NCBI GenBank assembly: GCA_963727625.1
Contig: CAVSHR010000002.1
Coordinates: 576,001 to 640,000, forward strand
Length of the DNA stretch: 64,000 bases
Source: an uncultured delta proteobacterium
GTDB taxonomy: Bacteria > Desulfobacterota > Binatia > UBA9968
Reading direction: 5' to 3'
Shown: positions 1-64,000 of the stretch, in pieces
Position numbering within the stretch: the stretch's first letter is position 1
How the letters are laid out: each line of letters starts with the position of its first letter
Notes under the pieces: model-generated
What the model was told of the DNA's origin: nothing
Databases searched by the model: none
What the model saw: only the letters and a program-made list of their open reading frames with translations
Position numbers and translations under genes: made by a program

Positions 1-2856
1 GCCGACGCAAAGCGGCAGAATGCCGTGCGGCCCGACGATCACAACTATTCGGAAGCCGAGACGCGCGACTACTTCATCGACTTGTTGCTGAAAGAAGCGG
101 GATGGGCGCTCACGAATCCGCAGGACCGGGAGTTTCCCGTTACCGGTATGCCCAACAACGCTGACGAAGGCTTTGTCGATTATGTGCTGTGGGGCGACGA
201 CGGCAAACCGCTCGGGCTGGTCGAGGCAAAGCGGACGAAGCGCGATTCGCGAGTCGGGCAACAGCAGGCGAAGTTGTATGCCGACTGTCTGGAGAAGCCG
301 TTTGGCCAGCGGCCGGTCATCTTTTATTCCAATGGTTACGACCACTGGATGTGGGACGACGCTAGCTACCCGCCGCGGCCGGTGCAGGGTTTTTACAAAA
401 AGCCGGAGCTGGAACTGCTCATTCAACGGCGCACAGCTCGCAAGACATTGGCCGATGCCAAAATCGATGAGTCCATTGTCGAACGCTATTATCAATCACG
501 GTCGATCCGGCGAGTGGGTGAAGCATTTGAGCGGGATTTGGACCGCAAGGCGCTGCTGACCATGGCGACGGGCGCGGGAAAAACCCGGACGGTGATCGCA
601 CTCTGCGAGCTGCTCATGCGCTGCAATTGGGCGAAGCGAGTGCTGTTTCTCGCCGACCGGGTGGCGCTGGTCCGGCAGGCCGTAAACGCTTTCAAGAAAT
701 TTCTTCCCGACACATCGCCCGTCAATCTCGTCACCGAAAAGGATGCCGAAGGCCGGGTATACGTTTCGACTTACCCGACCATGATGGGTTTGATCGAAGA
801 GGCGGACGAGGGTCAACGCCGTTTCGGCGTGGGCCACTTCGATCTGGTGATCATCGACGAGGCGCACCGGTCCGTCTACCAAAAGTACGGCGCGATCTTC
901 GAGTATTTCGATTCCCTGCTGGTTGGGCTCACCGCCACACCGAAGGACGAAGTCGATCGAAACACTTATAGATTGTTTAACCTTGAAAACGGTGTGCCAA
1001 CCGACAACTACACACTCGATGAGGCGGTGCGAGATGGATTCCTGGTGCCGCCGACGGCTGTTTCCGTGCCGTTACGATTCCAGCGCGAAGGGATTTCCTA
1101 CGACCAACTGTCCGAAGAAGAAAAAGAAGAGTGGGATGCGCTGGACTGGAGCGACGACGGCACGATACCGAATCGCGTGGAAGCTCAGGCGGTCAACCGC
1201 TGGCTTTTCAACAAAGACACCGTGGACAAGGTTCTGGAGCACTTGATGACCCGCGGTCTGAAAGTCGCCGGCGGAGATCGCTTGGGAAAGACCATCGTCT
1301 TCGCGAAAAATCACGATCACGCGCAGTTCATCGCCGAGCGCTTCAACATCAATTATCCGCACTACAGAGGCGAGTTTGCCCGCGTGATCGACTTCGAGAC
1401 CGAATATGTCCAGAGCCTGATCGATAACTTCTCCATTCCGGCCAAAGGTCCGCACATCGCCATCTCAGTAGACATGCTCGACACCGGCATCGACATCCCG
1501 GAAGTCGTCAATCTGGTTTTCTTCAAGCTCGTGCGCTCGAAGACCAAGTTCTGGCAGATGCTCGGACGAGGCACGCGGCTCTGCCTCGACTTGTTCGGGC
1601 CTGGCAAGGACAAAGAACTGTTCTACGTTTTTGATTACTGCCAGAACCTTGAGTTCTTCAGTCAAGAGCTGCCGGCCACGGAAGGCAATCTGGGTGATTC
1701 GCTTGCCAAGCGTCTGTTCAACGCGCGCTTCGAGCTGATCGGCGAATTGGACAAGAAAGTTGCGGTCGAGCGGGCGCAGGATGGCGGCGGACACAGCGGC
1801 GAGGCTGCGGCCGCTTTCGGATCGGGATCGAGCGATGACGAGGTGAGGCGAGCGACGGCGGAAATGCTGCGCATCGAAGTGGCGGCGATGAATGTAAATA
1901 ACTTTGTCGTCCGGCCAAAGCGACGCTTTGTTGAAAAGTACGCATCGACGGAGGCCTGGAGTCAATTAGACGGCGTTGCTTACACCGAGCTCGCTCACGA
2001 AGTGGCAGGACTGCCGACGGAACTCGATCCGGAAGACGAAGAAGCGAAGCGTTTCGATTTGCTGATGTTGAATTTACAGCTTGCGGTCTTACGCCACGAA
2101 CCTTCCTTCGCGCGCCTACGAGACCAGGTAAAGGGCATCGCGGGTCTGCTCCAAGACAAGGCCAGCATACCGATGATCCAGGCCGAGCTGCCGCTGATCT
2201 TGGACCTGCAGACCGATGAATGGTGGCAAGAAGTTACCGTGCCGACCTTGGAAGGTGTACGAAGACGCCTGCGCTCGTTGGTCAAGCTGATCGATAAAAA
2301 ACAGCGCCAGCCGATTTACACCGACTTCGAAGACTTAATGGGCAGCGAAAGAGAAATTACTTTGCCGGGATTCACGCTGCCAAGTGATTTCGAGCGGTTT
2401 CGCGCCAAAGCGCGCCAGTTTCTCAAGGCCAACGAAAATCACATTGCCGTGTACAAACTGCGCATGAATGAGCCGCTCACGCCGACCGACTTGGCGGAGC
2501 TGGAGCGCATGCTCTCGGAAAGCGGCATTGGCGCTGTCGAGGAGGTGCAAAGAGCCAAGGAAACCAGTCAAGGATTGGGCCTCTTCGTGCGCTCGCTCGT
2601 CGGGCTCGACCGCGAAGCCGCGAAAAAGGCGCTCGGCAGTTTTCTTGGCGGGAGAACGTTGCGCGCAAATCAGATCGAGTTTCTAAACTTGATCATCGAT
2701 CACTTGACCGAGCATGGCTCGATGGATGCGAGCTTGCTTTACGATTCGCCCTACACCGACTTCACCCCGCGCGGTGTCGACGGGGTATTTGAGTCAACAG
2801 AAGTTGATGAGCTTGTGGCGATTTTAGACGAGGTAAGGAAGCGGGCGGTGGGGTAA
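1..2856 (+). CDS. hsdR: Type I restriction endonuclease R subunit (EcoEI/EcoAI-like), 5'-truncated by the window edge
   Basis: Nuclease motif VDYVLW..VEAKR, Walker A MATGAGKT, DEAH box IIDEAHRS, LTATP, DMLDTGID and QMLGRGTR. The frame is open back to base 1. Confidence 0.93.
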   Translation, partial: ADAKRQNAVRPDDHNYSEAETRDYFIDLLLKEAGWALTNPQDREFPVTGMPNNADEGFVDYVLWGDDGKPLGLVEAKRTKRDSRVGQQQAKLYADCLEKPFGQRPVIFYSNGYDHWMWDDASYPPRPVQGFYKKPELELLIQRRTARKTLADAKIDESIVERYYQSRSIRRVGEAFERDLDRKALLTMATGAGKTRTVIALCELLMRCNWAKRVLFLADRVALVRQAVNAFKKFLPDTSPVNLVTEKDAEGRVYVSTYPTMMGLIEEADEGQRRFGVGHFDLVIIDEAHRSVYQKYGAIFEYFDSLLVGLTATPKDEVDRNTYRLFNLENGVPTDNYTLDEAVRDGFLVPPTAVSVPLRFQREGISYDQLSEEEKEEWDALDWSDDGTIPNRVEAQAVNRWLFNKDTVDKVLEHLMTRGLKVAGGDRLGKTIVFAKNHDHAQFIAERFNINYPHYRGEFARVIDFETEYVQSLIDNFSIPAKGPHIAISVDMLDTGIDIPEVVNLVFFKLVRSKTKFWQMLGRGTRLCLDLFGPGKDKELFYVFDYCQNLEFFSQELPATEGNLGDSLAKRLFNARFELIGELDKKVAVERAQDGGGHSGEAAAAFGSGSSDDEVRRATAEMLRIEVAAMNVNNFVVRPKRRFVEKYASTEAWSQLDGVAYTELAHEVAGLPTELDPEDEEAKRFDLLMLNLQLAVLRHEPSFARLRDQVKGIAGLLQDKASIPMIQAELPLILDLQTDEWWQEVTVPTLEGVRRRLRSLVKLIDKKQRQPIYTDFEDLMGSEREITLPGFTLPSDFERFRAKARQFLKANENHIAVYKLRMNEPLTPTDLAELERMLSESGIGAVEEVQRAKETSQGLGLFVRSLVGLDREAAKKALGSFLGGRTLRANQIEFLNLIIDHLTEHGSMDASLLYDSPYTDFTPRGVDGVFESTEVDELVAILDEVRKRAVG

Positions 2857-2942
2857 TACACCACATCGTTGCCAGTGAAAATTTCGGGTTTCCGCAAACT
2901 ATCCATGTCTTCGGCACGGCAACGGCGGGTTTTACGATGGCG

Positions 2943-3146
2943 CTATGGTTTGACAGCAAATAACTCCGCGTAGTTCTCCATCCCCAATTTTCTCTTCCCG
3001 GTCTCCAACTCGAGGATCATCTCCAGCAGCTTGCGGCAGAGCGGCGTCGGGATTCCTAGTCGTTCGCTTTCGCGGATCACGTGGGCGAGGGTGAAGTCGA
3101 CTTCGGTCTTGATGCCCTTCTGAATCTGCCGGAGAGGGCCTTTGCG
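2943..3146 (-). pseudogene. Orphan 3' fragment of a ketopantoate-reductase-family gene (copy of the end of 5302..6294)
   Basis: 2962..3146 aligns without gaps to 5312..5496 (24 mismatches in 185 nt by manual count). It translates RKGPLRQIQKGIKTEVDFTLAHV...ENYAELFAVKP* and has no 5' part. Confidence 0.9.
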
Positions 3147-3526
3147 ACGCCTATTTCACCTCTTCTCTCATTATTACTTTCAGAACGTCGGTACCTGGTT
3201 TGCGTCGCCCGCGCAAAACAGCACATCGCTGACGTCGCTCGGCGCTCTACATATTTGGGCCGGCATTTCTGATCCGAAGGATCGTCCGGTGCAGTTTGAT
3301 CTGCGCGCGGAAATTCTGAAGAACGGTGTTGCAATCGCTGCCGGCGAATTATCCCGGGTCCATCAGCTTCGGCAAGGACCGGAAAACGCCATGGGCAGCT
3401 GTTGTGTTATCGAATCAATAGGTGTTTCTCGCCATGGAAGGAATTCTCCTCGACCCACCCAATGTATGAATCCGTCCGTACGACTTTACCTGAGGTATTT
3501 TCACGATTGCTTTTCGTTAGGGTGAC

Positions 3527-4009
3527 ATGCGCGGGATAGATACTGCTAGAGTCTTTGTGCTGATTGGAGTCTTATCTGTTGCGGGTTGCAGCCAGACGAC
3601 TCATAAGGCTACCAGTTTCACTAGGACTGTAACTACCATGGTTGCAGTAAACGCTAACGTGCGTTCTCAAGTCTGGGTGTCCGATCGGAAAGTCGGAACC
3701 ACTCCCGTTGTTTTTCCTTTCAACTATGAAGAGGAAGTGGATTTACAGGCAAAAGATAAAAACTATTGGGAAACAAATCCGGGAACAGCCGCTGTGGTAA
3801 CAGTGTTGAGCTTTGGGACTTATCTTCCCTTCTCATTGATTCCGGTGGAGCCAACGGCAGATTCACGTCCATCGGGAAAATACCTCAAAAATAAATTTAT
3901 CTTGCGCCTCGAAGCAGAAAGTTACGAGCCATTGACAAATAGCGTTGAATGCCAGGGCCAAGAGAAATTAGAGATCAACGTGACATTAAAAGAGTCGCGC
4001 AAACAATAA
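3527..4009 (+). CDS. Lipoprotein with a PEGA-like beta domain
   Basis: Signal peptide with lipobox VAGC; VNANVRSQVWVSDRKVGTTPV and LRLEAESYEP resemble PEGA motifs. Confidence 0.65.
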   Translation: MRGIDTARVFVLIGVLSVAGCSQTTHKATSFTRTVTTMVAVNANVRSQVWVSDRKVGTTPVVFPFNYEEEVDLQAKDKNYWETNPGTAAVVTVLSFGTYLPFSLIPVEPTADSRPSGKYLKNKFILRLEAESYEPLTNSVECQGQEKLEINVTLKESRKQ

Positions 4010-4034
4010 TCCTAGCCATAGAGAAAGGCATTCA

Positions 4035-4574
4035 ATGCCAAGAGCACTAATCGAAAAAATTTGCCTGACAGTCACGATGCTGGTGATCACGGGATGTGGG
4101 GCTACCGACTTTCAGTCCAAGATGCCGGACTCTTTTGCCTTGCAACAAGGTCAAACCATTGAGTTCCCGCCCATTGAAAACTCCACCGGCAAGTCCCTTG
4201 ATCCTCCGGCGGATCAGATTTTCAATGAGTATATGACTACGTTGCTTCAGGAAAGAAAACTTCTACAAACTTCACCACAGCAGCCAGCCACACTGATTCT
4301 GAAAACAAAACTAATAGAATACGAGCCTGGCAACGCGGCTGCTCGATGGGTGCTCCCTGGTCTGGGCACGACAGTCTGCACTGTCCATGCAGAGCTTCTC
4401 GACAAGAGCACTGGAGCCCTTAAGGGTCGAATGCAAGCCCGGCAAACCGTCTCCTTTGGAGGGGCCTACTCTATAGGAGCTGACAAGTATATCTGCAAAC
4501 GTGCAGCGGACGACCTTATCGAGGAAATAGACAAGAAAATGGGCAAGAAAGAAGTTGAGGCGCCATCGCAATAG
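4035..4574 (+). CDS. DUF4410-like lipoprotein
   Basis: Lipobox ITGC; LIEYEPGNAAARWVLPGLG matches my recollection of the DUF4410 pattern. Confidence 0.7.
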   Translation: MPRALIEKICLTVTMLVITGCGATDFQSKMPDSFALQQGQTIEFPPIENSTGKSLDPPADQIFNEYMTTLLQERKLLQTSPQQPATLILKTKLIEYEPGNAAARWVLPGLGTTVCTVHAELLDKSTGALKGRMQARQTVSFGGAYSIGADKYICKRAADDLIEEIDKKMGKKEVEAPSQ

Positions 4575-4732
4575 ATCAATCAGCCATTGGTAACTGATAA
4601 GCAGGTAGAAATCCGATCGAGCGTAACCGTCAAGACTTGCGTAAATAAGGAAACTGGGGAAGCTGGCGATTGGATATGATAGACGAAGTCGAATTTCACG
4701 AGTTGAAATACGATAGAGAGCGCGTTCAAAGA

Positions 4733-4825
4733 ATGGTGGCGGATTACGCCATGGCGCCGGCCAAGGTGGCGCGTCAAGTGGGAATCTCGACCTCGGGGTT
4801 TCGAAGTTATTGAGCTTGAGTTTGT
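4733..4825 (+). pseudogene. Possible helix-turn-helix remnant (transposase C-terminus-like)
   Basis: MVADYAMAPAKVARQVGISTSG followed in a shifted frame by VSKLLS; HTH-like but short. Confidence 0.25.
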
Positions 4826-5301
4826 CCAGTTAATTATAGCGACGTATGGCATTGCAAGCGGAACATCAAGGGAGTTGTGCGATGATATCGCAGGCGAGCC
4901 GGCAACGCAGCGTGGCAATGGAATCGGGCTCCTGACAGCGAGCGCGCTGGGCTGCCGGGCGGCGTGAGCTTTCCCCCATAGGTTGGACAGTTTTTAACCC
5001 CAAATAAGCTCGTCAATCGGACTTCGGAAAGTCGCTTTTTGCGACTCTTGCTCTCGGACCTGTGGAAAGAAAAAAAGTCAGATAAAGGGATCCGAGTCGG
5101 TCGATCGAAGAAATTTTCTCTCCACAATCGCTTATATGTATAAGTCAACACTTTATTTGACAGTCGGCTGATAAGTCCTCATGGTTGGCTATTGTGAGGG
5201 TATCAGATAAAAAGAACTTATCGGCCGGTGGAAAAGCATCGGTATAATCAGCCTGGAGGCGTAAATAAGATGTCGAATCGCGGGGTGTAGTCGCCATCAC
5301 A

Positions 5302-6294
5302 TCACGCGCGCAACTCGGCGTAGTTTTCCAAGCTGAGCTTGCGTTTGCCGATTTCCAGCTCGTGGATCATCTCCAGCAGTTTGCGGCAGAGCGGCGTCGG
5401 GATTCCTAATCGTTCGCCCTCGCGGATCACGTGGGCGAGGGTGAAATCGACTTCGGTCTTGATGCCTTTCTGAATTTGCCGGAGCGGGCCTTTGCGGTCG
5501 TCGACTTTCCAGGACTTGGCGAATTCATTGACGGCGGCGAGCCGCTTTTCGAATGGGATGCTAGGGTGAAAATCCGGCGGGTTATATTCGGCGAGTGGGA
5601 TAAATCGGGCGCCGGCCGCTTTTCCGACCGCGACGACTTCGCCGAAAAATTCCGTCAGATTTCTTCGGCTTGCTTCATCGGCGCAGCTGGTGGCCAGAGA
5701 AGCGTCCGCAAGCGAACCGAAGTAACCCAGGCAAGTATAGGTGAGCTTGCTCCACAAGACGCCGAGAATGTTGTCGGTGATCTCGGTTTCCATCACGGTG
5801 TTGAGCAGCTTGGCGAGATTTTCCAGTGCGGGTGTCGTCCGGCCATGCAGGTGGCCGACGTAGAGGTGGCCGCGCGTGGCGGTGTGCAAATGGCCCGGGG
5901 CGTGGCGCCGCGAGCCCATGCGGATCGCCATACCGACGGTGCGGTCGGCGCCGACTTTTTCTTGCAGCTGCGGCGGATTGATGCCGTTTTGCATCGATAC
6001 CAGCAAGCCGTCGTCTGTCAGGTGCGGCAGTACCGTGTTCAGGGCGTCGGGCGTGTAGTTCGACCGTACGGCGATCATGCCGATGTCGTATTTGCCCTGA
6101 ACCTCGTTCGGGAAAACGACGTTGACTTTCACGTTGAACGGACCGTCGGGCACGTCGACCTGCAAGCCCTTGGCGCGGATCGCCGCGACATGCTCTTGGT
6201 CGACATCGACGAAAGTCATATCGTTGCCCGCGCGCGCTAGCCTGCCGCCGATGATGCCGCCGATGGGACCGGTGCCGATGACGATGATGCGCAT
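5302..6294 (-). CDS. Ketopantoate reductase (PanE/ApbA) family oxidoreductase
   Basis: N-terminal GTGPIGG Rossmann motif, SMQNG, WSKL and TEVD. Confidence 0.9.
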   Translation of the reverse strand: MRIIVIGTGPIGGIIGGRLARAGNDMTFVDVDQEHVAAIRAKGLQVDVPDGPFNVKVNVVFPNEVQGKYDIGMIAVRSNYTPDALNTVLPHLTDDGLLVSMQNGINPPQLQEKVGADRTVGMAIRMGSRRHAPGHLHTATRGHLYVGHLHGRTTPALENLAKLLNTVMETEITDNILGVLWSKLTYTCLGYFGSLADASLATSCADEASRRNLTEFFGEVVAVGKAAGARFIPLAEYNPPDFHPSIPFEKRLAAVNEFAKSWKVDDRKGPLRQIQKGIKTEVDFTLAHVIREGERLGIPTPLCRKLLEMIHELEIGKRKLSLENYAELRA

Positions 6295-6552
6295 AGCCGA
6301 TCATCCTCCTTGGTAACCTTGCTGGCTCCGCCCAAGATATTGAATCGATAAGAAAGCGTCAAACGATTTCTGTTTAGCAAGAAGTCCTGTCACGAGGGTC
6401 GCCGGCTCACCTGGCGCTACTACTTGAAGAATTGACAGGCGTGGCATAAGTAAATCGAAGCGCTCGCCGCTCTCTACCGTCGAGGTGGAGAGAATCGGAT
6501 CTGTGAAACTGCCTCTGATCGTGGCGGTCCGCTGAGAACTGGAGGAAACTGA

Positions 6553-7338
6553 ATGCTCCGCAGCAACGAAACCTACGACATGCTGCTCAAGCTGGTAAAG
6601 ACGCGGCATAGCGTGCGCAAATTCAAGCCGGATCCGATTCCGGAAGACACCATCGAGAAAATTTTGGAAGTCGGCCGCTGGGCGATGTCCGGGGCGAACT
6701 CGCAGCCCTGGGAATTCATCGTCGTCACCGATCCGAAGCTCAAAAAAGAGCTGCGCGATGCTTACTCTGAATACAATACGGATTTTATCTTCTGGATGGA
6801 ACAGCAGCGCGAGTACAATCTGCGCCATCCGTCCTATCAGGTAAAAAACGACCCGCATGAATCGCTCCGTTTCAACAAGGCCAAGGCCAACTGGCATCAG
6901 GCGCCGGCGGTGATCGTGGTGTGCGGCGACGGGCGGCGCCAGTGGGGCACGGTGATGGGCGCGCATACCTTCGGGCGCGACCAATCGCACTTGACCGACA
7001 GCCTGGCCAATGCCAGCTTCCTGATTCACCTCGCCGTCGCTTCATTGGGCCTGACGTCGGAGTGGGTGTCGATCCATATCGAGGAGCCGCACAAGCGTAT
7101 CCTCGGAGTGCCCGATTTATTGAAACTGTACCTGATCATACCCATCGGTTACCCCGATGTCGCGAGCCGCGGCGACGGCGTGCGCCGGCCGCTTCAGGAC
7201 ATCGTCCACCGCGAGCGCTACGACATGAGCAAGTACATGTCCAACGAGGACGTGATCAAATATCTCCATTCGCTGCGCGAAGCAACGGTGCCGATTCATT
7301 CGGCATCGCGCTCGGTGGAGGCGGAAGAAAAGAAGTAA
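6553..7338 (+). CDS. Nitroreductase family protein (copy 1)
   Basis: RHSVRKF and WAMSGANSQPWEFIVV; GGAGG RBS upstream. Confidence 0.92.
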   Translation: MLRSNETYDMLLKLVKTRHSVRKFKPDPIPEDTIEKILEVGRWAMSGANSQPWEFIVVTDPKLKKELRDAYSEYNTDFIFWMEQQREYNLRHPSYQVKNDPHESLRFNKAKANWHQAPAVIVVCGDGRRQWGTVMGAHTFGRDQSHLTDSLANASFLIHLAVASLGLTSEWVSIHIEEPHKRILGVPDLLKLYLIIPIGYPDVASRGDGVRRPLQDIVHRERYDMSKYMSNEDVIKYLHSLREATVPIHSASRSVEAEEKK

Positions 7339-9003
7339 ATGACCGAGAGCGCCGTCAATCCGATCACCGTCGAAGTGGTGCGCAGCGGCCTGGCCCATAT
7401 CGCCAACGAGATGGCCACCGTGCTGCGCAAAACTTCTTACAACATGATGATCTACGAGGTGCGCGACTATTGCGTGGGCATCGTCGATCCCGAGGGAAAT
7501 ATTCTCTCGCAGAACTTCGGCGCCCTGCCGATCTTTCTCGCCGACTTGGGACCGGCGATTTTGGACGGCGTGCACATGCACGGCCGGGACGGTTTTCAGC
7601 CCGGCGACGTGCTGCTCATGAATCATCCCTACGTTTGCGGCCAGCACTTGAACAATGTCGTGGTCTACACGCCGTTCTTTCATCGGGGCGAACTGGTCGC
7701 GTTCCTCGCCGTGCGCGCCCACTGGATCGACATCGGCGGCACACGGGTCGGCTTCGGCTTCAGCGGCACCCGGGAAGTCTACGAAGAGGGCTTGCAATTT
7801 CGCTCGCTCAAGCTTTACCGCGGCGAGCAGCCGAACCAGGATATTTTTCAAATCATCACCGACAATGTGCGCTTCGCCGAGTCCTGTCTCGGCGACCTGC
7901 GCGCGCAGATCGCCGCCTGCCGGGTCGGCGACCGCGGCTTAGGCTCCTTGGTGGATCGCTACGGTTTGAAAACTTTTTTGCGAGCCGTCCGAACCATCTG
8001 GAGCCAATCAGAAGCGCTGGCGCGCGAAAAGGTTGCGCAGATCAAACCGGGGAAGTATCAAGCCGAAGCGTCGTTCGACAGCGACGGCGTTAATCTGGAC
8101 CGGCCGGTGCCGCTCAAGGTCGGCGTCGAAGTCGGTGGCAATGAGATGACTATCGATTTCTCAGAAATCAGCGATCAGGTGCCGGGCTCGATCAATTCCG
8201 GCGAGTCGGGCGCGGTGGCGGCGGCGCGAGTGGCATTCAAATCGCTCGTCGCGCCGTTTTCGCCCATCGACGAAGGCTGTTTCCGGCCGCTGAAGATCGT
8301 CATCCCCGAGGGGAAAATCTTGAGCGCCACGCCGCCGTCGCCGGTGGGTAACTGGAGCCGCACTCTGCCTACGGTCATCGATTTGATATTTCGCGCCTTG
8401 GCGCCGGCCATGCCCGACAAGATCGCCGCCGGCCACAAGGGCGATATGGGCGGCTATGCGTTCTTCGGCGCCGATCCCAAAACCGGCCGACGATTTCTCT
8501 GCCAGACGATCATGGGCGGCGGCTGGGGCGCGCGCGCCGGCGCGGACGGCGAGAATGCCACGGTGTCCATGTGCCAGGGCGACGTGCAAAACGCTCCGGT
8601 CGAGTTGCAGGAAATTTATTATCCTGTTTTGGTGGAGCATGAACGCTTGCGCGAAGGCAGCGGCGGGCCGGGAAAGTTTCGCGGCGGCCTGGGCATCGAA
8701 GTCGCAGTGCGGGTGCTTTGCGACGCCTTCACCAATATCAATGTCGAGCGCCAGCGCACCGCACCATGGGGGCTGTTCGGCGGCCAAGACGGCGCGACGG
8801 CCAAGGCGCTGGTGAAACAGGCGCCAGAAGATGCGGGAACATGGATGACTAAAAAGCCCAATTATCCTTTGAAGGCCGGCGGCAGCGTGACATTTCTCAC
8901 CGCGGGCGGCGGCGGGTATGGCTCGCCGGGCGAGCGCTCGTGTGAGCTGATCGAGCGGGATCATGAGCTGGGCTATGTTGCGGCGCTAAACGAATCGAGG
9001 TGA
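7339..9003 (+). CDS. Hydantoinase B / oxoprolinase family protein (copy 1)
   Basis: NHPYVCGQHLNN, RAHWIDIGG, EEGL, GGPGKFRGG and TAGGGGYG. Confidence 0.93.
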   Translation: MTESAVNPITVEVVRSGLAHIANEMATVLRKTSYNMMIYEVRDYCVGIVDPEGNILSQNFGALPIFLADLGPAILDGVHMHGRDGFQPGDVLLMNHPYVCGQHLNNVVVYTPFFHRGELVAFLAVRAHWIDIGGTRVGFGFSGTREVYEEGLQFRSLKLYRGEQPNQDIFQIITDNVRFAESCLGDLRAQIAACRVGDRGLGSLVDRYGLKTFLRAVRTIWSQSEALAREKVAQIKPGKYQAEASFDSDGVNLDRPVPLKVGVEVGGNEMTIDFSEISDQVPGSINSGESGAVAAARVAFKSLVAPFSPIDEGCFRPLKIVIPEGKILSATPPSPVGNWSRTLPTVIDLIFRALAPAMPDKIAAGHKGDMGGYAFFGADPKTGRRFLCQTIMGGGWGARAGADGENATVSMCQGDVQNAPVELQEIYYPVLVEHERLREGSGGPGKFRGGLGIEVAVRVLCDAFTNINVERQRTAPWGLFGGQDGATAKALVKQAPEDAGTWMTKKPNYPLKAGGSVTFLTAGGGGYGSPGERSCELIERDHELGYVAALNESR

Positions 9004-9005
9004 TT

Positions 9006-10115
9006 ATGAACGATAATCAAGAATTCGCTATACGCATCGCTCGCGCGCGCGCAGCGATGCGCGAAAAGGGCTTGCAAACTCTGTTGGTCTACGACTCCGG
9101 CCGGCATAATTTTTTGCGCATGAACTATGTCGCTTATCTGACCGACTTCATCAGCGTCGGGCCGCAGACCATGCTGATCGTGTCTCTGGAGGATGCGGCG
9201 GTACTCTATTTGTCGCCGGTGTGGGATATTGCGCGGGCCCGGGAAGAATCCTTCGTCAAGGACATCAAGCCGTTCAACGAATTCTGGCCGCGATTGACGG
9301 CCTTATCCGGCAAGGCAGGCTTGATCGGCCGCGAGGCGATGGATGTCGGTCTGCACGACGAAGTTACAAAATCCCTCGGACAAGCGCCGGTCAACGCGAA
9401 AGAGATCATCGAAGACATGGCGCGCTCGAAGACTCCGCTGGAGCTTGAGCGCTTGCGGCGCGCGGCTTCAATTGCCGATGCCGGCGTCCAGGCGCTGCAC
9501 GAAGACGCGCATCCCGGCTTGAAAGAATTCGAGCTTGCTGCCATCGTCGAGTACCGGATGCGCTCGCTCGGCGCCGAGGATAATTTTGGCATGGTCGTGG
9601 CCAACAGTCACAACCATGCGCTGCATCCGCCGACAGACCGCGTCGTCCAGCCTGGCGATATCATCATCGGCGAGATCACACCCTGTATCGGCGGACTCTT
9701 CGTGCAGATTTGCCGCACGATGGTTTTGGGCGATCCGGCTCCGGTAGTGCGCGAAAAGTACGCCATTTTGAAAAAAGCGATGGGTTTGGGGATGGAAGCG
9801 GCGAGAACCGGAGCGCCGGCGAGCGACGTCGCCGAGGCGATCAACGGCACCTTTATCGAGTACGGCTACGAACAATATTGCCGGCCGCCGTTCATGCGGG
9901 TGCGCGGTCACGGCCTCGGCTGCGGTTCGTTCGCGCCGGGCAGCTTGGAAGACAGCAACAAGACTCAATTGGCGGAGAACATGACGTTTATCGTTCATCC
10001 AAATCAGTATCTGCCCGAGACCGGGTATCTGACCCTGGGTGACACGGTGGTGATGGGAAAGACCAAAGCGGAATCGCTGATGAAATCGACTTGGGATCTT
10101 TTTGTTAAAGATTAA
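9006..10115 (+). CDS. M24/creatinase-like protein with non-canonical metal ligands
   Basis: Creatinase-N-like start, KTPLELERLRRA, ICRT and GHGLG; ATG at 9006. Confidence 0.88.
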   Translation: MNDNQEFAIRIARARAAMREKGLQTLLVYDSGRHNFLRMNYVAYLTDFISVGPQTMLIVSLEDAAVLYLSPVWDIARAREESFVKDIKPFNEFWPRLTALSGKAGLIGREAMDVGLHDEVTKSLGQAPVNAKEIIEDMARSKTPLELERLRRAASIADAGVQALHEDAHPGLKEFELAAIVEYRMRSLGAEDNFGMVVANSHNHALHPPTDRVVQPGDIIIGEITPCIGGLFVQICRTMVLGDPAPVVREKYAILKKAMGLGMEAARTGAPASDVAEAINGTFIEYGYEQYCRPPFMRVRGHGLGCGSFAPGSLEDSNKTQLAENMTFIVHPNQYLPETGYLTLGDTVVMGKTKAESLMKSTWDLFVKD

Positions 10116-10120
10116 TCTCC

Positions 10121-10165
10121 GTTCAAATCGTTCAAATCGTTCAAGTCGTTCAAAACGTTCAAATC
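10121..10165. repeat. Tandem 9-bp repeat GTTCAAnnC, 5 units
   Basis: gttcaaatc gttcaaatc gttcaagtc gttcaaaac gttcaaatc, directly after a stop codon. Confidence 0.9.
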
Positions 10166-10196
10166 GTAGATCGGAATTAGATGAGATGAGGGAAAG

Positions 10197-11357
10197 ATGA
10201 TTTTCGGACGACATTCGGTGCTGAAGCGAGGCTGTTCCACCTGGAATCCGGAGGAGTTGCCGCAGGGCGAATTTCAAGCGCGTCTCGATGCCGTGCGCCG
10301 GGAGATGGCGCGGCAGAATCTCAACGCCTTGGTGATCTACGGCGACAATTATTCGTTCGGGGATCTGTGTTATCTGACCAATTATTTTCCCAAGGTGCGC
10401 GGCGGCATCGCCGTGGTGCCGAGCGACGGTGCGATCTCGCTGCTGCTCAACATCGGCAGCCGCGACGTGCCGTTCGCCAAGACGCTCACCTGGGTCGGCG
10501 ACGTGCGGGCATCGAATCAAGTGGGCGTCGACGGCGCCAAGATGGTCAAGGAAAAAGGATTCGAAAAAGCGACCATCGGTTTGGCGGACTCCGGCCATGG
10601 TTTTCCGCTGCCGCAGCTGGAAGATCTCAAGAACGCATTGCCGCAAGTGACCTGGCGCGATTGCGACGGCATGATCCAGCCCTTGCGGTTAAGAAAAACC
10701 GCGCGAGAGCTCGCCGCCATGCGTGAAGCCGGAAGGGTGTTGAGCGAAGTTTGCGCCGGCGCCGCTGAGTTCATACGCGCCGGCAGAAAGGAATATGAGG
10801 TTGTCGCCGACATCGATCGGCTGGCGCGCGACAAAGGGGCGGAAGACCTTCGCATCCTCGCCGGCGCGGCAAGGTTGAACCCGCCGAGCTTTAAGCAGTC
10901 GGCGAGTATTGACCGCCACTGGGCGGTGTATCTGGCTCTGCAGCATGAGCGTTACTGGACGGAGGCTGGGCGGACTTTTATCTTGTCGGCGGACACCAAG
11001 CTGAAGGACGCCTACGAGAATGCGCTGGCGGCCGTTGCTCGGATGGCCGGACAGCTCAAACCCGGCGCTGCGGTGGCGGCGATCGGTGAAAACGCGCGCA
11101 AAATGCTCGGTGCATCCTATGCGACTGCGTCCGTCTACGGTCTCGGCAACGGCATCGGTCTGAACCAGTGGGAAGCACCGTTCCTTAATGAAAACGACGC
11201 GCGCGAAGTCGGCGCGGCGTCGATGGGCGCGGCTACCCTCGGCGACAACATGACACTGGCTTTGCGTGTAACTTATGAGACCGAAGGCAAGCTGGTTCTC
11301 TTCGGAGATAGTTTCGAGGTAACGTCGAGCGGGGCGAAGTCGCTGCTGGGCAGATAG
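10197..11357 (+). CDS. Second M24/creatinase-like protein, catalytically degenerate
   Basis: Creatinase-N-like region, RKTARELAAMREA, AGRT, and GNGIG in place of GHGIG. Confidence 0.85.
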   Translation: MIFGRHSVLKRGCSTWNPEELPQGEFQARLDAVRREMARQNLNALVIYGDNYSFGDLCYLTNYFPKVRGGIAVVPSDGAISLLLNIGSRDVPFAKTLTWVGDVRASNQVGVDGAKMVKEKGFEKATIGLADSGHGFPLPQLEDLKNALPQVTWRDCDGMIQPLRLRKTARELAAMREAGRVLSEVCAGAAEFIRAGRKEYEVVADIDRLARDKGAEDLRILAGAARLNPPSFKQSASIDRHWAVYLALQHERYWTEAGRTFILSADTKLKDAYENALAAVARMAGQLKPGAAVAAIGENARKMLGASYATASVYGLGNGIGLNQWEAPFLNENDAREVGAASMGAATLGDNMTLALRVTYETEGKLVLFGDSFEVTSSGAKSLLGR

Positions 11358-11378
11358 TCTAGCGCGATGAGTAAAGCG

Positions 11379-11443
11379 GATCCCTCACTTCGTTCAGGAT
11401 GAGCTTCTGCTTTCGGTATCATCCTGAGTGTCAGCGAAGGAGC
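11379..11443. repeat. REP-like inverted repeat
   Basis: gatccctcacttcgttcaggatga ... tcatcctgagtgtcagcgaaggagc; a related copy lies at 13585..13657. Confidence 0.7.
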
Positions 11444-11493
11444 TGCTTAGTCGTTGACTACCCTGTAATGTATCAATTCATTTGAAAGGCTTC

Positions 11494-13530
11494 ATGAGGA
11501 TCGCAGTCGATATAGGCGGAACCTTTACCGACTTGGTCGCGGTGGACGACCAGGGGAAAATCTATCGCAGTAAGTCGCTAACCACACCGGACGATCTGGC
11601 GCGGGGCATCGATGATTGTCTCAAAGGCGCGGCGATCGATGTCGCCGGCGCCGATTTCTTCGTCCACGGCTCGACGGTGACGATCAACGCGGTGCTCGAG
11701 CGCAAGGGCGCGCGCACCGGCCTGATCACCACCAAGGGGTTTCGCGACGTTTACGAGATCGGCCGGGGCAACCGGCCGGAAGGCTACAACCTGTTTTTCA
11801 AGCGGCCGGTGCCGCTGGTGCCGCGCGATCTGCGCCTGGAAGTGGACGAGCGGCTTTACGCCAGCGGCGAAGTGCTCAAGACACTCAACGAACAGACGGC
11901 GACGGCGGCGATCGGCGCGCTCGAGGCGGCCGGCGTCGGGAGCGTCGCAGTTTGTTTGCTTCACGCCTACGCCAACGCGGCGCACGAGCAGCGGCTCGGC
12001 GAGCTGCTGAGGGAACAATTCCCGGAGGCCTACGTTTCATTGTCCCATGAGATCCTGCGCGAGTTTCGCGAGTACGAGCGCACCTCGACCACGGTGCTCA
12101 ATGCCTACGTCGGACCGCTGGTTTGCCGCTATCTGGTCTCTTTAGAAAAAATGCTCGGCGCCGCGGGTTTTGGCGGCACCTTTTGTGTGATGCAGTCCAA
12201 CGGCGGCGTGATGTCGGCGGAGACCGCGAAAAAGATGCCGGTGACGATGATGGAATCGGGACCGGTGGCTGGGGTGATCGCGGCGGCGCGCTTGGGCGAA
12301 GCGCTCGACTGCCGGCAGATCATCTCCTTCGACATGGGCGGCACGACTGCGAAGTCGAGCCTGATCAAAGATTTTCATCCGGAAGTTACCAGCAGCTATT
12401 ACGTCGGCGGCTATGTGTCGGGCCACCCGATGATGCTCCCGGTGGTCGACATCGTCGAAGTCGGCAACGGCGGCGGCAGCATCGCCTGGATCGATCTTGC
12501 CGGGGGCCTGAAAGTGGGGCCGCAGAGCGCCGGCGCGGCGCCGGGTCCGGCCTGTTACGGCAAGGGTGGGACGGAGCCGACGGTGACCGACGCCAACCTT
12601 ATCGCCGGCCGCATCGACCCGGAATATTTTCTCGGCAGCGGTATTCGCTTGCAGCGCGACAAAGCGGCGCAGGCAATCACGGAAAAAATTGCCAAGCCGC
12701 TGAAACTTTCCCTCGAAGAGGCAGCGCTTGGTATTCTCACTATAGCCAACTTCAACATGTCGCTGTCGGTGCGCGCGGTGTCAGTAGAAAAGGGCTACGA
12801 CCCGCGCGACTGCGTGCTGGTGCCGAGCGGCGGCGGCGGCGCGCTGCACGCGATGGCGATCGCGCGCGAATTGTCCGTGCCGCGGGTGATCATCCCGCCC
12901 ATGCCGGCGCATTTCTCCGCGTTTGGCATGCTGCTCGCCGATCTCAAGCATGACTACGTGCAGACCTTCGTGCGCGAATTGGCCGAGACCAGCGGCGGCG
13001 AGATCGCCGATGCCTTCGCAGTGCTGGAAGAGTCCGCTACCGATACCTTGCGCGAAGAAGGCACGAAACCGGAGCAGTTGCTGCTACGCCGCTTCCTTGA
13101 TATGCGCTACCGCGGCCAGGAGTATACCTTGCCGGTGCCGGTCACCGAGGATCTGCGCGCAGTCAAAGATTTCAGCGCCATTCGTGCCCGCTTCGACCAG
13201 CTGCACCAGGAACACTACGGCCACTCCGCGCCCAAGGAGCCGGTGATGATGGTCAACCTGCGGCTTTCCGCGCTGGGGAAAACCGACAGCCGCTTGCCCT
13301 TGGCACAGACGCAGAGCGACGGCGAGAGCGGTGAACGGGGCCGGCGTCCGGTGATTTTTGACAGCAAAGCGGTCGATACGCCGATTTACCTTTACAGCGC
13401 GCTCAAGCCTGGCGACCGACTTGAGGGTCCCGCGGCGATCGAGGAGATGGGCGCGACGATTCTTGTCTATCCGGGCGATAAAATGCGAGTGAACGAATTT
13501 GGCCATCTGGTGATCGACATCGCAAGCTGA
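11494..13530 (+). CDS. Hydantoinase A / oxoprolinase family protein (ATP-binding subunit)
   Basis: DIGGTFTD, EYERTSTT, SGPVAG, DMGGTT and GPQSAGAAPGPACYG. Confidence 0.94.
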   Translation: MRIAVDIGGTFTDLVAVDDQGKIYRSKSLTTPDDLARGIDDCLKGAAIDVAGADFFVHGSTVTINAVLERKGARTGLITTKGFRDVYEIGRGNRPEGYNLFFKRPVPLVPRDLRLEVDERLYASGEVLKTLNEQTATAAIGALEAAGVGSVAVCLLHAYANAAHEQRLGELLREQFPEAYVSLSHEILREFREYERTSTTVLNAYVGPLVCRYLVSLEKMLGAAGFGGTFCVMQSNGGVMSAETAKKMPVTMMESGPVAGVIAAARLGEALDCRQIISFDMGGTTAKSSLIKDFHPEVTSSYYVGGYVSGHPMMLPVVDIVEVGNGGGSIAWIDLAGGLKVGPQSAGAAPGPACYGKGGTEPTVTDANLIAGRIDPEYFLGSGIRLQRDKAAQAITEKIAKPLKLSLEEAALGILTIANFNMSLSVRAVSVEKGYDPRDCVLVPSGGGGALHAMAIARELSVPRVIIPPMPAHFSAFGMLLADLKHDYVQTFVRELAETSGGEIADAFAVLEESATDTLREEGTKPEQLLLRRFLDMRYRGQEYTLPVPVTEDLRAVKDFSAIRARFDQLHQEHYGHSAPKEPVMMVNLRLSALGKTDSRLPLAQTQSDGESGERGRRPVIFDSKAVDTPIYLYSALKPGDRLEGPAAIEEMGATILVYPGDKMRVNEFGHLVIDIAS

Positions 13531-13584
13531 AAATAGCTGATAGCGATTCCAACGACGATCTGAGCGCTGACAATTCACAGAAGC

Positions 13585-13657
13585 GAGATTCGTCGCATTG
13601 TTCGGAATGACAGAATCAGAGCGAAGTGATTTCATCCCCAACGCAGTAAAGGATCTC
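13585..13657. repeat. Degenerate REP-like inverted repeat
   Basis: gagattcgtcgcattgttcggaatgac ... ttcatccccaacgcagtaaaggatctc. Confidence 0.55.
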
Positions 13658-13682
13658 GACCGAGTGAAATCGAACCCCTAGA

Positions 13683-15029
13683 ATGGCTGACGAAACCCTC
13701 AGCGAGAAGCTAGCAAGCCATCTTTCATCGCTTCGATTTGATGACATTCCAACTCATGTGGTCGGAGCGGCAAAACTGCATATCCTCGATTCCATCGGCT
13801 GCCTGCTGGCAGGCTCCCGTCTCAATCCGGGCAAACTCGCTTATGCGTTGGCTGGCCGGGTGAGCGGTTCAGAGGAAAAATCCTCGGTGACGCTGCCCGA
13901 CGGAATTCAGGCGATGGCCGCGGCCGCGCACTGCGGCGAGCTCGACGACATCCACGGCGGCGCCGGCACCTGCATTGGCGCCATGATCGTTCCTGCTTTA
14001 GTTGCGATGGCCGACAGATACGGCGGCAGCGGAGCGAGCCTACTCGAATCTGCCGTCGTCGGTTACGAAACCAACATTCGTGTCGGCTTGAGCATCGGCG
14101 CGCCGCATCTCTTCGCGCGCGGCTGGTGGCCAAGCACGATCTGCGGTGCTTTCGGAGTCGCGGCGGCGGGCGCCAAGTTTTTGAACCTCACGGCGGATCA
14201 AAGCGCCAACGCGTTGGGCATCGCGGCGCTGCATAGCGGGGGATTGATCACCGGTGGTCAGGAAGGCGCAACCGCGCGTCATCTTGCCTTCGGCCACGCG
14301 GCGCGCAGCGGTGTTCTAGCGCTGCTGGCTGCGGAACAGGGCTTTACCGGGCCGAAGCGCGCCTTCGAAGATCCGCGCGGTTTTTGTTTGACGCTCTGCG
14401 CCGAGCCCAAGTGGGATTTGTTAACCGACTTTAGCCGGTACTACTTGCCCGAAGTTGCATTCAAACCGTATCCCTGTGCGCGCCAGCTGCACGCCGGCGT
14501 CGAAGCGCTATTGAAAATCTTGCATGCGCAGGCGTTACCGGCAGAGAAGATAGAAGCGATAGAACTCGCGGTGCCGACCCAGAACGCCGGCATGGCGGAT
14601 CGCCCGTCGACGCCGACCCTGCGCGCCGCGACATTGGGCAGCGGACAGTACGTGATGGCGGTCACGGCGCTCCGCGGAGAGATGGACTTGGCGTCGTTTG
14701 AAGAGGAGTTTCTTGGCGACGAAACGGTGCGCCGGCTCATGGGTAAAGTGAAAGTCTCCGGTAGCGCCGATCTCGACCGGTATTTCCCCAAATACTGGTC
14801 CGGCCGGGTGACGGTCAAATCGAGCGGCGAAACTCATACCGAAGAGGTGATAATCCCAAAGGGCGAGGAGGGCAATCCGATGAGCGCGGCGGAAGTGGAG
14901 GAAAAATTTTCATCCTTGGCAACGCCGATTGTCGGTAAAGGCAAGACTGAAGTAATGCTTCAGGAAGCGCAGTCGTTGGAGCAGCGCGGTTCGTTGGTGG
15001 CGTTGATCGATGCGCTGAGCGCGGAATGA
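13683..15029 (+). CDS. MmgE/PrpD family protein
   Basis: LDSIGCLLAG, ELDDIH, GFTGP and FKPYPC. Confidence 0.9.
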   Translation: MADETLSEKLASHLSSLRFDDIPTHVVGAAKLHILDSIGCLLAGSRLNPGKLAYALAGRVSGSEEKSSVTLPDGIQAMAAAAHCGELDDIHGGAGTCIGAMIVPALVAMADRYGGSGASLLESAVVGYETNIRVGLSIGAPHLFARGWWPSTICGAFGVAAAGAKFLNLTADQSANALGIAALHSGGLITGGQEGATARHLAFGHAARSGVLALLAAEQGFTGPKRAFEDPRGFCLTLCAEPKWDLLTDFSRYYLPEVAFKPYPCARQLHAGVEALLKILHAQALPAEKIEAIELAVPTQNAGMADRPSTPTLRAATLGSGQYVMAVTALRGEMDLASFEEEFLGDETVRRLMGKVKVSGSADLDRYFPKYWSGRVTVKSSGETHTEEVIIPKGEEGNPMSAAEVEEKFSSLATPIVGKGKTEVMLQEAQSLEQRGSLVALIDALSAE

Positions 15030-15216
15030 GTTTCGTCTCATGCTCTGGCCGGCCTTGGCTCACCCCAGGTGCACGGCGGGTTCCCGAGAACGCCGTGTGG
15101 ATTGTTCTTCACTAGCGCGCCGGTGTGATGCCCCAATGAGTTGACGATTCATTTATACAGACTTCTTGACTGAGGCTTGCCAATCCCTAACATCTTGACA
15201 GAAATGCGCCGGCGGT

Positions 15217-15449
15217 GACGGGCGCAAGCAGATAATTTTTATCGCCGGCGGCGTCGGGGCGGGAAAGGCCTCCAGCATCCACGCACTTCCGGGTGCGGCC
15301 AACGGGTGGAAGCGGCGGAGGTCGTTTACGACAATCGTACCGCGAATGACGCGGTTATCGCCGATTTTGGGTTCGTCAAGGCTATGGCGCGCAAATATTT
15401 CCGCGAGGATTTAAAAGTTGCATTATTGCGTCTTGTAGGAGGCATATGA
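15217..15449 (+). pseudogene. Degraded P-loop NTPase gene (zeta-toxin-like), frameshifted and probably internally deleted
   Basis: IIFIAGGVGAGKASSI (Walker A), then in another frame EVVYDNR...LLRLVGGI*; no intact start. Confidence 0.45.
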
Positions 15450-15622
15450 AAAAGGTAAAAGGGGCGGCGAAAACGGAATTTTCGAAAATATCTATAAAGC
15501 GATTAAAGGAAATGTGCCTTGAGGATTACACCAGGCTGCTGGCCCGAAACATGGTTGAAACGCTCAACACCAAGACCAAAAAGTCCAAAGGCAACGCAAG
15601 ATTCCCGGCGGGCCAAAAATAG
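15446..15622 (+). CDS. Small basic hypothetical protein (58 aa)
   Basis: GGAGG RBS then ATG at 15446, overlapping the upstream stop (ATGA); MKKVKGAAKTEFSKISIKRLKEMCLEDY... Confidence 0.5.
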   Translation: MKKVKGAAKTEFSKISIKRLKEMCLEDYTRLLARNMVETLNTKTKKSKGNARFPAGQK

Positions 15623-15633
15623 ACGTTAGACCG

Positions 15634-17028
15634 ATGCCCACAGACTCCGACATCGCGTTGGAGAAGCCAAGCGCGCTTGACCGTTTATTGCGGCTGTTTG
15701 CCGACGTGCGCGCCGGCGAAGGATTGACCGTGGTCTTGCTCACAGTCAATCTTTTTTCGCTCTTGACTGCTTATCTGATTATCAAGACCGTGCGCGAGGC
15801 GCTGATCCTTTCGGAAGGCGGCGCCGAGATCAAAAGTTATACGGCGGCGGGCCAGGCGATCTTGTTGTTCCTCCTTGTGCCGAGCTACGGGTACCTGGCC
15901 AGCAAGGTCAACCGCATCAAATTGATCAACGCGACGAGCTTGTTCTTTATCTCCAATCTCGGCGTATTTTATCTGATGTCTCAACTGCGCGTGCCGCTGG
16001 GCGTGGCGTTTTTCCTTTGGGTCGGTATCTTCAATCTTTTTATCATTGCCCAGTTCTGGTCGTTTGCCAACGATATTTACACCGAGGATCAAGGCAAGCG
16101 CCTGTTTGCCATCATTGCCTTTGGCGGATCGCTGGGCGCCATCTTGGGACCCAAAATCGCTAGCTCGCTGTTTGAACCGTTCGGCCCCTACGTGCTGATG
16201 CTGGTAACGGCGGCGCTTTTAAGCGTTTGTATGATCTTTCCCAACATTGTCCATCGAAGGGAAGGCGCCGGCGCGCGGGCGGTCAAGAAAGGCGGAGATG
16301 TGGCGCAGCCGTTGGCAAGAGGGGGGGCGTTCCGACTCGTGATCGGCAAACCTTATCTGTTGCTGATCGCTTTCTTGATGGTCATTACGAACGTTGTTAA
16401 CACCACCGGAGAGTTCATCTTGGGAAAGACTGTAACGCAAGAGGCGCAACGGCTCGCCGATGCCGCCCCGGCGGAGGCGAAAAGCGGTGAAACGGCAGAC
16501 TCCATCGCGGCGAAACCGAACGGCCAAAAAATCCGCGATTTCATCGGACGCTTTTATGGCGATTTTTTCTTCACGGTCAGTGTGATAAGCGCGTTAGCGC
16601 AATTGTTTTTGGTGTCGCGGATCATGAAGTACTGCGGCGTGCCGGCTTCGTTGTTTTTCCTGCCCATTGTCGCGCTGACCGGCTATTCAGCGATCTCCTT
16701 GTTTCCCACACTGGCGATTATCCGGTTGGCCAAGGTCGCGGAGAATAGCACCGACTACTCGCTGCAAAACACCGCGCGCCAGGCGTTATTTCTGCCGACC
16801 AGCCGAGAAGAAAAATACAAGGCGAAAGCCGCGATCGATACGTTCTTTGTTCGGATCGGTGATCTGCTATCGACGGCGCTGGTGTTTTTAAGCGTCCAGT
16901 TTTCGCTCAACGTGCAGACGCTGAGCCTGATCAACGTGCTGCTCGTCGTCTTATGGCTCTTGGCTGCGGTTGCAATCGGCCGGCGTTACGGCGTGCTCGC
17001 CAGGGAAGAAAACAGCACGGCTCCATAG
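15634..17028 (+). CDS. Npt1/TLC (ATP/ADP translocase-like) MFS transporter
   Basis: IIKTVREALIL, QFWSFANDIY..QGKRLF and EKYKAKAAIDTFFVRIGD; many hydrophobic segments. Confidence 0.85.
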   Translation: MPTDSDIALEKPSALDRLLRLFADVRAGEGLTVVLLTVNLFSLLTAYLIIKTVREALILSEGGAEIKSYTAAGQAILLFLLVPSYGYLASKVNRIKLINATSLFFISNLGVFYLMSQLRVPLGVAFFLWVGIFNLFIIAQFWSFANDIYTEDQGKRLFAIIAFGGSLGAILGPKIASSLFEPFGPYVLMLVTAALLSVCMIFPNIVHRREGAGARAVKKGGDVAQPLARGGAFRLVIGKPYLLLIAFLMVITNVVNTTGEFILGKTVTQEAQRLADAAPAEAKSGETADSIAAKPNGQKIRDFIGRFYGDFFFTVSVISALAQLFLVSRIMKYCGVPASLFFLPIVALTGYSAISLFPTLAIIRLAKVAENSTDYSLQNTARQALFLPTSREEKYKAKAAIDTFFVRIGDLLSTALVFLSVQFSLNVQTLSLINVLLVVLWLLAAVAIGRRYGVLAREENSTAP

Positions 17029-17194
17029 GACGGTACGGTCTGCCGGCGCCATCCGCTGGGCGGCAAAGCGGAAGAGTCCATGGGGCAGCTCATCCTATCC
17101 GAAGGGCGGCTGCAATTGCACTCCAGGCGAATTGCGGGCATAAAATCCGTTGGAGATCGAAGTTTAACCTTTTTGTTGTTCGGAGGTTCAAAAC

Positions 17195-17977
17195 ATGGCT
17201 GCAGAGTCCACCCCCGGTTACGATCTGCTTTACGATATCATTCGCCGCCGCTCGAGCGTGCGCAAGCTGAAACCGGATCCGATTCCCGACGGTTATATCG
17301 ATAAGATTCTCGAGGCAGGTCGCTGGGCGATGTCCGGCGCCAATTCGCAGCCCTGGGAGTACATCGTGGTCAAGGATCCCAAGGTCAAAAAGGACTTGTT
17401 CCGCTGCTACTCGGAGGACAACACCGACTTCATTTATTGGATGGAGCAGCAGCGGGTGTTTGAACTGCGTCACCCGGCGTATCAGATGACCGCCGACGAG
17501 GCGGTGGAACGGCAGCGGCGCGGCGCAGGATGGTCCGAAGCGCCGGCGTTGATCGTTGTCGTCGGCGACGGCCGGCGCCAGTGGGGGACTGTGCAAGGCG
17601 CGCATACCTTTGGCCGCGATCAATCGCATCTGACCGACGGTTTGGCGAATACCTGCACATTTATGCATCTCGCTGCCGTCTCGCTCGGACTGGCAACCCA
17701 GTGGGTGACGATTCACGTGCAGGAGCCGTTCAAGAAAGTGCTCGGCGTGCCGGATCTGATGATGCTTTACTTAATAATCCCCATCGGCTACCCCGCGGTG
17801 CAGCCGTCCGAAGGCGTGCGCCGCCCTCTGGAAGAAATCGTCCACCACGATCATTACGAACAAGATAAATTCATGAGCAATGAGCGGGTGATTCAGTTCC
17901 TATATGAGCTTCGTGGGAAGACTTTGCAGACCTATCGTCAGTCGTATGTCGGAAAGGACGAGACCAAGAAGTCGTAA
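17195..17977 (+). CDS. Nitroreductase family protein (copy 2)
   Basis: Paralog of 6553..7338, sharing WAMSGANSQPWE and GAHTFGRDQSHLTD. Confidence 0.92.
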   Translation: MAAESTPGYDLLYDIIRRRSSVRKLKPDPIPDGYIDKILEAGRWAMSGANSQPWEYIVVKDPKVKKDLFRCYSEDNTDFIYWMEQQRVFELRHPAYQMTADEAVERQRRGAGWSEAPALIVVVGDGRRQWGTVQGAHTFGRDQSHLTDGLANTCTFMHLAAVSLGLATQWVTIHVQEPFKKVLGVPDLMMLYLIIPIGYPAVQPSEGVRRPLEEIVHHDHYEQDKFMSNERVIQFLYELRGKTLQTYRQSYVGKDETKKS

Positions 17978-18034
17978 GGGGACAGGAGTGAGGGGTGAGG
18001 GGCTTTGATCAACGAAATCCCGGAGCAATTTTAC

Positions 18035-19729
18035 ATGTCCGTAGATCCGATTACTGTCGAAATCATCCGCTGCGCTTTGAAGGCCGCCGCCAACGAGATG
18101 TCGGCGGTGCTCAAGCGCACCGCTTACAACATGATGATTTACGAGGTGCAGGATTACTGTGTCAGCATCGTCGACCACGCCGGCCGGACCATGTCGCAAA
18201 ACGAGGGCGCGCTGCCGATTTTTCTCGCCGACCTGGGCGTCGCGGTGGAGGACGGCGTCCAAATATACGGCTTGAACAATATTCATCAGGGCGACGTGTT
18301 TCTGGTCAACCATCCTGAGATTTGCGGTCAGCACTTGAACAACATGGTCGTCTATACGCCGTTTTTCTGGGATGGCAAGCTGCTATGTTTTCTCGCCGTG
18401 CGGGCGCACTGGATCGATGTTGGCGGCGGCAGCACCGGTTTCGGTTCGAGCAACACCCGCGACGTTTACGAAGAGGGGCTGCAAGTCCGCTCGGTCAAAA
18501 TTTACAACGAGGGCCGGCCCAACACCGAAGTGCTGCGCTTGATCGAAGACAATATTCGTTTTCCCGAGTCGTCGCTCGGCGACCTGCGCGCCCAGATCGC
18601 CTGCTGCCGCACGGGAGAGGAGCGCCTCGAACAAATCTGCCGCAAATATGGTGGCCCGGTCTTTCTTGAAGCGGTGGAAACGATTTGGAATCAGACCGAT
18701 AAGCTGGTGCGCGAAGCGGTGCGGGCGATTCCCGACGGCGATTACGAAGCCTCGTCATTTCTCGACGACGACGGCAGAGTGATGAACAAGACGATTCCGA
18801 TCAAGGTGAAAGTCGCTGTGCGCGGCGATGAACTCACCATCGATTTTTCCGAAGTCGCCGATCAGGTGCCGGGCTTTATCAATTGTGGTTCTTCCGGCGG
18901 CATGGCCGCAGCGCGGGTCGCGTTCAAAGCCTTGACCGCGCCGAAGCGCGAAGTCAACGAAGGCTCCTTTCGCGCGCTCAAGGTGGTTTTGCCGCCCGGC
19001 AAGCTGCTCAGCGCGCTTAGGCCGGCGCCGATCGGCGGCTGGAGCCTGTCGCTGCCGACGGTGCTCGATACGATCTTTCGCGCCTTGGCGCCGGCGCTAC
19101 CGGAGCGCGTGCCGGCGGCGCATAAAGGCGATATGGGCGGCTACGCGATCTTCGGTACGAATTCCAAGACCGGCAGGCGCTACGTCTGCCAAAATATCAT
19201 CGGCGGCGGCTGGGGAGGCCGGCCCTTCGAGGACGGTGTTTCTGCGGCAGTGTCGATGTGTCAGGGCGATGTGAAAAACACACCCATCGAGCTTCAGGAG
19301 CTTTACTATCCTCTGCTTTACGAGTGCCATGCATTCAGAGCCGACAGCGGCGGCGCCGGCAAGTACCGCGGCGGCATCGGCGTCGAGGTCAAGGTGACGC
19401 CGCGCGAAAATTGTTTTCTAAGCCGCAACACGGATCGGATCAAATGCCCGCCTTGGGGACTGTCCGGCGGCGCCGAGGGAGCGGTGAACGAGACGCGCAT
19501 TCGGCGCAATGGCAAAGAGGAGACGTTGCCGGGAAAATTCAGCCATCTGCTGGTTCAGCCCGGCGAGACGATAACTTTTCTTACCGCCGGTGGCGGCGGA
19601 TACGGCGCACCCTGCGAACGGGATCACGCTGCAATCAAAAAAGATCTCGAGTTGGGTTACGTTTCGCAGGCGCGCGCGCAGCTCGTTTACGCTGGGACTA
19701 ACGTGAAGACCACGCGACGCCGCGACTAA
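18035..19729 (+). CDS. Hydantoinase B / oxoprolinase family protein (copy 2)
   Basis: Paralog of 7339..9003, sharing CGQHLNN, RAHWIDVGG, HKGDMGGY and SMCQGDV. Confidence 0.93.
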   Translation: MSVDPITVEIIRCALKAAANEMSAVLKRTAYNMMIYEVQDYCVSIVDHAGRTMSQNEGALPIFLADLGVAVEDGVQIYGLNNIHQGDVFLVNHPEICGQHLNNMVVYTPFFWDGKLLCFLAVRAHWIDVGGGSTGFGSSNTRDVYEEGLQVRSVKIYNEGRPNTEVLRLIEDNIRFPESSLGDLRAQIACCRTGEERLEQICRKYGGPVFLEAVETIWNQTDKLVREAVRAIPDGDYEASSFLDDDGRVMNKTIPIKVKVAVRGDELTIDFSEVADQVPGFINCGSSGGMAAARVAFKALTAPKREVNEGSFRALKVVLPPGKLLSALRPAPIGGWSLSLPTVLDTIFRALAPALPERVPAAHKGDMGGYAIFGTNSKTGRRYVCQNIIGGGWGGRPFEDGVSAAVSMCQGDVKNTPIELQELYYPLLYECHAFRADSGGAGKYRGGIGVEVKVTPRENCFLSRNTDRIKCPPWGLSGGAEGAVNETRIRRNGKEETLPGKFSHLLVQPGETITFLTAGGGGYGAPCERDHAAIKKDLELGYVSQARAQLVYAGTNVKTTRRRD

Positions 19730-20088
19730 TCGGTCATTTACTCACAATCGGACGGCATTTTTTCCGCAGGGCTACGAAAGAAATCGTTAAAATACTGACC
19801 GGTTATTTGCTCATCATCTCGATCCGGCCGTCCAAGAGTTCGATACGATAATGATCGCCGTTCCAATCCGCGGCGTCGACGTGATCCGAACGGAGCTCAA
19901 AAGAATTGTGGTTTAGCTTCGCATATTTCATCCGACCATTTCCCAGCGCCTATCCCCCGAACATGTAGGCCTATGAGACTGCCCCTATCGTCCTAAACGG
20001 AAAGCTTAATCGTTGCCGTCTGCCGACTTGCCAAACCACGAGCCGTTGCTATAGAACGCCCTTATCACGACAACCGGGCGATCGTCAG

Positions 20089-20115
20089 TTGAACCGTTTG
20101 CGATATCGCCGCGAC
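20089..20115 (+). promoter_or_regulatory. ECF-type promoter TTGAACC-N15-GCGAC, site 1 (upstream of the sigma factor)
   Basis: TTGAACC gtttgcgatatcgcc GCGAC; the same motif and spacing occur at three other local intergenic sites. Confidence 0.8.
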
Positions 20116-20183
20116 TCACCTTTCAGAGAGGAAGACACCTGTATTCTACCGGACTGACATTTCCACGGTGAACGGCGGCGGTC

Positions 20184-20777
20184 TTGGAAACACGCATGAA
20201 TGTCGATAGCAAGAATATGGGGCGGGGGGAGGACGTCGTTTGGATCAAGCAGATCGCGGCGGGGAATCGCGACGCCTTCGAGAAACTCTATGGCGAGTAT
20301 CAAAAACGCTTGTTTCGTTATTTTCTGCGCATGGTCAGCAGCGTGGAAGCCGCCGAGGAGCTTACCAACGATGTATTGGTGGAGGTATGGAAAAAAGCCG
20401 GAGAGTTTCGCGGCCTGTCCAAGGTGTCGACTTGGATCTTCGGCATCGCGCACCATAAGGCCATGAACGAATATCGCAGCAGGAAACCGGCAACGGTCGG
20501 TCTGGAAGCCGCCGCCAACAAAGCCGACCCGGCCGACACGCCTGAAGAGAGCGCGGCACAGGTCAATCTAAAAGAAAAAATCAAACGCGCACTGCAAGCG
20601 CTATCGCCGGAGCACCGCGAGGTGATGGAGCTCACATTCACCAACGGGCTTTCTTACCAGGAAATTTCCGATGTCATGCAATGTCCGGTAAACACGGTGA
20701 AGACGCGCATGTTTTACGCCAAGAAGCAATTGCAGGAGATTTTGCAGTCGATGGGTATCAGACGGGAGACCGCATGA
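20184..20777 (+). CDS. ECF RNA polymerase sigma factor
   Basis: Region 2 AEELTNDVLVEVW..FRGLSKVSTWIFGIA and region 4 GLSYQEIS..PVNTVKTRMFYAK; the true start may be an ATG slightly downstream. Confidence 0.95.
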   Translation: METRMNVDSKNMGRGEDVVWIKQIAAGNRDAFEKLYGEYQKRLFRYFLRMVSSVEAAEELTNDVLVEVWKKAGEFRGLSKVSTWIFGIAHHKAMNEYRSRKPATVGLEAAANKADPADTPEESAAQVNLKEKIKRALQALSPEHREVMELTFTNGLSYQEISDVMQCPVNTVKTRMFYAKKQLQEILQSMGIRRETA

Positions 20778-21445
20778 CGCACCAGGAAGTCATCGAACTG
20801 CTCCCCTGGTACGTCAACGCAACCTTGAGTGAGGACGAACGCCGGGAGCTGGATTCCCACTTGGCGGGCTGTGCGTCATGTCGAGTCGAGCTCGACGAAC
20901 TGACGGTTTTACAGCGGGCGATCGAGGAATCGGCGGAGGAACTGCCGGAGCCGTCGCGGTCGCGCTTGACCGAAGCGATGGCGGAAATCGGCGCGTACGA
21001 GCAGGCCAAGCAACGACCGCCAGTGAAATCCTCGTCGCGGCTTAGTGAATTCCTGGAACGGATCGGCGAGGTTTTGATGGGCTGGTGCGGGCCGCTGCCG
21101 GCGCGGGCGATGGTTGCGGCTCAATTCGTATTAATTGTCGCCCTGGCCGGCGGCCTGGGTTTCTCCCTTTGGAATCAGCGCGAGTTCTCGACCCTTTCCG
21201 GCCACCAGGTGAGCGAGGACGACGGCGCCAGGATCGCGGTTCGCTTCGAAGCGTCGATCACCGAGGCACAGTTGCGCGACGTTGTGGGTGAAATCAAGGG
21301 TACCATTGTCGCCGGCCCATCGCCCCTGGGAATCTATACGATACGAGTGCCGATCGCAGCGGAGAATACGGCGGAGCTCGATAAATTGCTGGAGCGCCTG
21401 CGGAGCAAGCGGCAAATCATCGCGTACGCCGAGAGAATGGAATAA
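20774..21445 (+). CDS. zf-HC2 (ZAS) anti-sigma factor with one TM segment and a periplasmic domain
   Basis: ATGA overlap with the sigma gene; LLPWYVNATL..HLAGCASC (HxxxCxxC); TM segment AAQFVLIVALAGGLGF. Confidence 0.9.
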   Translation: MTHQEVIELLPWYVNATLSEDERRELDSHLAGCASCRVELDELTVLQRAIEESAEELPEPSRSRLTEAMAEIGAYEQAKQRPPVKSSSRLSEFLERIGEVLMGWCGPLPARAMVAAQFVLIVALAGGLGFSLWNQREFSTLSGHQVSEDDGARIAVRFEASITEAQLRDVVGEIKGTIVAGPSPLGIYTIRVPIAAENTAELDKLLERLRSKRQIIAYAERME

Positions 21446-21472
21446 AAATTTTTTGATCTGATCGAGGTCATC

Positions 21473-23230
21473 ATGCGACAGACACGCTCAGTTTTATTCC
21501 GCGCCGCTTCTGCGGCGATTGTGCTGCTTTTTTCCCTCGGCCATCCGGCAGCGGTGTTGGCGACCGTCGAAGAGCTGACATTGAGCAAAGTGCCGCCGGA
21601 CACCAAGGTGACCATCATCGGCACCGATCGAAGCGATCGCGTCGAGGCCAGGACGAAAGTTGGAGACAGCGAGGGTAAGCTCAGTTTTCAATTGAAAGAC
21701 CGTGGCTGGGAAAGCGGAAAATATATTCTAAACATCTGGGAGCCGGTCGGCAGCCCGGTCACCGAGTTGATCACACTTGAAGATGGTGCGAATCAAATCG
21801 ATCTCGCGACGATTCTCGGCGAGCCAGAAGCCGCTGGCCAAGAAGCGGCGTCAGCGCCGACTGCCGGCGTACTGGGCGGATTGGCAGCCGGAGCGACAGG
21901 GGCGGCAATTTCCATTGGTGGCAGGCGTAGCGAGGCCGGAATCGAGCGCGGCGGAGAGTATGGCTACAACGACGAAGAGCGCGGCGGGCGCGGCACGGGA
22001 GCCGGCGTTGCTATTGGCGGCGCGCTGCTTGGCGCTTTGGCGAACTCGCTTTTCGGCGGATCGTCGAGTGAGCCCCCACCGGCGGCTCCAGTATCAGCGC
22101 CGGAACCGCGGCCTGCGCGCGAGTTTGTCCTTCACCGCGTGCTGGTGACGATTCCGCTGGCCGATTTGCCGGCCATGCAGACTTTGGCACAAGCGATTGC
22201 CGCTGACCACAACCTTACATTTCTTGCCGTTAACGCCTTGGGGTCGGTCAACCTCGGTCTGGCGGAATATACAATTACCGATGGTTTGGATCCCCTGGCA
22301 AAATCGGCCGAGCTTGCCGCCGATGCCCGGGTGGAGGCGGCCCAGCCTGAGTTCATCTATCAAACCGCCTCGAAGCAAGAGCAGCTTTATTACGGCCGCA
22401 AATTAATTCGCGCCGATGTGGTGGCGCCGAAGGTTACCGGCGACGGCGTGCGCGTCGCACTAATCGATACCGGCGTCGACCGCGAGCGTCCCGAGCTCAA
22501 GGGCAAGATTGCCGCCGCGGTGGATTTCACCGGCAAAGGATTGACGCCCGACGTGCATGGCACGATGCTCGCCGGCATCATCGCCGCGGAACGAAGCAGC
22601 GGCATTGGAGTCGCGCCCAGCGTGAATTTGCTCGCGATCAAGTCCTGCCAAGCGCAACGACCTCAGCGCATCGAGGGAACGTGCTGGACCTCGACGCTTA
22701 CGCGAGGCATTGATTACGCCAACACCGGTGCGGCACGGGTGATCAATCTGAGCGTCGGCGGCCCTGAGGATAAGCTTCTCACCCGTCTGATTAATGAAGC
22801 GGTCAAGCGAAACATCGTGGTGGTCGCCGCGGCGGGCAACGACGGAGTAAAGGGGCAGCCGCGCTATCCGGCGGCGTTGGACAATGTGATCGCGGTTACC
22901 GCCGTCGACATCGACCGCCACTTGTACCGACAGGCGACTCGTGGAACCTTTATCGATTTGTCGGCGCCTGGAGTGGAGATTGTCAGTGTCGGACCTGGTG
23001 CGAGATTCCCGATTTCGTCTGGCACTTCGTTCGCCGCGGCTTACGTGACCGGCACGATTGCGCTCATGCTCGAACAAACGGGCGGTCTCACACCCCCGGA
23101 AACCCAGGCCGCGTTGGAAAAGACGGCCGCGGACCTCGGTGCCCCCGGCAAGGACGGCGAATTCGGCAGTGGTCTGGTCGATATCTGCCAGGCGATGGCG
23201 CAACTCGATCAAGCCAATCCATGCCGTTAA
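21473..23230 (+). CDS. Secreted S8 family serine peptidase (subtilase)
   Basis: Signal peptide; catalytic triad motifs IDTG, HGTMLAG and GTSFAA; oxyanion AAAGN. Confidence 0.93.
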   Translation: MRQTRSVLFRAASAAIVLLFSLGHPAAVLATVEELTLSKVPPDTKVTIIGTDRSDRVEARTKVGDSEGKLSFQLKDRGWESGKYILNIWEPVGSPVTELITLEDGANQIDLATILGEPEAAGQEAASAPTAGVLGGLAAGATGAAISIGGRRSEAGIERGGEYGYNDEERGGRGTGAGVAIGGALLGALANSLFGGSSSEPPPAAPVSAPEPRPAREFVLHRVLVTIPLADLPAMQTLAQAIAADHNLTFLAVNALGSVNLGLAEYTITDGLDPLAKSAELAADARVEAAQPEFIYQTASKQEQLYYGRKLIRADVVAPKVTGDGVRVALIDTGVDRERPELKGKIAAAVDFTGKGLTPDVHGTMLAGIIAAERSSGIGVAPSVNLLAIKSCQAQRPQRIEGTCWTSTLTRGIDYANTGAARVINLSVGGPEDKLLTRLINEAVKRNIVVVAAAGNDGVKGQPRYPAALDNVIAVTAVDIDRHLYRQATRGTFIDLSAPGVEIVSVGPGARFPISSGTSFAAAYVTGTIALMLEQTGGLTPPETQAALEKTAADLGAPGKDGEFGSGLVDICQAMAQLDQANPCR

Positions 23231-23289
23231 TCATGACCACGTAGAGTTTTCGACCTCGCTCCGAATCTTTTGTGATCTCAGTTCCCTCC

Positions 23290-23318
23290 ATGGCCCTGGT
23301 CTCCAGGGCCATTTTTTT
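23290..23318 (+). terminator. Intrinsic terminator of the sigma/anti-sigma/S8 operon
   Basis: atggccctgg tct ccagggccat followed by a T run. Confidence 0.75.
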
Positions 23319-23321
23319 CAC

Positions 23322-23348
23322 TTGAACCTTCGCCGTAGCGCTTGCGAC
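23322..23348 (+). promoter_or_regulatory. ECF-type promoter, site 2
   Basis: TTGAACC ttcgccgtagcgctt GCGAC, immediately after a terminator. Confidence 0.8.
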
Positions 23349-23383
23349 CTACCCGATAACGAAATTTTAGGGAGGGCGGGACG

Positions 23384-23506
23384 ATGAACGACGAACTTAT
23401 AGATTATCTGACGACCATCTGGATGGTGAAGCAGGGCGGTCGAGTTTACTTCTTTCGCGGCGACCTCGCTGATTTGCCGCCGCATCTTTCGATAGTTGTC
23501 TGTTGA
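23384..23506 (+). CDS. Small hypothetical protein (40 aa)
   Basis: GGAGG RBS, located just downstream of promoter site 2; MNDELIDYLTTIWMVKQGGRVYFFRGDLADLPPHLSIVVC. Confidence 0.5.
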   Translation: MNDELIDYLTTIWMVKQGGRVYFFRGDLADLPPHLSIVVC

Positions 23507-23564
23507 CTCTAAGCAGCGCCTTCTTGATCGGCTGCTAAGCCGTTCAAGGGTTTAGGCAAATATT

Positions 23565-23957
23565 ATGAAACGAACAAAACTAAAGCTGATCGCACTCGTC
23601 CTGACGGGTCTGCTCGGAAGCTCTGCTTCTCTCGCTTCGCCCAGATTTAGCGTTTTTCGCTTCGGCGCCATCGCCTATTCGCGCAGCAGCGGCCGTTTCG
23701 GCTCGAGCTGGTCATGGGACCGTGCCTCAAAGGCTCAGCAACAAGCGCTCGCTGCGTGCAATCGTCCGGACTGCCGCACGATGGTGTTATTCAGAAACGC
23801 CTGCGGTGCGCTGGCGCGGGCGCACAACGCCTCTATCGTAACCGCATGGAGCGACTCTGTAACCAATGCCAAGCGACTTGCGTCTAATCGCTGTACCCGG
23901 GAATGGGGCAGCTGCAAGCTAATCTGCTCGGTGTGCTCCGGCGGCAACCGACCGTAG
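23565..23957 (+). CDS. Secreted DUF4189-like cysteine-rich protein
   Basis: Signal peptide; FGAIAYS, ALAAC...C...NACGALA and six Cys. Confidence 0.82.
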   Translation: MKRTKLKLIALVLTGLLGSSASLASPRFSVFRFGAIAYSRSSGRFGSSWSWDRASKAQQQALAACNRPDCRTMVLFRNACGALARAHNASIVTAWSDSVTNAKRLASNRCTREWGSCKLICSVCSGGNRP

Positions 23958-23975
23958 AAAAGTAGGCGATAAGAA

Positions 23976-24251
23976 ATGGGCAATTACTTCACAAGGAACG
24001 TAGTGGCAGTCGGCTTCGTGGCCGGCCTTGGCATGGCGGCCGTCTCGACGCTGCTTCTGTGGCTCGACCAGGGTAAGTGCGAGATCATCGTGCAATTCAT
24101 TGACTTTCTCGCCGGGCTGCCGGTAGTCATTGCGCGGCGGCTCGATGTTCCCAAGTCGCTATTTTATCCGTTTTTCTTTACCTATTGGGGGCTGACCGGC
24201 GCCAGCATCGCAAAGCTCGTTCAGCGCCGGCGGCCCCGCTCCGCGCAATAA
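23976..24251 (+). CDS. Small hypothetical membrane protein
   Basis: 91 aa with 2-3 hydrophobic segments, 18 nt after the DUF4189-like gene. Confidence 0.6.
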   Translation: MGNYFTRNVVAVGFVAGLGMAAVSTLLLWLDQGKCEIIVQFIDFLAGLPVVIARRLDVPKSLFYPFFFTYWGLTGASIAKLVQRRRPRSAQ

Positions 24252-24377
24252 GTCTATTTCTCCAAATTCGCCAATTTCTCTAGAGGGTTAACGCTCTTCG
24301 CGGTGCCGGAGATTCCATGACCGGCGTCGAGCGTCTCGGCTTGCCGCGCATTTCGCCGTCAAAAAAGCCATTCGGCG

Positions 24378-24404
24378 TTGAACCTTTTTCAAACCGGCTG
24401 CGAC
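24378..24404 (+). promoter_or_regulatory. ECF-type promoter, site 3
   Basis: TTGAACC tttttcaaaccggct GCGAC. Confidence 0.8.
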
Positions 24405-24503
24405 TTACTCACCGTACGAGCCGCGGCAAGGACGAAGTAAAACGAAAGGGAGAACAGAATCATGAAAACGTTATTAACCCATAGACCAGAAGGGAGAATT
24501 TCG

Positions 24504-24989
24504 ATGAAGGCGAATCTTAAAAAGGCAATGATGGCAACGGCGGTGTTCGGTATGCTCGCGGGTCCTTACTTGGTGAGCGAAGCGGATGCGATCTGCTTGA
24601 TCTCTTGCAGCCGGCGCAGCAATACCGCGACCACCACCAATCAGACCGAGACCAACAGTGTGTGGGGGAGCTATCGCGGCCATCAGTTGGATACCTATAG
24701 CTCTCAGTACCAGGCCGGCGATATTACCGTGGGCAATTTCGGCAACGGGAACATCGTTGCGGGCGGGCCCGAGGTATTTGTCCGGGGCGATAACAACGGT
24801 GCGTTGAACGCCAGCCAGTCGAACAACTTCGGCATCGTCAACAGCAACTTCGGCCACACGGCGGGCGTGGCCCCGCAGGCCTCGGGCGACGTGAGCGCGA
24901 GCATCTTTCCGATGAACGATGCCACGAGCCGGAACAGCATTCCGATCAGCCAGGGCGACACCGACGCGGTCAACACCACCGTCAAGTAA
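24504..24989 (+). CDS. Secreted N/G/S/T-rich low-complexity protein (candidate fibre or amyloid subunit)
   Basis: Signal peptide ending ADA; the mature part starts ICLISC and carries NFG three times plus QAGD/QASGD/QGD motifs. An alternative start at 24462 also has an RBS. Confidence 0.75.
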   Translation: MKANLKKAMMATAVFGMLAGPYLVSEADAICLISCSRRSNTATTTNQTETNSVWGSYRGHQLDTYSSQYQAGDITVGNFGNGNIVAGGPEVFVRGDNNGALNASQSNNFGIVNSNFGHTAGVAPQASGDVSASIFPMNDATSRNSIPISQGDTDAVNTTVK

Positions 24990-25001
24990 AACTTCGCGCA
25001 A

Positions 25002-25037
25002 GAGGGGACGGGAGATTCTCCCGCCCCCTCTTTTTTT
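25002..25037 (+). terminator. Intrinsic terminator after the N/G-rich gene
   Basis: gaggggacgggag att ctcccgccccctc followed by T7. Confidence 0.8.
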
Positions 25038-25052
25038 ATGGAGGAAGATAAA

Positions 25053-25455
25053 ATGAAAAAGCTGATGACGCTTTTTGCACTTCTGTTGATCGCCGCACCG
25101 GTTTTGGCGCAGGAGCAGCCTTCCCCGGCGCAAACCCTGCTGCGCAATCTCAATCGTATTCGCGCCGGGATGGAGCATGAGGAAGAAAGGGAGGCAGAAA
25201 AAGCGCGCGCCAACGCCGGCCAATCCGCCGTCTGGCGCGAGCCGGGGGAGCTTGGGCGAGCTGCGCGCGCGTGTCACCGACAACATGCGCAATATCCGCG
25301 AACCCTTCCGCTGCCTCGATGTCGACATCGAGAAGAACGCCGGTCCGGTCGTTTTGGTATGCGGCAATAACAGCGGCACGAGCGCGGCGCTGCAACAGAA
25401 CACGAGCAATTCGGGCAATACGTTGGTGACGACCCTGCCCGCGGCTCAGCCCTAA
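25053..25455 (+). CDS. Secreted hypothetical protein with an apparent +1 frameshift near 25243..25247
   Basis: Signal peptide MKKLMTLFALLLIAAPVLA. Removing one G from ccgggggag joins it to SLGELRARVTDNMRNIREPFRCLDVD..VCGNNSG..*, whose stop abuts the next RBS. Confidence 0.65.
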
Positions 25456-25465
25456 GGAGGTAATC

Positions 25466-25771
25466 ATGCAACTCGCAAGACTATGCATCCTTTTCGTGAC
25501 AGCGGCGCTGTTGATCGTTCACACGCTGGCGCATTCCGCCAGCGCGCCCATCGGCGAAACACTACTGCTGATTCCTACCCGCGGTGCCGCCGTGATCGTG
25601 ATCGAAAACGCCAGCCGATTCGATCCGCTGGTGCAGCGTTTGCTGGCCGAGGGCGAGATCAAACGCTGGTTCGTCGTCGAGCAACCGCTGATTCAACTGC
25701 CAAAGTTGCAATCCGAAGGTTTTTTGCACGAGCTTCAGATCCGCCAACTCGATGAGATCATGCGGCGCTAG
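25466..25771 (+). CDS. Small secreted hypothetical protein
   Basis: AAGGAGG RBS; signal peptide ending AHS or ASA; 101 aa. Confidence 0.7.
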   Translation: MQLARLCILFVTAALLIVHTLAHSASAPIGETLLLIPTRGAAVIVIENASRFDPLVQRLLAEGEIKRWFVVEQPLIQLPKLQSEGFLHELQIRQLDEIMRR

Positions 25772-25809
25772 GATTCCTTCGAGATACTTTTACGTACCAT
25801 TTCATTCTC

Positions 25810-25841
25810 TTTCAGGGGCGGGTTGGAAACCCGCCCCTGAA
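25810..25841. repeat. Near-perfect hairpin (REP-like or terminator)
   Basis: ttcaggggcgggtt ggaa acccgcccctgaa. Confidence 0.65.
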
Positions 25842-25862
25842 GGGTATTTTTGCTCCGGTGAT

Positions 25863-25889
25863 TTGAACCTTTTTAGATGTGGCTGCGAC
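25863..25889 (+). promoter_or_regulatory. ECF-type promoter, site 4 (upstream of the CsgG-family gene)
   Basis: TTGAACC tttttagatgtggct GCGAC. Confidence 0.8.
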
Positions 25890-25926
25890 AGAACATACAG
25901 ATTCAGTCAAAAAGGGAGGGATCACC

Positions 25927-26886
25927 ATGAATAAATTCATCGTCACAGCAATGTTAGCGGCTTTAATGGGCTGCGGAACTTACTCCTCGCAGGCACAAGA
26001 CCCGGGCGTCAAAACCGCTTGCCCGGCGCAAAAGAAACGCGTAGCGGTGCTCAAGTTCGGCGCCACCGGTAAATTCGGCGCGTTCGAGGGCTGGGACGTT
26101 GGCGACGGGTTGGCCGCACAGCTGGCCACGGCGCTGCAGCAAAGCGGTTGTTTTACGGTCATCGATCGTCTCGCGCTGGCCGGTTTGCTGAGAGAGCAAG
26201 AACTCGCATTGACCGGCATTGCCGCGAATGAGTCCGCCGTAAGAGTGGGAAAAATGTCCGGCGCGCAGATCCTGATCAAGGGCGAAATCACCGAGTTCGA
26301 ACCGACGACTTCGGGCAGCGGCATGACCGTCGGGCTCGGCTTTATTAAAGTTCCGCTCGGCATCCGCCTCGGCGGCGAGTCGCAAACCGCCCATGTCGCC
26401 ATGGACGTGCGTTTGATCGACGCTTCAACCGGGCAGGTGCTTCAATCTCACCGTGTCGAGGGTAAGTCGAGCGCTTCGGGTTTGTCGCTGGGGTTGGACA
26501 ACCGCTTCGCCAGCATCGGCGGTGAACATTTCACCAAGACACCGTTAGGGCAGGCTACCCGCCAGGCGCTGGTCGAAGCAGTTGGTTTAATATCAGCTTC
26601 ATTAAACGCCTTGCCGTCCGAACCCGCTCCGGAGTGGCGCGTCGTCGACGTGATGGACAATCAGATTTTCGTCAACGCCGGCGAAGCCGCCGGTGTTAAA
26701 ATCGGCGAGCGGCTGCGCGTGGTATCGGTATCGCGCGAGCTCGTCGATCCGGAAACCCAAGCGGTGTTGGGAACGATCGAGCAACCCGGCGGCGAAGTCG
26801 AGATCGTTGCAGTAAAAGATCGCTACAGTGTCGGAACCGTCCTCGGGTCATTCTCACCTAAACGGGGCGATGTCGTTCGCTACTGA
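25927..26886 (+). CDS. CsgG/HfaB family lipoprotein with a C-terminal FlgT-C-like domain
   Basis: Lipobox LMGC; RVAVLKF, FTVIDR..LLREQEL, GAQILIKGEITEFE and DVRLIDASTGQV; C-terminal IFVNAG..GVKIG..LVDPET. Confidence 0.88.
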   Translation: MNKFIVTAMLAALMGCGTYSSQAQDPGVKTACPAQKKRVAVLKFGATGKFGAFEGWDVGDGLAAQLATALQQSGCFTVIDRLALAGLLREQELALTGIAANESAVRVGKMSGAQILIKGEITEFEPTTSGSGMTVGLGFIKVPLGIRLGGESQTAHVAMDVRLIDASTGQVLQSHRVEGKSSASGLSLGLDNRFASIGGEHFTKTPLGQATRQALVEAVGLISASLNALPSEPAPEWRVVDVMDNQIFVNAGEAAGVKIGERLRVVSVSRELVDPETQAVLGTIEQPGGEVEIVAVKDRYSVGTVLGSFSPKRGDVVRY

Positions 26887-26924
26887 AATTCCCGCAACCA
26901 TCCCGCCCAAACTCCTGCCCACGG

Positions 26925-26961
26925 ACTGCCCCGACCCAGAAGGGTTGGGGCAGTTGTCTTT
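26925..26961 (+). terminator. Hairpin terminator after the CsgG-family gene
   Basis: actgccccgaccc agaa gggttggggcagt followed by tgtcttt. Confidence 0.6.
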
Positions 26962-27101
26962 TGCGATCTCCGTCAGGGAATAGGACCGCTGAAACCGGTA
27001 TTTGGCAGTTTGTAGACTCTGGAATCGTTCCACCGCTGCATGTGGTGAGCGGCAATGCCGGTTCGCACCGCACGCAATCATTAGCAATTCGCGTCTTCCC
27101 G

Positions 27102-29252
27102 TCACACTATTTCTGCGGCGAAGGCGGCGGTCTCTGATCGGTCCAGATTCGTCAAGGTGCCGCTGCCGTTGGTGGTCTTTACATACGCGCTGAGACGAAC
27201 CGCAAATGCGCACTTCTGGTGGCCGAGCGGCTCGTCGCCGAGCAAGTCGCCGAGGGTCTTGGACACGCTGGTATGAGGCCCGGCGGGCGGCTCGCCGACC
27301 TCAGCGCTGCCCGGGTTGGCAACTTGCCAGCTCGGCCCGTTCAAGCCGCGTGCGATCACCAAGCTGTGATTATGCAAAAACGACGGCGACCCTGGCTGTG
27401 GGTGGTACGCCCGATAGCCGATCTGAACCGTAGCGGCGGCGCCGCCGGAGAGGAATTGGCACTGCTCGGAACTGGGCAAACCGTTGAGTCGGATGTCGAC
27501 AATGTCGGCCAGCGCGGAACGATTGTCCCACCACAATATGTGCGTGAGCGCTGCAAACGGCACCGGGTCCGTGCTCGCGGGTACATTCCAACGCCGGAAT
27601 GTGAACGGTGCGACAGTTCCCGTTTCGGCCGCCGGCGCGCCTGTCGGTTTCAAGCGTGCACCGGCGGTATTGAACACTTCGATCATCACCAGATATCTGC
27701 CGTTGGGGAATTCGGTTGTAGGGATGACGCCGTGATACTGTCCGTCCTGCCATTCTTCGTTGCTGCCGAGCGGGTCGCCTGTGTCGTAGGGGATTTTTGA
27801 CAAGTTCGCTTCCGTCCCAACCGAGTACGGCCCGAGACCTATGGCCCCGGGCGTCGCGGTGCTGAGACGCCAGGTGGACCAGGTGGGCGAGGCCAGCGGC
27901 GTCCACGCGCCCGCCGGGTCGCCACTCGAATTCGCCGGGACAACCTTGATGCGATAGTAAATCGCGCCGGCGGCGCGCATAGATTCGGTAAAATGGTATT
28001 GCAGCGCCACGCTGCCGCCGAGATTTCGATCGAGCAGTTGGCCCACCGCGTCCGCGGGGTTAGCCGCCGGATTCAAAAGCCCGGCATTATATGCGGGAGC
28101 GTTGACGGATTGAAACGAATTCTGATTCGGCGTCGCCAACCGGTAGGAGGGCGTCGAACCGATATCTTCCAGAACGACGAACGCGCCCTCGCCGGGGACG
28201 CCGGATTCACGGCAACCGACGGCCAATGGACTGTAACTGGTCAGGGTCGGCTGGTCGCCGGCGCTGAACCATTGATTCGCCGCGACGCCATTATAAATGG
28301 TCACCAGGTTGCCACCGATCGGTTGTTTGACGATGTAGGCAAATTCCTCGTGGCAGCCCCGCTGGAACAATCGCAGCGGCTCGCGCCAGCAAACGCTGAA
28401 CGATCCGCCGTCCTGCACGAACCCCTCGGCGACTTTCTGCGGGGTGCCGCAGTGACACCATAAAAATGGGTGGCGAATAATAAAATCTTGGCGCAGCTCA
28501 TGCGCGAGCTTGGGCAACAGAGCTTTGGCGCGCAGCAGCTCTACCTTGCGTTGATCCACCGCGCCGCCGGTAAGGATGAGTTGGCGCAATTCAAATGGCG
28601 CGGGGTCGGGACCGGGCCGCGGGCCGATGGGCCCCCAGGGATCGTCGGGCGGGATCGGCGGAAACCCGGGATTGACCTCGATGGGCATATCGTCGAGATC
28701 GAACGGCGGATCGATGATTACCGGCGGCTCGCAGCAGCAGGTGCGGCGATAGACTTCCACCGTGCCAAAGCAGACCGGTGTGCAGCGCTGCCATGGCCAG
28801 CGCACGATGGCGCGGTTGCCGACTAGTGTGCGCAGGCTCGGGAGCGCCGTAAGCTCCAAATCGACCAGCAGTCCATCGATCACGTCGAGGAACGGAAAAC
28901 AGCGGCGCACGTTGCCGCTGACGCAGCGCCGGATAGGGAACCAAGGTTGCCAAACCCTGCCGCCGATGGCGATTTCACCTTCCGCGATGATTCTTTTGAG
29001 TTCACTCGCAGGAACCGTATAAAAGGTGCGAGGCGCATCCGGTTTGGCGCCGGCCGGACCAATCTGCAACTTTGCCGCGCGTCCGGCAGTACGCTCGTCG
29101 AGCGGAAAAGTGCCATCCAGTTCCACCGGCACCGACTGAATGATCTTACCGTTGCTGTCTGCCACGTGGACAAGGAGACCCCCGCTCTCCTTGTCCGGCG
29201 TGATACCATCGAGAACGACGCGCAGGCGTCGGACATTTTCATTGGTAGCCAT
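27102..29252 (-). CDS. Large Pro/Cys-rich hypothetical protein (716 aa)
   Basis: Long ORF with GGGAGAG RBS before ATG 29252; PIGPRPGPDPAPF, TCCC and CHCG motifs; no recognisable catalytic motif. Confidence 0.85.
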   Translation of the reverse strand: MATNENVRRLRVVLDGITPDKESGGLLVHVADSNGKIIQSVPVELDGTFPLDERTAGRAAKLQIGPAGAKPDAPRTFYTVPASELKRIIAEGEIAIGGRVWQPWFPIRRCVSGNVRRCFPFLDVIDGLLVDLELTALPSLRTLVGNRAIVRWPWQRCTPVCFGTVEVYRRTCCCEPPVIIDPPFDLDDMPIEVNPGFPPIPPDDPWGPIGPRPGPDPAPFELRQLILTGGAVDQRKVELLRAKALLPKLAHELRQDFIIRHPFLWCHCGTPQKVAEGFVQDGGSFSVCWREPLRLFQRGCHEEFAYIVKQPIGGNLVTIYNGVAANQWFSAGDQPTLTSYSPLAVGCRESGVPGEGAFVVLEDIGSTPSYRLATPNQNSFQSVNAPAYNAGLLNPAANPADAVGQLLDRNLGGSVALQYHFTESMRAAGAIYYRIKVVPANSSGDPAGAWTPLASPTWSTWRLSTATPGAIGLGPYSVGTEANLSKIPYDTGDPLGSNEEWQDGQYHGVIPTTEFPNGRYLVMIEVFNTAGARLKPTGAPAAETGTVAPFTFRRWNVPASTDPVPFAALTHILWWDNRSALADIVDIRLNGLPSSEQCQFLSGGAAATVQIGYRAYHPQPGSPSFLHNHSLVIARGLNGPSWQVANPGSAEVGEPPAGPHTSVSKTLGDLLGDEPLGHQKCAFAVRLSAYVKTTNGSGTLTNLDRSETAAFAAEIV

Positions 29253-29339
29253 AAATAAAACTCTCCCTTCCTCAATATAAAAACGATTTTGATGACGTGC
29301 GTGCCGTGGCGAACGCAATGGATAACGATTGCAATTTTA

Positions 29340-29355
29340 AGCAATGGCAGGGCCA
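29340..29355 (-). promoter_or_regulatory. Candidate sigma-54 (-24/-12) promoter
   Basis: The minus strand reads TGGCCCTGCCATTGCT (GG-N10-GC), about 90 nt upstream of the 716-aa gene. Confidence 0.45.
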
Positions 29356-29779
29356 TTGTTAGTCACTGCATCGTTTCCATGTCAGGCGGCGAATCGCGTG
29401 GACATGGGTAGTCAGTTGTTCGCGGTGAGATTTGTGCGCGCGAAACAAAAATGCTCCGATCGTTGCTGATCATGGACAAAAAAGTTGCGGAGGAAGCCGA
29501 CGTAGAAAAAGTGCGATCAACTCTATCCTACGAGTTGATTTGCGCCTAATGTATGGCCGGCTAAATATATTTTTGTTTTAAAGCTGCGCCGGCCGAGCGA
29601 TCATGTCGCGCTAATTATTTTTCTCAGTCGGCACAAATGTCGTTGCGCATCGTGAACTGAAAGAATCAATGAAGAGAAAGTAAAAAATGGTAAGAACGCG
29701 ACGGAGGATGGATTCGGGTAACCGGGCCATGATACGAGATTGATCATGATTGGACGGTTCCGCAGGCACGAGCCTTGGC

Positions 29780-30059
29780 GCGGTCTTAATCGGCCTCGAT
29801 GGCATTTTTGTGGCGGGCTCCATCAATAAGCTGGTCGTCGCCTTCGCGGTGGCTGCGCCTGGCCAAGACCGAAGACGCGCGGGAAGGTTATGAGTTCATG
29901 CGCAAGATGTACGCTAAACGGATTTATCCTAATGTCGAAGGTATCTGTAATGCGATCCGCGCGCTCAGCCGACCAACGAAAAATCTCGCGTCCTCAAAGC
30001 CGAAGACCTGGTCGACGACCGATATGTCAGAAAGTTGGAGAAAGGGGAGGGGGTTTTAG
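29780..30059 (+). pseudogene. 3' remnant of an ABC substrate-binding protein gene
   Basis: WLRL..EGYEFMRKMYAKRIYPNVEGI..., then in a shifted frame KAEDLVDDRYVRKLEK, resembling the C-termini of the intact SBPs in this window. Confidence 0.55.
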
Positions 30060-30094
30060 TGCTTAATTCGCCGTCTTTGTGTCGCAACCGACCG

Positions 30095-30523
30095 TCAACT
30101 CGTGATATAGCGCTCGAGCTGCTCGATGATGAATTTTTGGTCGGCGATTATAGACTTGACGAGATCGCCGATGGAGATTAGACCGAATAATTTCCCTTCG
30201 TCAATGACCGGCAGGTGGCGGACGCGCTTATCCGTCATTATGGCCATGCACTCTTCAACGGACTGCTCCGGGTGGGTATAGACCACGTGGCTGGTCATGA
30301 TTTCTTCGACCCGAGTATTCGGGGAGGTTCGGCCGAGAAGAACGATCTTACGCGCGTAATCCCGCTCGGAGATTATGCCGGCGAGGCGCCCGCCGTCCAT
30401 CACCACGAGAGCGCCGACACCTTTTTCGGCCATGAGACGCAGGGCTTCGAAAACCGTCGCCCCTCCCTCGACGCACCAAACGTCGTGCCCCTTGATCTTT
30501 AGGATGTCTCGAACTGTATTCAT
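30095..30523 (-). CDS. CBS domain pair protein
   Basis: GIISERDYARK and RHLPVI..GLISIGDLVK; GGAGG RBS. Confidence 0.92.
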   Translation of the reverse strand: MNTVRDILKIKGHDVWCVEGGATVFEALRLMAEKGVGALVVMDGGRLAGIISERDYARKIVLLGRTSPNTRVEEIMTSHVVYTHPEQSVEECMAIMTDKRVRHLPVIDEGKLFGLISIGDLVKSIIADQKFIIEQLERYITS

Positions 30524-30705
30524 GGGAGACCTCCTTTTTCGACGCGCGGCTGAGCCCGATCGATTTATACAACCATTTGATTGATAAGCGAAGCGCAAAA
30601 GCCCTAACTGTCGCTAGTCCATTTGACCTAAAAGTCTTGATCGGATCGTGAGTTTCACATAGCGTGTTTAGTAGTTCGCAACCGCGAGGTGGAGCTTCCA
30701 CAGCT

Positions 30706-31044
30706 ATGAATTGTCCAAAGTGTCAGACCAAAACTCTCAGCGAAATTTCGCTGGATGAAGTCACTGTCGACCAATGCCCTTCTTGCAAAGGGATTTGGTT
30801 TGACGAGCAAAAGCTCAGCCAGTTGCTTGCCGAAGATGCCGCCCAGGTGGCGCCGCTGCGGGGCGGCGGCGAGAACCGATTTGCCGATAGTAAGAAGGGA
30901 CGTTGCCCGCGGGACGATTCCGACCTGCTTCGTATTTTTAGCTCCATGGATCGTTCAGTGACTCTCGATGTGTGTCCGGACTGTCACGGGATCTGGGTCG
31001 ATGGCGGTGAGTTTGAAAAGCTCTTCGCGGCGCGGCGAAGGTGA
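30706..31044 (+). CDS. Tandem zinc-ribbon (zf-TFIIB-like) protein
   Basis: CPKC..DQCPSCKGIWFD and CPRD..DVCPDCHGIWVDGGE. Confidence 0.85.
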   Translation: MNCPKCQTKTLSEISLDEVTVDQCPSCKGIWFDEQKLSQLLAEDAAQVAPLRGGGENRFADSKKGRCPRDDSDLLRIFSSMDRSVTLDVCPDCHGIWVDGGEFEKLFAARRR

Positions 31045-31184
31045 ACTCCGGACTGCAAGAGACTTTGCCCTGCCACGATTTTGAATTGATTTCGGCGTGA
31101 GGCTAAGGAGTCGCAAACCGGCTCAGCGCTATTTGGGTCCGCTCCCGCTGGCTATCGTTTCCGTATCGGCGCCGCGGCCAATCG

Positions 31185-31407
31185 GGTCGACACCGACACC
31201 AAAACTTTAACGCAGAACTATCAACAAGGTTTGCGCGCCTGGAATGAAGACATGACCGTTGATGTTGCGGCCATTCGCGTGGGGTTGGACGAGTCCGCGG
31301 ATTCGAAGGCGAAAACTGCCGATTCCAGCCGTTTTTTCGATAACGCTCTGATTCAAACCGGCAATCGAGACTACGCCTCGAAGCGCTTTCCTGGCGAAGT
31401 AAAATAA
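31185..31407 (+). pseudogene. Probable 3' remnant of another substrate-binding protein gene
   Basis: WNEDMTVDVAAIRVGLDESADSKAKTADSSRFFDNALIQ..FPGEVK*, with no 5' part. Confidence 0.4.
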
Positions 31408-31484
31408 CATCAAGCGTAAACGAGTGGGCGTGTCGGGCCAAGCTCAGCCGCATCGCCACTAAAAGTCAACTGATTTTGTCGGAG

Positions 31485-32147
31485 TCAGTGACCCGGGCTC
31501 TCCCACACGGTAAGTCCGGCGCGGCAGCACAGGACGTCTTGTTCCGGCCGGTTGGCGCCGGCGACCCCGATGGCGCCGATAATTGTGACGCCGTTAATGA
31601 TCGGGATTCCACCGGCCATCGGCATAACCCGACCATGGTGTGAAACGGCTAGGCTGCGCAGCCAGGGCTGTCGCGCCTGCGGCACCAGCTCGGTTGTCGC
31701 CACGTGAAATGCCGCCGCGGTGTAGGCTTTGTTGAAGGCGAGCTCGGCGGTCCTCGGCTCGGCTTTGTCCATGCGGCCAACGGCGACGGGCGCACCGGCC
31801 TCGTCAACCACCACGGTGCTCACGGCGAGCCCCATCATCTGCGCGTATTCTTGTGCGCCTTGGATCATTTCCCAGGCGGTGTCGAAGGGCACTGGCCCGA
31901 TCGCCGCTTTGTTTCGCCGGAAGAAGGCGGCGTTGACTTCGATGGACGCCGCATGCTCGGCCGGTATGTCGACGTCTTTGAAAATCGCATCGACGGGACA
32001 GACAATCTCGCACTGCTCGCAATCAATGCAGACTTCCGGGTCGACGTAGAATTGCGGCGCTCCAGGCGTCGTGTGAATGCAAGCGACCGGACAAACCTCA
32101 ACGCAGGCGCCGTCGTTGGTGCATAGGCTGGTGATGATGTAAGGCAC
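31485..32147 (-). CDS. Ferredoxin fused to a GlcG/HbpS (DUF336) heme-binding domain
   Basis: GAGG RBS and GTG start; CTNDGACVEVCPVAC and CIDCEQCEIVCP, then VVDEAG..RMD..AFNKAYTA..GGIPI..GAIGVAG. Confidence 0.88.
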   Translation of the reverse strand: MPYIITSLCTNDGACVEVCPVACIHTTPGAPQFYVDPEVCIDCEQCEIVCPVDAIFKDVDIPAEHAASIEVNAAFFRRNKAAIGPVPFDTAWEMIQGAQEYAQMMGLAVSTVVVDEAGAPVAVGRMDKAEPRTAELAFNKAYTAAAFHVATTELVPQARQPWLRSLAVSHHGRVMPMAGGIPIINGVTIIGAIGVAGANRPEQDVLCCRAGLTVWESPGH

Positions 32148-32281
32148 ATAAACCTCGCTTTGCTCGGAATTGCGGATCTCAAATCTCAGATACAAGCATT
32201 ACAACGCGCTTCTGATATCCAAATTTCGCATCGCATAATTCGCTATGAATTTTGTAATTTGAGATTTGCAATCCCGAAGGG

Positions 32282-32863
32282 TCAGTCCGGCGCAAGCGGC
32301 AAATCGGTGCGGATGACATTGGCCAGGTGAACCTTGGTGCCGAATCGCGGCGTTACGAGTCTTCCCTCGTTATTCAGCGTTCCGAGGCCGGCTCGAGCGG
32401 CGAGCTTTTCTGCGTTGGGATCAGGCGCGGCGGTGGCGCGAAACCCCAGCTCCCGGATCCAGGCGCTCAAGATGAACGTAATGAACAGGCCGTTTTGCAC
32501 CGGGACCTGGCCGCCGATGCCCGGCGATGTGCGCGGGTCATAGTCGGCGTGCACCGCACAGATGACCGCGAAGGGATAGACTTCACCTTCACCATTGTCC
32601 TCGGCGCTCAGCCGGACGATGCCCAACAGTTCGGCGCCAAAATACTCGGCCATTCCTTTAACATGGCTCGACGTAATTTCAGGCGTGTGCAGCTCGGTTT
32701 TCGTCGGGAAAACATTGCCTTCGGCCGCCTTGCGGATCATCTCGGTGACCGTATTGGCGGTATCCGCGGGCGGCCGGTTGATGAAAAAATCCCAGTAGGG
32801 ATCGTCCTTGTGAGATTTCTTCCCGAGCCAGGGTAATTTGAGTGGACCAAGTCGCAAGGCCAC
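32282..32863 (-). CDS. Truncated reductive-dehalogenase/QueG-like protein lacking the Fe-S domain
   Basis: HVKGMAEYFGAELLGI and AGLGTL..VTPRFGTKVHL..TDLPLAPD*; its GTG overlaps the upstream TAG. Confidence 0.75.
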   Translation of the reverse strand: MALRLGPLKLPWLGKKSHKDDPYWDFFINRPPADTANTVTEMIRKAAEGNVFPTKTELHTPEITSSHVKGMAEYFGAELLGIVRLSAEDNGEGEVYPFAVICAVHADYDPRTSPGIGGQVPVQNGLFITFILSAWIRELGFRATAAPDPNAEKLAARAGLGTLNNEGRLVTPRFGTKVHLANVIRTDLPLAPD

Positions 32864-34179
32864 TAGGCGTCTCGTTTTACGAATCGGTTGGTGTTTTCTT
32901 TTAGCGGCGCGTAGAAGCCGACGTTCCCCGCAACGGCGCTGTTGGCGCTCTTCTCATGCGAGGCGTTACAGCCGGCCACGGTGCAGGCGTGCTCGCCGGG
33001 CTTGACGCCCGAATCATAGCCAAGCCAGCGCACGCGATTGTTGCGCACCACGCCCCAGTAACGGTCGTCGACCCACTTGAGAAAGCGGACCAGCGAGGGC
33101 CGTGTGAAAAAGGGGCAAGCATGAAGCAGCGACACCGTCATTGTATGCCACCACAGGTTCGGCTTGGTGAACGGGCAGACCGCCGCGCAGGTGAGGCAGC
33201 TGCCCCAGTGGTCGTGCACGTAGGGCCGGAGCTTGTAGCAGGTGAGCCAGTTAATCTTGTATTTTTCGATGCCGTTGTGGACGACTTTGTCGCCGAACGG
33301 GATGCTGTTGGTCGGGCAGGTGTTGGCGCACTTGCGGCAAATTTTGCAGAAGTCCTCGACGCCGATGTCCACCGGCTCGTCGGCCACCAGCGGTAAATCG
33401 GTCATGATCGGGTCCGGCATGTGCACGCGTGCGCCAAAATTCTTGTTGATGACAAGGCCGTTGCGGCCGAGCTCGCCGATGCCGCCGGCCACGCCCGCGG
33501 CTTGCGGCGTGACGACTCCTCGGAGCGCCGTGTAGCCGAGCTCCTTGATGTAGCCTTCGAGCGCCTTGAGCACCATCACGGCTTTCATTTGCGAAATGTG
33601 ATACGCGGCGTCGCCGATGTAGTGGCGGTGCGCCTGGAGCTTGTTGTAGTCCCACGCGGTGGTTGCTTGGATGATGTAGGGAAACTTGCGCGCCAGCTGT
33701 TCCGGCGAATTATCTTGGAATTCGTCTTTCGCCGTGCCGTCCTGAACGTAGCGGCCGCCGCCGGCGGCGTAAAGATAGGACGGATGCGCCTTGGCGACAC
33801 CGACAACGTCGGCACCCATGAAGAGGGCGACCGACTTGATATGTCGCGCCATTGCCGCCGGATCGTCCACCGCCACTCGCTGGGGATTGACTTTGCCGTT
33901 GCTCGACCGGTTGATCACGTTGGTGAGAAAGTGCCTGCGGTCGGCGAAGTGATTCGGCGCCGCAACCCGGGTCAACGGATCTTTGGAAACCGTATTGCGG
34001 TACCAGTTGAAGAGCGGCTTGCCGAGCTCGCCGCGGGCATTTTTCGGATGGGGCGACTGGTTCATATCGACATTGACATGGGGCCCGACGAGTCGCACCG
34101 AGCGTCCGAGATAGGGCGGTGAAAATTCACTGCCGCGGTTTTCGGGCTCCGGTTCTTGTAGAATCTCAGCTTTGGACAT
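32863..34179 (-). CDS. Reductive dehalogenase-like cobalamin/2[4Fe-4S] protein without a Tat signal
   Basis: IKSVALFMGADVVGVA, GIGELGRNG..FGARV..TDLPL, CKICRKCANTCP and C-x13-CLTCAAVCP. Confidence 0.88.
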   Translation of the reverse strand: MSKAEILQEPEPENRGSEFSPPYLGRSVRLVGPHVNVDMNQSPHPKNARGELGKPLFNWYRNTVSKDPLTRVAAPNHFADRRHFLTNVINRSSNGKVNPQRVAVDDPAAMARHIKSVALFMGADVVGVAKAHPSYLYAAGGGRYVQDGTAKDEFQDNSPEQLARKFPYIIQATTAWDYNKLQAHRHYIGDAAYHISQMKAVMVLKALEGYIKELGYTALRGVVTPQAAGVAGGIGELGRNGLVINKNFGARVHMPDPIMTDLPLVADEPVDIGVEDFCKICRKCANTCPTNSIPFGDKVVHNGIEKYKINWLTCYKLRPYVHDHWGSCLTCAAVCPFTKPNLWWHTMTVSLLHACPFFTRPSLVRFLKWVDDRYWGVVRNNRVRWLGYDSGVKPGEHACTVAGCNASHEKSANSAVAGNVGFYAPLKENTNRFVKRDA

Positions 34180-34283
34180 ATGACGCCCTCCGTTTGATTA
34201 AAAGGATCAGGGATGAAGGCGGTAGGAATAATTAGGGAATGGAAAGTGAAATCCCAGTCGCTTTATCCTTCATCCCTTTACCT

Positions 34284-34685
34284 TCATCCTTGATAAGATG
34301 CCAGCGCCACCTCGGCGCATGTTTGGTCTTGATCGTCCGTGCCTCCGGCCACGGCAATCGCGCCGACGACATTGCCGCCTTCGACGATCGGTAGCGCGCC
34401 GCTGCCCGGCATAATCTTGCCGTTGCTCGAAACCACCAAACTTTGGAACCAGGTTTGCCCAGCCACGCCGGCCAACTCCTTGGTCGGCTGCTGGAAGCTA
34501 GCCGCGGTGTAAGCCTTGTTAAGAGCCATTTCTACGGTAATCGGCCGCGCCTTGTCCATCCGCCCGAGCGCGATCATGCGCCCGCTTTGATCGACGACCG
34601 CTGCGGTTACCGCGATGTCCAATTGCGCCGCCTGAGTGTGGGCGTTGCGCACCATTTGGATCGCCTTTTCTCCCGGGATTGCCAT
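34284..34685 (-). CDS. GlcG/HbpS (DUF336) heme-binding family protein
   Basis: AVVDQSG..RMD..ALNKAYTA..GALPI..GAIAVAGG..QD. Confidence 0.9.
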   Translation of the reverse strand: MAIPGEKAIQMVRNAHTQAAQLDIAVTAAVVDQSGRMIALGRMDKARPITVEMALNKAYTAASFQQPTKELAGVAGQTWFQSLVVSSNGKIMPGSGALPIVEGGNVVGAIAVAGGTDDQDQTCAEVALASYQG

Positions 34686-35087
34686 GATCGTTTGCCAGCC
34701 TCCTCGATGTCTAAATCGTTCCTAGTTTAGCAGAGAAGAGGTCTGTTTCGTCAAGCGCAATCTTCGGCGGGGGAAACCGGCGGCGAAAAATCGCTTCGCT
34801 GAAGGCCCTTCGACGGGCACCGCAAGGGGAGGCAATTAGCAGCCATTTGCCAAAGCCGCCTGATTAACCCCTTAACCGGGCAACCTCCAACTTTGCCTCA
34901 TGACCGGAATTTTTGACCTCTGCGTTGAGTTAGCGCATTGCCGTAGGCTAGGATGACGGGGGCGTTGCCAACGATGTTTGCGTTAGACCAGCTAAGCTGA
35001 GGCAACAGTCCGGAACGTGGCGGAGGGCATGGCCAAAGTCTATAAGCAGGAAAGGGCGCGTTTGATCGGAATCGCGTTATCATTGGC

Positions 35088-35978
35088 ATGATGGAAAGAA
35101 TCAGAGTCGCTTCATTACAGTATTTTATACGGCCCGTGCAAACCTTCGACCAGTTTCGCGATCAGGTGGACGCGTTGGTCGAAACCGCCGCGGATTATGA
35201 CTGCAATCTCTTGGTGTTTCCGGAATATTTCACGGTCCAGTTGTTGACTCTGGGCAACGTCAAACGGCCGATTCGCGAACAGATTCGAGATTTGGCGCGT
35301 CAGGGACCGCAGTTTCTCTCTTTGATGAGCGAACTCGCGCGACGACATCACCTCTACGTCGTGGCCGGCACGATTCCGGTTGCAGAGGCAGGTACGGACA
35401 AGATTTATAACCAGTCGTTTTTCTTTGGACCGAGCGGCGAATACGGCGTGCAGAGCAAGCTTCATATGACCCGTTTTGAAACCGAAGATTGGAGAGTTTC
35501 CGCCAGTTTCGGGTTTAAGGTTTTTGACACCGAGTTCGGCAAAGTCGCCGTGGCGATTTGCTACGATGTCGAATTTCCCGAGTTTGCCCGCGCTGCGGCG
35601 CGCGCGGGCGCTAACATTCTCGTCGTGCCCAGCTGCACCGATGAGCGACAAGGTTTCTTGCGGGTGCGCTACTGCGCCCAGGCCCGCGCCATCGAGAATC
35701 AGATGTACGTGATTACCTCGCACACGGTGGGTTCTCTCCCCATGGTGCCGGCGGTTTCGCTCAACTACGGGCAAGCAGCGATTTTGACGCCGAGCGATTT
35801 TTCTTTCTCACGCGACGGCATCTTGGCCGAGGGGAATCCCAATCAGGAGATGATGGTCATCGGCGAATTGAACCTTCAAACCATCGTCGACTCGCGAACA
35901 AGCGGCACGGTTTTACCGCTGCACGACAGCCGCAATACCCTGGACATTCTAGCCGCGATGGAAGTGGTTTCCCTGTGA
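35088..35978 (+). CDS. Carbon-nitrogen hydrolase (nitrilase superfamily)
   Basis: Catalytic triad motifs VFPEY, KLHMT and ICYDVEFPE. Confidence 0.92.
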   Translation: MMERIRVASLQYFIRPVQTFDQFRDQVDALVETAADYDCNLLVFPEYFTVQLLTLGNVKRPIREQIRDLARQGPQFLSLMSELARRHHLYVVAGTIPVAEAGTDKIYNQSFFFGPSGEYGVQSKLHMTRFETEDWRVSASFGFKVFDTEFGKVAVAICYDVEFPEFARAAARAGANILVVPSCTDERQGFLRVRYCAQARAIENQMYVITSHTVGSLPMVPAVSLNYGQAAILTPSDFSFSRDGILAEGNPNQEMMVIGELNLQTIVDSRTSGTVLPLHDSRNTLDILAAMEVVSL

Positions 35979-36670
35979 GCCTGGCCAAATCCAAGATCAT
36001 CGTGCGCAATACGCGGCCGGAGGATTTCCCCGGTATCGCCGAGCTGAGCCGCCAGGTTTACGCGGACAGCCCACCTTGGAACGATGCCTTGCTATCGTCC
36101 CACCTGGAGGTGTTTCCCGAGGGCCAGTTCGTCGCGCTGGAAGTCGAGACCGGTCGGATCGTGGGAATGGCGGCCAGCTTGATCGTGCTTTGGGATGATT
36201 ACGACCTCGACATGGATTGGCTTGCGTTTACCAATAGCGGCTGGTTCACCAACCACGACCCCGAGCGCGGCCGCACGCTTTACGGCGCCGAGGTGATGGT
36301 GCAACCCAATATGCAGCGACGCGGCATCGGAAAAAAAATCTATCATGCGCGGCGCGAATTGGTGCGGCGGCTGGGCCTTTTGCGCATCCGCGCCGGTGCC
36401 CGATTGCGCGGTTACCATCGCTACGCCCATCGGATGTCCGCGGAGGAGTACGTCGCCCGCGTGGTTCAGCGCCGGATTTCCGATCCGACTTTGACCTTTC
36501 AGCTGCGCGAAGGCTTTGAAGTCATCGGCGTCGTCGCGAATTATTTGCACCAAGATCCAGAGAGCCGCGGCTACGCCGCCATCATCGAATGGCTAAATCT
36601 CGAAGTTGCCACGCCTGACGATTTTCGCGCGCGCAATCCGATTTACATTCGCAGCGCGCCGATTGCGTAA
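35975..36670 (+). CDS. GNAT acetyltransferase (YhcX-N-like), coupled to the nitrilase-family gene
   Basis: GTGA overlap; FPEGQFV, LYGAEVMV..QRRGIG and DPTLTFQL. Confidence 0.9.
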   Translation: MSLAKSKIIVRNTRPEDFPGIAELSRQVYADSPPWNDALLSSHLEVFPEGQFVALEVETGRIVGMAASLIVLWDDYDLDMDWLAFTNSGWFTNHDPERGRTLYGAEVMVQPNMQRRGIGKKIYHARRELVRRLGLLRIRAGARLRGYHRYAHRMSAEEYVARVVQRRISDPTLTFQLREGFEVIGVVANYLHQDPESRGYAAIIEWLNLEVATPDDFRARNPIYIRSAPIA

Positions 36671-37006
36671 TTGCACCGATTTGTCGGAATCGAAAGAGGT
36701 TTTCGCCAAGTGATCTTAGGAGCGCCGATGGGAACAGTAGGACGGTTTGACCAGGTGGCAATCGGCCATCCTCGAATTAAGTCGCGTTTTCCACGCGGCA
36801 CCGACGCCGGAGATTGTCTTTGTCGTTGCATGCAGCCGTTGCGGCTGCGCCGGCTCGATCGCTCAAGCGCGCTGTTCATGGCGCTGCCCGAAGCGCCGAT
36901 CGCGAGCGCCGGGATCTGCGGTCGGATGTTTTTTGCCGGGATGTTTCGTGCTTACATCCACCCGATTCAGTCAATTCAGTTGGCCGGCGACAAGCAAAGG
37001 TAACCC

Positions 37007-37894
37007 ATGGAAACCCTCCACGAAATCTTGGTTCGACTCAAGCTTCTTTTAGACACGCCGCTTGTGCCCATCGGTGGGACTAATTTCACCCTGTCGATGT
37101 TGCTCTATTTGATCATCTTGCTGGTTTTACTGGTCTACTTCAGCGGGCGATTGAAATTCTGGCTGGTCGACCGGCTCTTGGCACACACCAGCGTGGACAT
37201 CGGCGTCCGCCAAGCGGTCGGCTCGATCCTCCGCTACGTCATCATCGCCGTCGGGTTCGTGGTCATTTTGCAAACCTCCGGGATTGATTTGAGCGCACTG
37301 ACGGTGCTGGCCGGCGCCTTGGGCATCGGCGTCGGCTTGGGGCTCCAGAATGTCGCGAGCAATTTTATCAGCGGGTTGATTATCCTTTTCGAACGGCCGA
37401 TAAAAGTGGGAGACCGGGTCGAGGTCGGCGGAGTCACCGGCAATGTCGTGCAGATTTCGCCGCGGGCGACCACTGTGGTCTCCAACGACAACATCGCGAT
37501 CATCGTGCCCAACTCCGATTTTGTGACCTCTTCGGTGATCAACTGGAGCTACACGGATCGCGATGTGCGCTTCAATATTCCGGTCGGGGTCTCTTACAGT
37601 TCGGACCCGCAGGACGTGAAAAGGCTGCTGCTCGAAGTCGCCGCGGAGCACCCCGGCGTTTTAAAGCAGCCCCAGCCGGATGTGTTATTTCAAGAATTTG
37701 GCGACAGCTCCTTGAATTTCGTGCTGCGAGTTTGGACGCGAGATTACACTTCTCGACCGGGCGTCATCCGCAGCGATCTCAATTATGCGATCAGCGATAA
37801 ATTCAAGGAGCGCGGCGTCGAGATTCCATTTCCGCAACGAGACCTGCATATCCGCAGCAGCTCGGTGGATTTTTCGGCACCGACGCAGCGTTAA
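37007..37894 (+). CDS. Small-conductance mechanosensitive channel (MscS family)
   Basis: GVGLGLQNVASNFISGLIILFERPIKVGDRVEV and IPFPQRD. Confidence 0.94.
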   Translation: METLHEILVRLKLLLDTPLVPIGGTNFTLSMLLYLIILLVLLVYFSGRLKFWLVDRLLAHTSVDIGVRQAVGSILRYVIIAVGFVVILQTSGIDLSALTVLAGALGIGVGLGLQNVASNFISGLIILFERPIKVGDRVEVGGVTGNVVQISPRATTVVSNDNIAIIVPNSDFVTSSVINWSYTDRDVRFNIPVGVSYSSDPQDVKRLLLEVAAEHPGVLKQPQPDVLFQEFGDSSLNFVLRVWTRDYTSRPGVIRSDLNYAISDKFKERGVEIPFPQRDLHIRSSSVDFSAPTQR

Positions 37895-38126
37895 GGGATG
37901 GCAAGGAAGCCGCAGGTTCGATAAGGGTCGTGCCCGGCGTCACCGCCGTTAGCCGCGGTTTCTGGAGGGGGCGAGCATCGAGGGCAACGAGCACTTGAGT
38001 TTTATTGCAATGATGCGGACCGATCGATCGAGCTGCTTATCGTCAGATTCAACGGCCGAATTACTTGCGTTGTCGGCGGGGTTTAGATAATCCCCCAGCG
38101 TCAGGACTTTTGGGAGCGATGAAGTC

Positions 38127-38555
38127 ATGCCTGAAAAAAAATATCTCGTCCCGATCGACTTTTCGAAAAGCTCGGTGAGCGCCTTGCGCTACGCCGCCCG
38201 GTTGGCAAGCGCCGGTGAAAACAGCTCGTTACTGGTGCTCCATGTGATGACGCAACCGGCGGGGCTGGTGCCTTTCTATTTGCGAAAACAATTTTATGGG
38301 GAACTAGAACACGAGGCGCGAAAGAAACTTGCCGCGCTACTCAAACGAAAATCGATAGCGCAGGTCAAAAGCGCGATCGTGATTGTCCGCGCCGCCGACG
38401 CCGCCCGGGCCATCGCGCGCCAGGCGAAAAGATCGCGAGCGGCCATGATTGTCATGGGAAGCCAAGGACGGACCGGGATTAAGAGGCTGATTTTGGGAAG
38501 CGTGGCGGAAAAAACCGTAGGCACGGTGGCCTGCCCGGTCCTGATCGTTAAATAA
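38127..38555 (+). CDS. Universal stress protein (UspA family)
   Basis: LVPIDFS and IVMGSQGRTG..LGSVAE..CPVLIVK. Confidence 0.93.
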   Translation: MPEKKYLVPIDFSKSSVSALRYAARLASAGENSSLLVLHVMTQPAGLVPFYLRKQFYGELEHEARKKLAALLKRKSIAQVKSAIVIVRAADAARAIARQAKRSRAAMIVMGSQGRTGIKRLILGSVAEKTVGTVACPVLIVK

Positions 38556-38716
38556 CCGGGCCGGGCGATCGGCTCCAAATTCTTCGGCCACCGGATCGAC
38601 AACGGCGGTGAAGTCATGCTTGTGCCGGAACAAGGCGCCCTGGCGCCTTCCGTACGGGGTCCGTGCCGGCTGTCTTTACGATTGACTGAGATGATCTATA
38701 CAGTTAAACAAAAAGG

Positions 38717-41050
38717 GTGACACAAACGCCCGCCGCCGATTCTGCCCCGGGTACACTTGGGACTTTTGCGGGCGTGTTTACGCCCAGCATTCTCACCATT
38801 CTCGGCATCATCCTCTTTCTCCGCTTGGGCTTTGTCGTAGGCAGCGCCGGCCTGGGTCGGGCCCTGCTGATTATCGGCCTTTCGGCGGCCATCGCGATTC
38901 TCACGACGGTTTCACTTTCCGCCGTGGCCACCAATATCAAGGTCAAGGGCGGCGGAGACTACTATCTCATCTCGCGCACCCTGGGAGTCGAGTTTGGCGG
39001 CGCCATCGGCGTCGTGCTGTTTCTCGCCGATTCCGTGTCGATCGCTTTCTACGCTGTCGGTTTTGCCGAGGCGGTCAACGCGATCGTCCCTGCCGGTGGG
39101 CACTTGCCGGTTCCCATCATCGCTGCTCTCGCAGTCGGGTTCCTTTCTATTTTCGCCTGGCTCGGCGCGGACTGGGCGACTCGCCTTCAATACGCAATCA
39201 TGAGCGTCGTCGCGGCGGCGCTGCTATCCTTTTTCTATGGCGGCTTGCTCCATTGGGACCGCGCTCTTTTTGCTCAAAACTGGACCGGCGCCGGTCCCGA
39301 TTTGGGTTTTTGGCCGCTCTTTGCGATTTTTTTTCCGGCAATTACCGGGTTTACCCAAGGCGTGAACATGTCCGGTGACCTCACCAACCCGGGGAGAAGC
39401 CTGCCTCGCGGAACGTTTGCGGCTGTGGGGTTATCGCTCTTGGTTTATTTTGGCGCTGCGCTTGTGCTTGCAGGAAGCCTGAGCGGCTCGGTGCTGGTCA
39501 ACGACTATCACTCGATGAAGCGCATTGCTCAATACGGCTGGCTGATCGACGCCGGCTTGATCGCAGGTACTTTATCTTCGGCGATGGCTTCTTTTCTCGG
39601 TGCGCCGAGAATTCTTCAGTCTCTGGCGAATGACCGTATCTTTCCGATGCTATCTCCTTTCGCGGCGGGCGAAGGGCCGAGCAATAATCCGAGGCGCGCG
39701 GTTCTCCTGTCCGGACTGATTGCATTGGCGATTATGTTCATGGGCAATCTAAATTTCATCGCCTCGGTCGTTTCGATGTTTTTTCTGATCACCTACGCGC
39801 TTTTGAACTATGCGACTTTCTACGAGGCCAAGGCGGCGAGCCCGTCGTTTCGCCCGCGCTATCGGTTCTTCCATCCGCGCTTAAGTCTTTTGGGAGCGCT
39901 TGCCTCGCTAGGCGCGATGATCGCCATCGATCCGCCGGCCAGCGGCGTCGCGGTCGCTGTGCTGTTCGCAATCCATCAATATCTAAAACGCACAGCGGGA
40001 CCGGCACGTTGGGCCGACACTCGGCGGTCTTATCAGTTTCAGCTTGTGCGGGAAAATTTGCTGGCGATGGCGCCCGAGTCCGATCATCCGCGCGACTGGC
40101 GACCCTGCATCCTCGCATTTTGCGACGATCCGTCGAGGCGTGGGCGGCTTCTGAGATTCGCCTCGTGGATCGAGGGAGGAAGCGGGCTGACAACGGCAGT
40201 CAACATGATCGAAGGTGAAGACGAAAAAGCGCTGCAGCTGCGCGACAAAGCTGCCGAGGAAATCCAGCGGTACATTGCTGAACACGAGTTGCAAGTGTTT
40301 CCCCGCGTCATTGTCACGCCCGAGTTCCGCGGCGGTGTTGAAACGCTCATTCAATCGTTCGGAATCGGCCCTATTCGGGCCAATATGGTGCTGTTGAGTA
40401 GCCGCGAGCAGCTTCCGGCCATGGTGGAAAGCGATGATCAAATTCGTTACGGACGGGAACTCCACGAGGCGATACGCCTGCGCTGCAACGTCGTCGTGCT
40501 CGATGCCGAGGCTGAGGAATGGTCCAGGGTGGAGAGTCTAGAAGGTTCCGATCTGCGAATCGACGTTTGGTGGTGGGGCGACCGGACGAGTCGTCTCATG
40601 CTGCTTCTCGCATACTTGATGACTCGCAGCGAGCAATGGAGCCAAGCCACCGTCCACGTTTTCGTGCCAAGCTCACCGCTGGCGTCCGAAAAAACTCTTG
40701 TGAGCGTTCGCCACATGCTCCAGGAGATTCGCATCGACGCGGAGCCCGAAGTGGTATTCGAAGTCGACGCGGATGCTGTGGTGCGCCATTCAGAAACCGC
40801 TAGTCTGGTTTTCTTTCCGCTTCGTTTCCGCGAATTAGGTTTATTGACCGCACTGGGAGACCAAGCGAGCGTAGGGGGCTTCGTCAAGCGCCTGCCCATC
40901 GTGGCGCTCACGCTGGCAGCCGAGGACATCGATCTCAGCGCCGGTCCCGACGAAGGTAAGCTGGCGGAGGTTGCAGCGGCGCTTGACGCGGCAAGGGAGA
41001 CGGAAGTGGCTGCGCTTAAGGCGGAAAAAGAGGCGCAACGGAAACTTTAG
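38717..41050 (+). CDS. SLC12/cation-chloride-cotransporter-like APC family transporter
   Basis: LGTFAGVFTPSILTILGIILFLR, GGGDYYLISRTLG, FFPAITG and a cytoplasmic domain beginning at DWRP. Confidence 0.88.
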   Translation: MTQTPAADSAPGTLGTFAGVFTPSILTILGIILFLRLGFVVGSAGLGRALLIIGLSAAIAILTTVSLSAVATNIKVKGGGDYYLISRTLGVEFGGAIGVVLFLADSVSIAFYAVGFAEAVNAIVPAGGHLPVPIIAALAVGFLSIFAWLGADWATRLQYAIMSVVAAALLSFFYGGLLHWDRALFAQNWTGAGPDLGFWPLFAIFFPAITGFTQGVNMSGDLTNPGRSLPRGTFAAVGLSLLVYFGAALVLAGSLSGSVLVNDYHSMKRIAQYGWLIDAGLIAGTLSSAMASFLGAPRILQSLANDRIFPMLSPFAAGEGPSNNPRRAVLLSGLIALAIMFMGNLNFIASVVSMFFLITYALLNYATFYEAKAASPSFRPRYRFFHPRLSLLGALASLGAMIAIDPPASGVAVAVLFAIHQYLKRTAGPARWADTRRSYQFQLVRENLLAMAPESDHPRDWRPCILAFCDDPSRRGRLLRFASWIEGGSGLTTAVNMIEGEDEKALQLRDKAAEEIQRYIAEHELQVFPRVIVTPEFRGGVETLIQSFGIGPIRANMVLLSSREQLPAMVESDDQIRYGRELHEAIRLRCNVVVLDAEAEEWSRVESLEGSDLRIDVWWWGDRTSRLMLLLAYLMTRSEQWSQATVHVFVPSSPLASEKTLVSVRHMLQEIRIDAEPEVVFEVDADAVVRHSETASLVFFPLRFRELGLLTALGDQASVGGFVKRLPIVALTLAAEDIDLSAGPDEGKLAEVAAALDAARETEVAALKAEKEAQRKL

Positions 41051-41210
41051 GCGAGGGCAGAACCGCAATCCGAGGCGGCCGCCGCCGCAGCGCTCACCGT
41101 TGGGCCGCGGATTAAAAAATAGCGCGGGAAAATTTGCGTCCGGTTTGGCGGCGCCCTCATGGCTGCGCCGGTCCACCGGCGATCGCTCGGTTCATCAGGG
41201 GGAGGTTGTT

Positions 41211-41696
41211 ATGTATTTTCGCACGTTACTGATCGTCATCGTTTTGGGCGCGCTCGCGTCTTTCGCGATGCTTAACTGGGGCGTTATCATGACCCCGACG
41301 ACGCTCTCGCTTGCTTATGCCGATGTCGAAGCGCCGCTCGGCTTGATTCTCCTGGCCTCGACCGGCGTGCTTACGCTGCTGTTTCTCGTCTACCTGGTTT
41401 ATTTGCAATCGTCCGCGCTAGTGGAGAGCCGGCGTTACGCGCGTGAGCTGCAGGCGCAAAAGGAAATCGCCGAGAACACCGAAGCCTCGCGCTTCAGCCA
41501 GTTGCAGGCGTACCTGGAAACCGAGCTGCGACAATCGGCAGCGCAGAGTTCGGAGTTCAAGACCGCCGTGCTCGCCAGACTCGATGATCTCGACCGCGAA
41601 ATGCGCGCAACGATCGAACAGTCGAGCACTAGTCTCTCCGCTTACCTCGGCGAGATCGAAGATCGCTTGGAGCGCACGGCGGGCGGAAAGAGCTAA
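41211..41696 (+). CDS. LapA-like membrane protein with a coiled-coil tail
   Basis: GGAGG RBS before ATG 41211; two TM segments around FAMLNW..APLGLILL. Confidence 0.78.
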   Translation: MYFRTLLIVIVLGALASFAMLNWGVIMTPTTLSLAYADVEAPLGLILLASTGVLTLLFLVYLVYLQSSALVESRRYARELQAQKEIAENTEASRFSQLQAYLETELRQSAAQSSEFKTAVLARLDDLDREMRATIEQSSTSLSAYLGEIEDRLERTAGGKS

Positions 41697-41835
41697 TTGT
41701 GGAAGGAGGATGCGCTCGCGGACGGACCCGCAGTCGCGGTGCATTTTACAGCAAGCTCTCTTGGGCGACCTGTCGCTCGGCGGAAGGGGAATAAAACCGG
41801 AGCGCTGGTTTGACTGAAGGAGGAGGAGCGGATTC

Positions 41836-42570
41836 ATGGGCAGGCTTGACGGGCAGGTGGCGCTGATCACCGGCGGCAGCCGGGGCATAGGCCGGGCGGT
41901 GGCGCTTGCGTTTGCGCGCGAAGGCGCTCGTGTGGCCGTCGCCGCGGTGCAGGATCGCCAGGCGTTGGAACGGGTACAGGGCGAAATCATCGGCCTGAAC
42001 AGCGATGCCATTGCCACCCTGGCGGACGTGGCGCGGCGTGGTGACGTCGATGGGCTTGTGCAAACCGTCGTCGCCAGGTGGGGCCGGATCGATATCCTGG
42101 TCAACAACGCCGGCATTTTGCGGCTGGCGCCGTTGGAGAAAATATCCGAGGATCGCTGGGATGAAACTTTGGCGGTGCATCTCAAGGGAACCTTCAACTG
42201 CACTCAAGCGGTGCTGCCGTTTATGAAGCAAGGGCAAAGGGGCAAGATCATCAACGTGGCGGCGCCGTCGGCGTTGCGCGGCTCGTTCGGTGTGGCGGAC
42301 TATGCGGCGGCCAAGGGCGGCATCGTCGCGTTTACCCGCAATGCCGCCAATGAATTGAAGGCTTACAATATTCAAGTGAACTGTATTTCGCCGGTGGCGA
42401 ACACCCGCATGACCGAAGCACTGGTCAATTTTCGCCGCGGGCAATCCGGACTGCCGCAGCGCGAGCGCGAATTTTTATCACCCGAGGCGGTGGCGCCGGC
42501 GTTTGTTTTTTTCGCTAGCGCGGATTCCGATTACGTGTCCGGACAGTTGCTCGAAGTAGGTCGGAGCTGA
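41836..42570 (+). CDS. SDR family NAD(P)-dependent oxidoreductase
   Basis: TGGSRGIG, NNAG and YAAAK. Confidence 0.94.
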   Translation: MGRLDGQVALITGGSRGIGRAVALAFAREGARVAVAAVQDRQALERVQGEIIGLNSDAIATLADVARRGDVDGLVQTVVARWGRIDILVNNAGILRLAPLEKISEDRWDETLAVHLKGTFNCTQAVLPFMKQGQRGKIINVAAPSALRGSFGVADYAAAKGGIVAFTRNAANELKAYNIQVNCISPVANTRMTEALVNFRRGQSGLPQREREFLSPEAVAPAFVFFASADSDYVSGQLLEVGRS

Positions 42571-42609
42571 GGATCGATCACCCGAGCGAGTAAAAGTTTC
42601 TTTGTCTGC

Positions 42610-43863
42610 CTATTTCTTGACGCTGACGCGCCAAACCTTTCCCGCCGCGTCGTCGGCGACCAGCAACGAGCCGTCGGTCCAAACCGCCACGCCGACGGGA
42701 CGGCCGTAAACATCGCTGCTCCTGGGATTTACCCTAAAACCGGTGAGAAAATCTTCGATGGCGCCGGCGGGCTTGCCGTTTTGGAAAGGCACGAAGGCAA
42801 CTTTGTAGCCGACTAAATCGGACCGGTTCCAGGAGCCGTGCATGCCGATAAAGGCGCCGCCGTGATAGCGTGCGGGAAACGACTTGCCGTTATTAAACGC
42901 CAAGCCGAGCGGCGCGACGTGGGAGCCCAATGCGAAATCCGGCTTGAGCGCTTTCGCAACTAAATCCGGGCGCTGGCCTTTCTTGCGCGGATCTTCGTTC
43001 TGACCGAAGTAAGAATAAGGCCAGCCGTAAAAAGCGCCTTCCTTCACGCTCGTCAAATAATCCGGCACCAACTCATCGCCGAGGCCGTCGCGCTCGTTGA
43101 CCACGGCCCACAATGCTTTTGTCTTTGGCTCCCAGTCCATGCCGACGGGATTGCGCATACCGTTGCTGAAGACACGCATACCGCTGCCGTCAGGGTTGAT
43201 CTCAAGAATCGCGGCGCGGCGCGGATCCTTTTCGTCGACCTGCTGCTCGTCGACGTTGGTGGCCGAGCCCACCGCGACGTAAAGTTTCTTTCCGGCAGGG
43301 TCGGCGAGGATGTTCCTGGTATAGTGGCCGCCGGCGGGCAGATCGAGAATTTTTTCCGGCCGCCGCCGGATTTGCGTGTCGCCGGTTTGATAGGGGAATA
43401 CCACGATGCTATCCGTGTTGCCGACATAAAATCGCGCGCCGACCAAGGCCATGCCGAAAGCCATGTTGAGCCGGCGCAAAAATACCGTGCGGAGATCGGG
43501 CCGGCCGGTCTTATTCGTATCGCGCAATAAAATCACTCGGCTGCCGCCATTCTGCCGGAGCGATTCCATGACCAAGACGTCGCCGTTCGGCAGGACATAA
43601 ATTGTGCGCGGATTTTCGAGCTGGTCGACGAACTGACTGACTTCGAAACCAGCAGGCGCAATGGGCGTTTTCCCCTTAGGCCAGAAAACTACTCGAGGCG
43701 GCTGCGCCGCGGAGCGCGTCGCGAAGGGTTGCGGTAAAGCCAACTGCTCGGCAGGCCCAGTCTCGACGATGCGCGGATTGGTGGCCTCGGCGGCGAGTAG
43801 CCCGGAAGAGAAAAGTGACAGGATTCCCGCCAATAGTGTGAAGCTCGCTAAGATCTCGCGCAT
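42610..43863 (-). CDS. Sorbosone/PQQ-dependent sugar dehydrogenase family protein
   Basis: Signal peptide; GMRNPVG, VNERDGLGDELVPDY, HGSWNR and GRPVGV. Confidence 0.9.
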   Translation of the reverse strand: MREILASFTLLAGILSLFSSGLLAAEATNPRIVETGPAEQLALPQPFATRSAAQPPRVVFWPKGKTPIAPAGFEVSQFVDQLENPRTIYVLPNGDVLVMESLRQNGGSRVILLRDTNKTGRPDLRTVFLRRLNMAFGMALVGARFYVGNTDSIVVFPYQTGDTQIRRRPEKILDLPAGGHYTRNILADPAGKKLYVAVGSATNVDEQQVDEKDPRRAAILEINPDGSGMRVFSNGMRNPVGMDWEPKTKALWAVVNERDGLGDELVPDYLTSVKEGAFYGWPYSYFGQNEDPRKKGQRPDLVAKALKPDFALGSHVAPLGLAFNNGKSFPARYHGGAFIGMHGSWNRSDLVGYKVAFVPFQNGKPAGAIEDFLTGFRVNPRSSDVYGRPVGVAVWTDGSLLVADDAAGKVWRVSVKK

Positions 43864-44047
43864 CGTGATTATTTCCCGTTCTCGGTTGCCTTCGGCTCGA
43901 TGGCTTTCTCGATTTGCTTTGCTTGATCACACAAGATCCCCCATTGATTTAGCATTGAATAAAACGTTTTTGAACCATTGACCTAGACGATGGAGTTGTG
44001 TGACAGGGTTGGTCTGTTCTAATATCGCCGGACCGGAGGGGAGACAA

Positions 44048-45472
44048 ATGCATTATCGCGACTTGCGCGGCTGGTTGGAGGGGGTGGACTCGTTCGGCGA
44101 GCTCCGCGTCGTCGAAGGCGCCGACTGGAACCAGGAAATCGGCGCGGTGGCCGAAGTGGCGGCGCAATCCGACCCGCCACCTGCCGTACTGTTCGATAGG
44201 ATCAAGGATTATCCGGCAGGACGGCGCGTTTTGACCGGAGTTCATAATCCGACGCTCAAACGCCAATGCTTGACCAATCATTTGCCGCTCGATTTCAGCC
44301 GCGATCAGTTCATCGACGCCTGGAAGAAACGTTTGGACAATCCCAAGCTCATCGCGCCGCGGGCGGTCGACTCGGGGCCGCTGATGGAAAATGTCTTCGA
44401 AGGCAAGGATATCGATCTTCTGTCTTTACCCGCGCCCCATTGGCATGAAGGCGACGGCGGCCGCTACCTGGGTTCCCTCGATATCACGATCAGCCGCGAC
44501 GCCGACGAAGGCTGGATCAATCTCGGCTGCTATCGCGTCATGGTGCATGACCGCGACACCCTGGCGCTCTATATTTCGCCGGGCCACCACGGCAACATTC
44601 ACCGGCAAAAATATTTCGACCGGGGTGAGCCGTTTCCGGTGGCGATCAGTTTCGGCCCGGACCCGCTGCTGTGGTTCTTCGGCCAGATGGAGATCCCCGC
44701 CGGTCAATCGGAATACGACTACGCCGGCGGCGTGCGCGGCGAGCCTTTCGAAGTTTTGCTCGGCAAGCACACCGGCTTGCCGATTCCGGCGTATTCCGAG
44801 GTTGCCATCGAGGGCGAAGTGATTCCGGGTACGGCAATTCCCGAAGGGCCGTTCGGCGAATTCACCGGCTATTACGCCGGCGGCCGTCGCTTCGAGCCGA
44901 TGCTCAAGGTGAAGCGGTTGATGCACCGCGACGATCCGATCATCACCGGCGCGCCGCCGTTTCGTCCCGCGCCGGGCGCGGAAAACAATCTCATTCGCGC
45001 CGCGTATATTTGGAATTATCTTGAAAAAGCCGGCGTCCCCGACGTGCGTGAGGTGGCCTACTACCAGACGCGCATGCTGGTCGTCGTGGCGATCAAGCAG
45101 CGCTATCCCGGCCACGCGCGCCAAGCCGCTCTGATCGCGTCGCAATGCCGCGCGGCGGCGCTGTTAACCCGTTACGTCGTGGTCGTGGATGAGGATATTG
45201 ACATCTGGGACAGCAACGAGCTGCTTTGGGCGCTTTGCACGCGCACCGATCCGGCCAAGGACATCGATATTATGCGCCGGTGCTGGAGCAATCCAATTGA
45301 TCCGATCATCCCGCCGAGCGAACGCGGCTTTCAGTCGCGCGGCATCATCGACGCGTGCAAGCCCTACGAGTGGATCAACGAGTTCCCGAAGGTGTCGGGC
45401 GCGAGCCGCGAGCTGAAAGAGACGGTGGTTAAGAAGTTTGGCGCGAGCTTGGCTGGGAAGAAGGACAGTTGA
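44048..45472 (+). CDS. UbiD family (prFMN-dependent) decarboxylase
   Basis: DLRGWL, NLGCYR, PEGPFGEFTGYY and VVVDEDID. Confidence 0.93.
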   Translation: MHYRDLRGWLEGVDSFGELRVVEGADWNQEIGAVAEVAAQSDPPPAVLFDRIKDYPAGRRVLTGVHNPTLKRQCLTNHLPLDFSRDQFIDAWKKRLDNPKLIAPRAVDSGPLMENVFEGKDIDLLSLPAPHWHEGDGGRYLGSLDITISRDADEGWINLGCYRVMVHDRDTLALYISPGHHGNIHRQKYFDRGEPFPVAISFGPDPLLWFFGQMEIPAGQSEYDYAGGVRGEPFEVLLGKHTGLPIPAYSEVAIEGEVIPGTAIPEGPFGEFTGYYAGGRRFEPMLKVKRLMHRDDPIITGAPPFRPAPGAENNLIRAAYIWNYLEKAGVPDVREVAYYQTRMLVVVAIKQRYPGHARQAALIASQCRAAALLTRYVVVVDEDIDIWDSNELLWALCTRTDPAKDIDIMRRCWSNPIDPIIPPSERGFQSRGIIDACKPYEWINEFPKVSGASRELKETVVKKFGASLAGKKDS

Positions 45473-45533
45473 AAAAAGTTTTACGGCCAATGATTCACCA
45501 CCAATCGCAGTGCCGCAACCAAGTCTCGGAATA

Positions 45534-45614
45534 TCTCCCGCAAAGACGCAAAGGCCGCAAAGAAATAGAATCCTATCTTTCCGATCTTGGCGTCCTTGGC
45601 GCCTTGGCGGGAGA
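45534..45614. repeat. Inverted repeat built from CGCAAAG-like units
   Basis: tctcccgcaaagacgcaaaggccgcaaag ... cttggcgtccttggcgccttggcgggaga. Confidence 0.65.
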
Positions 45615-45705
45615 AAGATCCGAATCGAAGGTGTTTTATGGGTAAGGAAACTTGCGCAAGCCGTAAAAACTCTCGACCATAGGAGTACGAAGTTAGGATC
45701 AAACC

Positions 45706-46671
45706 ATGTTGAATCAATTTTCGTCATCGATCATCGCCGGAATGTTGGGTCTGCTTATCCTACTGGCACCGCCGGTTTACGGCCAGCAGGACGGAAGAAG
45801 AGGGCTGGAGAAGATCCGCCTCACGGTGCCGGCCAAGGCGTTGACGTTCCTGCCTTATTATTTCGGCAAGGCGCAGGGAATTTTTGCCAAGGAAGGAATC
45901 GATCTGGAGATCATCGTTATGCGGCCGCCGTTGGGTGTCACCGCCCTGGTGGCGGGGGATCTCGACTACACGGCAGCGGGCGGCCTGTCGTTCCGCGCCG
46001 CGATGAAGGGCGTGCCGATCCGTACCATCGCGTTCATTCAGACGCGTTTGAGTTTCAGCCTGATCGGCCAGCCGGGCATGACGCCGGCGCGTATCCGCAC
46101 CGTCGCCGTCAGCGGCATCGGCTCGCTGGCGCATTACGCCGGGATCACCGTGATGAAAAGACTCGGCCATGAGAAGGTCACCTATGTCTCGACCAACACC
46201 ACCGGCAACAGCTACACGGCGTTGCTGGCCAAAGCGGCGGACGCGGTCATTCTCACGCCGCCTTACACCTCGATGGCGACGCTGGCCGGCTACGTGGATT
46301 TGGGCAACACCTACGACGTGCGCGACTTGCAAGGCGGCCTGGTGGCGCGCCTGCCTTATATTCAAGAGCACCGCGAGCGGGTAAAAGCGATGATTCGCGC
46401 CACTTTGCGAAGCATGGATAGTATCGTCAAAAACGAGTCGGTCGTCATTGCCTACTTGCAAAAAGACTTCGGCCTGGAGCCTGGGATCGCCGTGGACACC
46501 TACAAAATTCTTAAACAGATCGTCAACACGGACGGCGACATCGAAGGAGCGGTGCTGCAATCGATTCTCGAAAAAATCAAGCGGGAATCCGGCATCAGCG
46601 GCGAAGTACCGGCGGATCGTCTGGTCGACTTGTCGGTCTTGAGGGAGGCGAAAGCGGAGTTGAGGAAGTGA
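45706..46671 (+). CDS. ABC transporter substrate-binding protein (NMT1/SsuA-like)
   Basis: Signal peptide; GIFAKEGIDLEI..ALVAGDLDY. Confidence 0.88.
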   Translation: MLNQFSSSIIAGMLGLLILLAPPVYGQQDGRRGLEKIRLTVPAKALTFLPYYFGKAQGIFAKEGIDLEIIVMRPPLGVTALVAGDLDYTAAGGLSFRAAMKGVPIRTIAFIQTRLSFSLIGQPGMTPARIRTVAVSGIGSLAHYAGITVMKRLGHEKVTYVSTNTTGNSYTALLAKAADAVILTPPYTSMATLAGYVDLGNTYDVRDLQGGLVARLPYIQEHRERVKAMIRATLRSMDSIVKNESVVIAYLQKDFGLEPGIAVDTYKILKQIVNTDGDIEGAVLQSILEKIKRESGISGEVPADRLVDLSVLREAKAELRK

Positions 46672-47011
46672 TAACAGTTTGGGGCGCTACCCTCGTTAGC
46701 GGGAGTGCTTATGAAAACCAGGGTCGGTTTTTCGTCGCTTTTGGCCGCGCACAAGGTTCTCGGTAAGATGTATTTCGATTGAAGCAAGCGGCTAACGCGG
46801 AGAAACAGCTCATTGCGTCGAAAGAGGCCTGCCCGGTCTTCCGCTAATGCGAAGCTTATGACGATCTCAAGTAGGTCATCGAGGCACACAAAGCGAAGCA
46901 GAAATAGCAAAAACAGTTTAGGGTTCAGGGCCTGGGGTTCAGGGATTGGCATCTCCCGACACTCTACACTCGAAACCCTGGACTCTAGACCACAAGGACT
47001 GGAGGTTGCGC

Positions 47012-47734
47012 ATGGCTGAAGCGATCAAAGCGCGCATCGGATTCGTCAGCGGCGGCGCCGGCTCGATGCCTCATTACAATAGCTTTCTGCCGATCGTGCC
47101 GAAGGAGATCGCGATCGATTTCCGGGGGCTGGAACTCTACGGCAAATCGCTCTACGAGATAGCGGACAAGAAGGAAATTATTCTCCGTCGTGTGAGGGAG
47201 TTCATCGCCGAGCGAAAATGGGACGGCCTGATACTCACGGCGGCGCCGACGGAAGTTTTAAACCCCGGGCTTTACGCCGACCTCCAGGCCGCGGTCTCTA
47301 TTCCGTTTACTACTGCGCTCAACGCCTGTGTGGCGGCGCTGCGTATTTACTCGGCGCCGCGGGTGCTGCTGCTGACTCCCTTCGATGCAAAGTTGAACGA
47401 CTTGATCGTCGCCCATCTCGCGAAAGCCGGCGTGACGGCACTGTCGCCCAACTCTTTTGATGAACTCGGCGTGCCCAAACGGATGACGCCGGACGAGGTT
47501 TTCGATCTGACAGCGAAGAATCTGGCAGCGGTGGGGAAAGTCGATGCGATCTACTTTCAGGGCGCGGTGCTCGACCCGATCAAATGCCTCGAGCGAATCG
47601 AGTCGGAGTTGAATGCCACCGTGATCGCGAGCAACCCGGCGATGCTCTGGTACGTGCTATCGAAGCTGAAACTCTCCTATCCGATGAGCGGGTACGGTCG
47701 TTTACTGCGGGAGTGGCCGAAACTTCCGGATTAA
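47012..47734 (+). CDS. Asp/Glu racemase / maleate isomerase-like protein lacking the Cys dyad
   Basis: RVLLLTPF and IESEL..VIASNPAMLW..GYGRLL. Confidence 0.75.
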   Translation: MAEAIKARIGFVSGGAGSMPHYNSFLPIVPKEIAIDFRGLELYGKSLYEIADKKEIILRRVREFIAERKWDGLILTAAPTEVLNPGLYADLQAAVSIPFTTALNACVAALRIYSAPRVLLLTPFDAKLNDLIVAHLAKAGVTALSPNSFDELGVPKRMTPDEVFDLTAKNLAAVGKVDAIYFQGAVLDPIKCLERIESELNATVIASNPAMLWYVLSKLKLSYPMSGYGRLLREWPKLPD

Positions 47735-47736
47735 CG

Positions 47737-47772
47737 GTTTAAGCCGTTCAAGCCGCTCAAAATGTTCAAGTC
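47737..47772. repeat. Tandem 9-bp GTTCAA repeat, 4 degenerate units
   Basis: gtttaagcc gttcaagcc gctcaaaat gttcaagtc, after a stop codon. Confidence 0.75.
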
Positions 47773-47942
47773 GTTGGCGTTGGATTCACCCGACGCAACT
47801 GCCGTCCGGGCGATTTGCGGCGCCCCGCTTCCATGATCCCCTACGATAGGGCGGTGCCCCAGTCAGTGGCGAGTCAGCGGTCCTGCGAGCTGCTCGAAGG
47901 ACCGCAGGGCCGCTGGTTATGAACTTCGATATCGTTGTTTCG

Positions 47943-48943
47943 CTATTTTGCGATCCCGATCTTCTTCATGAAGCCGCTTGCTTCGAGTTCTTTCAACGGG
48001 ACATTGTCGCCGATGTCTTCCGGTTTTAGTTTGGCTGCTTTGGGTTTCGATTCGGAGACATAATCCAAGAGAAACTTGATTCCCTTCAGGTTGACGTAAG
48101 GCACATCGGGAACCGTCGGCACGTTATAATCGTAGGCGACCTTCAGAGCTTCCGGATCTTTGGTGCGGAGATGGCGCTGGATGACCTGCATGGCAAAGGC
48201 GCGATCGGTTTTCATGCGGTGGATTCCTTCGACAAAGCCCTTTAAAAAATTGGTCGCAAGAGCGGGATTTTTTTCGATAAAAGACTTGGTGGTTCCAATG
48301 CCGCTGTGTTGATATTCGAGGCCCACCGTCGAGTAATCGATCAGCGAGTGCAGCCCTGCTTGCTTGGCGCGGTAAGCGAAGGATTGTTCGAGCAGGGTCG
48401 CTTGAATCGCTCCTTGAGTGACCGCGGCCAAGCGCTCCGGGTTGCCGCCAGTCTGAAGGATAATCACGTCTCTGCCGGGCTTCAGGCCGTACTTTTCCAA
48501 GCCCCAGCGCGCCAGGAAATCTGCGGAGCCGCCGAAGCGGGCAATGCCGAGCTTTTGCCCCTTGAGATCTTCGATCTTATTGATGCCTTTGGCGACCACC
48601 AACTCGTAGGGCGCGTGGTTCACGGTGCCCGCGATCATCACCGCGTCGCGGCCGCCGAGATAGGCGTTAATGACTCCCGACGCGGCGATCGTGATAAAGC
48701 TCATTTCCCCGGACAGTAATGCGGAAAGCGCCGTCGATGAGCCGGACATGACGACCGGGACGACGTTTAAACCGTATTTCTTGAAGTAGCCGCCGTCGAC
48801 CGCGGACAATACCGGCGTGTTTGAAGGCGTTACCGAAACCAGTCCAACGTAGATCGTCGGCATACTTTGCGCGCCCAGGTGCGGAACTGCGGCGAGCAGC
48901 CCAAAGAAAAATATCGTGAGAAATAGTTTTTAGCCGAGCTCAT
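47943..48943 (-). CDS. ABC substrate-binding protein (NMT1/SsuA-like) with an apparent frameshift in the signal peptide
   Basis: GYFKKYGLNV and IEDLKGQKLGI. One extra A in the A5 run near 48927..48931 restores MSSAKKLFLTIFFFGLLAAVPHLGA. Confidence 0.85.
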
Positions 48944-49058
48944 AAGGTCAATTCCCCCCGTTTCAATAAAGCTATCTGCATGTAGAAAGGCTACCACGGC
49001 GACAAATTTCGGTCGATAGGGTCAGCGAAAAATTTCGGCCAAGCCATCGCGGCGCCTT

Positions 49059-49905
49059 TTAAGGCCGATTGTCTGGCTGGGAATCGATCAATGTTCGTTT
49101 CAGCCAATCCGTTATGGTGGCTGAAACGCGCTCCTCCGCACCGACGTAAAAGTGGTCGCAATTGGGGATGATCGCGATTTCGCACGGGTCCGGCGCAGTT
49201 TTCTTTGAAGCGTTCCGCCGGATAATTTTCTTTCGGTTCCTGGTCGCCGCGGATAAAAAGTACGGGGCATTTGATCCGCTTGGCGTTCTCAACCAGATCG
49301 GGTGCGTTGGTGAGCCGGTCGAGAAACGTGCGCGCAGAGATCACCCACCACCAGGCGGGGATGAGCATGAGCGTGCGCGGCTTGCCGGCGGCGATCAACG
49401 CCTCCGCTTGTTTGATCTGGGCGGCGGTATCGCCCGCGAGTGAAAAATTTCGCGCCGAGCGGCAATTGTTCATCCGATTGCCGCCGGCGTGAGCCGAGAG
49501 CAAAACAAGCGCGCGAGTCTCCGGGTGGCGCGCCACGTGTTCGCTCGCGAGCACGCCGCCGTTGCTATGGCCTATGACGATCGGGTTATTGAATCCCTTG
49601 CCGGCCAGGTATCTTGCCGCGATTTCATTGTCTTCGATGCCATCAGCGACGGTCTGATAGGCGCCGCCGACGCATTCGCGGCTGTCGCGGGTGCTGACCG
49701 AATCATGGCCGCGGCGATTGAAGGGCATGAAATCGTAACCGAGCGCGGTGACATGCGGCGCGAGAAAGCGCGCAGCGCAAACGTAGAAGTTCATCTGGTT
49801 GCCGTGGCAATACATGGCTGCGCCCTTGCTCGGACCGTCCGGTGTGTAGTAGGCAGCATCTAAGGGATGCGTCGGGGTCGGAATGCTGATTAACTCGGTG
49901 CGCAT
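49059..49905 (-). CDS. Alpha/beta hydrolase with an apparent frameshift near 49186
   Basis: GHSNG nucleophile elbow and IRGDQE; the catalytic-His segment CDHFY lies in the shifted frame. Confidence 0.85.
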
Positions 49906-50010
49906 GGGAATCTCCTGATTAACGTTTCCATGCAAGCTTATCTCTCGATTGCGACCGATTACAATGTTCTCGGTAAGCTTCTGCGCCGGGACCTTTGAAA
50001 GGGTAATATT

Positions 50011-51141
50011 ATGGTCAATCAAAAAATCGCTCCGTTTCGCGCCAATCATGTCGGCAGTCTGTTGCGCCCGCCGGAGCTGCGTCAGGCACGGGAGAAGCGC
50101 GAGAAGGGCGAGATCAGCGCGGCGCAGTTGCGGGAAGTGGAGGATCGCTGCATCCGCGACGCCGTGAAGATGCAAGAAGACGTCGGCATGCAGGGCATCA
50201 CCGACGGGGAGTTTCGCCGAACCCTCTGGCATGCTGATTTTCTGAGCCAGATCGAAGGGGTGAAAGTTGTCGAAGGACTGCTGCCCGACTCGGCCAAACA
50301 TTTTCAAAATCCCGATGCCGACGTGCAGCGCTCGCCGACTCAATTCATCGTCACCGGTCCGCTGCGCCATCCGCGCGGCATCGAAGTCGACAATTTCAAA
50401 TTCCTCGCCTCGGTCACTAAACAGACGGCCAAGCAGTGTATCCCGTCGCCGTCGCTGGTGCATTTTCGGACGGGCCGGGCCGGCGTGGATAAGACGGCGT
50501 ATCCCAATATGAAGGACTTCTTCGCCGACCTGGCGCGAGTTTATCGCAAAGAGATCGCTCAACTTGCCCAGGCGGGCTGTACCTATCTGGAGATCGACGA
50601 TGTGAATTTTGCCTATCTCTGCGATCCCAAGATGCGTGAAGGGGCAAAGAAGATCGGCGAGGACCCGGACAAACTGCCGGCGCTGTATGCCGAGTTGATC
50701 AACGAATGCATCAAGGATCGCCCGGCGAACATGTCGGTATGCACGCACCTCTGCCGCGGTAATTTCCGCAGCTCCTGGGTCGCCGAAGGGGGCTACGATC
50801 CGGTCGCCGAAGTTTTGTTTAACGCTTTGAAGGTCGACGGTTATTTTTTGGAATTCGATACTCCACGCGCGGGAAACTTCGCGCCGCTGCGTTATTTGCC
50901 CAAAGACAAAAAGCTGATTCTGGGGCTGGTCACAACCAAGAGCGGGGAATTGGAAAAGGCCGACGATCTCAAACGGCGCATCGACGAGGCGAGCAAGCTC
51001 GTGCCCTTAGACCAGCTCGGCATCAGCCCGCAGTGTGGTTTTTCGAGCACGGTGTTGGGAAACAAGCTGACCATCGATGATGAAATCGCCAAGTTGAGAT
51101 TGATTGTCGATGTCGCACGCGATGTCTGGGGCTCGGTTTGA
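50011..51141 (+). CDS. Cobalamin-independent methionine synthase catalytic-domain family protein
   Basis: HVGSLLRP, TDGEFRR and the Zn-ligand motifs HLCRGN, LEFD and SPQCGF. Confidence 0.92.
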   Translation: MVNQKIAPFRANHVGSLLRPPELRQAREKREKGEISAAQLREVEDRCIRDAVKMQEDVGMQGITDGEFRRTLWHADFLSQIEGVKVVEGLLPDSAKHFQNPDADVQRSPTQFIVTGPLRHPRGIEVDNFKFLASVTKQTAKQCIPSPSLVHFRTGRAGVDKTAYPNMKDFFADLARVYRKEIAQLAQAGCTYLEIDDVNFAYLCDPKMREGAKKIGEDPDKLPALYAELINECIKDRPANMSVCTHLCRGNFRSSWVAEGGYDPVAEVLFNALKVDGYFLEFDTPRAGNFAPLRYLPKDKKLILGLVTTKSGELEKADDLKRRIDEASKLVPLDQLGISPQCGFSSTVLGNKLTIDDEIAKLRLIVDVARDVWGSV

Positions 51142-51198
51142 TTTGAATGCGGCTGCAGCGCGCTTATCGTCCCGTCATCCAAGGCCAAGGCTGGTAGT

Positions 51199-52260
51199 AT
51201 GGAATATCGCGGCGAGTTTTCGCTAAAGTTCGCGATTCAAACCGCCAGCCACTACACCGTGCCCGAGCTGGTTCGCTTTGCGACGCTCGCGCACGACGAA
51301 GGATTTAAACAGGTCTGGATCAACGACAATCTGGGCCAGCGAAATATTTTTGTCGTACTCGCTGCGATCGCAGCGCAGGTTCCGATCCAACTGGGAACGT
51401 CCATTGTCGTGCCGTATTTCCGCAACCCCGTGGACATCGCCGACAGTTTGGCGGCACTTTCCGAACTAACGGGCGGACGCGAGTTGAGCGTTGGCATCGC
51501 CCGCGGCGAACCTGCCCGCGCGGGATGTCAGATTGAGGTGCGAGAACCCCTGGCGATGGTACGCGAAGCGACGTTGGCGATAAGGGCTTTGACGGCTGGA
51601 GAGACGGTTTCCTTTCGCGATTTTCCGACCTGTGCCGCTTACCATCATATCCGTCCAGAACATCAGTTTCGTTTAGCATTTTCATCTGCTTCGCCGTTGC
51701 GCTTTTATTGCGGCGGGCATGGACCAAAAATACTGCGAGTCGCCGGGGAGATCATGGACGGGGTGTTGTTCGGCGATCACTTCATTCCGCTCGCTCGCGC
51801 CGGCCGCATCGGCTCGTTGTTAGCGATCGCGCGAAGCGCCGCTGGCGCCAAGCGGAAAGTATTGTTTGATGTCTGCGAGCTTGATATTTCAGTCGCGCGC
51901 GACCGCCAGCTCGCGATCGACTTCGCCCGTCCCTTTGCCGCGCAAGTTCTAATGAATTTGGCTTTGATGGGTTTCCCCCATGACAAATTTCATGCCCTCG
52001 GAATAGAGCCCAGCCTGGTACAATCGTTGGCAAATGCTTGTACGAGCCGCGCGACGGTTCACAGAGCATCGAAGCTTCTCCCAGACAGTGCCGTAACGAG
52101 TTGCTTTGTCGCGGGCGGCCCGGAGGAGTGTCGGGATCAATTGGCCGCATTGCTGGACGAAGCCGCGCAGCTCAACATCGGCCAGATCGCTTTTGCCAAG
52201 CTTGGCCCCGATTACAACGAAGCGATTACCCTGCTGCGTCGTGAAGTATTACCGAATTGA
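51199..52260 (+). CDS. LLM-class (Mer-like) flavin/F420-dependent oxidoreductase
   Basis: GFKQVW, LGTSIVVPYFRNP, LSELTGGR and GPKILRVAGEIMDG. Confidence 0.85.
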   Translation: MEYRGEFSLKFAIQTASHYTVPELVRFATLAHDEGFKQVWINDNLGQRNIFVVLAAIAAQVPIQLGTSIVVPYFRNPVDIADSLAALSELTGGRELSVGIARGEPARAGCQIEVREPLAMVREATLAIRALTAGETVSFRDFPTCAAYHHIRPEHQFRLAFSSASPLRFYCGGHGPKILRVAGEIMDGVLFGDHFIPLARAGRIGSLLAIARSAAGAKRKVLFDVCELDISVARDRQLAIDFARPFAAQVLMNLALMGFPHDKFHALGIEPSLVQSLANACTSRATVHRASKLLPDSAVTSCFVAGGPEECRDQLAALLDEAAQLNIGQIAFAKLGPDYNEAITLLRREVLPN

Positions 52261-52274
52261 CCCGCCTCGATAAT

Positions 52275-54098
52275 TTAGTCTTCTCCCAATGATTCGACGA
52301 GCGCCCGAATTGTCCTAAGTTGAAATAGACTGCTTAGGGAAACTATTAGGCCGTGTTTCACCTTGATTCGGCTAACGATCCGAGTCGCGTGCAGCGAATC
52401 CCCGCCAAGGTCAAGGAATGAATCGGTGGCGCCCACCTGATCGATTTCAAGGACTTCGGTCCAGATGGACGCCAGTTGCTGCTCCAACAAAGACCGCGGT
52501 GCAACATAGTCGTTGAGTAACGGCGGACGTTGCCGTCCTGGAGGTGGCAGTCGCTCATAATCAATTTTGAGATCCTTGGTGAGGGGCAGCTCTGCGATGA
52601 GGATAAAGGCCGTTGGAACGAGGTGTCCGGCGATTCTTTCGGACAAGGCTTCGCGCAATTGAGTAACCGTCACAATGCACCCGGCGTCGACAACGACGTA
52701 CGCACAGAGTCGGCGATCGCCAAATTCATCGGTATAATCACGCACGACGGTTTGGGATATTTCAGGCATACGCAACAAGGCTGTTTCAATTTCGCTCGAA
52801 TCGACGAATTCACCGGCAATACGGATGCGATGGTCCACTCTGCCAAGATGCGTCAGGCAGCCATCTGTGCTCAGGCTGCCTAAATCTTTAGTGCGGTAGC
52901 GGCGAACGCCGTCATAGTGTTCGACGAACCGTTCGGCCGATAACGCCGGATTGCGCCAATAACCCGTCGCGAGAAACTTGCTTTCGACTACAACTTCGCC
53001 GACGGACCCGGGCGCCAGCTCGTGTCCTCCATCGTCCGCGATACTTACGATCATATCCGGTACGGGATAGCCGGCCGGCACCGGCTCGCTCGATTCTAGC
53101 TGCGTTCGGTTATCGATGAAGAACTGGCGTACGAGTCCGCACTCTGTAGCACCGAGGCCGTTGACCAAGGTGCAATCATCGTTGAAGTTGGCTTTAAAGT
53201 GCTTGATATCCAGCGATGAGACGCGGTCTCCTTCGAGTCGCACCAGACGAATGGCAGGAAATCTGGTTGCCGGGTCCGATAGTTGCCGGAAGATCGAGGG
53301 CACGGCGTGGAAGACAGTCGCTCGTGAGTCACGCAGCCACTGCGAAATCTCCGGTAAGCTTTCGCTTCGGAGATCGTAAGGTGCGACTGTGGCGCCGTTG
53401 ACTAGCGCGCCGAACAAACTAGACACCGTGCCGCTGAAGCTCGGGTTCTGCACCAGACTCAGGGTGTCACTGGGCGCGAACCTCAGAGTGTTGGTATAGC
53501 GCATGACGTTGTGCAAGACGTTTCGATGCAAGTCCGCCACACCTTTGGGTGCGCCGGTGGACCCTGAGGTGTAAAAGACGTAGGCGCCGCTTTCCGGTGA
53601 CACCGGCTGATCGAGATTTTCGGAAGCGAACTCATCAAGACTTGTAACAGCGGTGATGACAGGAAAGCTGCCCAAGGCGTGATGGATCGAAGCATCGTGA
53701 CGTTCGATGTCCGCAATCAATGCGCAAGGTTCCAAATCTTCGATCATGCGTCGCAGAACGGAATATGGAAGCCGTTGATCCAGAGGCGCATAGGAAAACC
53801 CAGCTTTGAGAATCGCCATGGTCCAGACAATCGACACATAACCCTGGCTCATCAACATTGCGATCGGCCTTGTATCGCCGCGAACGGTGGCCAGCAGCCG
53901 GCGCGCGGCGCGATTGGCCGCAGCGTTGAGCTCGGCGTAGGCGATATCCGCGGATTGCAGCCTGACAGCGGGAGCATTGGGGCGGTGGCGCGCTTGTTGC
54001 TCAAAACGTCGATGGATCGGCTGCTCGCATTCGCCTGCGTCGAATGCCACAAACGTTTCTGGTACGCGCAGACTCTTTCTCGCCGCGAGATCCTTCAT
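52275..54098 (-). CDS. Stand-alone NRPS-like adenylation-thiolation (A-T) didomain protein
   Basis: YTSGSTGAPKG, GATE, YRTKDLG, GRVD..RIAG and the carrier motif LGGDSL. Confidence 0.9.
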   Translation of the reverse strand: MKDLAARKSLRVPETFVAFDAGECEQPIHRRFEQQARHRPNAPAVRLQSADIAYAELNAAANRAARRLLATVRGDTRPIAMLMSQGYVSIVWTMAILKAGFSYAPLDQRLPYSVLRRMIEDLEPCALIADIERHDASIHHALGSFPVITAVTSLDEFASENLDQPVSPESGAYVFYTSGSTGAPKGVADLHRNVLHNVMRYTNTLRFAPSDTLSLVQNPSFSGTVSSLFGALVNGATVAPYDLRSESLPEISQWLRDSRATVFHAVPSIFRQLSDPATRFPAIRLVRLEGDRVSSLDIKHFKANFNDDCTLVNGLGATECGLVRQFFIDNRTQLESSEPVPAGYPVPDMIVSIADDGGHELAPGSVGEVVVESKFLATGYWRNPALSAERFVEHYDGVRRYRTKDLGSLSTDGCLTHLGRVDHRIRIAGEFVDSSEIETALLRMPEISQTVVRDYTDEFGDRRLCAYVVVDAGCIVTVTQLREALSERIAGHLVPTAFILIAELPLTKDLKIDYERLPPPGRQRPPLLNDYVAPRSLLEQQLASIWTEVLEIDQVGATDSFLDLGGDSLHATRIVSRIKVKHGLIVSLSSLFQLRTIRALVESLGED

Positions 54099-54509
54099 GA
54101 TTGACGTCGATGGTTAGGCCGCTTGAAATGACCGCTTAGGAATTTGAACGGGAAATGTTTTTCACCCGTCGTAATGAACGGAAAAACTAGCGCTATCGAT
54201 GGTCCAGCCTCCCTAGACGTCAGCGCCCCGGTAGCCTATTGTAACAACGGAAAGGGCAACTCTGAAACAAATTTCGTTGCGGAAAGTAAGCGAGGGAACA
54301 AACGAAGTCAAACTGAGAATCACTGTAAGGTTTTGGGTGATTATTAAACTAAGAGCCAGAATCCTAGACCGGCTCGTGGACCTCACATGCAGTGTCTGTG
54401 GGGGTATTCGACCTTCGCAACTTTTTCCCATGCAAAGCTATCCTAGTAAGTGTACATCTGTATTCATGAACGCGTATTCTCGGTCCTAGGAGGCCGTAGA
54501 ACGGTGGCA

Positions 54510-55706
54510 ATGACGGAAACCATAGACGCTGCTCACGATTTTTCGGCTATTTCCCTTGAGGAAATAATCGCGCGTCTTGAAGACCGGGCGCTGGTCATTC
54601 TCAACGTCATGCCCAAGGAGACTTACGCAGACGGGCATATTCCTAGTTCCATCAATTTGCCAGTCGCTGAAATCGAAGCGAAGGCGCGGGCGCTGATTTC
54701 CAATCTCGCCCAAGAGATCGCTGTCTATTGCGCCGGGCCGACGTGACCCCTGGGCAAGCAGGCGGTGGGTCTGCTCCAAGGGCTGGGTTACACGAAGCTG
54801 CGCTACTACGTAGGCGGCATGGTGGAGTGGGTCGAACACAACGGCCCCATAGAGCGCACTGCTCCCTCAATCGCGGATAAGCCGGCAGTCGCGGCGCCGC
54901 GCCCCGGCGCCTCGCGCGGTTTTTCGTGGTTGGAGGTCCTTGCGAATTGGCCGCTGGATCGACTCGTCAGCTGCTGGCTCGGTATGATCGTCGTCTTTGG
55001 GTTGATTTACTGGCTTGCCGGAATCGGCATGGCTTCGGGGTTGCAGGCCGGCAACGTCGCCGTGATGCCGGACCTGAACGGCCTGGGCACGGCGATCTAT
55101 TTTAGCTTCGTTACCGCGCTCTCGATCGGCTACGGAGATGTGATTCCCGCCGGCGCGCTGCGCATTCTCGCGGTGATCGAAGGCATCGGCGGTTTGCTGA
55201 TCTTCGGCTGCGTGATTTCCAAGCTGGTTTCGCGCCGCCAGGAGGAATTGACGGAAGAAATCCATCGCACCACCTTCGAGGATCGGCTGGATCGGGTGCG
55301 GACCAATCTCCATTTGGTCTTTTCCGATCTCGGCGCGGTGCAGCAGCTGCAAGCGGAGCAGGGCGCTTTGGCCGGACCGGTGATGCGCCGGCTCGAGAGC
55401 ACCGTGCGGGTGTTTCGCGGCGAACTGCAAACCATCCACGACCTGCTCTACAGAGCACGCATAGAGGCGGACGAGGAAAGCCTGGAATCGCTGCTTGCCA
55501 ATCTAGTCATTTGTCTCCAAAGCCTGGTCGAGATCAATGCATCACGGCCGGCCGGCGACGGCCAAGCCGCGGCCCTCGACGCCGGTCTGCGCGCGGTCGG
55601 CAACTTGGCAAAGGAAATCTGCGGCGAGTGCGTGCCGCGGGTTTATGCGCCGGCGCTGAAGGAGTCGATGGATCAGATCCAAGATCTGGCACGCCGCTTC
55701 GCGTAA
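54510..55706 (+). CDS. Candidate selenoprotein: rhodanese domain (Sec at UGA 54744..54746) fused to a potassium-channel pore domain
   Basis: The two ORFs are in frame across TGA and give VYCAGPT-U-PLG..LGY..YYVGGMVEW, an intact rhodanese pattern. A SECIS-like hairpin follows. Pore motif YFSFVTALSIGYGD. Confidence 0.8.
54747..54782 (+). promoter_or_regulatory. Bacterial SECIS-like stem-loop
   Basis: AGCAGGC [GGTGG] GTCTGCT at 54757..54775. The G-starting loop begins 17 nt after the UGA; lower stem CCCTGG/CCAAGGG. Confidence 0.7.
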
Positions 55707-55780
55707 TGCCTGGCGGCGGCTTGAAGCGGCATGGTGCAGCCGTTATTAAGCATTGAAAACCGATCGATGGGAGGCAGCGT

Positions 55781-56086
55781 ATGAGAACGGCAATATAAAC
55801 ACTTTTACCAATGATTGCCCTGATGTGGATCCTTACCGGCTGTCAGGCGCTCACCGGGCAAACCCTCGGGGAGAACATCGACGACACGACGATCACCACC
55901 ACCGTGAAGGCGAAGCTTGCCGCGGAAAAAGGCTCAACACTAACGCGCATCGGGGTGGATACCAATCGGGGCGTGGTCCAATTGTCGGGCGTGGTGAGAT
56001 CAGCGGCCGACCGCAGTCTCGCCGAGCGGGTCGCGCGCGGCGTCAGCGGGGTCAAAAGCGTGGTCAATAATCTACAAATCCAATAA
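55781..56086 (+). CDS. BON domain lipoprotein (in-frame TAA at codon 6 from the RBS-supported start)
   Basis: Lipobox LTGC; DDTTITTTVKAKL..IGVDT..GVVQLSG..GVKSVVNNL. Confidence 0.85.
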
Positions 56087-56200
56087 CGCTTTGATTTTCC
56101 GAGAAGGTCGCGGCCACGGTAAAAAATTACGCTGGCCGCGACCGCAATGAAAATGACGCCGGCGATAGGCCGGGCCTGCGGGCGACCGGCGCCAGATGCG

Positions 56201-57214
56201 TCATTTGTTGACCGAATCAATAAACCCACTCTTTTCCAACTGCTCGACCAGCGACATGTCGACGAACTGCTCGGGCTTGGGCATCGGCTTTTTATCTTTG
56301 AACTGGTTTTCGATTAGAAACTGAATCGCTTTCAACGATGGCCGCGGGCTTTTCTGCATCGTCGGTGTGTAATCGTGCCAGGTGCCTTCTAAAATCTCGT
56401 CGTCCTTGATCTTGCCGTATTTGGCGAGGACTGTTTTGCTGAATTCCTTGTCGGTGCGATAGCGGTGCATGCCTCGCGTAAATGCGCGCATGAAACGTAG
56501 GGCCATATCGCGATTCTGGCTAATAAACGACCGGGTCGTGATGATTGTGCCATTGATGTCTTCAACGCCGAGGTCGCTGAATTTAACCAGCTCGCGCATG
56601 CCCAGCCTGGCTGCCCTGGGATAGAGAGGGTAGCTCAGGGCGCCAACTTGCACCGAGCCGCTTTGGAGCGCGGCAAAAACTTCCGGTTGAGCGCCCATCG
56701 TCAGCAAGGCGACATCCTTATTGGCTTCGAGATTAAAATGCTTAAGCGCGATGCGCATGACTTGATCCGAGGTGGAGCCGAACGTGGTGATTCCGGCTTT
56801 TTTGCCTCGTAGATCGGACGGCTGTTTAATCTCCGGGCGGGCCATCAGATGAAAGGGCGACACGGTTCCGGTAGAGCCGATAATCACCACGTCGCTGCCG
56901 GCCGCGGTGGCCGCTAGCGCCGCCGAAGCGCCGGCTTGAATGACCGGCGCGCTGCCGCCGAGCATGGCGGCGACCATGCGCGTGCTGCCGCCGACGCGGA
57001 TCAACTCCACGTCGAGTCCTTCGTTGGCGAAATAACCGGCCTCTTTGGCGATCCATGCGGTTGCCCAGGAGCCGGAAAAGCTCGGGTAAAGCAAACGCAT
57101 GGAGGTCATCGCCGACGCCGCAAAAACCTGGACCGGCGCGAGCGCGATGATCAGCGCGAGCAGGATTGGACGCGTAAATATTTTTGCTGGAATGAAATGA
57201 ATTTTTGGGTTCAT
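56201..57214 (-). CDS. ABC transporter substrate-binding protein (NMT1/SsuA-like)
   Basis: Signal peptide; WIAKEAGYFANEGLDVEL and DLRGKKAGIT..GSTSD; AAGGAG RBS. Confidence 0.9.
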   Translation of the reverse strand: MNPKIHFIPAKIFTRPILLALIIALAPVQVFAASAMTSMRLLYPSFSGSWATAWIAKEAGYFANEGLDVELIRVGGSTRMVAAMLGGSAPVIQAGASAALAATAAGSDVVIIGSTGTVSPFHLMARPEIKQPSDLRGKKAGITTFGSTSDQVMRIALKHFNLEANKDVALLTMGAQPEVFAALQSGSVQVGALSYPLYPRAARLGMRELVKFSDLGVEDINGTIITTRSFISQNRDMALRFMRAFTRGMHRYRTDKEFSKTVLAKYGKIKDDEILEGTWHDYTPTMQKSPRPSLKAIQFLIENQFKDKKPMPKPEQFVDMSLVEQLEKSGFIDSVNK

Positions 57215-57451
57215 CAAATACTCCTTATTAGTTAGCTCCGAGTTTCCTTTACTTGATATAGGACTCTCATGCAATTGGCGCCGATGATTTTTGCCACTGC
57301 GAAATCAGCATGGCCTCGTTTTAAAAGCCCGGCAGTGATGACCGCGAAGGCTTTGTGGCTGGGGACCACCATGGCGCTACGCAGACCGAATAGGTTGCTG
57401 GCGTCCGGTGCGATGGCAGTGTAACAATGGCGTTACCCAGGACAGTCTTGC

Positions 57452-58705
57452 ATGCAACTTGAGCATAGGTCAAAGCCGGCGCTTGATAAGAATCCTTCGG
57501 GGACCGGCAGCCAAACGATCGCGGGTGAGAATTCATCTTTCCGGACGCAAGTCGGACCGGTGTTTTTTCTCGCCGTGATATTTTTGCTCAATTTCGTGTC
57601 GCGCATCATTCTGTCGCCGCTTTTGCCGACCATCGAAAAGGAGCTGTCGATCAGCCACAGCCAGGCGGGTTTCTTTTTTTTCCTGACCTCGGGCGGCTAT
57701 CTCCTCGGCTTGTTAAGCTCGGGCTTGATCGTTTCGCGCGCGACGCACCGGGTGTCGATCGTGCTTTCCAGTTTTGGTGTTGGCGTCGCGATGTTGACGA
57801 TTGCCATGGCACCAAACCTCTGGCTCATGCGCAGCGGGCTTTTTGGCGTCGGACTGGCGGCGGGGTGGTACATGCCCTCGGCGATCACGACGATCACTTC
57901 GCTGGTCGACAAGCGCCATTGGGGGAAAGCGATTTCGGTTCATGAGCTGGCGCCCAACCTGGCATTCTTCATCAGCCCGTTTATCGCCGAGCTGTTTCTC
58001 AAATGGGCGAGCTGGCGCTCGGCGTTAGGCGTGCTCGGCGTGTTGTCGATGGCGGCAAGCCTGAGCTTCGGTCGATTCGGCCGCGGCGGCGATTTTTCCG
58101 GCGAATCACCCTTGTCGAGTGCCTTCGGAACGCTGGTGCGAACGCCGGCGTACTGGTTGATGGTGGCGCTGTTCGGCTTGGGGGTGAGCGCCACCCTCGG
58201 CGTCTACGCCATGTTGCCGCTTTATCTGGTGGTGGAGCGTCACTTTGAACCGACCTGGGCCAACACCGTCGTTGCTCTTTCGCGCTCCCATGGGCCGATC
58301 CTTGGGCTGCTCGGCGGCTGGGCGTCGGACAAACTCGGCGCGCGCCAAACCATCGTCATCAGCCTGGCGTTCACCGGTGCGATGACCCTGGGGTTGGGTT
58401 TGCTTTCGGACCTTTGGCTGACTGCGGCAGTGTTGTTTCAACCGCTGCTGGCGGTCTGGTTTTTTCCGGCGGCCTTCGCCGCTATGGCTATGATCACGCC
58501 GCCCAAAGCGCGCAATCTCGCCGTCGCTTTTTCCGTTCCCTTCGGTTTTTTGATCGGCGGCGGCGCCATACCGACCTTCATCGGCGCCACCGGCGACGCC
58601 GGCTCTTTTGCCACCGGCTTCACCATCACCGGTATTCTCATCGCGGCCGGCGCGCTGCTTGCGGTCATGCTCCGGCTTCCCGAAGCGGCTCATGACTCGA
58701 TGTGA
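57452..58705 (+). CDS. MFS transporter
   Basis: About 12 hydrophobic segments; SPLLPTIEKEL and GWASDKLGAR. Confidence 0.9.
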   Translation: MQLEHRSKPALDKNPSGTGSQTIAGENSSFRTQVGPVFFLAVIFLLNFVSRIILSPLLPTIEKELSISHSQAGFFFFLTSGGYLLGLLSSGLIVSRATHRVSIVLSSFGVGVAMLTIAMAPNLWLMRSGLFGVGLAAGWYMPSAITTITSLVDKRHWGKAISVHELAPNLAFFISPFIAELFLKWASWRSALGVLGVLSMAASLSFGRFGRGGDFSGESPLSSAFGTLVRTPAYWLMVALFGLGVSATLGVYAMLPLYLVVERHFEPTWANTVVALSRSHGPILGLLGGWASDKLGARQTIVISLAFTGAMTLGLGLLSDLWLTAAVLFQPLLAVWFFPAAFAAMAMITPPKARNLAVAFSVPFGFLIGGGAIPTFIGATGDAGSFATGFTITGILIAAGALLAVMLRLPEAAHDSM

Positions 58706-58750
58706 TGCAAGGGTTGTCTTCGCCGCGCAGGCTGTTCTATAAATCGGCTC

Positions 58751-59506
58751 ATGGTGACGTTGAGCCAATTCGCACAGACCATCCGCGCGAGCGATGCAAC
58801 CGTGGTCTTTACCGGGGCGGGCATCAGCACGGAATCCGGCATTCCAGATTTTCGCAGCCCCGGCGGCATCTGGACGCGCTACCGGCCCGTGACCTTTCAG
58901 GAATATCTCGGCAGCGAAGCGGCGCGCATCGAAGCCTGGAAGCGCCGGCTCGATACCTACGAAGCGCACAAGAACGCCAAACCGAACATCGGCCATTACT
59001 TCGTTCAATCCCTGGACGCCAAGGGCAAGCTCATCGGCTTGATTACCCAAAACGTCGACGGTCTGCACAGCGCTGCGGGTTTGGCGGACGAGAAATTAGT
59101 CGAATTGCACGGCAGCAATCGGCAAATCGTCTGTTTAAAGTGCAACGAATCCTATGATCCCGATGGGATCATCAAACGATTGGTGGGCGATTTTGAGTCG
59201 CCCAAATGCGATGCTTGCGGCGGAATTCTCAAGTCGGCGACGGTCTCCTTCGGCCAGGCGATGCCGGAAGAGCCGATGCGTGTCGCGCAGGAGTGGACGG
59301 AGCAGGCCGAAGTTTTTATCGTCATGGGTTCGTCGCTCCAAGTGCAACCGGCGGCGTCGTTTCCGGTCGTCGCCAAGCGCAACGGCGCGCTGCTGGCGAT
59401 CGTCAACCGTGAGCCGGGGCCGCTCGATGAGATTGCCGACTTCGTGCATCACGGCGCCATCGGCGAGTTTTGCGCCCGATTCGGCGAGATGATCGCCGAC
59501 GGATAA
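58751..59506 (+). CDS. cobB: Sir2 family NAD-dependent protein deacylase
   Basis: TGAGISTESGIPDFR, TQNVDGLH, ELHG, two CxxC motifs and GSSL. Confidence 0.93.
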   Translation: MVTLSQFAQTIRASDATVVFTGAGISTESGIPDFRSPGGIWTRYRPVTFQEYLGSEAARIEAWKRRLDTYEAHKNAKPNIGHYFVQSLDAKGKLIGLITQNVDGLHSAAGLADEKLVELHGSNRQIVCLKCNESYDPDGIIKRLVGDFESPKCDACGGILKSATVSFGQAMPEEPMRVAQEWTEQAEVFIVMGSSLQVQPAASFPVVAKRNGALLAIVNREPGPLDEIADFVHHGAIGEFCARFGEMIADG

Positions 59507-59519
59507 ATCGGAAGAACGC

Positions 59520-59555
59520 GTTCAAGACGTTCAATCAGTTCAAATTGTTCAACAG
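59520..59555. repeat. Tandem 9-bp GTTCAA repeat, 4 units
   Basis: gttcaagac gttcaatca gttcaaatt gttcaacag. Confidence 0.8.
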
Positions 59556-59566
59556 GGTTTCGAAAT

Positions 59567-59590
59567 GTAGGGGCGCGATTCATCGCGCCC
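59567..59590. repeat. GTAG-type REP element
   Basis: GTAG followed by the palindrome gggcgcgat tc atcgcgccc. Confidence 0.7.
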
Positions 59591-59619
59591 TCTAGGTTTG
59601 CACAGACGCAGGAGGCGAT

Positions 59620-60624
59620 ATGAAAGACTGGAACATGATCGACGCGGACGGGCATATTCGTGAAGTCGAGAGCGATGTGTTCGAGTATCTGCCGGATTAT
59701 TACAAAGCGCGGCGCGAAGCGGTGCTTTATTTTCCGCTCTTGCCGCATCATGGTTGGCATCGGCAGGCAGGGCGTGTGGGCAACGGCGCCTCGTTTCTGA
59801 TTCCGACTTTGGCGGATTGGCAGGAGGCTTTGGATCAGGGCAATATCGAAGCTGCGGTGATCTATCCGACGCGCTTCATGCATATCGGTCAGGTGGGCAT
59901 GACGGACTTCGCTGTCGATTTGAGCCGGGCCTACAACGACTATCTGTACGATCGTTTTCTCCGCCACGAAGCGAGATTGAAAGGGATGGCGATCTTGCCG
60001 TTGCAAGATGTTCCGGCCGCAGTCGTTGAATTACGGCGGGCGGTGAAAGAATACGGCATGGTCGGCGCGGTGTTGCCCGCCGACGGTTTGCCGCGGCCTT
60101 TGGGCCATCCCGATTTTTATCCCGTCTACGAAGAAGCAAGCCGGCTGGGTTGCATGATCGCCGTGCATTCGCAAAATTCTTTGCGGAACAACGATCTGTT
60201 TATGTGGCGCGGCGAGGCGGCCACGCTGGCCCATGTCTGGCCGCAGATGCGCCAGTTCACCAATATTGTATTTTCCGGATTGCTGGGGCGGCTGCCGGAT
60301 TTAAAAATGGCTTTTCTCGAAGCGGGCTGCGGCTGGGTACCCTATCTCATGAGCAAGATGGGTAACCGCATCGGCGAGGCGCCGGCGCCGGCCAAGTTGA
60401 TCGAACGGGGACAGATCTATTTTCAGTGCGGCGAGGAGATGACGACCAGCCGCGATCTGGAGCTGCTCGGCGACAAGTGTTTATTCTGGGCGTCCGATTT
60501 CCCCCACGAGGGCATCGTCAGCATGAAAAAAGCGGTAAACGAATTCTTGGAGCGCGAGGATATTCCTGAAGCCGCGAAGCGAAAAATCAGCTACGACAAT
60601 CCGAAGCGGCTCTACGGTCTCTGA
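59620..60624 (+). CDS. Amidohydrolase_2 family protein
   Basis: IDADGH, AYND, AFLEAGCGW and WASDFPH. Confidence 0.92.
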   Translation: MKDWNMIDADGHIREVESDVFEYLPDYYKARREAVLYFPLLPHHGWHRQAGRVGNGASFLIPTLADWQEALDQGNIEAAVIYPTRFMHIGQVGMTDFAVDLSRAYNDYLYDRFLRHEARLKGMAILPLQDVPAAVVELRRAVKEYGMVGAVLPADGLPRPLGHPDFYPVYEEASRLGCMIAVHSQNSLRNNDLFMWRGEAATLAHVWPQMRQFTNIVFSGLLGRLPDLKMAFLEAGCGWVPYLMSKMGNRIGEAPAPAKLIERGQIYFQCGEEMTTSRDLELLGDKCLFWASDFPHEGIVSMKKAVNEFLEREDIPEAAKRKISYDNPKRLYGL

Positions 60625-60634
60625 GAACCGAAGA

Positions 60635-60715
60635 GTTCAAAGTGTTCAAGCCGTTCAAGTCGTCAAGAACGTCCGGATCGGATTGAACGACTGAAACGTT
60701 TTGAACGGCTTGAAC
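60635..60715. repeat. Inverted pair of GTTCAA 9-mer arrays between convergent genes
   Basis: gttcaaagt gttcaagcc gttcaagtc ... ttgaacgac..ttgaacggcttgaac. Confidence 0.8.
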
Positions 60716-60728
60716 AAAGACTTAGTTG

Positions 60729-61118
60729 TCAGCCGTTGCTGAATTCGGCCTGAACCTGCTGGCGCATGTCCTTGCGCGTCACATAGTCGATGATCTGAAT
60801 CTTCTCCGCCGGCCCGGAGCGGTTGCCCATCATGATCATCGGTCCGGCGCCGGTGTTTTCCAGTTTATAAAATGAGCCGCCGGTGATCAGTGCGGATTGA
60901 CCCGGCTTCAAAGTGACCTTGCCGCCGTCGGGAAAGCTCATGGTGCACTCGCCGTCAAGAACGACGAAGGTCTGATCGGCGTTGTGGCAGTGCATTTCGT
61001 CTTTCTGCCCCGGCTTGTAATAATGCATCCAGGCATGAAAGCGCGGCGTGTTAAATATATTTTTGCGCCGTTTTTCTTTGTGCGCCATATCCACGAGATC
61101 GACGACTTCAATGCCCAT
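60729..61118 (-). CDS. Cupin domain protein
   Basis: MHCHNADQTFVVLDGE..LKPGQ; GGAGG RBS. Confidence 0.85.
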   Translation of the reverse strand: MGIEVVDLVDMAHKEKRRKNIFNTPRFHAWMHYYKPGQKDEMHCHNADQTFVVLDGECTMSFPDGGKVTLKPGQSALITGGSFYKLENTGAGPMIMMGNRSGPAEKIQIIDYVTRKDMRQQVQAEFSNG

Positions 61119-61149
61119 TGAGAATACCTCCTTAATTGTCAATTTCCCA

Positions 61150-61530
61150 TCAAAGAACCGCGATCACTTCAATTTGAAAAAGGTTGTCGCCACGCAGCTC
61201 GACTTTCATCGCGTGGCGCGCCGGCCGGTCATGTTCGTCGGGAAACATCTTGAGCCAGGCCTTGTTGACCGAGTCGCGAAGTTTTTCTTCTCTCAGATAG
61301 ACTTTCATGTAGGCAATGTTGTCGGGTGTGCCGCCGGCGCTTTCCATGAAGAGCTGCAAGTTGCGGAACATCGCCGCGGCCTGCTCGTCGGGGTCGGGCG
61401 AGAGCACGCCGGTCTTGGCGTCTTTGCCGGAGATCGCCGAGGAGAAAACCATGTTGCCCAGGACCACACCGTTCGGTATCGGCGCGCCATGTTCCATGCC
61501 TTTGATATGGATGCTTTTTCTCTTGGCCAT
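61150..61530 (-). CDS. RidA/YjgF family protein
   Basis: VFSSAISG, RPAR and FQIEVIAV. Confidence 0.9.
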   Translation of the reverse strand: MAKRKSIHIKGMEHGAPIPNGVVLGNMVFSSAISGKDAKTGVLSPDPDEQAAAMFRNLQLFMESAGGTPDNIAYMKVYLREEKLRDSVNKAWLKMFPDEHDRPARHAMKVELRGDNLFQIEVIAVL

Positions 61531-61660
61531 CAAGTTCTCCTTTAAGCGCTAACTTTAAACCGCCTAATAGCACGGGTGCCGGCGTTCGTCTACCCGGACG
61601 TTGTCGAAGAAAGAAAGACGAAACCGCATCAGCGCACCCTAAATTCGGCTACGGCGACTT

Positions 61661-64000
61661 TTAACTTTGCAGAGGTAAGTTGACGGTAAACGCCGAGCCT
61701 TTGCCGGGTTCGCTCTGGAGTGACACCCGGCCGCCGAGCAGTTCGGTAAGTTGCTTGACGATATAAAGGCCGAGCCCGATGCCGCCATGGGAGCGGCTCG
61801 CCGAACTATCCAACTGGCGGAACATTTTGAAGATCTCTAAACGTTTTTCCTGAGCGATGCCTTCGCCAGTGTCGCGCACGGTAAAGGCGATGCGGTCCTT
61901 TCCCGCTACGGCCGCGGCGGAAATCTCAATGCGGCCCCTATCGGTGAACTTGATCGCGTTATCGATAAGATTTTGCAGAATGCGCCTCAGCTTGTCGACG
62001 TCGGTATTCATCTTGAGGGACTCATCCGGCACGTCCCAGGCAAACTGGATTGCGTCGCCCATCGGCAACTCATACATCGAGCGAATTCGATTCAAGAATT
62101 CGGCCACGCCGATCTCGCTGACGGTGGCCCGTAGTTCTCCTGCTTCGATGCTGGTCGCTATAAGAATGCTTTCAATCATGGAGAGCAGGTCCTTGGCGTG
62201 GCTGGAAACTTTTTGCAGATTGGCGTTCAATTGCGGCGCGATGTCGCCGTACGTGCCCTGCGCCACCAGCTCCAAATAGCCTAAAATCACGTTAACCGGC
62301 GTGCGCAGCTCATGGGACATAATCGCCAAAAACTCGTCCTTGGCTCGGTTTGCTTTTTCCAGATCTTGGGTCTTCTGCCGGAGCTCGGAAAAAAGATTGG
62401 CGTTGCCGACGGCGATGCCGAGGTGATAGGCGGTGGTATTGATCAATTGAAGTTCCGCCGGGGGAAAAGAACGGGTCTGTTTGCTCAATAGATTTATGAC
62501 GCCCAGTTGCTCGCCGCGGACCTTGAGGGGAATAAACAGCGCGGCGCGGAAGCCGGCGCGCAGCATGGTCTTGCGCGCCGCCAGGCGTTGAAACTCAGGG
62601 TCGTTTTCCATGTCTTCGAAGGCCAGTGGCTCGCCGCGACCGACGACCAGTCCAACCAGGCCCTCGCCTTTTTGGTAACTTAGCGGCACCTCAATGTCAT
62701 CGGATATGCCGTCATGCGCTGCCAGGCGAATCTCGCTCGTCACCTTGTCGACGACGTAAATGCGCGCCGCCTCGAAACCGAAGATTTCGCAAAGTTTGCG
62801 CATGCTTTGGTAAAGCAGTGCGTGCATGTCGACAAATTGCGCTGAAATCCCCGCGATCGCGTAAAGGGTGGAGAGTTCCTTGGCTTTCTCGGCGGTATTG
62901 CTGAACAAGGAAGCATTTTCGATGGCAATGCCGATCTGCTCGCATATGGCGACAAGCAGATCGATCTCTCCCGCCGCGAGCCGTTTGGGGCTCTTGGCTA
63001 TACAGGAAAGCGCGCCCCATGATTTTAACTTGGTTTGAATCGGAAACACCCCGAAGAATTTTGCTCCGCAGCCTTTCCAACCTTGTGTTTTGCTTTGTTC
63101 GGCGTAACGCGGATCGGTTTGAATGTTCTCAAAAATCACCGGCTCGCCGCTGCGTGCGGCGCGACCGATAATGCCTTCGTCTATTTTAACGACCTGCACC
63201 CGACCCCAAAGACTGGGAGTCGAAAAGAATGAAGATTTCAAATGCGCTTCGGTCATCACGTCGTTGAACAAATGGACCGTCGCGCCGTCGAAGTGAAACA
63301 GCTCGACGACTGATTTTGCAGCTTCATACAACACCGCGTTTAAGTCGAGAGACTGTGTGATTACCCGGGTGAGCGCGTTCAAAGCCGAAAGCTCGCGGGT
63401 CCGCCGGTTCATGCCGTTATAGAGCTGGGAATTATGGATCGCGATTGCGGCTTGGCTCGCCAGATTTTGCAAAACCTCCAGCTCTTCGTCCGTGAAGCGG
63501 CGCATTTCCCTGGTGAAAAACGCGATATCCCCCAAAACCTTGTTGTTGTAAACGAGCGGCAATCCGAGGTAAGAGACCAGTCCGGTTTGACGAAAAAAAT
63601 CGGGATATCGAGTTGTCGGATCTTTAAGCGAATCGGCGACGAAAACAGGCGACTTGGTTTCCAGCACCTTTCGGGTCAACCCATGACCGCCCTCGGGAAC
63701 CCAACGTTCCCAGTCCTTAACATCGATATGTCGCAACGCCTTTGCGATCACCTTGCCGGTATCGGTATCGACCGCGCGAATGGTCGTCACGGTCGGGCAA
63801 GGCAAGAGCGCATCAACGTTTTCGAGAAAGATATCCAGAACGCTCGCGAGATCGAACGTCGACATTGACGCCAGAGTAGCTTCGTGAATGAGTCGTTGCT
63901 GGTTGAAATTACGCCGAAGCTGCTCCTCGGCAAGTTTTCGATCGGTAATATCTATAGCCGTTCCGATGACGGCCATCTTGCCGCGATATTTGATCGGCGC
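61661..64000 (-). CDS. Multi-GAF sensor histidine kinase, 5'-truncated by the window edge
   Basis: End of a PAS/PAC domain (DITDRK), three GAF domains, SHELRTP, NLIDNAIKFT, DTGEGI and GIGLGL. Confidence 0.94.
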   Translation of the reverse strand, partial: APIKYRGKMAVIGTAIDITDRKLAEEQLRRNFNQQRLIHEATLASMSTFDLASVLDIFLENVDALLPCPTVTTIRAVDTDTGKVIAKALRHIDVKDWERWVPEGGHGLTRKVLETKSPVFVADSLKDPTTRYPDFFRQTGLVSYLGLPLVYNNKVLGDIAFFTREMRRFTDEELEVLQNLASQAAIAIHNSQLYNGMNRRTRELSALNALTRVITQSLDLNAVLYEAAKSVVELFHFDGATVHLFNDVMTEAHLKSSFFSTPSLWGRVQVVKIDEGIIGRAARSGEPVIFENIQTDPRYAEQSKTQGWKGCGAKFFGVFPIQTKLKSWGALSCIAKSPKRLAAGEIDLLVAICEQIGIAIENASLFSNTAEKAKELSTLYAIAGISAQFVDMHALLYQSMRKLCEIFGFEAARIYVVDKVTSEIRLAAHDGISDDIEVPLSYQKGEGLVGLVVGRGEPLAFEDMENDPEFQRLAARKTMLRAGFRAALFIPLKVRGEQLGVINLLSKQTRSFPPAELQLINTTAYHLGIAVGNANLFSELRQKTQDLEKANRAKDEFLAIMSHELRTPVNVILGYLELVAQGTYGDIAPQLNANLQKVSSHAKDLLSMIESILIATSIEAGELRATVSEIGVAEFLNRIRSMYELPMGDAIQFAWDVPDESLKMNTDVDKLRRILQNLIDNAIKFTDRGRIEISAAAVAGKDRIAFTVRDTGEGIAQEKRLEIFKMFRQLDSSASRSHGGIGLGLYIVKQLTELLGGRVSLQSEPGKGSAFTVNLPLQS

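What the first reader, a model, noticed from the sequence alone, without database searches (positions are those of the whole stretch)
54510..55706. Candidate selenocysteine-containing rhodanese fused to a potassium channel
Seen: TGA at 54744 splits a rhodanese domain in its active-site loop (YCAGPT*PLG). The frame continues directly into the remaining rhodanese motifs (LGY..YVGGMVEW) and then a two-TM pore with SIGYGD. A 7-bp stem with a G-starting loop begins 10 nt after the UGA. Known: bacterial Sec insertion uses such a downstream SECIS, and rhodanese-like selenoproteins exist. Inference: a 398-aa CxxxxU protein that could gate K+ flux by redox or sulfur chemistry. I know of no characterised selenoprotein ion channel, and standard gene callers would split this gene in two.
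Basis: partly seen in the sequence, partly recalled or inferred. Interest (0 to 1): 0.87.

Follow-up and report, generated by a model that had tools for sequence, protein, structure and literature searches.

The report
Selenocysteine rhodanese fused to potassium channel
One gene, wrongly split in two by gene callers, most likely encodes a potassium channel whose sulfur-sensing rhodanese domain carries a selenocysteine, apparently the first selenoprotein ion channel family described.

Summary
ATG 54510 to TAA 55706 is one frame, broken only by TGA 54744-54746 (codon 79), five residues after the rhodanese catalytic Cys74.

- **Domains.** Pfam finds Rhodanese (residues 16-109) and Ion_trans_2 (170-241). 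A 155-residue helical C-terminal domain follows, with a conserved CxxC.
- **Sec machinery.** The genome has selA, selB, a Sec-type selD and tRNA-Sec.
- **Conservation.** Of 79 homologous loci from several phyla that cover this column, 73 have TGA and 6 have TGC. Of 14 full-length database homologues, 12 have Cys there.
- **SECIS-like hairpin.** A 7-bp hairpin starts 10 nt after the UGA. 91% of its cells pair in 72 TGA forms. All four synonymous sites in the stem are at least 90% conserved, and the loop always has G at position 2. TGC forms lose the pairing.
- **Reading frame.** Third-codon-position substitutions dominate on both sides of the TGA.
- **Annotation.** All 120 best database hits are calls that start after the TGA.
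- **Prior description.** No NCBIfam model fits. A 2026 review of more than 110 selenoprotein families mentions no channel.

This is very probably a real, widespread and unannotated CxxxxU selenoprotein. Gating by redox or sulfane sulfur is plausible but only inferred.

The parts
54488..54493 (+). AGGAGG, a possible ribosome-binding site 16 nt before the ATG. The spacing is long and the assignment is weak.
   Evidence: Read directly. Not tested further.
54510..55706 (+). Full coding sequence of the 398-residue selenoprotein: rhodanese, linker, 2-TM K+ pore and helical C-terminal domain. Stop is TAA 55704-55706.
   Evidence: Orthologues are collinear over query residues 3-398.
54555..54836 (+). 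Rhodanese domain, residues 16-109. The TGA splits it.
   Evidence: Pfam PF00581, 54.4 bits against a cut-off of 22.2. Closest structures: 3nhv Z 17.4, 3gk5 Z 16.6.
54729..54731 (+). TGC, Cys74. This is the rhodanese catalytic cysteine.
   Evidence: Invariant in 53 aligned sequences. Aligns with the Cys of CAGRTRS in 1yt8 domain 2.
54744..54746 (+). In-frame TGA, codon 79, predicted selenocysteine. Motif is C74-AGPT-U79.
   Evidence: TGA in 73 and TGC in 6 of 79 loci. Codon unchanged in 11 of 11 close orthologues.
54757..54775 (+). SECIS-like hairpin: 7-bp stem (54757-54763 with 54769-54775) and 5-nt loop GGUGG (54764-54768).
   Evidence: 91.1% of 504 cells are paired. Loop position 2 is G in 73 of 73.
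54765..54767 (+). GTG that gene callers use as a false start for the 313-aa 'potassium channel' ORF. It is really Val86, inside the hairpin loop.
   Evidence: P0152. The codon is GTC, GTT or GGN in many orthologues, so it is not a conserved start.
54840..54926 (+). Flexible, poorly conserved linker, roughly residues 111-139.
   Evidence: pLDDT is below 50 at residues 121-131. Substitution rates here are the highest at all three codon positions.
54927..55031 (+). Short interfacial helix (residues 140-145) followed by TM1 (149-174).
   Evidence: Secondary structure of the AlphaFold model. VIA alignment to KirBac3.1 over model residues 145-244, Z 11.3.
55113..55139 (+). End of the pore helix and the selectivity filter T202-A-L-S-I-G-Y-G-D210.
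   Evidence: G[YF]GD is present in 73 of 74 loci.
55158..55361 (+). TM2 continuing as one unbroken helix (residues 217-284) into the C-terminal domain. It includes the most conserved stretch, ISKLVSRRQEELTEEIHRTTFEDRLDRVRTNLHLV.
   Evidence: for the secondary structure. for conservation.
55236..55703 (+). Helical C-terminal domain, residues 243-398, five helices. No fold relative was identified.
   Evidence: Model pLDDT 89.7, pTM 0.85. Best VIA Z 10.8. No Foldseek match at E <= 0.001. No Pfam hit.
55620..55631 (+). C371-G-E-C374, a conserved CxxC in the loop between the last two helices of the C-terminal domain.
   Evidence: C371 is invariant and C374 at least 90% conserved in 53 sequences. 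CxxC in 69 and CxxS in 5 of 74 loci.

Best explanation
Bases 54510-55706 are one gene. UGA-79 is decoded as selenocysteine by the organism's SelA/SelB/SelD/tRNA-Sec system, directed by a SECIS hairpin 10 nt downstream.

The product has four parts:
1. A cytoplasmic N-terminal single-domain rhodanese. Its active-site loop reads C74-A-G-P-T-U79, with Sec at the last loop position, where classical rhodaneses have Arg or Thr.
2. A flexible linker of about 30 residues.
3. A KcsA/Kir-type two-TM K+ pore with filter SIGYGD.
4. A five-helix cytoplasmic domain. The inner helix runs into it without a break, and it carries a conserved CxxC.

Shown here (about 0.9): the gene is continuous; the TGA is a conserved coding position that alternates only with Cys; the RNA hairpin is under selection; the domain architecture is conserved in many phyla.

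Inferred (about 0.4): the Cys/Sec pair acts as a fast redox or sulfane-sulfur switch. Cys74 would be oxidised or persulfidated and resolved by Sec79 into a selenenylsulfide. The tethered rhodanese would then change the state of the C-terminal gate assembly, possibly by exchange with its CxxC. K+ flux would thus respond to oxidants or reactive sulfur species.
For: **Continuity.**
- One frame, and Pfam Rhodanese spans the TGA.
- In 11 close orthologues, substitutions per site at codon positions 1/2/3 are 0.265/0.160/0.541 before the TGA and 0.258/0.132/0.481 after it. For codons 80-85, upstream of the annotated GTG, they are 0.182/0.030/0.333.
- In a soil-metagenome contig covering 54616-54776, all 12 differences listed before the TGA fall on third codon positions, and the TGA is kept.

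**Sec/Cys pairing.**
- 12 of 12 orthologues in 61 related genomes have TGA at the same column (one is the unpublished G035).
- 73 TGA and 6 TGC among the 79 loci covering the column, out of 81 examined.
- 12 Cys, 1 Gly and 1 Ser in 14 full-length database homologues.
- The closest solved rhodanese, BH2092 (3nhv), has YCWGPAC with Cys at this column.

**Machinery.**
- selA, selB, selD with its own in-frame TGA, and tRNA-Sec are all in the genome.
- SelA is found in 59 of 61 relatives and in 5 of 5 TGA-form genomes from other phyla.

**SECIS.**
- In fixed register, the stem has 7 pairs in 39, 6 in 26, 5 in 5 and 4 in 3 of the 73 TGA loci (mean 6.4). The six TGC loci have 5, 5, 4, 3, 3, 3.
- 91.1% of 504 cells are paired, against 26-47% when the partner is slid by 1-3 columns.
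- The four third-codon positions inside the stem (columns 15, 18, 27, 30) are all at least 90% conserved. None of the nine other third positions in columns 4-42 is.
- Loop position 2 is G in 73 of 73.

**Channel.**
- Ion_trans_2 scores 46 bits against a cut-off of 22.5.
- G[YF]GD is present in 73 of 74 loci.
- The pore aligns to KirBac3.1 (Z 11.3, 90 residues) and to Kv pores.
- The model has mean pLDDT 90.5, with one helix spanning residues 217-284.

**Redox link.**
- CxxC is kept in 69 of 74 loci.
- A Cys-form relative, P0019, carries an extra C-terminal AhpC/TSA peroxiredoxin domain (E 2.8e-25).
Against: - There is no direct evidence of selenium in the protein.
- The hairpin is not more stable than shuffled sequence (z +1.29).
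- Only 3 of 504 cells show a change on both sides. The RNA evidence therefore rests on conservation and on the TGA/TGC contrast.
- The six TGC loci come from only about three lineages.
- Rfam gives no SECIS match at the site.
- One orthologue-bearing genome, G009 (93% complete, 670 contigs), shows only a weak SelA-like hit.
- Two homologues have Gly or Ser at the column, so the residue is not indispensable for the fold.
- The candidate RBS is 16 nt from the ATG.
- pTM 0.59 for the whole model means the position of the rhodanese relative to the rest is not predicted.
- Gating, ion selectivity, and any link between the Sec loop and the CxxC are untested inferences.
Confidence: 0.85

Rival explanations
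1. The TGA is a true stop. The locus would then be two genes or a decayed gene: a 78-residue rhodanese fragment, plus a K+ channel translated from GTG 54765 or another internal start.
For: This is how gene callers read it. The window's own call is the 313-aa P0152, and all 120 best database hits are calls of 295-321 aa. N-terminal fragments are also on record, for example P0136, 80 aa. TGA is the normal stop of this clade: 8 of the 10 orthologues read to their stop end in TGA.
Against: - The stop would cut a rhodanese fold in its active-site loop, yet both halves stay under purifying selection in one frame.
- The TGA is fixed at one column in 73 loci from several phyla, and its only alternative is Cys.
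- The supposed GTG start is GTC, GTT or GGN in many orthologues.
- Residues 80-85, ahead of that start, are conserved as protein.
- Cys forms are read as single full-length proteins.
Confidence: 0.03
2. The UGA is read through, but not as selenocysteine. It would be decoded as Trp, Cys or Gly by near-cognate or suppressor decoding, stimulated by the downstream hairpin.
For: A hairpin just after a stop can stimulate readthrough in general (recalled, not tested here). No Rfam SECIS model matches. The hairpin is thermodynamically ordinary.
Against: - The only sense codon that replaces the TGA in DNA is Cys (6 of 6). That is the signature of Sec/Cys exchange.
- The full Sec machinery is present.
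- The hairpin has the distance from the UGA and the apical-loop G described for bacterial SECIS elements (passages of PMC1088965).
- A paralogous rhodanese and selD in the same genome also carry in-frame TGA.
Confidence: 0.04
3. It is a genuine selenoprotein, but the rhodanese is not a gating sensor. It would be a membrane-tethered enzyme, for example a sulfur or selenium transferase or a reductase that merely keeps the channel's CxxC reduced. Alternatively the pore is not K+ selective or conducting in vivo.
For: - The linker is long, disordered and poorly conserved, which fits a tethered enzyme as well as a sensor.
- Channel-plus-C-terminal-domain proteins exist without any rhodanese (P0053, P0056, P0061, P0064, P0065, P0068, P0074), so the core works without it.
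- The clade fused to a peroxiredoxin has a degenerate filter, SSSYGD or SASYGD.
Against: The fusion is kept in all 79 loci that cover the column, and G[YF]GD in 73 of 74. That argues for a functional link between the two modules and for a K+ type filter. No data here separate 'sensor' from 'tethered enzyme'.
Confidence: 0.3

Closest known systems
Rhodanese-like selenoproteins, forms 1-5 in the table of the 2026 review PMC13188914 (motifs UxxS, UxxG, CxU, UxxG, and UxxxxU in the rhodanese/DsbD fusion-like TsoB)
   Same: A single rhodanese domain with Sec in or next to the active-site loop, found in Sec-using bacteria. TsoB is also a fusion to a membrane protein. By the review's motif its second Sec has the same +5 spacing, though I did not align it here.
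   Different: Here the catalytic position stays Cys and only +5 is Sec (CxxxxU), a motif the review does not list. The partner is a K+ channel. NCBIfam scores are far below the cut-offs: TsoB 23 against 805, rhodanese_LYCAU 23 against 115.
BH2092 of Bacillus halodurans (PDB 3nhv, 3o3w), a structural-genomics rhodanese with YCWGPAC
   Same: It is the best structural and one of the best sequence matches to residues 26-123 (E 2.1e-8; Z 17.4). It has Cys at both the catalytic and the +5 column.
   Different: It is a soluble stand-alone protein of about 140 residues with Cys rather than Sec. Its function was not described in anything I saw.
Two-TM K+ channels KcsA and KirBac
   Same: TM1, pore helix, GYGD filter and TM2, with both termini cytoplasmic and a helical extension below the gate. 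Sequence matches to KcsA have E 0.002-0.009. KirBac3.1 gives Z 11.3.
   Different: The N-terminal rhodanese and the five-helix CxxC domain replace the pH sensor and C-terminal bundle of KcsA, or the Ig-like domain of Kir. The filter has Ser-Ile or Ser-Val before GYG.
Glutathione-gated K+ efflux Kef (KefC/KefF) of E. coli and redox-sensing Kv-beta subunits (recalled, not examined here)
   Same: A possible working analogy: K+ flux coupled to thiol, electrophile or redox state through a cytoplasmic sensor domain.
   Different: The folds are unrelated (Kef is a CPA2 antiporter-type protein with KTN domains; Kv-beta is an aldo-keto reductase). Neither has selenium or a rhodanese. This is an analogy only.

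Membership tests
Bacterial selenoprotein gene (criteria as in PMC1088965: in-frame TGA, Cys homologues, SECIS-like hairpin) | A conserved in-frame TGA flanked by conserved coding sequence on both sides | tested here: met
   TGA in 73 of 79 loci. Third-position substitutions dominate on both sides.
Bacterial selenoprotein gene (criteria as in PMC1088965: in-frame TGA, Cys homologues, SECIS-like hairpin) | At least two homologues with Cys aligned to the TGA, and TGA or Cys in more than half of the homologues | tested here: met
   6 TGC loci and 12 Cys proteins of 14. All 79 loci have TGA or TGC.
Bacterial selenoprotein gene (criteria as in PMC1088965: in-frame TGA, Cys homologues, SECIS-like hairpin) | A stem-loop just downstream of the UGA with a small apical loop that contains G | tested here: met
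   The stem is at +14..+20 with +26..+32. The 5-nt loop has G at position 2 in 73 of 73. 91.1% of cells are paired. Stability alone is not significant.
Bacterial selenoprotein gene (criteria as in PMC1088965: in-frame TGA, Cys homologues, SECIS-like hairpin) | The genome encodes SelA, SelB, SelD and tRNA-Sec | tested here: met
Bacterial selenoprotein gene (criteria as in PMC1088965: in-frame TGA, Cys homologues, SECIS-like hairpin) | Selenium is actually incorporated at the UGA | not testable with these tools
   This needs 75Se labelling or mass spectrometry.
Rfam SECIS families | A covariance-model match at the site | tested here: not met
   There is no hit near 54744. The only SECIS_2 row is at 55561-55609, 18.4 bits against a gathering score of 70, E 3.1. 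As I recall, Rfam's bacterial SECIS models cover particular genes or clades, so this weighs little.
Rhodanese (Pfam PF00581) | Profile score over the curated cut-off, and the catalytic Cys present | tested here: met
   54.4 bits against 22.2. Cys74 is invariant and aligns with a catalytic Cys. The fold match reaches Z 17.4.
Rhodanese (Pfam PF00581) | Sulfurtransferase activity | not testable with these tools
   This needs an enzyme assay.
K+ channel pore (Pfam PF07885 Ion_trans_2) | Profile score over the cut-off, and a GYG-type selectivity filter between two TM helices | tested here: met
   46 bits against 22.5. The filter is SIGYGD at residues 205-210. G[YF]GD is present in 73 of 74 loci. 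The model shows TM1, pore helix and TM2.
K+ channel pore (Pfam PF07885 Ion_trans_2) | Tetrameric assembly and K+ selective conduction | not tested
   No oligomer was folded. Conduction needs experiments.
NCBIfam rhodanese_LYCAU (NF041203) and seleno_TsoB (NF045694) | Score over the curated cut-off | tested here: not met
   23 against 115, and 23 against 805.

The most novel reading that the evidence does not exclude
This would be the first ion channel that uses selenocysteine. A family of bacterial K+ channels, widespread in soil and sediment lineages (Binatia-like, Acidobacteriota, Methylomirabilota and others), would be gated by a tethered rhodanese. Its Cys-x4-Sec loop would act as a fast, reversible sensor of peroxide or sulfane sulfur, passing its state to a CxxC-bearing cytoplasmic gate domain of unknown fold.
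Probability: 0.35. Interest if true: 0.85.

Novelty: new variant of a known kind. Interest (0 to 1): 0.72.

Why it matters
- **A new kind of selenoprotein.** Known prokaryotic selenoproteins are almost all soluble redox enzymes, plus a few transporter subunits. The 2026 review of more than 110 families mentions no channel, no potassium and no CxxxxU motif. A Sec-bearing K+ channel would widen what selenium is used for, from catalysis to signalling at the membrane.
- **A natural test system.** Sec-form and Cys-form channels occur side by side, so one can ask why Sec is preferred.
- **An annotation error to fix.** All 120 best database hits are truncated 'potassium channel LctB', 'ion channel' or 'hypothetical' calls that lack the rhodanese half. 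Domain-based surveys therefore miss the fusion entirely.
- **A domain worth solving.** The conserved C-terminal domain has no recognisable fold relative.

Tried and rejected
- **Rfam at E <= 10 over 54000-56000.** No SECIS at the site. The SECIS_2 row at 55561-55609 is chance.
- **Thermodynamic test of the hairpin.** Not significant.
- **Genomic context.** Flanking ORFs of 81 loci were clustered. No neighbour is shared widely. An FAD-monooxygenase-like ORF lies upstream in 21 of 81 loci. The window's own neighbours are an AMP-binding/PP-binding enzyme, a BON-domain protein, an NMT1-type binding protein and an MFS transporter. The BON gene follows the channel in only 4 of the 80 other loci. I dropped the idea of an operon.
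- **Promoter and terminator scan.** Nothing above the shuffle level.
- **Fold of the C-terminal domain.** VIA best Z is 10.8, with unrelated helical proteins throughout the list. Foldseek finds nothing at E <= 0.001. No family could be assigned, which does not show that the fold is new.
- **Complex prediction, rhodanese against C-terminal domain of Cys-form homologues.** No answer (score 0.00). This counts neither for nor against binding.
- **The look-up of sequencing runs.** No RNA holder is listed, and the only DNA holders have small shares (0.08-0.15). Nothing can be said about expression or habitat.
- **Read laying.** Only short contigs were laid, and most of the gene is uncovered.
- **Tree rooting.** The rhodanese-less proteins do not form one group. 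I therefore make no claim on whether Sec or Cys is ancestral overall. I note only that the Cys clade L087/L090/L099 is nested inside a Sec clade (support 100).
- **Prior print.** Literature searches found no paper on a selenoprotein K+ or ion channel, or on a rhodanese-K+ channel fusion.
Full report
**The observation**

The window has an ATG at 54510. The frame it opens runs to TAA 55704-55706 and is broken only by TGA 54744-54746, codon 79. Read through, it gives a 398-residue protein. Pfam finds a rhodanese domain over residues 16-109 (54.4 bits, cut-off 22.2), so the TGA lies inside that domain. It also finds an Ion_trans_2 pore over residues 170-241 (46 bits, cut-off 22.5).

The local motif is Y-C74-A-G-P-T-U79-P-L-G. 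An alignment with the second domain of the Pseudomonas thiosulfate sulfurtransferase 1yt8 pairs C74 with the Cys of CAGRTRS. U79 pairs with the last residue of that six-residue loop. The TGA is therefore at +5 of the catalytic cysteine, not at the catalytic position itself.

Its 5' arm is at 54757-54763, its loop GGUGG at 54764-54768 and its 3' arm at 54769-54775. It starts 10 nt after the UGA. Gene callers do split the gene: the window's own called protein, P0152, has 313 residues and starts at GTG 54765.

**The genome can make selenoproteins**

The window is C2:576001-640000 of a 6.6-Mb assembly in 15 contigs. On contig C5 that assembly holds:
- selA (E 4.1e-158);
- selB, found through its winged-helix domain (1.2e-20);
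- selD (1.4e-112), which itself has an in-frame TGA in ...VKAAG-U-AAKLGP...;
- a tRNA-SeC with anticodon TCA at 768830-768924 (ARAGORN).

SelA is found in 59 of 61 genomes of the same order, own genome included.

**Comparative evidence for a coding TGA**

A six-frame search of those 61 genomes with the read-through protein found orthologues in 12 genomes, at 54-77% identity and collinear over almost the full length. Eleven are of the window's genus, the window's genome included, and one is of another genus of the family. Every match contains exactly one TGA. Translating them shows the TGA at the same column, YC[AG]xxT-*-PLG, in 12 of 12. One of the 12, G035, is an unpublished genome.

A pattern scan of one genome per species (185,579 species) returned 107 relatives, of which 80 loci were kept. 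Their record titles name Binatia, 'Deltaproteobacteria', Acidobacteriota, Methylomirabilota, Eisenbacteria, Krumholzibacteriia, Gemmatales, Gemmatimonas and Xenobia. Some of these loci are the same records as the 12 above.

I examined 81 loci, the own locus included. Of these, 79 cover the column: 73 have TGA and 6 have TGC. No other codon occurs.

In the protein databases, which cannot hold read-through forms, the pattern matches:
- 39 of the 88 representatives with E <= 1e-30 begin at query residue 81-100 with their own residue 1-3 (my count from the table). That is just after the TGA.
- All 120 best hits of the 90%-identity collection are 295-321 residues long and cover 74-80% of the query. 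Where named, they are called 'potassium channel LctB', 'ion channel' or 'hypothetical protein'.
- The full-length homologues that are on record carry Cys at the column in 12 of 14 cases. One has Gly and one has Ser.
- The closest solved rhodanese, BH2092 (3nhv), reads YCWGPAC, with Cys at the same column.

This is the classical Sec/Cys pattern used to define selenoprotein families. I read passages of PMC1088965 on this point.

**Translation continues across the TGA**

I compared 11 loci at 60% identity or more with the window. Substitutions per site at codon positions 1/2/3 are as follows:

| Region | Position 1 | Position 2 | Position 3 |
|---|---|---|---|
| Codons 20-78 | 0.265 | 0.160 | 0.541 |
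| Codons 80-110 | 0.258 | 0.132 | 0.481 |
| Codons 80-85 (before the annotated GTG) | 0.182 | 0.030 | 0.333 |

Codon 79 is unchanged in 11 of 11. A 183-nt contig from a soil metagenome (coded run X2) covers 54616-54776 with 22 differences. The 12 differences listed before the TGA all fall on third codon positions, and 54744-54746 is unchanged. The GTG that callers use as a start is GTC, GTT or GGN in many orthologues, so it is not a conserved initiation codon.

**The SECIS-like hairpin**

I measured pairing in a fixed register, bases +14..+20 with +26..+32 counted from the T of TGA:
- The 73 TGA loci form 7 pairs in 39 cases, 6 in 26, 5 in 5 and 4 in 3 (mean 6.4).
- The six TGC loci form 5, 5, 4, 3, 3 and 3 (mean 3.8).

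On 72 distinct TGA-form segments, 91.1% of 504 cells are standard pairs. That falls to 26-47% when the 3' partner is slid by 1-3 columns.

The four third-codon positions that lie in the stem (columns 15, 18, 27, 30) are all at least 90% conserved. None of the nine other third-codon positions in columns 4-42 is. That is what selection on an RNA helix laid over a coding sequence looks like. It also explains why '[QR]AV[GR]LL' is so constant in the Sec forms and lost in the Cys forms. The loop is N-G-U-N-N in 67 of 73 loci and has G at position 2 in all 73.

There are weak points:
- True compensatory changes are few: 3 cells, such as CAA/UUG in L029 and L034.
- The 67-nt fold is no more stable than shuffles (z +1.29).
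- Rfam has no match at the site.
- The six Cys loci represent about three lineages.

**Sec machinery tracks the TGA form**

- Among the 12 related genomes with the orthologue, 11 have a strong SelA match. G009 (93% complete, 670 contigs) has only a weak one.
- Five TGA-form genomes from other phyla, those holding L043, L047, L050, L084 and L100, have SelA in 5 of 5.
- Five Cys-form genomes also match. In four the match is intact. In the genome holding L061 it is in four pieces in different frames. That may be a decayed gene or an assembly error.

**Architecture**

The AlphaFold2 model built on 53 sequences has mean pLDDT 90.5 and pTM 0.59. It shows:
- an alpha/beta rhodanese domain, residues 11-110;
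- a linker with pLDDT below 50 at residues 121-131, which also evolves fastest (0.54/0.43/0.73);
- a short interfacial helix, 140-145;
- TM1, 149-174;
- a pore helix, 189-204, and the filter S205-I-G-Y-G-D210;
- one unbroken helix from 217 to 284 that forms TM2 and runs straight into the C-terminal domain.

Structure searches place the N-terminal domain with rhodaneses (3nhv Z 17.4, 3gk5 Z 16.6, GlpE Z 15.3). They place residues 145-244 with K+ channel pores (KirBac3.1 Z 11.3, Kv4.3 Z 10.9). G[YF]GD is present in 73 of 74 loci.

The C-terminal domain, folded alone from 58 sequences, has pLDDT 89.7 and pTM 0.85. It is five helices, with the conserved C371-G-E-C374 in the loop before the last helix. 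CxxC is kept in 69 of 74 loci and is CxxS in 5. No Pfam family and no convincing structural relative was found (best Z 10.8; no Foldseek match at E <= 0.001).

Proteins with only the pore and this domain exist (P0053, P0056, P0061, P0064, P0065, P0068, P0074), so the rhodanese is an added module. One Cys-form clade adds an AhpC/TSA peroxiredoxin domain at the C-terminus (P0019, E 2.8e-25; P0013 carries its beginning). That again ties the family to thiol-peroxide chemistry. That clade has a degenerate filter.

**How it probably works**

Shown by sequence: the architecture, the Cys-x4-Sec loop, the CxxC and the long coupling helix.

Known from the families (recalled): rhodanese loops cradle the catalytic Cys, which carries a persulfide. 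Sec is a better nucleophile and leaving group than Cys. In two-TM K+ channels the inner helix bundle forms the gate.

Inferred: both the rhodanese and the C-terminal domain are cytoplasmic. Cys74 would be oxidised or persulfidated, and Sec79 would resolve it into a selenenylsulfide. The tethered domain would then dock on, or exchange with, the CxxC-bearing gate assembly and change the open probability. I put about 0.4 on that. I put about 0.3 on the alternative that the rhodanese is a tethered maintenance enzyme rather than a sensor. A job to predict docking of the two domains gave no answer (listed under Tried and rejected).

**Comparison with what is known, and novelty**

Rhodanese-like selenoproteins are known in five forms, with motifs UxxS, UxxG, CxU, UxxG and UxxxxU. 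These are in the table of PMC13188914, of which I read passages. CxxxxU is not among them. The main text of that review of more than 110 families contains none of 'channel', 'potassium', 'ion transport', 'PF07885' or 'CxxxxU'.

No NCBIfam model reaches its cut-off. The best relevant scores are TsoB at 23 against 805 and rhodanese_LYCAU at 23 against 115. Six full-text searches found no paper on such a protein.

I file it as a new variant of known kinds: a rhodanese selenoprotein joined to a two-TM K+ channel. It is a new selenoprotein family by the usual computational criteria, and apparently the first one that is an ion channel.

**Distribution**

The gene is patchy. It is in 12 of 61 genomes of the order, with fragments in a few more. 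It nevertheless occurs in many phyla, and the tree mixes taxa, which suggests an accessory, horizontally moving gene. The record titles of the nearest homologues name Candidatus Binatia. I did not place the window's organism by marker genes.

**Verdict**

The gating function is a reasonable but untested inference. Interest 0.72.

Noticed in passing
own genome, contig C9:51470-51790 (outside the window): A second rhodanese with an in-frame TGA, this time at the catalytic position...RPVVLY-U-ACPHHLASL..., preceded by a signal-peptide-like N-terminus. A GGCCA/UGGCC hairpin starts 20 nt after the UGA. Many similar small rhodanese matches with '1 TGA' appear in related genomes. It is probably a periplasmic rhodanese selenoprotein.
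   Followed up: partly
own genome, contig C5:715340-719566 and 768830-768924: selA, selB and a Sec-containing selD (TGA at C5:718570...VKAAG-U-AAKLGP...) lie in one cluster. tRNA-SeC lies about 50 kb away.
   Followed up: yes
P0019 (565 aa) and P0013 (455 aa), Cys-form relatives from the protein database: These proteins have rhodanese, a degenerate pore (filter SSSYGD or SASYGD, with no Pfam Ion_trans_2 hit) and the helical domain. They add a C-terminal AhpC/TSA peroxiredoxin domain (E 2.8e-25 in P0019).
   Followed up: partly
genome that holds locus L061 (handle G066, C12:283523-284537): In this Cys-form genome the SelA match is split into four pieces in different frames. This is either a decaying Sec trait that accompanied a Sec-to-Cys change, or indel errors of the assembly.
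   Followed up: no
P0053, P0056, P0061, P0064, P0065, P0068, P0074: Stand-alone proteins of 244-291 aa with only the two-TM pore and the CxxC helical domain, starting with Met just before TM1. In the tree they are scattered among the rhodanese-bearing forms.
   Followed up: partly
window 55811-56086 (+): A small BON-domain protein (E 1.7e-19) with a lipoprotein-like N-terminus lies 105 nt downstream of the channel gene. It keeps this position in only 4 of the 80 other loci.
   Followed up: yes
window 50011-54098: Upstream on the opposite strand lies a stand-alone adenylation plus carrier-protein enzyme (AMP-binding, AMP-binding_C, PP-binding; 52275-54098). Next to it are a luciferase-like monooxygenase (51199-52260) and a cobalamin-independent methionine-synthase-like gene (50011-51141). 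This may be a small natural-product or activation cluster.
   Followed up: no
loci L043 and 20 others of L027-L106, upstream of the channel gene: A long FAD-binding monooxygenase-like ORF (GGGPAG motif) lies upstream on the opposite strand in 21 of 81 loci. It is not present in the window.
   Followed up: no
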